A DNA stretch of 4,771 nucleotides from IMG/VR virus record IMGVR_UViG_2585427761_000018. One strand, given 5' to 3'. The position numbers and the translations under genes were made by a program. This DNA comes from a virus (taxonomy: Duplodnaviria; Heunggongvirae; Uroviricota; Caudoviricetes). Positions 1 to 4,771 of this stretch are shown here, piece after piece; the first letter of the stretch is position 1, and the number at the start of each line of letters is the position of its first letter. The notes beneath the pieces are model-generated. The model was not told the origin of the DNA. It made no database searches and worked only from the letters and a program-made list of their open reading frames with translations.

Positions 1-272
1 CCAGCCGATAATGCTGCGACCGGTTTTCCGTCTTTCAGTGCCGGGGCGCAATTTCCTTTTTCGTGCACATGAAAACCATGAATGCCTTCAGACAGAGAGT
101 GAAGGGCTGGTGTGAACAGCAGACCGTAGGGGGTCTCCTGAATGGTTATTTTTCCAATGCTGACTTCTTTTCCGTCAGCACTGACAAGGTTCATTGGGAC
201 TTCCTGTTCTGCTGCGTATCCGCATGATGCTGCTGTCAGCATGGCAATGGCAGCAATGATTTTACATTTCAT
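1..272 (-). CDS. sodC: Periplasmic Cu/Zn superoxide dismutase, N-terminal 90 codons; gene continues beyond the left edge of the window
   Basis: Hand translation of the minus strand from the ATG at 272..270: MKCKIIAAIAMLTAASCGYAAEQEVPMNLVSADGKEVSIGKITIQETPYGLLFTPALHSLSEGIHGFHVHEKGNCAPALKDGKPVAALSAG. Hydrophobic N-terminal signal peptide, then the GFHVHE-KG-C motif and overall pattern of bacterial SodC (E. coli SodC has ...GFHIHAKGSC..., recalled from memory). SD-like GAGGG lies 4 nt upstream of the ATG on the minus strand (complement of about 277..281). Not in the supplied ORF track, presumably because it has no stop inside the window. Confidence 0.88.
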   Translation of the reverse strand, partial: MKCKIIAAIAMLTAASCGYAAEQEVPMNLVSADGKEVSIGKITIQETPYGLLFTPALHSLSEGIHGFHVHEKGNCAPALKDGKPVAALSA

Positions 273-393
273 AAAACCCTCATTAATTCCGTTAACAGAC
301 TGAGCTTGCTGGTTACAGGGTAACAAACAGCGTTCTGATGATATCGCGCAATAGCTGTGCAATATCCTATCACTGCGATTAATAATACCAATT

Positions 394-400
394 GAGAGGA
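394..400 (+). promoter_or_regulatory. Ribosome-binding site of J (GAGAGGA, 5-nt spacer to ATG at 406)
   Basis: Purine-rich Shine-Dalgarno-like motif at 394..400, directly upstream of the J start codon. Confidence 0.6.
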
Positions 401-405
401 ACATT

Positions 406-3400
406 ATGGGTAAAGGTGGCGGCAGGGCGCACACGCCGGTTGAGGCAAAGGACAATCTTAAGTCCACGCAGATGATGAGCGTGATTGATGCCATTGGTGA
501 AGGGCCGATTGAAGGTCCGGTGAAGGGGCTGCAGAGTATCCTGGTGAACAAAACCCCGCTGACGGACACGGACGGCAATCCTGTGATACATGGTGTGACA
601 GCGGTCTGGCGCGCCGGGGAGCAGGAGCAGACACCACTGGAAGGCTTTGAGTCCTCCGGAGCTGAAACCGGACTGGGCGTGGAAGTGACGAAGGCAAAAC
701 CGGTGACGCGCACCATTACATCCGCGAACATTGACCGCCTGCGGGTCACCTTCGGGGTGCAGTCACTGTTGGAGACCACCTCAAAGGGCGACCGTAATCC
801 CTCTTCTGTCCGACTGCTGATTCAGTTGCAGCGTAACGGTAACTGGGTGACGGAAAAGGATGTCACCATTAACGGCAAGACCACCTCACAGTACCTGGCG
901 TCGGTGATTCTGGAGAATCTGCCTGAGCGGCCCTTTAACATCCGGATGGTCCGGGAGACAGCGGACAGCACCCCGGACCAGCTGCAGAATAAGACGCTCT
1001 GGTCGTCATACACCGAAATCATCGATGTGAAACAGTGCTACCCGAACACGGCGATTGTGGGGCTGCAGGTGGATGCGGAGCAGTTTGGCGGTCAGCAGAT
1101 GACGGTGAACTACCATATCCGAGGTCGCATCATCCAGGTGCCGTCAAACTATGACCCGGAAAAACGCACTTACAGCGGCATCTGGGACGGCAGCCTGAAA
1201 CCGGCATACAGCAACAACCCGGCCTGGTGCCTGTGGGACATGCTGACTCACCCGCGCTACGGCATGGGAAAACGTCTGGGGGCGGCAGACGTGGACAAAT
1301 GGGCGCTGTATGCCATCGGGCAGTACTGCGACCAGACGGTCCCGGATGGTTTCGGGGGCACAGAGCCGCGGATGACCTTTAATGCGTACCTGTCACAACA
1401 GCGTAAGGCGTGGGACGTTCTCAGTGATTTCTGCTCGGCGATGCGCTGTATGCCGGTATGGAACGGCCAGACGCTGACGTTCGTTCAGGACCGCCCGTCG
1501 GATGTGGTGTGGCCGTACACCAACTGCGATGTGGTGGTGGATGATAACGGCGTGGGGTTTCGCTACAGCTTCAGCGCCCTGAAGGACCGCCACACGGCGG
1601 TGGAGGTGAATTACACCGACCCGCAGAACGGCTGGCAGACCTCCACGGAACTGGTGGAAGACCCGGAAGCCATACTGCGCTACGGGCGCAACCTGCTGAA
1701 GATGGATGCGTTCGGTTGCACCAGTCGCGGTCAGGCCCACCGTGCCGGGCTGTGGGTGATAAAGACCGGACTGCTGGAAACGCAGACGGTGGATTTCACG
1801 CTCGGGTCTCAGGGGCTGCGTCACACACCCGGTGACATCATTGAAATCTGTGATAACGACTATGCCGGGACCCTGACCGGCGGACGTGTCCTGTCCATTG
1901 ATGCTGCCACCCGCACCCTGACGCTGGACCGTGAAGTGACACTTCCGGAGACCGGTGCCGCCACGGTGAACCTGATTAACGGCAGCGGTAAGCCGGTGAG
2001 TGTGGACATCACCGAACACCCCGCGCCGGACCGGATACAGGTCAGTACCCTGCCTGATGGTGTGGAGACATACGGGGTGTGGGGACTCTCCCTGCCGTCA
2101 CTGCGCCGTCGCCTGTTCCGCTGTGTCTCCGTCCGGGAAAACACGGACGGCACCTTTGCCATCACGGCGGTGCAGCACGTACCGGAAAAAGAAGCCATCG
2201 TGGATAACGGTGCCCGCTTTGAGCCGCAGTCAGGTTCCCTGAACAGCGTCATCCCACCGGCAGTGCAGCACCTGACGGTGGAGGTGAGCGCAGCTGACGG
2301 CCAGTATCTGGCGCAGGCGAAATGGGACACGCCGCGGGTGGTGAAGGGTGTGCGCTTCAGTCTGCGCCTGACCAGTGGTAAGGGAACGGATGCCAGACTG
2401 GTGACCACCGCCATCACCGCAGACACGGAGCACCGTTTCAGCGGCCTGCCGCTCGGGGAATACACCCTGACGGTGCGGGCGATAAACAGCTATGGCCAGC
2501 AGGGTGAACCTGCCACCACCACCTTCCGGATTGCCGCACCGGCAGCACCGTCGCGGATTGAGCTGACGCCGGGCTATTTTCAGATAACCGCCACGCCGCA
2601 TCTTGCCGTTTATGACCCGACGGTACAGTTTGAGTTCTGGTTCTCGGAAAAGCGGATTGCGGATATCAGGCAGGTTGAAACCGCAGCCCGCTATCTTGGC
2701 TCGGCGCTGTACTGGATAGCTGCCAGTATCAATATCAAACCGGGCCATGATTATTATTTTTATATCCGCAGTGTGAATACTGTTGGCAAATCGGCATTTG
2801 TGGAGGCTGTTGGCCAGCCGAGTGATGATGCATCCGGCTATCTGGATTTTTTCAAAGGAGAGATAGGGAAAACCCATCTGGCTCAGGAGTTGTGGACGCA
2901 GATTGATAACGGTCAGCTTGCGCCTGATCTGGCTGAAATCAGGACGTCCATTACGAATGTCAGCAATGAAATCACGCAGACCGTCAATAAAAAACTGGAA
3001 AATCAGAGCGCGGCAATCCAGCAGATACAGAAAGTTCAGGTTGATACAAATAATAACCTGAACAGCATGTGGGCCGTGAAACTGCAGCAGATGAAGGACG
3101 GACGCCTTTATATTGCGGGTATCGGAGCCGGTATTGAGAATACGCCAGCAGGTATGCAGAGTCAGGTGCTTCTGGCTGCTGACCGGATTGCGATGATTAA
3201 TCCTGCGAATGGCAACACAAAGCCGATGTTTGTTGGTCAGGGCGATCAGATATTCATGAACGAAGTGTTCCTGAAATACCTGACGGCTCCCACCATTACC
3301 AGTGGCGGTAATCCTCCGGCATTTTCCCTGACACCGGACGGGCGGCTGACGGCGAAAAATGCCGATATCAGCGGTAACGTGAATGCGAACTCCGGGACGC

Positions 3401-3879
3401 TCAACAACGTCACGATTAACGAAAACTGTCGGGTTCTGGGAAAACTGTCCGCCAACCAGATTGAAGGCGATCTCGTTAAAACAGTGGGCAAAGCTTTCCC
3501 CCGGGACTCCCGTGCACCGGAGCGGTGGCCATCAGGGACCATTACCGTCAGGGTTTATGACGATCAGCCGTTTGACCGGCAAATTGTTATTCCGGCGGTG
3601 GCATTCAGTGGCGCTAAGCATGAGAGAGAGCATACTGATATTTACTCCTCATGCCGTCTGATAGTGCGGAAAAACGGTGCTGAAATTTATAACCGTACCG
3701 CGCTGGATAATACGCTGATTTACAGTGGTGTTATTGATATGCCTGCCGGTCACGGTCACATGACGCTGGAGTTTTCGGTGTCAGCATGGCTGGTAAATAA
3801 CTGGTATCCCACAGCAAGTATCAGCGATTTGCTGGTTGTGGTGATGAAGAAAGCCACCGCAGGCATCAGTATCAGCTGA
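406..3879 (+). CDS. J: Lambdoid phage host-specificity protein J (tail tip / central tail fibre), 1157 aa
   Basis: Single uninterrupted ORF. N-terminus [38 protein letters not shown]... and long internal stretches (e.g. [141 protein letters not shown]) closely match lambda J as I recall it. Size is close to lambda J (1132 aa). Followed by lom and stf as in lambda. Confidence 0.96.
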
Positions 3880-3897
3880 ATTTTATAACCCATATAC

Positions 3898-3922
3898 GGG
3901 CGCCAGAAATGGCGCCTTTTTT
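3898..3922 (+). terminator. Putative rho-independent terminator between J and lom
   Basis: GGCGCC (3899..3904) pairs with GGCGCC (3911..3916) around a 6-nt loop AGAAAT, followed immediately by TTTTTT (3917..3922). It starts 19 nt after the J stop codon. Confidence 0.6.
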
Positions 3923-3935
3923 ATTGCAGAAAAGC

Positions 3936-3941
3936 GAGAGG
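3936..3941 (+). promoter_or_regulatory. Ribosome-binding site of lom (GAGAGG, 5-nt spacer to ATG at 3947)
   Basis: Shine-Dalgarno-like motif at the right distance from the lom start codon. Confidence 0.6.
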
Positions 3942-3946
3942 TAATT

Positions 3947-4546
3947 ATGCGTAGACTTTATGCCGCCATTTTGTCCGCAGCCATTTGTCTGGCCGTATCC
4001 GGTGCGCCTGCATGGGCGTCTGAACATCAGTCCACGCTGAGCGCGGGGTATCTTCATGTCTCGACGAACGTTCCTGGCAGCGATGATCTTAACGGGATTA
4101 ACGTGAAATACCGTTATGAGTTTACGGACACACTGGGGATGGTGACGTCGTTCAGCTATGCAGGAGACAAGAATCGCCAGCTTACCCGTTACAGCGATAC
4201 CCGCTGGCATGAAGATTCCGTTCGTAACCGCTGGTTCAGCGTAATGGCGGGGCCGTCTGTACGCGTGAATGAATGGTTCAGCGCGTATGCGATGGCGGGT
4301 GTGGCTTACAGCCGTGTGTCGACTTTCTCCGGGGATTATCTCCGCGTAACTGACAACAAGGGGAAAACGCACGACGTGCTGACCGGAAGTGATGACGGTC
4401 GCCACAGCAATACCTCTCTGGCGTTGGGGGCTGGCGTGCAGTTTAACCCGACCGAATCCGTGGCCATTGATATTGCTTATGAAGGCTCCGGCAGTGGTGA
4501 CTGGCGCACTGACGGTTTCATCGTGGGTGTCGGTTATAAGTTCTGA
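3947..4546 (+). CDS. lom: Lom-like outer-membrane beta-barrel protein (Ail/Lom/OmpX/PagC/Rck family), 199 aa; lysogenic-conversion cargo gene
   Basis: N-terminal signal peptide [24 protein letters not shown] with AWA|S cleavage motif. Internal [12 protein letters not shown] and SVMAGP...[12 protein letters not shown] motifs. C-terminus [26 protein letters not shown] ends in an aromatic residue as expected for an OMP barrel, and matches lambda Lom from memory. Sits between J and stf as in lambda. Confidence 0.92.
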
Positions 4547-4572
4547 TTAGCCAGGTAACACAGTGTTATGAC

Positions 4573-4599
4573 AGCCCGCCGGTTCAGGCGGGCTTTTTT
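4573..4599 (+). terminator. Putative rho-independent terminator downstream of lom
   Basis: Perfect 7-bp GC-rich stem GCCCGCC (4574..4580) / GGCGGGC (4587..4593), extendable by an A4573-T4594 pair, with loop GGTTCA, followed by TTTTTT (4594..4599). It lies 27 nt after the lom stop. Confidence 0.75.
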
Positions 4600-4610
4600 G
4601 TGGGGTGAAT

Positions 4611-4771
4611 ATGGCAGTAAAGATTTCAGGTGTACTGAAAGACGGCACAGGAAAACCGGTAAAGAACTGCACCATTCAACTGAAAGCCAGACGGACCAGC
4701 AGCACGGTGGTGGTGAACACGGTGGCCTCTGAAAATCCGGATGAAGCCGGTCGTTACAGCATGGACGTTGA
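4611..4771 (+). CDS. stf: Side tail fibre protein, N-terminal 53 codons; gene continues beyond the right edge of the window
   Basis: ATG at 4611 preceded by G-rich SD-like GGGGTG. Translation MAVKISGVLKDGTGKPVKNCTIQLKARRTSSTVVVNTVASENPDEAGRYSMDV is near-identical to the N-terminus of lambda Stf (orf-401) as recalled, and the gene sits immediately after lom as in lambda. Not in the supplied ORF track because it has no stop inside the window. Confidence 0.85.
   Translation, partial: MAVKISGVLKDGTGKPVKNCTIQLKARRTSSTVVVNTVASENPDEAGRYSMDV

Follow-up and report, generated by a model that had tools for sequence, protein, structure and literature searches.

Lambdoid prophages of Escherichia coli O157:H7 carry two nearly identical copies of a Cu,Zn superoxide dismutase gene, sodC-F1 and sodC-F2 (D'Orazio et al. 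2008, PMC2569942), which are distinguished by a single difference at nucleotide 335 that places either Leu or Pro at residue 112 (PMC2569942). SodC-F1 is dimeric and has an activity of 19380 U/mg, and SodC-F has been shown to be about three times as active as chromosomal SodC and to withstand protease and EDTA (PMC2569942). Upon fractionation, SodC-F is found both in the soluble periplasm and in association with the membrane, a distribution that fits its AASC motif and was complemented by a LipoP analysis (PMC2569942). The epitope-tagged protein has been detected, independently of RpoS, in cultures in log phase, in stationary phase, and under anaerobic conditions as well as during Caco-2 infection, with a relative enrichment in bacteria residing within Caco-2 cells, and a 299-bp fragment upstream of sodC-F drives lacZ, also in an RpoS-independent manner (PMC2569942). 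The phenotype described for prophage sodC in E. coli is sensitivity to H2O2, with no additive effect of multiple deletions (PMC2569942). Chromosomal E. coli SodC (1eso) belongs to the same enzyme family and to the same NCBIfam equivalog as SodC-F, and the mature proteins are approximately 61% identical; however, the chromosomal enzyme differs from SodC-F in being a monomer with RpoS-dependent expression and lower activity and stability (PMC2569942), and it has no association with a prophage. The prophages named as sodC carriers differ by source, being CP-933R and CP-933V in one study (PMC2569942) and Sp10 in another (PMC8046923).

Prophage-borne sodC genes have also been described in Salmonella. 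Gifsy-2 sodCI encodes a dimeric-type periplasmic Cu,Zn superoxide dismutase with 58–59% protein identity and is likewise antisense to the tail genes of its phage, but it resides in another slot, between a lom-like gene and L. A virulence role and regulation by PhoPQ are documented for Salmonella sodCI but not for its E. coli prophage counterpart. The closest positional parallel to the locus analyzed here is Fels-1 sodCIII rather than Gifsy-2 sodCI. The Fels-1 gene likewise lies antisense between tail genes I and J, with 144 bp to the J start as compared with 133 bp in the E. coli locus, although the protein is only 60% identical to SodC-F. The I and J genes of Fels-1 and the O157 phage share 72–73% DNA identity, whereas no blastn similarity was detected across sodC. 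The gap between sodCIII and I is 53 bp, shorter than that in the E. coli locus, and a hairpin resembling a terminator (AAACCGCCTCTGGGCGGTTT with a subsequent T-run; L004 4874–4893, tail-operon strand) lies directly before J, between the starts of sodCIII and J, without a counterpart in the E. coli cassette. Extra genes of this kind are known as morons, a concept of Hendrix and colleagues exemplified by lom and bor of lambda. Lambda lom and bor share with sodC an occurrence in some but not all related phages, the placement between conserved genes, a deviant base composition, and expression from the prophage, and sodC would, like them, have expression signals of its own.

The stretch of DNA analyzed here, referred to as the window, comprises 4,771 nucleotides of a caudoviricete (IMG/VR record IMGVR_UViG_2585427761_000018) and is identical to the entire draft contig JOQE01000084.1 (4771 bp; assembly GCA_000713935.1). 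Its left end, positions 1–272 on the minus strand, covers the 5′ half of sodC-F (codons 1–90 plus 2 nt), the prophage-borne periplasmic Cu,Zn superoxide dismutase of EHEC and related E. coli, as established by translation, matches to superoxide dismutases, and DNA identity to O157 prophages. The minus strand between 3 and 272 is free of stops for 90 codons from an ATG at 272–270, and the translation (MKCKIIAAIAMLTAASCGYAAEQEVPMNLVSADGKEVSIGKITIQETPYGLLFTPALHSLSEGIHGFHVHEKGNCAPALKDGKPVAALSA) opens with MKCKIIAAIAMLTAASCGYAAEQE and contains HGFHVHEKGNC further on. Residues 1–20 (213–272, minus strand) form the export signal, in which a Sec-type signal peptide, MKCKIIAAIAMLTAASCGYA, followed by AEQE, can be read by eye; a lipobox-like AASC (Cys17) and a signal peptidase I site between Ala20 and Ala21 are both included in the translation. 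The signal peptide is shared with sodC-F1/F2, including the AASC lipobox and the 20/21 cleavage site (PMC2569942), and the DNA is 100% identical to sodC-F1/F2 over positions 1–405, with no detectable difference. As nucleotide 335 lies outside the window, the F1 and F2 alleles are not assignable here; the full-length reference copy (L001) carries Pro112. The sodC gene of the window is an already known, experimentally characterized gene in a known arrangement.

Profile and structure comparisons place the 90-codon fragment in the SodC family. Pfam Sod_Cu (PF00080) matched the fragment with E = 2.4e-6 at 28.5 bits, marginally under the cut-off of 28.9, as the fragment spans just a third of the domain (profile positions 3–45 of 133), and the NCBIfam SodC equivalog NF007628 matched with E = 2.1e-24 at 86.4 bits (cut-off 165). 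Both scores remain below their cut-offs only because 85 codons are absent, and the full 175-aa ORF found elsewhere in 100%-identical DNA reaches 111 bits with Pfam and 214.9 bits with the NCBIfam SodC model, above the cut-off in each case. Among solved structures, Salmonella SodCI (1eqw, E = 5.4e-20) is the best match, and E. coli SodC (1eso) is matched with E = 5.8e-18. The active-site stretch (48–71, minus strand), defined by sequence and alignment, contains H68-V-H70 (nt 63–71), whose two histidines we take to be Cu ligands from established Cu,Zn superoxide dismutase structures, and Cys75 (nt 48–50), the disulfide partner of Cys171, which is encoded beyond the window. In the alignment, the H68-V-H70 and Cys75 columns are invariant in SodC-F, the allele of E. 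coli AF10, SodCIII, and SodCI. The full-length L001 copy additionally possesses His93, His102, His111, Asp114, His149, and Cys171, all of which align with the solved enzymes, and has the complete set of metal ligands as well as both cysteines. A sequence-only reading of the window had proposed a minus-strand Cu/Zn superoxide dismutase gene at its left end, to be checked by similarity to SodC/SodCI, and had regarded it as prophage cargo resembling that of O157 and Gifsy-2; the 90-codon frame and its matches to NF007628 and 1eqw bear out the former proposal, and the 100% identity of 1–405 to the O157:H7 prophage sodC region bears out the latter.

The 405 bp at the left end of the window match phage Stx2_EH2201 and a prophage of E. 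coli O157:H7 strain 8368 at 100% identity. A search of 5426 complete E. coli genomes located them in 547, at 100% identity in most of these carriers and at 99% identity or more in 542 records. Carriers include O157:H7, O145, O111, and O103 strains, poultry strains, and others, with up to five copies per genome; the L001 copy of sodC sits in a prophage adjoining tccP2, tRNA-Ser, and hyaA. In the matching complete genomes, sodC is a complete ORF of 528 bp (175 aa) and is annotated as such. The gene context to the left of the window was read from identical DNA in these other genomes, an exact look-up of the J protein having returned only JOQE01000084.1. As the window is a whole draft contig, position 1 is an assembly break, and it is for this reason that sodC appears cut. 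The contig ends, 1 and 4771, both fall within prophage genes that are present in several copies per genome (sodC and the N-terminal part of a tail fibre gene), and this repetition probably induced the breaks at both ends during assembly. Judging from the identical DNA elsewhere, sodC would be intact in the source genome, with 90 of its 175 codons lying in the window.

An alternative is that positions 1–272 represent a dead remnant, namely a sodC pseudogene truncated by deletion or rearrangement beside J. Such a remnant could account for a frame that shows 90 codons and runs off the window edge, and for a fragment that by itself scores just under the curated Pfam cut-off; however, the coincidence of position 1 with the end of the full draft contig JOQE01000084.1, the location of the other contig end likewise in a prophage gene repeated within genomes, and the fact that 100%-identical copies of these 405 bp in complete genomes continue into a full ORF make this explanation very improbable. 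Extension to the left, suggested by the sequence-only reading as a way to recover the rest of the gene, leads in the identical DNA of other genomes to an intact ORF of 528 bp that lies between I and J, so that the remnant without an intact ORF, which that reading had considered damaging to its proposal, is not what the identical prophage DNA contains. The further alternative of a chance ORF with spurious similarity to superoxide dismutase draws on the shortness of the fragment and has nothing else in its favor; it is already refuted by the SodC matches at E = 5e-20 and 2e-24, by the presence of the HVH copper ligands and the disulfide cysteine in their proper places, and by sequence identity to an experimentally characterized gene, and its probability is negligible.

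The matching genomes share the gene order H-M-L-K-I, a reversed sodC, and J-lom-tail fibre, in which gene I is intact and lies 190 bp beyond the sodC stop. The start codons of sodC and J are separated by the 133-bp stretch 273–405. In lambda, I extends to 15444 and the start of J is at 15505, leaving a gap of 60 bp, and the I–J spacer measures 851 bp in the sodC-F locus and 240 bp in VT1-Sakai. In VT1-Sakai, which is the Stx1 phage of strain Sakai and whose recorded I–J gap is without sodC, homology to L001 extends through I to L001 5631 and returns at L001 6394, corresponding to window position 394. Relative to this sodC-less phage, the sodC-specific insert comprises 762 bp (L001 5632–6393; window −368 to 393). 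Since the insert stops 12 bp before the J ATG, J keeps its own Shine–Dalgarno sequence; the J ribosome-binding region (394–405, plus strand; GAGAGGA at 394–400) lies outside the insert, and the upstream arm of the insert spans 273–393 (minus strand) with a GC content of 0.40. The corresponding slot of VT1-Sakai holds another filler of approximately 154 bp (L005 2834–2987), in the region of which a 39-aa sense-strand ORF (2805–2924) is directly followed by a strong terminator-like hairpin and a T-run (2926–2949, plus strand).

The base composition of the cassette also deviates from that of its surroundings. The GC content is 0.493 in 1–272 and 0.398 in 273–405, as compared with 0.569 in J (406–3879), and GC3 is 0.43 in the sodC fragment and 0.51 in the full sodC gene as compared with 0.67 in J and 0.62–0.70 across the tail genes H, M, L, K, I, and J. 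Presence or absence between the same conserved genes in related phages (sodC-F as opposed to VT1-Sakai and lambda), a base composition unlike that of the flanking phage genes (GC3 0.43–0.51 versus 0.62–0.70), and, as predicted here, expression signals of its own are the classic properties of a moron, and the sodC cassette, of approximately 760 bp, is a phage moron inserted backwards in the I–J spacer. The distances given by the sequence-only reading, 133 bp between the two start codons and about 60 bp between I and J of lambda, agree with the intergenic stretch and the lambda coordinates, and sodC is, as it had supposed, richer in AT than J, although J itself is uneven. Its placement of an antisense cargo gene in the I–J position is likewise correct, but its suggestion that I had been displaced is not, as I is intact; similarly, its description of sodC as convergently oriented applies with respect to the upstream gene I and not with respect to J, from which sodC diverges.

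A diverged sodC allele occupies the same I–J slot in the same orientation in E. coli AF10 (L006 2745–3272), with 80% protein and 79% DNA identity; alleles of this type are rare, with 6 records in the 60–80% identity band. The I–J spacer looks like a recurrent insertion slot. The sodC genes of Fels-1 and the O157 phage may stem either from one old insertion followed by fast divergence or from repeated capture in this slot.

Downstream of the cassette, J (406–3879, plus strand), which encodes the tail tip and host-specificity protein of 1157 aa, is intact in the window according to its ORF and six J-specific Pfam domains, and it is annotated as gpJ in the matching genomes. The second cargo gene of the window is lom (3947–4546, plus strand), which encodes an Ail/Lom outer-membrane beta-barrel protein of 199 aa (Pfam Ail_Lom, E = 1.9e-118) and lies in the sense orientation, whereas the sodC cassette is antisense to the operon. 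The start of a side tail fibre gene (4611–4771, plus strand), covering the N-terminal domain (PF08400, phage_tail_N) and recognized by translation and by the annotation of matching genomes, is cut by the contig end. J has a mosaic composition, with a GC content of 0.607 in 406–2600, 0.487 in 2601–3200, and 0.517 in 3201–3879, and no full-length match to it in complete E. coli genomes exceeds 97.3% identity, as compared with 100% for the adjoining sodC region, which together suggest recombination within J. Three long antisense ORFs of 208, 201, and 215 aa in the GC-rich part of J (1393–2877, minus strand) most likely represent shadow ORFs of the kind that GC-rich genes typically show. In two matching chicken E. 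coli genomes (H10 and H11), J is split by the IS21-like element ISEc12 (istA/istB), and strain 8368 (H1) and VT1-Sakai have a frameshifted or truncated J.

Several features of the cassette bear on how sodC-F might be expressed. A Shine–Dalgarno sequence, GAGGG (277–281, minus strand), is located 4 nt 5′ of the sodC ATG and is kept in the 80%-identical AF10 allele. A block of 32 nt (323–354) is identical in sodC-F and in the diverged AF10 allele amid variable sequence, and it is the best candidate for the core of the sodC promoter. The published 299-bp promoter fragment takes in 166 bp of J coding sequence, and for this reason it does not fix the location of the promoter. A consensus scan of both strands of L001 5400–6500 found no sigma-70-like site, and relaxing the criteria on the minus strand of 260–600 gave at best 8 of 12 matches with poor spacing (16–19 nt), none of them convincing; in the consensus scan, the J strand of the I–J spacer was equally free of such sites. 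At the other end of the cassette, a GC-rich hairpin with a 10-bp stem, GGTAAGGGGC-GGGC-CCCCTTACC, begins 7 nt past the sodC stop (L001 5715–5738; −19.4 kcal/mol, z = −2.8) and is followed by a weak T-run (TTATTCCTCA); it is predicted to be the cassette's own terminator. An Rfam scan of the whole window found no family at the gathering score. By analogy with Salmonella sodCI, a PhoP box was also considered; the 32-nt block contains one TGTTTG resembling a half-site, but the second half-site is poor and is not kept in the AF10 allele, and this candidate was rejected. Similarly rejected was an upstream ORF of 40 aa (269–391, minus strand), which has a TTG start and a TGA overlapping the sodC ATG (ATGA) and is probably not a gene, as it is without a Shine–Dalgarno sequence and a 1-nt indel disrupts its frame in the AF10 allele.

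These features would be compatible with a self-contained cassette consisting of an upstream region with its own promoter, a gene of 175 codons whose product bears an export signal, and a predicted hairpin terminator that immediately follows the stop codon. While the late tail operon is silent in lysogenic cells, sodC-F, whose expression in lysogens is documented (PMC2569942), would be transcribed from its own promoter up to the hairpin. The SodC-F protein is exported, anchored in part to lipid via Cys17, and assembled into a stable dimer that removes periplasmic superoxide (PMC2569942), and its activity would add to the oxidative-stress defence of the host. Late operons of the lambda type are read as one Q-antiterminated transcript. 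Upon induction, J would be reached only by such an antiterminated late transcript, which would pass I, cross the cassette in the antisense direction while ignoring the hairpin, and allow J to be translated from its retained ribosome-binding site. The absence of a promoter-like site before J implies that the late transcript must cross the cassette antisense, and mutual interference with sodC is therefore structurally plausible; antisense interference between late and sodC transcription may thus occur. The present analysis shows which gene this is and where it lies, together with the limits of the insert, the hairpin, and the deviating composition, and we infer the exact position of the promoter, the function of the terminator, and the late read-through. 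A literature search for O157 prophage-induction transcriptomes mentioning sodC yielded nothing usable. Taken as a whole, the account of sodC-F as an I–J cassette expressed in the lysogen and read through by the late transcript is very likely to be correct.

The backward placement might, in addition to serving the enzyme, have a regulatory role, in which sodC transcription in the lysogen, or its leakage through the hairpin into I, K, and L, would dampen stray expression of the tail genes or exclude related superinfecting phages, and in which late transcription would conversely shut sodC off upon induction. The antisense I–J slot is common to sodC-F, the diverged allele (80% aa identity), and Fels-1 sodCIII (60% aa identity), and Gifsy-2 sodCI is antisense to its tail genes too; moreover, J appears to depend on read-through, and a precedent is provided by STnc6030 of BTP1, an RNA that runs antisense to prophage tail genes and brings about superinfection exclusion (PMC7067206). 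However, the strong hairpin directly after the sodC stop argues against such a role, cargo cassettes are often antisense without any special function being needed, and the window contains a further cargo gene, lom, that runs in the sense direction; on balance, a regulatory role of the antisense placement is unlikely. The recurrence of the backward placement across phages of E. coli and Salmonella with SodC proteins diverged to 60–80% identity might be read more strongly still, as the outcome of selection for a coupling in which antisense transcription from sodC in the lysogen suppresses tail leakage or related phages and the late transcript, upon induction, collides with transcription of sodC and silences it, but this version is a somewhat fainter prospect than a regulatory role as such. 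The preferred reading remains that of a self-contained moron that is expressed in the lysogen and would be crossed by the late transcript upon induction.

Prophage sodC genes are a textbook example of lysogenic conversion that aids pathogens against oxidative stress, and in this respect the window adds nothing new, its gene having been characterized in 2008 and being already annotated across hundreds of genomes. What is gained in practice lies in the correction of a draft-contig annotation, in that the partial sodC reflects an assembly break and not a pseudogene, and in the description of the cassette boundaries. A regulatory effect of the antisense arrangement, if true, would be of moderate interest.

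Follow-up and report, generated by a model that had tools for sequence, protein, structure and literature searches.

The divergent, AT-rich segment that lies in the middle of the tail gene J of a lambdoid prophage very probably encodes the greater part of the alpha-helical shaft (AHS) of the protein, the link between its FNIII-2 domain and its beta-prism, present here as a long allele and exchangeable as a cassette together with the upper part of the prism. The DNA analysed, hereafter the window, is a stretch of 4,771 nucleotides from the tail region of such a prophage. Its J gene, coding for the tail tip attachment or central tail fiber protein, is an open reading frame of the plus strand (406..3879, 1157 amino acids), recognized by 68% overall identity to lambda J (BLASTP, MAFFT) and by its Pfam matches (FNIII-A_GpJ, Phage-tail_3, Ig_J, Ig_J_second, Phage_Tail_Tip and Ig_GpJ_C); every feature of J given below is on that same strand. 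Downstream of J come the gene of an Ail/Lom outer-membrane protein (3947..4546) and then, after lom, a Stf-like tail fiber gene that begins at 4611, its annotation being prophage tail fiber N-terminal domain protein; at the other end, on the minus strand, a prophage sodC gene is present by its first 90 codons (3..272). The nearest phage record is PPompW_EH1992, the J of which is 96.5% identical across the whole gene, and the best match of the whole window among complete Escherichia coli genomes is O157:H7 strain 8368, at 97.3%.

The feature that had been flagged in this gene is confirmed. The lambda J sequence with which the original prediction compared this J agrees with that of the lambda genome (NC_001416 15505..18903). 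The flanks said to be conserved, ...GYLDFFKG and MWAVK..., are kept in lambda in the alignment, and between them lie amino acids 819-887 (nt 2860-3066), for which a global alignment gives about 16% identity with lambda. The assertion that similarity to lambda is lost there stands at that global level but fails at the ends of the segment, where HMMER still detects homology: residues 800-834 pair with lambda 802-836 (i-Evalue 2e-6) and residues 865-908 with lambda 839-882 (i-Evalue 1e-5). Between these two pairings, residues 835-864 (nt 2908..2997) face only two lambda residues, 837-838, in a gap returned both by HMMER and by MAFFT, and a break in the AF2 models falls at its start. The net gain is 28 amino acids and, three single-residue gaps elsewhere taking away three, the segment does explain the 25 residues that this J has in excess of its lambda counterpart. 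It is also as rich in glutamine and asparagine as had been noticed, with 18 Q or N among 69 residues; these two amino acids make up 26% of the shaft, which is rich in threonine and isoleucine as well.

Much of what can be said of this region follows from what is known of lambda. There, the shaft comprises gpJ residues 809-861 and is a three-helix bundle beneath the FNIII-2 domains, which holds the three of them together and keeps the tail tip shut (PMC11101478). Receptor binding sends a twist up the beta-prism, after which the shaft loosens. Once LamB is bound, the shaft turns over by about 180 degrees, residues 809-840 becoming a shorter helix and residues 841-861 beta strands atop the beta-prism fiber; thus released, the FNIII domains separate and the tip can open (PMC11101478). 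The J protein of the window is collinear with lambda J, and the segment follows the second FNIII/Ig domain and precedes the beta-prism fiber, in the gap that Pfam leaves between Ig_J_second (aa 714-816) and Phage_Tail_Tip (aa 870-998). Both its ends were aligned by HMMER to the AHS of lambda in the PDB chains 8xcj and 8iyk, and from residue 888 onward the protein is homologous to the beta-prism fiber of lambda, which places the beta-prism seed directly C-terminal to the coil. Delimited by these alignments, by the domain definition of PMC11101478 and by the Pfam gap, the AHS of the window spans residues 807-887 (nt 2824..3066), which makes it 81 residues long, as compared with 53 for lambda (8XCJ/8XCK, 8IYK; Ge et al. 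2024, PMC11101478). It belongs to the same family and occupies the same position, window residues 807-834 corresponding to the N-terminal helix (lambda 809-836) and 865-887 to the C-terminal stretch (lambda 839-861), and in both proteins the shaft has an amphipathic helical character. It differs in its length, in the Gly/Pro break predicted to follow the upper helix, and in its composition, Q/N/T/I-rich with 19% charged residues against an E/K-rich 44% in lambda. A further difference is that the lambda form has solved structures and the long form is known from sequence and prediction: every J chain that HMMER retrieved from the PDB, 9WCA included, is of the short kind. The supplementary residues are located at the junction of the upper helix and the refolding helix of lambda.

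The view that the segment might be a coiled-coil or a linker fares well, as it combines helical periodicity with a long predicted helix. This C-terminal helix of the shaft, residues 841-887 (nt 2926..3066), has a hydrophobic periodicity of 3.6 residues, as befits an amphipathic helix (p=0.005 against shuffled sequences), and AF2, run on the isolated region as a single sequence, predicts a continuous helix over residues 840-897, with a pLDDT of 82-88 over approximately residues 850-890. Its last 23 residues are those that HMMER aligns with lambda 839-861, hence with most of the refolding stretch 841-861. For the upper helix (aa 809-834, nt 2830..2907), support comes from homology to the upper helix of lambda, detected by HMMER, and from low-confidence AF2 models that draw a helix over the same residues; the upper part as a whole, residues 807-834, shows no significant helical periodicity by itself (p=0.26). 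Both AF2 models break the helix at residues 835-840, the break being placed at 835-839 in the model of the isolated region. The second of them, covering residues 700-1157 and run on a shallow alignment of near-identical matches, gives the same succession of helix, break and helix, but its mean pLDDT of 33 makes the three-dimensional model unusable, and both predictions are of monomers.

The local richness in AT that had been perceived by eye is borne out by computation, GC being 0.456 in nt 2860-3065 against 0.569 for J, and only 1.1% of the 206-nt windows within the gene are that low. Taken with the mere 16% or so of global identity to lambda, this could be thought to betray AT-rich DNA that came from outside the J gene pool, the junction being a scar of illegitimate recombination, an account that we find barely credible. 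When GC is split by codon position, module by module, in five J genes (those of the window, lambda, phage 21, an Stx1a phage and PPompW), GC2 of the shaft is 0.30-0.34 in all five, lambda included and, being low in every allele, it tells that the AT-richness reflects amino-acid composition. GC3 also falls stepwise in all five genes, being 0.72-0.74 in the hub and 0.52-0.63 in the 3' third; the drop in GC of the window begins at about nt 2524-2570, thus upstream of the segment, and the GC3 of the shaft, 0.52, resembles that of the adjoining modules. The low GC is therefore mostly the amino-acid composition of a polar helix together with a 3'-ward drop in GC3 common to the five J genes, and the codon-position analysis rules out reading it as a sign of foreign origin. 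It also counts against such an origin that the segment is homologous at either end to the AHS of lambda, that J proteins include alleles of equal length with identities as low as 38%, and that repeats and mobile-element signatures were not found. The DNA-level checks returned no Chi site and no direct repeats, just two short imperfect inverted pairs, and one weak tandem repeat located elsewhere in the window than the shaft segment; promoter-like and terminator-like matches did not exceed chance level, and a search of Rfam gave nothing significant.

J is a mosaic gene, as the original prediction supposed when it placed a recombination joint inside it, but the segment itself makes up the core of a module that can be exchanged, and it is in the flanks that the joints are found. 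They were located on codon-aware alignments as abrupt changes of identity, synonymous sites included, at nt 2523/2524, at 2798/2799 (window and phage 21) or 2858/2859 (PPompW), at about 3240 and at about 3415. Relative to lambda, differences crowd together as far as nt 2523, and then a single one is met in nt 2524-2653; the whole of nt 2524-2798, within Ig_J_second, shows 17 differences (94% identity), and sliding windows across it give 73-100% identity at third positions. This FNIII-2 block, near-identical in lambda, phage 21 and PPompW, looks like a flank homogenized by recombination; in part of it the Stx1a phage is just 52-54% identical to the window. The density of differences from lambda rises once more at nt 2799 and stays high to about 3240, an interval wider than 2860-3065 and comprising the length difference of 84 nt. 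Position 3065 is thus no boundary, synonymous divergence going on for some 175 nt beyond it, and the start at 2860 coincides with a joint of PPompW with lambda, the divergence of the window itself beginning at 2799. PPompW differs from the window chiefly in nt 2799-2858, where it is of the lambda type and the window of the phage 21 type, and its joint with the long shaft is therefore at 2858/2859.

Past the shaft, the upper beta-prism or central straight fiber (aa 888-945, nt 3067..3240) has a conserved protein sequence, but its DNA has diverged from that of lambda (57-67% nucleotide identity, 0.30-0.57 at third positions), so that it appears to be part of the same exchanged module as the shaft. 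Differences from lambda number 8-13 per 30 nt up to about nt 3240 and 3-7 thereafter. The lower beta-prism then displays a conserved patch (aa 946-1003, nt 3241..3414), 84-89% identical to lambda in DNA, which is likely to be a crossover zone; the affinities of phage 21 and of the Stx1a phage change within it. From about nt 3415, identity to lambda falls to some 50% in the receptor-binding domain (aa 1004-1157, nt 3415..3876, with Ig_GpJ_C at aa 1027-1157), a region where the window and the Stx1a phage are 97-100% identical. The J of phage 21 is lambda-like to nt 2523 and window-like from 2524 to about 3415, and ends with its own receptor-binding domain: a long AHS has there been joined to a lambda-like hub. 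That of the Stx1a phage has the hub of the window (to about aa 640) and its receptor-binding domain (from aa 974, 97-100%) around a middle that differs (52-78% identity). Crossovers inside the shaft do exist, in the representative P0135 and at locus L009, and they keep its length. In a survey of 76 loci, the window-type shaft was paired with five hub clusters and three receptor-binding-domain clusters, and the window-type receptor-binding domain with long, Stx-type and short shafts; such free assortment means that shaft length is not tied to receptor specificity. The shaft and the upper prism thus make up a cassette that recombination in conserved flanking DNA moves among lambdoid phages, whatever the type of hub or of receptor-binding domain.

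The length classes were told apart by a spacer defined as the residues between two conserved anchors, G818 and M888 in the window. Among cluster representatives the spacer has 41 residues in 16, as in lambda (76-100% identical to it), and 69 residues in 26, as in the window and in the Stx1a phage (38-100% identical to the window, a range that leaves out P0176, the upstream anchor of which is incomplete). There is no intermediate between 41 and 69 among the representatives, the distribution being strictly bimodal in the close family; in more distant relatives spacers run from 95 to more than 1,500 residues. This diversity comes from the search of representatives and from locus scans, as the best 120 matches of the protein homologue search were near-identical E. 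coli fragments. Of 5,426 complete E. coli genomes, 3,552 carry the window-type segment (6,973 places), 2,517 the lambda type (3,747 places) and 803 the Stx-type long allele (3,093 places). Phage 21, the cdtI phage, VT1-Sakai and PPompW prophages have the same long AHS allele as the window, at 95-96% nucleotide identity. Describing the segment as expanded is accurate only with lambda as the yardstick: it is longer, but the 69-residue class is the commoner one and every distant relative has at least 69 residues. Since the long class is both commoner and more diverse and the spacer of lambda is the shortest sampled, the short form of lambda probably arose as a derived deletion, and the form seen in the window would not be an expansion. 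The long AHS is in this sense fairly ordinary, a common variant of a domain already described, in a gene whose mosaicism is well known, and in the literature searched no description of the length polymorphism of the shaft was found. As for the way in which lengths may have grown, significant tandem units of 29 residues were found in two of the more distant relatives, P0153 and P0136, and of 32 residues in a third, P0248. A strict rule of multiples of seven was rejected, anchored spacers of 142 and 240 residues differing from 69 by 73 and 171, and so was the idea that the 28 extra residues are a duplicated unit, the shaft of the window showing no internal repeat above the shuffle null.

By homology with lambda, three copies of the shaft would form a clamp under the FNIII-2 domains. 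Binding of the receptor would send a twist up the beta-prism, the shaft would flip and loosen, its C-terminal part (residues 865-887 in the window, the homologue of the lambda stretch) would refold into beta strands, and the FNIII domains would separate, opening the tube. For the long allele, trimer formation, the role of clamp and refolding are all inferred from that analogy. The long shaft has three parts, an upper helix homologous to that of lambda, about 28 extra residues, and a C-terminal helix homologous to the refolding stretch. The extra residues would supply a short hinge, at the Gly/Pro break NGQLAP, and then helix amounting to about four heptads; if helical and straight, they could make the closed fiber as much as about 4 nm longer, and they would add material beside the stretch that refolds in lambda. 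With the predicted break at NGQLAP, however, they need not add 4 nm of straight helix. A composition so unlike that of lambda could also alter the energetics of unfolding and the balance between helix and beta structure.

It might be argued that the shaft is a passive spacer, its length setting how far the receptor-binding domain projects, and that the 28 extra residues stand outside triggering and refolding. Spacers of 41 to more than 1,500 residues in the family and the tandem 29- and 32-residue units of some relatives are indeed what is expected of length-tunable rods, and the AHS assorts freely with types of receptor-binding domain and of hub. The F-type pyocins offer a comparison (F7, PMC12874032; F2, PMC13455828, PDB 25vf): they too have a trimeric helical shaft below FNIII and above a beta-prism seed, of variable length across relatives as in the J family, and window residues 839-907 match weakly residues 1033-1104 of the F2 fiber (E=0.013). 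Pyocin shafts are far longer than that of the window, 163 residues switching in F7, and they carry a strand motif, SxSxxMxxLxS, which is not enriched in the window, with one match for 0.46 expected (P=0.37). This too could be held in favour of a passive role; the AHS of lambda, which refolds experimentally, has no match to the motif, nor has the Stx allele. Against passivity stand the homologous element of lambda, which is an active part of the trigger (PMC11101478), and F7 itself, a pyocin that no longer kills when the transition from helix to beta structure is blocked (PMC12874032). The extra residues moreover adjoin the stretch homologous to the one that refolds in lambda, and strict bimodality of length in the close family argues for structural constraint rather than free tuning. 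We therefore regard a purely passive shaft as improbable.

The F2 pyocin suggests yet another function, as its shaft serves as a dock for side-fiber trimers, attached where the long AHS is kinked at the glycine G955 (PMC13455828). The insert of the window likewise opens with NGQLAP, where a helix break is predicted, and a Stf-like gene comes after lom, so that the extra stretch with its Gly/Pro kink could be the place where an accessory or side fiber docks. The N-terminal domain of the lambda-type Stf, however, is a collar at the gpV/gpM junction and not on J (PMC12617516), and the downstream gene of the window, a prophage tail fiber N-terminal domain protein, fits this lambda-type arrangement; phages with the long AHS have varied downstream genes, phage 21 lacking lom, and the Gly and Pro of NGQLAP are not conserved in the other 69-residue alleles, which read NSQLADE or NSELQGD at this place. 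With lambda-type side fibers docking at the gpV/gpM collar and the kink residues unconserved, we judge docking on the shaft very unlikely.

Returning to the shaft as a homologue of the lambda trigger, one may go further and imagine that the 41- and 69-residue classes are two functionally distinct settings of the trigger that opens the tail, both kept at high frequency by selection in E. coli prophages. As with the 29- and 32-residue units duplicated in relatives, the 28 extra residues would in that case amount to complete helical turns. They would add a further beta layer upon refolding, or a hinge, and the reach of the fiber or the energy released when the tip opens would change. This proposal is improbable.

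The finding leaves the current picture of how the tail works unchanged. The shaft is the part of J that converts the binding of a receptor into the opening of the tail, and the experimental knowledge that we have of it comes entirely from the 53-residue version of lambda. The 81-residue version is the one present in most J genes of E. coli prophages, including those of Shiga-toxin phages and other virulence-converting phages. Treating shaft and upper prism as a cassette, with defined crossover zones, should help both in the engineering of host range and in the reading of prophage mosaics.

Growth of the tail-tip protein J's alpha-helical shaft, which spans residues 807-887 in the window, can be followed in J-like proteins recovered by the representative search, three of which have enlarged this region by tandem duplication, in units of 29 residues in P0136 and P0153 and of 32 residues in P0248. 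An exact 29-residue duplicate is present in P0136, and both unit lengths approximate a whole number of helical turns. Further afield, residues 839-907 of the window J weakly match the coiled coil of the F2 pyocin fiber (25vf, E=0.013), while residues 844-890 (nucleotides ~2935-3075) show a weak, non-significant resemblance to the heptad-repeat fusion core of a coronavirus spike (PDB 5zhy, E=0.44); these likenesses probably reflect a common polar trimeric coiled-coil composition. Near the N-terminus of J, within 11 codons, lies a weak 12-nt tandem repeat (496..527; 2.8 copies, consensus GGTGAAGGGCC), which is probably incidental.

The gene is not always intact. At two loci of Shigella flexneri SFBU0723 the J frame is lost, within the shaft in L025 and a little past it in L011, and the copy nearest to that of the window, in E. 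coli O157:H7 8368 (L120), bears a frameshift in its annotation. Many of the prophage J genes with the long shaft allele are therefore pseudogenes. In genome contigs from Neobacillus, Kitasatospora, Shewanella, Pseudomonas, Bradyrhizobium and other assemblies, J sequence identical or nearly identical to that of lambda was matched (loci L013-L022, L024, L027-L031 and L033). Many of these contigs are short, with low coverage (~1-10) where the contig name gives it, and the matches are almost certainly contaminating lambda DNA.

At the window start, on the minus strand (3..272), we find the first 90 codons, hence the N-terminal part, of sodC, coding for a Cu/Zn superoxide dismutase whose beginning resembles a signal peptide. 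This is an accessory gene carried by the prophage; it sits between a tail assembly gene and J, on the opposite strand, and its reading frame continues past the window start. At the other end, 3' of the outer-membrane protein gene lom, the 5' part of a Stf-like side tail fiber gene (4611..4771, beginning MAVKISGVLKDGTGKPV) is likewise incomplete, extending beyond the window end.

In each of the five J genes compared (window, lambda, phage 21, Stx1a phage and PPompW), GC3 falls from ~0.73 to ~0.55-0.60 at or near the boundary between the hub and FNIII-2 modules, and the identity boundary between the window and lambda genes is at nucleotides 2523/2524. This suggests that J's hub and its fiber part come from gene pools differing in base composition.

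Follow-up and report, generated by a model that had tools for sequence, protein, structure and literature searches.

The window is a 4771-bp stretch of DNA and comprises the whole of contig JOQE01000084.1 from draft assembly GCA_000713935.1. It contains the 5′ part of a Cu/Zn superoxide dismutase gene (sodC), gene J, a terminator-like hairpin, lom, a second terminator-like hairpin, and the beginning of stf. Gene J (nt 406–3879, plus strand, as are all features of J described below) is an intact open reading frame of 1157 codons plus a stop codon (nt 3877–3879). It encodes the tail tip attachment protein, or central tail fibre protein.

The sodC fragment (nt 1–272, minus strand) lies directly upstream of J on the opposite strand and is the only upstream gene in the window; its 3′ end is lost at the contig end. 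sodC is a cargo gene located between the tail assembly genes and J, likewise in O157:H7 prophages. The near-identical locus of an O157:H7 strain contains homologues of the tape measure gene and of M, L, K, and I upstream of J.

Downstream of J, a strong hairpin resembling an intrinsic terminator, with a T-run, spans nt 3898–3927 (plus strand). The hairpin itself (nt 3898–3917) has an 8-bp stem with six GC pairs and is followed by TTTTTATT. Terminators are annotated at the same post-J site in phages 21 and 434. The next gene, lom (nt 3947–4546, plus strand), encodes an Ail/Lom outer-membrane β-barrel that matches the Pfam family Ail_Lom over its full length (E = 1.9e-118). A hairpin search located a second strong hairpin of this kind with a T-run after lom (nt 4573–4594, plus strand), so that lom is flanked by two such elements; a terminator is also annotated after the lom homologue of phage 434. 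The window ends within stf, the side tail fibre gene, of which the first 53 codons are present (nt 4611–4771, plus strand). The position of lom downstream of J is the same as in lambda, and the succession of lom and stf places J in a lambdoid tail cluster. O157:H7 prophages share the gene order of the window.

In a comparison with 5,426 complete E. coli genomes, the closest match to the whole window is 97.3% identical, and the region is present in a median of 2 and up to 10–15 copies per genome. No complete genome exceeds 97.3% over the whole window, yet the segment encoding the C-terminal receptor-binding domain (RBD) of J has 100% matches on its own. The contig could have arisen as a mosaic in nature, or its sequence could be a consensus assembled from several prophage copies. 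J is disrupted in its closest relatives: J of VT1-Sakai (positions 990–4462 of locus L002) is annotated as two coding sequences, "truncated by a mutation", and gpJ of O157:H7 strain 8368 (positions 3406–6881 of locus L005) is annotated as a frameshifted pseudogene; J of the window is intact.

In principle, J could be left over from a defective prophage, or the assembly could have joined several prophage copies into a chimera, and the RBD would then have no current function in this genome. The origin of the window as a complete contig from a multi-copy region, the mixed identities of the whole window and the RBD, and the disrupted J genes of close relatives would all suit such a reading. However, the reading frame of the window J is uninterrupted and encodes all six J domains, the expected terminator, lom, and stf follow it, and the mixed identities are equally explained by natural mosaicism. 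A non-functional J is thus highly improbable, and the prophage presumably makes functional virions.

Architecture of J and its receptor-binding domain

The window J aligns with lambda J (NC_001416) over its full length (1157 and 1132 aa, respectively) with 68% identity in a global alignment. Pfam recognizes six J domains in it, each with a score above the cut-off: FNIII-A_GpJ, Phage-tail_3, Ig_J, Ig_J_second, Phage_Tail_Tip, and Ig_GpJ_C. The full-length homology and the series of domains identify the protein as a lambda-type tip attachment protein. The identity is unevenly distributed in the global alignment, amounting to 76.3% over aa 1–820, 18.6% over aa 821–890, and 75.4% over aa 891–1004. 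The last segment, aa 1005–1157, aligns without gaps and is 42.5% identical (65 of 153 residues).

The most diverged block (aa 821–890, nt 2866–3075, 19% identical to lambda) was not described in the earlier note. It corresponds to the α-helical shaft and includes a 28-residue insertion that is absent from lambda and 434. Phage 21 J is 96% identical to the window over aa 801–1004, the insertion included. Residues 809–861 of the lambda shaft refold upon receptor binding, according to the lambda J structure paper. The longer shaft of the window protein may have a bearing on fibre length or triggering.

The shaft is followed by a conserved β-prism that forms the central straight fibre (aa 891–1004, nt 3076–3417). 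This segment is 75% identical to lambda and 96% identical to phage 21. Through aa 999, its coding sequence matches lambda at 24–28 of every 30 nucleotides. The junction at which engineered chimeras have been grafted, lambda aa 964, falls inside the prism and corresponds to window aa 990.

The C-terminal RBD, assigned from alignments, Pfam, and a structure model, comprises aa 1005–1157 (nt 3418–3876) and belongs to the 1A2/VT1-Sakai allele type. It is 98.7% identical to the RBD of VT1-Sakai, 68.5% to that of phage 21, and 43% to that of 434. Its core, aa 1027–1157 (nt 3484–3876), matches the whole Pfam profile PF12421 (Ig_GpJ_C) with 128.4 bits against a cut-off of 26.2 (E = 2.5e-37).

The earlier note had singled out this domain as a diverged lambda-type C-terminus. 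The 153-residue peptide that it quoted is present exactly as aa 1005–1157, but its start at nt 3420 is 2 nt out of frame. The divergence from lambda is borne out by the 42.5% identity of the domain, compared with 76% over aa 1–820. Identity above 90% to the lambda C-terminus, which the note had named as evidence against its proposal, is far from being reached at 42.5%. The high identity to lambda aa 979–1132, including residues 1012 and 1107, that characterizes the LamB-specific lambda allele is likewise absent. As to the scaffold motifs said to be kept from lambda, WPSGT (aa 1041–1045), DDxPFDRQIV (aa 1052–1061), and GIS near the end are found in both proteins, but VDMPAG is not, as the window reads IDMPAG and only DMPAG is shared. 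The lambda RBD otherwise occupies the same position in the protein and has the same Ig-like fold and an equal length.

The relationship to solved structures is evident at the sequence level. The C-terminus matches the solved lambda J chain with a phmmer E value of 1.8e-76, and its last 229 residues match the A8 gpJ chain with E = 4.6e-98 and the lambda chains with about 1e-76. An exhaustive search found 140 members of the whole RBD family among 1.84 billion cluster representatives. This search supplied the diversity for the alignment and the model, whereas a word-indexed search returned only near-identical matches. The AlphaFold2 model of the RBD, built from 23 representative sequences, is all-β with nine strands (pLDDT 82.8, pTM 0.77). 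The best matches of the model, which the earlier note had called for, are four solved J RBDs, each with a Foldseek probability of 1.00. They are A8 gpJ in the closed state (9wca) and bound to EDL933 OmpC (9wcb), with TM scores of 0.80–0.81, and lambda J in the closed state (8xck) and with LamB (8xcj), with TM scores of 0.82–0.83. According to the model, the window RBD has the Ig-like β-sandwich fold of the solved J RBDs.

Four segments of the RBD are highly variable in an alignment with one representative per RBD type. Segment 1 (aa 1030–1043, nt 3493–3534) has a conservation of 0.30, is an indel hot spot, and forms a loop between strands of the model; it contains the equivalent of lambda position 1012, with an offset of +26 between window and lambda numbering. 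Segment 2 (aa 1068–1082, nt 3607–3651; conservation 0.43–0.53) corresponds to lambda 1048–1049 and carries insertions in 15 of 20 rows of the alignment; in other types they reach 12 residues. R1074 (nt 3625–3627) lies in this segment, at the counterpart of lambda 1048, and is replaced by lysine in 1A2 and VT1-Sakai. Segment 3 (aa 1095–1103, nt 3688–3714; conservation 0.37) is a turn between model strands 88–95 and 99–107 and corresponds to lambda 1077–1078. Segment 4 (aa 1122–1139, nt 3769–3822; conservation 0.49) corresponds to lambda 1107 and to loop 127–137 of the model, and other types have deletions at aa 1133–1135.

Each segment falls within a loop of the model or next to one. With the +26 offset, the four segments coincide with the natural indel hot spots of lambda J at 1012, 1048–1049, 1077–1078, and 1107 (Maddamsetti et al. 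2018), and the differences between the window and lambda RBDs cluster in them. The laboratory shift of lambda to OmpF needs residues 1012 and 1107 (Maddamsetti et al. 2018). In the lambda–LamB complex, four loops at the bottom of the RBD enter the extracellular lumen of the receptor. The hot spots serve here as a proxy for these loops, as the text of the structure paper describes loops L1–L4 without residue numbers. By this analogy and from the model, the four variable segments are probably the receptor-contact loops. The conserved motifs, which lie in other turns and strands, are plausibly the scaffold.

Allele identity and module exchange

Brödel et al. (Nature 2024) fused the J C-termini of natural prophages to lambda J at aa 964 and screened the chimeras on a ΔlamB host. 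Two of them that work on ΔlamB cells, A8 and 1A2, were chosen, and both genes are printed in the supplement. The machine-read text of the two genes contains many indels and fragmented a plain tblastn search, and a frameshift-tolerant dynamic programming alignment of protein to DNA was used instead. The window is identical to gpJ 1A2 at 141 of 148 readable codons over aa 1005–1157, and to gpJ A8 at 90 of 148. Five codons of the 1A2 text are unreadable, and four or five of the mismatches, including an in-frame stop, lie beside damaged passages. F1067L is among the mismatches beside damaged text and could be real. The only clean mismatches are R1074K and S1155T.

At both positions, 1A2 has the residues of VT1-Sakai, whose RBD is identical to that of the window at 151 of 153 positions (98.7%), with K1074 and T1155 in place of R1074 and S1155. 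VT1-Sakai agrees with 1A2 at all undamaged codons. Exact DNA words of the window are absent from the 1A2 supplement, in which the 3′ end of 1A2 is recoded. Near-identity to 1A2/VT1-Sakai extends over the entire grafted segment (window aa 990–1157), and gpJ 1A2 has the same length, motifs, and indel pattern as the window RBD. By sequence, 1A2 is the allele of the O157 prophages VT1-Sakai and PPompW, and two conservative substitutions separate the window from this allele. The proteins differ in their bodies: that of the 1A2 chimera is from lambda, whereas the window combines a phage 21-like shaft with an N-terminus similar to those of O157 prophages.

A8 is a more distant relative. Its RBD is that of phi330 and of the 9wca chain, and is 67% identical to the window over 229 aa (overall range 60–67%). 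Relative to the window, five residues are inserted in variable segment 2 of A8, and four are deleted from its segment 1. Among the classical phages, A8 is closest to phage 21, with about 80% identity between the RBDs.

The window-type RBD (95–99% identity) is represented by about 56 records in the phage collection, including VT1-Sakai, PPompW prophages, Stx2a_WGPS2, and JLK-2012; 35 phage records are at least 99% identical to the window RBD at the protein level. The other types are about 65% (phage 21), about 60% (Stx1a-phage type), 43% (lambda), and 40% (434) identical to it. Of 5,426 complete E. coli genomes, 3,384 are hit by a 450-nt RBD query, with a median of two and up to ten copies per genome; identity is at least 95% in about 2,500 of the records, and two genomes match at 100%. 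A large protein database contains hundreds of near-identical entries (93–99%) from E. coli and Shigella. The window allele type is the commonest J tip in E. coli prophages.

The nucleotide sequence of J changes partner abruptly around the RBD. Against lambda, the similarity drops from 24–28 to 12–15 identical nucleotides per 30 between aa 1000 and 1010, with the breakpoint at about nt 3415–3433. Against phage 21, 24–29 of 30 nucleotides are identical until aa 1029 and only 12 of 30 from aa 1030, with the breakpoint at about nt 3493. Phage 21 shares the first 25 residues of the C-terminal region with the window, but from aa 1030 on its RBD core represents another allele.

Four-fold synonymous sites in identical codons tell the same story. 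The window and phage 21 differ at 42–44% of these sites over aa 1–800, at 21.7% over aa 801–1004, and at 71.7% in the RBD, a value close to saturation. The similarities of the J body and the tip are also uncoupled across phages. The nucleotide identity of the body and the amino acid identity of the RBD are 96.1% and 98.7% for VT1-Sakai, 94.4% and 62.0% for Stx2a_F349, 91.8% and 39.9% for Stx2_EH1846, and 88.9% and 99.3% for Stx2a_WGPS2.

The synonymous jump at the boundary, the sharp partner-specific breakpoints, and the uncoupling of body and tip agree with the receptor-binding-domain swapping proposed in the earlier note. The sequence comparisons indicate an exchange of old RBD alleles as modules rather than fast divergence in situ. 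Maddamsetti et al. (2018) reached the same conclusion for the "specificity region" of J. The RBD would be an old cassette that evolves independently and is passed between J genes by recombination, with the conserved prism sequence upstream of it as the likely crossover site.

Receptor of the J tip

The receptor of the 1A2 tip has been characterized by DNA delivery with chimeric lambda particles that carry an engineered side fibre, rather than by adsorption or plaque formation of a native phage. In such assays on MG1655 ΔlamB ΔompC cells expressing single OmpC alleles, 1A2 gave 76–99% delivery for 20 of 23 alleles (Brödel et al. 2024). Delivery of the GFP cosmid was 98.3% with OmpC G17, but only 2%, 1.5%, and 0.9% with G1, G2, and G40, respectively (Brödel et al. 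2024). PDB entry 9wcb names G17 as EDL933 OmpC, and the G1 values are those of the panel labelled OmpC-MG1655 in the source data of PMC11338833. Wild-type MG1655, which has LamB and the K-12 OmpC, allowed about 5% delivery (PMC11338833). A 2025 preprint from Eligo on STEC reports that gpJ-1A2 recognizes EDL933 OmpC and not LamB, and that EDL933 OmpC is common to all 121 O157 strains examined.

One set of source data is at variance with the rest. In Extended Data Fig. 2 of PMC11338833, panel C (OmpC-EDL933) repeats the 1A2 and A8 values of panel B (OmpC-MG1655). The repeated values conflict with Fig. 1b, Extended Data Fig. 1 (G17), and Extended Data Fig. 8a, in which delivery by 1A2 via EDL933 OmpC is about 98%. 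Panel C probably results from a copying mistake in the source file. The positive result for 1A2 therefore rests on Fig. 1b and Extended Data Figs. 1 and 8a.

The A8 tip also has OmpC as its receptor class, and its fold is the same as that of the window model. The long-tailed Stx phage phi330, with an A8-type tip, fails on the Keio ΔompC strain and is rescued by complementation, and 9wcb contains A8 gpJ with EDL933 OmpC. A8 differs from 1A2 in also accepting the K-12 OmpC.

The earlier note had proposed an outer-membrane receptor other than LamB. This proposal is supported by the near-identical 1A2, which works without LamB and needs a compatible OmpC; among J proteins of known receptor, with which the note had suggested a comparison, the closest one tested is the OmpC-type 1A2. 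The argument behind the proposal, that divergence from lambda points to another receptor, led to the right conclusion but does not hold by itself. Phage 21, with an RBD 47.7% identical to that of lambda, is equally diverged, but its native receptor is reported to be LamB; divergence from lambda alone therefore predicts no receptor change. One mutation in phage 21 J adds the use of OmpC, and a single mutation can change receptor choice in the J family. The conclusion that the receptor is not LamB is drawn from the near-identity of the window to a tested allele, not from its divergence.

Phage 21 also raises the question of whether the window RBD, despite its divergence, still uses LamB. It combines low identity to lambda with native use of LamB, and at 68.5% it is the closest classical relative of the window RBD. 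However, 1A2 delivers into 76–99% of cells that lack LamB when these have a suitable OmpC, and hardly enters wild-type MG1655 in spite of its LamB. In addition, the window and phage 21 differ most in the four presumed contact segments, and their identity collapses from aa 1030 on. Continued use of LamB by the window RBD is extremely unlikely.

The most likely receptor of the window J, judging from its near-identity to 1A2, is OmpC. Taken as a whole, the RBD is very probably the OmpC-binding tip of the widespread VT1-Sakai/gpJ-1A2 allele in a lambdoid prophage, which binds through its variable loops and is exchanged as a recombining cassette. We infer that the two-residue variant found in the window behaves as 1A2 does. 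The cassette itself, of OmpC type (1A2/VT1-Sakai), is common and already known: the modularity of J was published in 2018 and the OmpC specificity of this allele in 2024–2025. A preprint predicting receptors for 255 coliphages covers GpJ of the Drexlerviridae type, excludes the lambda C-terminus, and has nothing on the 1A2-type allele. The "PhiR" ECOR phages are the top nucleotide match, and the SNIPE paper gives no receptor typing for their J.

Another possibility is that the RBD binds a different outer-membrane protein, such as OmpF, FhuA, BtuB, or OmpX, or that R1074 and S1155 shift its specificity away from the alleles recognized by 1A2. R1074 lies at a hot spot of indels and receptor shifts, and single mutations in phage 21 J can add the use of OmpC or OmpF. 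J of Gifsy-1 binds OmpC, OmpX, and BtuB. Against this, the K/R and T/S substitutions are both conservative. Both variants are also common, with exact RBD DNA at 100% in complete genomes and the 35 phage records at 99% or above. Furthermore, 1A2 shows no delivery into cells having only a non-permissive OmpC, so no other component of the K-12 surface acts as its receptor. A receptor of this kind is accordingly given little probability. R1074 in segment 2 may still change the range of OmpC alleles recognized; that the R1074/S1155 variant sees a set of OmpC alleles other than that of 1A2, or an extra receptor, is improbable, though slightly less so than use of LamB. If true, R1074/S1155 would represent a natural fine-tuning step in the tracking of porin alleles by prophages.

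OmpC binding by the window J would proceed as follows. The RBD (aa 1005–1157) would form a trimeric Ig-like domain at the tip of the central tail fibre of the lambdoid prophage. Its four variable loops would attach to the trimeric porin OmpC on its extracellular side, and not to LamB. The OmpC of O157 and of most other E. coli would be recognized, and the K-12 allele would not. As in lambda, receptor binding would trigger a rearrangement of the fibre, and the tail would open for DNA ejection. Lambda itself binds LamB, and a loop of OmpC clashes with the open state of the lambda RBD (lambda J structure paper).

The assignment has practical consequences. A J protein with a C-terminus of the window type can be annotated as "OmpC-type (1A2/VT1-Sakai allele), not LamB". 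This label helps to predict which strains can be infected by such prophages, including long-tailed Stx phages. Engineered lambda delivery particles directed against O157 already carry the 1A2 tip.

The RBDs of phage 21 (positions 4001–4465 of locus L003; LamB) and of A8/phi330 (positions 19900–20607 of locus L007; OmpC) are about 80% identical and differ in receptor, which means that the receptor class changes within a narrow sequence distance. A comparison of the two could locate the residues that switch between LamB and OmpC.

Follow-up and report, generated by a model that had tools for sequence, protein, structure and literature searches.

A terminator-bracketed lom gene in the late tail operon of a lambda-like prophage and its likely placement behind a J-closing hairpin

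The window, the whole 4,771-nucleotide stretch of viral DNA analyzed here, carries a lom gene between the tail genes J and stf. We think it likely that this lom is a "moron," an accessory gene carried by a lambda-like prophage of the E. coli type, present as a unit of ~673 bp behind a terminator that already closed J. Comparison of the window with its relatives supports a description of lom as a terminator-bracketed accessory gene with its own Shine-Dalgarno (SD) sequence inside the late tail operon. The gene, its position between J and stf, its bracketing by hairpins with T-runs, and its accessory status are already known from lambda and relatives; terminator-bounded accessory genes inside a Q-antiterminated late operon are textbook lambda biology. 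Thousands of E. coli prophages carry annotated genes that are 97 to 98% identical to the lom allele of the window.

Gene content of the window and boundaries of the lom unit

The window holds four genes, and its best whole-window match, among prophages in complete E. coli genomes, is 97.3% identical. The 5′ part of a sodC-like prophage gene lies on the minus strand (positions 272 to 3). On the plus strand follow J (406 to 3879), a tail tip/host specificity gene of 1157 amino acids (aa) with six J-specific Pfam domains (matches include Ig_J, FNIII-A_GpJ, Phage-tail_3, Phage_Tail_Tip, and Ig_GpJ_C); lom (3947 to 4546), which encodes the 199-aa precursor of an Ail/Lom-family 8-stranded outer-membrane β-barrel and matches PF06316 over its full length; and the 5′ end of the side tail fibre gene stf (4611 to 4771; Pfam phage_tail_N, E = 3e-27), which runs off the window. 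This order matches J-lom-stf of lambda. From the end of J to the start of stf (3800 to 4771), many lambdoid E. coli phages, Stx-converting ones among them, are 95 to 98% identical in DNA to the window, and Stx2a_1447 (AP012536), VT1-Sakai, and CP-1639, all within this range, have the same hairpins around lom. Records of E. coli lambdoid prophages name the gene product Lom or "Ail/Lom family outer membrane beta-barrel protein." An antisense open reading frame (3872 to 4405, 177 aa) has no Pfam match and was set aside as a chance ORF. Searched against Rfam with a limit of E ≤ 1, the full window gave only two sub-threshold chance matches; the Trp_leader match at 4519 to 4601 just mirrors the terminator.

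Two plus-strand hairpins, each followed by T6, resemble intrinsic terminators. Hairpin 1 (3898 to 3922) begins 18 nt past the J stop codon, and its T-run ends 24 nt before the lom ATG. Hairpin 2 (4573 to 4599) lies directly 5′ of the stf ribosome-binding site. An SD sequence of lom's own, GAGAGGT (3936 to 3942), is read from the sequence, as an earlier sequence-only reading of this DNA had stated; its GAGAGG (3936 to 3941) stands 5 nt ahead of the ATG, and GAGAGGT is invariant or nearly so across all lom loci, lambda included.

The boundaries of the lom unit emerged from relatives that lack the gene. We scanned IMG/VR with a pattern consisting of the conserved TATAACCC motif, 3 to 8 nt, and then the hairpin, and obtained 122 occurrences. 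In 105 of these the sequence continues into TTTTTTATTGCAGAAAAGCGAGAGGTAATTATG, the lom leader, while 15 are lom-less, their T-run leading straight into TGTGGAGTGAATATGGCAGTACAG, which holds the stf ribosome-binding site and start. The order at a lom-less junction is thus the J C terminus, the TATAACCC motif, the hairpin, and then TTTTTTATT-TGTGGAGTGAATATG-stf, and the stf homologue that directly follows hairpin 1 matches phage_tail_N with E = 3.5e-54. In one such locus, L204, J shares 83% identity with the window J over its whole length and hardly differs from it in the C-terminal ~440 residues, and the spacer from the J stop codon to the stf ATG measures 58 nt, versus 731 nt in the window, a difference of 673 bp. 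When a lom-less junction was aligned with lom-carrying named phages, two aligned pieces were obtained (1077 nt spanned versus 401 nt of query) that bracket ~676 extra bp, annotated Lom.

The segment that is present or absent (3926 to 4598, plus strand, ~673 bp) consists of a leader of 21 nt that contains the SD, the lom gene with its conserved 3′ untranslated region (UTR), and terminator 2. Both indel junctions fall at T-runs (5′ junction, ...GCC TTTTTT ATT / GCAGAAAAG...; 3′ junction, ...GGGC TTTTT / TGTGGGG...; the slash marks the boundary), within which the boundaries can slide by 2 to 3 nt. Because hairpin 1 is unchanged in lom-less relatives, where it stands directly before stf, we regard the upstream terminator as a feature of the J/stf backbone; to judge from these junction sequences, hairpin 1 and the TATAACCC motif both appear to belong to the backbone junction. 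The proposal that the cassette is bounded by both terminators did not hold up, as hairpin 1 is present in the lom-less relatives (15 of the 122 matches). For the lambda-type J-lom hairpin, a search for lom-less occurrences gave 18 matches, every one followed by lom. As a side observation, when GTDB genomes were scanned for distant Lom loci, most of the matches were lambda DNA contamination and new contexts were few.

Two features of morons are found here: lom is present or absent between collinear genes (15 lom-less loci), and its own downstream factor-independent terminator, hairpin 2, lies inside the indel. Lambdoid morons of the HK97 gene 15 type are likewise extra genes, present or absent amid conserved late genes, with a downstream intrinsic terminator of their own. 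Whereas the textbook moron brings a promoter and a deviant GC content, the lom insert has 21 nt 5′ of its ATG and a GC content like that of its neighbors (lom, 0.53 to 0.58; 3′ third of J, 0.47 to 0.55; 5′ part of J, 0.56 to 0.65; start of stf, 0.51), so that the deviant GC usual, though not obligatory, in morons is not seen. HK97 gene 15-type morons are a class reported to be prophage expressed (Juhala et al. 2000, reviewed in PMC3594210).

The indel may be an insertion or a deletion, and the T-run microhomology would allow either. We weighed the possibility that terminator-lom-terminator was the ancestral unit, that lom-less phages are secondary deletions by recombination between GC-stem/T6 junctions, and that hairpin 1 is what the cassette left behind. 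If lom-less forms did arise by deletion between the T-runs, the cassette might at one time have included hairpin 1. In favor of deletion, the two junctions share the ending ...GCC/GGC TTTTTT and so offer microhomology; a single hairpin variant (GGGCGCC...GGCGCC) is shared by all 15 lom-less loci; and lom-carrying junctions are far commoner (105 versus 15). However, the lom-less loci are not one clone, since their J ends are of three sequence types and their motif-to-hairpin spacers of four, and they have their own stf allele group. Moreover, hairpin 1 variants partly track the J-end type while the leader past the T-run is invariant, which places hairpin 1 with the J module. Secondary deletion is a tentative alternative that we consider less probable than a lom unit placed behind a pre-existing J-closing terminator.

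The two hairpins as predicted intrinsic terminators

The two hairpins with T-runs that the sequence-only reading had placed around lom were both borne out by folding energy, a terminator scan, and a d'Aubenton-Carafa-type score (d-score), and the terminator prediction proposed there found both to be stable. The stem-loop of hairpin 1 (3898 to 3917) has 8 bp and a GAAA loop and folds with −15.7 kcal/mol (z = −4.1), its T-run extending to 3922. The stem-loop of hairpin 2 (4573 to 4594) has 8 bp and a 6-nt loop and folds with −18.2 kcal/mol (z = −4.0), its T-run extending to 4599; z values were computed against dinucleotide shuffles. The terminator scan found 9 sites in the window, versus 4.0 ± 1.8 in shuffles, and ranked hairpins 1 and 2 as the top two. 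The d-score, computed at every position on both strands of the window, was positive only at the two hairpins (+34 to +43 over both; +34 to +42 for hairpin 1 and +34 to +43 for hairpin 2), and the next best value was −15. Each combines a GC-rich stem, a short loop, and an immediate 3′ U-tract, as intrinsic terminators do. Both are one-directional and point with the late operon, no T-run following either of them on the minus strand.

Lambda lom (J-lom-stf region, NC_001416, 18903 to 19650) shares the position between J and stf and also the layout: a hairpin with T-run, ~25 nt, a GAGAGGT SD, lom, a 64-nt 3′ UTR, a hairpin with T6, and the stf ribosome-binding site. The lambda 3′ UTR, terminator 2, and stf start are nearly identical in DNA to those of the window, and the lambda lom-stf terminator has a d-score of +32. 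In contrast, the lambda J-lom hairpin is of unrelated sequence, with 6 bp including a G·U pair, an interrupted T-run, and a d-score of ~+9 (+34 to +42 in the window), and the lambda J C terminus also differs from that of the window J.

Covariation was assessed for hairpin 1 in 19 distinct versions from 190 related loci. Standard pairs filled 96% of pair cells, versus 34 to 60% when the 3′ arm was slid by 1 to 3 columns. Compensatory double changes were found in 3 of the 8 pairs (G-C to A-U, C-G to U-A, and A-U to U-A), none of 500 shuffles reached the covariation score, and in one variant the central CCAGAAATGG is inverted to CCATTTCTGG with the stem kept. The stem of hairpin 1 is maintained by selection. 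Hairpin 2 hardly varies in any of the three lom allele types. The few variants mostly alter the loop or are wobble-preserving transitions; no compensatory pairs occur among them, and hairpin 2 is uninformative for covariation. A perfect T6 right after each stem is kept in nearly all loci. Both hairpins look like real terminators, and terminating activity is predicted for both.

We consider it unlikely that the hairpins are mainly 3′-end, processing, or stability elements of the late transcript, keeping 3′ exonucleases away from the J and lom segments. Stems selected for pairing would suit such a role, as would established lambda biology, in which Q-modified polymerase would read through both during the sole phase of strong operon transcription; yet the conserved T6 is specific to intrinsic termination, and a stability hairpin would not need it. 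A hairpin could serve in both roles.

Transcription of lom in lytic growth and lysogeny

Q-modified RNA polymerase of lambda is terminator resistant. During lytic growth, Q-modified polymerase would thus ignore both terminators, and a common transcript would cover J, lom, and stf, with lom translated by way of its own SD. In the repressed prophage, hairpin 1 would stop unmodified polymerase and so shield lom and stf from stray J transcription, while hairpin 2 would stop polymerase and shield stf-tfa from any transcription of lom. Expression of lom in a lysogen would then depend on a weak, nonconsensus start at or upstream of the J stop codon, with transcription running through or from hairpin 1. 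A start at that place follows from the lack of room for a promoter in the segment: the indel holds only 21 nt 5′ of the lom ATG, which cannot accommodate both a promoter and an SD-bearing leader. Lysogenic expression of lom is probably low. If it occurs by read-through, expression of this allele is expected to be below that of lambda lom, because the lambda counterpart of hairpin 1 is far weaker.

Promoter searches were negative. A sigma-70 consensus scan gave no match on the plus strand near lom. For three loci (the window, lambda, and one of the 207-aa type), the 600 nt ahead of lom were scanned with a position weight matrix (PWM); no score rose above background, and no site was positionally conserved among the three. 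A search for a PhoP box, as in pagC-like control, yielded only 3-mismatch matches at chance frequency; the window thus has no PhoP-box-like site. A weak or activator-dependent promoter straddling the junction may be compatible with the consensus and PWM scans.

Few lambda genes are reported to be expressed in lysogens; lom is one of them and is counted as a moron (PMC7067206, PMC3594210). One array study did not detect lambda lom expression and notes that little is known about the lom promoter (PMC2147009). Our literature search found no mapped lom promoter or start site. The microRNA-size RNA 24B_1, described as "downstream of lom" in phage phi24B (PMC4426718), belongs to another genomic context and is not relevant here; its sequence is absent from the analogous lambda region, according to its authors (PMC4426718).

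A candidate start was nonetheless inspected. A conserved TTATAACCC motif (3883 to 3891, plus strand), between the J stop codon and hairpin 1, holds TATAAC (3884 to 3889). In every 199-aa-type locus it precedes the hairpin by 7 to 9 nt, its place being taken by TTATTAACCC in the 207-aa type, and it also occurs in lom-less loci, though there the search pattern required it. Given the fixed distance of 7 to 9 nt, a start at TTATAACCC may be possible. One reading built on this motif makes lom an autonomous insulated cassette whose promoter overlaps the J stop codon, with transcription starting at ~3896 and hairpin 1 becoming a 5′-terminal mRNA stem-loop that may stabilize the transcript, like the ompA 5′ stem-loop. 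The spacing, kept across different J ends, would put the start 0 to 2 nt before the stem, and lom is reported to be expressed in lambda lysogens (PMC7067206). However, the −7 T, which is nearly invariant in promoters, is missing from TATAAC; the closest −35 matches 3 of 6 positions at 18-nt spacing, and the promoter scans give no match there. Only a subset of variants carries an extended −10 TG, the 207-aa type reads TATTAA instead, and nothing comparable is seen in lambda. The motif and hairpin also stand before stf in lom-less phages, and the transcript would meet a strong hairpin with U6 at about +2 to +27. We find an autonomous promoter at this site doubtful. The sequence-only reading had identified no lom promoter and had called TATAAC a weak −10 without a convincing −35, and with this our results agree; the lom promoter overlapping the end of J and the terminator that it had envisaged was not detected, and autonomous expression of lom, given the 21-nt leader and no promoter found within 600 nt upstream, gained no support.

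A related proposal is that lom is promoterless behind a selected terminator and that hairpin 1 sets its lysogenic expression, either as a leak valve for read-through or as the stabilizing 5′ stem-loop of a transcript started at TATAAC. We would give this little credence at present; if true, a lysogenic-conversion gene would have recruited a terminator of the backbone as its control element.

Variation in the Lom protein

Lom matches PF06316 with E = 1.9e-118 and 393.7 bits (cut-off, 23), residues 1 to 199 aligning with profile positions 1 to 199. Sequence matches in the PDB were lambda Lom (9wso_C, 6e-48) and OmpX and Ail (E of ~1e-16 to 1e-18), and the OmpX, Ail, and lambda Lom chains align end to end with the window Lom. 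An AF2 model built from a 19-sequence alignment was of low confidence (pLDDT 59) and was used, with the OmpX and Ail alignments, for strand order; it has 8 main strands, as expected, and its top Foldseek matches are Ail (3QRA/3QRC) and OmpX (1QJ9), at E of ~5e-9. A signal peptide of about residues 1 to 24 ends in AWA, with a mature start at SE... (read from the sequence), and the C terminus (...VGVGYKF) ends in an aromatic residue, the β-signal for BAM. The protein thus has the profile match, the eight-stranded antiparallel barrel, and the Sec signal peptide with C-terminal aromatic residue of the Ail/Lom family. Ail of Yersinia, OmpX of E. coli, and PagC and Rck of Salmonella have this 8-stranded barrel family in common with Lom (PF06316/PF13505); their genes are chromosomal or plasmid-borne with regulated promoters of their own, and the E2 and E3 loops of Lom are much longer than theirs. 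The literature on adhesion or serum resistance, as cited in PMC3594210, concerns lambda Lom only. One change, W160L, is unique to the window allele.

The window Lom (199 aa) and lambda Lom (206 aa) are 47% identical overall, and the signal peptide and loops E1 to E3 differ between them. Identity is 67% in the membrane strands, 38% in E1, 22% in E2, 25% in E3, 33% in the periplasmic turns, and 42% in the signal peptide, whereas E4 (residues 182 to 188, SGDWRTD) is 100% identical. The most diverged parts are therefore three of the four loops. The topology and alignment check (AF2, OmpX, and Ail) maps the divergence to E1 to E3 and also to the periplasmic turns. The earlier claims that the signal peptide differs from that of lambda and that the exposed loops have diverged more than the strands were upheld, the latter for E1 to E3 but not for E4.

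dN/dS was computed by region for the 199-aa allele group of the window (100 unique coding sequences), giving 0.14 for the membrane strands, 0.41 for E1, 0.25 for E2, 0.09 for E3, 0.01 for E4, and 0.32 for the signal peptide. E3, the longest loop, is conserved within this allele group. Synonymous divergence in E1 and E2 is about twice that in the rest of lom, variants of the signal peptide, E1, and E2 occur as discrete blocks in differing combinations, and E4 and the last strand are invariant in all 120 unique alleles of the three types. Because synonymous divergence is raised as well, E1 and E2 look like imported segments, and their pattern points to recombinational import plus relaxed constraint rather than diversifying selection.

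The sequence-only reading had called the divergence consistent with diversifying selection on the exposed loops. We judge such (positive) selection, from immune or phage pressure, improbable: E1 to E3 are indeed only 22 to 38% identical to lambda, versus 67% for the strands, and E1 and E2, with their discrete alleles, have the highest dN/dS of the loops within the 199-aa type (0.41 and 0.25), but no region exceeds a dN/dS of 1 (range, 0.01 to 0.41), E3 and E4 stand at 0.09 and 0.01, with E4 invariant in 120 unique alleles, the doubled synonymous divergence of E1 and E2 indicates recombinational import, and the periplasmic turns and signal peptide diverge from lambda as well.

The C terminus behaves differently. 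Sliding DNA identity to lambda rises at ~4465 from 0.3 to 0.7 (about 50%) to 0.87 to 1.0 and does not fall again before the window ends. The resulting block of ~92% identity (4465 to 4771, plus strand) spans the 3′ end of lom, the 3′ UTR, terminator 2, and the 5′ end of stf, of which it includes the first 160 nt; the 64-nt lom 3′ UTR equals that of lambda except for the hairpin loop and one stem position. The last 19 residues of Lom, which include the E4 loop (SGDWRTD), are 100% identical to lambda. All differences in the last 19 codons are synonymous, as are nearly all in the last 27 (pN, 0.03, and pS, 0.38, versus 0.40 and 0.65 upstream). The C-terminal identity is, on these comparisons, attributable to a shared mosaic block together with strong purifying selection. 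As the sequence-only reading had it, the C-terminal strands are identical to those of lambda; because the identical stretch includes a loop and lies in a mosaic block, it is no evidence on strands versus loops.

What the window adds to the known picture of lom is detail. The upstream terminator emerges as a backbone element with covariation support and the lom unit as one without room for a promoter, and the indel boundaries sharpen a small question, namely, where lom transcription starts in lysogens. Lom varies in modules shuffled by recombination, and its fourth loop is invariant. Beyond a tidy annotation the significance is small, but a search for a conserved ligand or partner would start at the invariant E4 loop.

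Accessory genes and mosaicism around J

The beginning of the window carries the 5′ part of a sodC-like gene (positions 3 to 272, minus strand), encoding a prophage-borne Cu/Zn superoxide dismutase and divergent from the J gene (406 to 3879). The Pfam Sod_Cu model matched this segment at 28.5 bits, slightly below the cutoff of 28.9, because the window edge truncates the gene; in the closest E. coli genomes, the corresponding gene is annotated as sodC. The two genes are separated by an AT-rich intergenic spacer of 133 nt (273 to 405; ~43 to 47% GC). The sodC-like gene is a second accessory gene within the tail region. Inside J, GC content falls sharply near position 2600, from ~0.62 to 0.65 to ~0.46 to 0.50, consistent with a mosaic junction in J between a conserved N-terminal part and a distal or receptor-binding part that is exchangeable.

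Variation in the elements flanking lom

Upstream of lom (3947 to 4546, plus strand), the terminator-like hairpin at 3898 to 3922 (hairpin 1, the J terminator) varied among related database loci. In two of these loci (L016 and L170), the central 10 nt are inverted, with CCAGAAATGG replaced by CCATTTCTGG and the stem retained; the palindrome seems to have undergone a small internal inversion. Two other lom loci (L009 and L165) have unrelated DNA joined upstream of lom; one join falls within the lom leader (…CTTAC|GAAAAGCGAGAGG) and the second within hairpin 1, in its left arm. Both joins probably represent rearrangements or IS junctions by which the J terminator was lost.

The lom 3′UTR contains a perfect 13-nt palindrome, TAACACAGTGTTA (4556 to 4568), which is the same in lambda and in almost all lom loci, across three allele types. 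The lambda lom 3′UTR matches that of the window everywhere except in the hairpin loop and at one stem position, although neighboring synonymous sites do differ from lambda.

Length and residue variation in Lom

A group of genome contigs matching the window Lom (L091 to L104 and L107 to L112) consists of short, low-coverage contigs from assemblies labeled Neobacillus, Kitasatospora, Pseudomonas, Shewanella, Bradyrhizobium, and others. Their identity to the window Lom is ~47%, the value expected for the lambda allele, and they look like lambda control-DNA contamination in those assemblies.

At residue 160 (4424 to 4426), in strand 6 (context SLAWGAG), the window encodes Leu (TTG), whereas all 119 other unique alleles, including that of lambda, encode Trp (TGG). 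Either Leu160 is a rare variant or the sequence is in error at this position, which is conserved across every other allele examined. PDB sequence records list a solved structure that includes the lambda "Outer membrane protein lom" (9wso, chain C), for which a literature search found no publication; this entry would be the proper template for Lom loop mapping.

Two direct repeats lie inside lom. The longer, TGGTTCAGCG, is a perfect 10-bp repeat with copies 42 bp apart (4232 to 4241 and 4274 to 4283); the shorter, ATGGCGGG, spans 8 bp, with copies 48 bp apart (4244 to 4251 and 4292 to 4299). Lom variants in the databases fit this spacing exactly, with an in-frame 14-amino-acid deletion (185 amino acids), a 14-amino-acid duplication (213 amino acids), and a 16-amino-acid deletion (183 amino acids) all matching the repeats. 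One 185-amino-acid variant, from Shigella dysenteriae, is present on 70 contigs. Since every such length variant loses or doubles one barrel strand, these data suggest slippage or recombination that inactivates lom.
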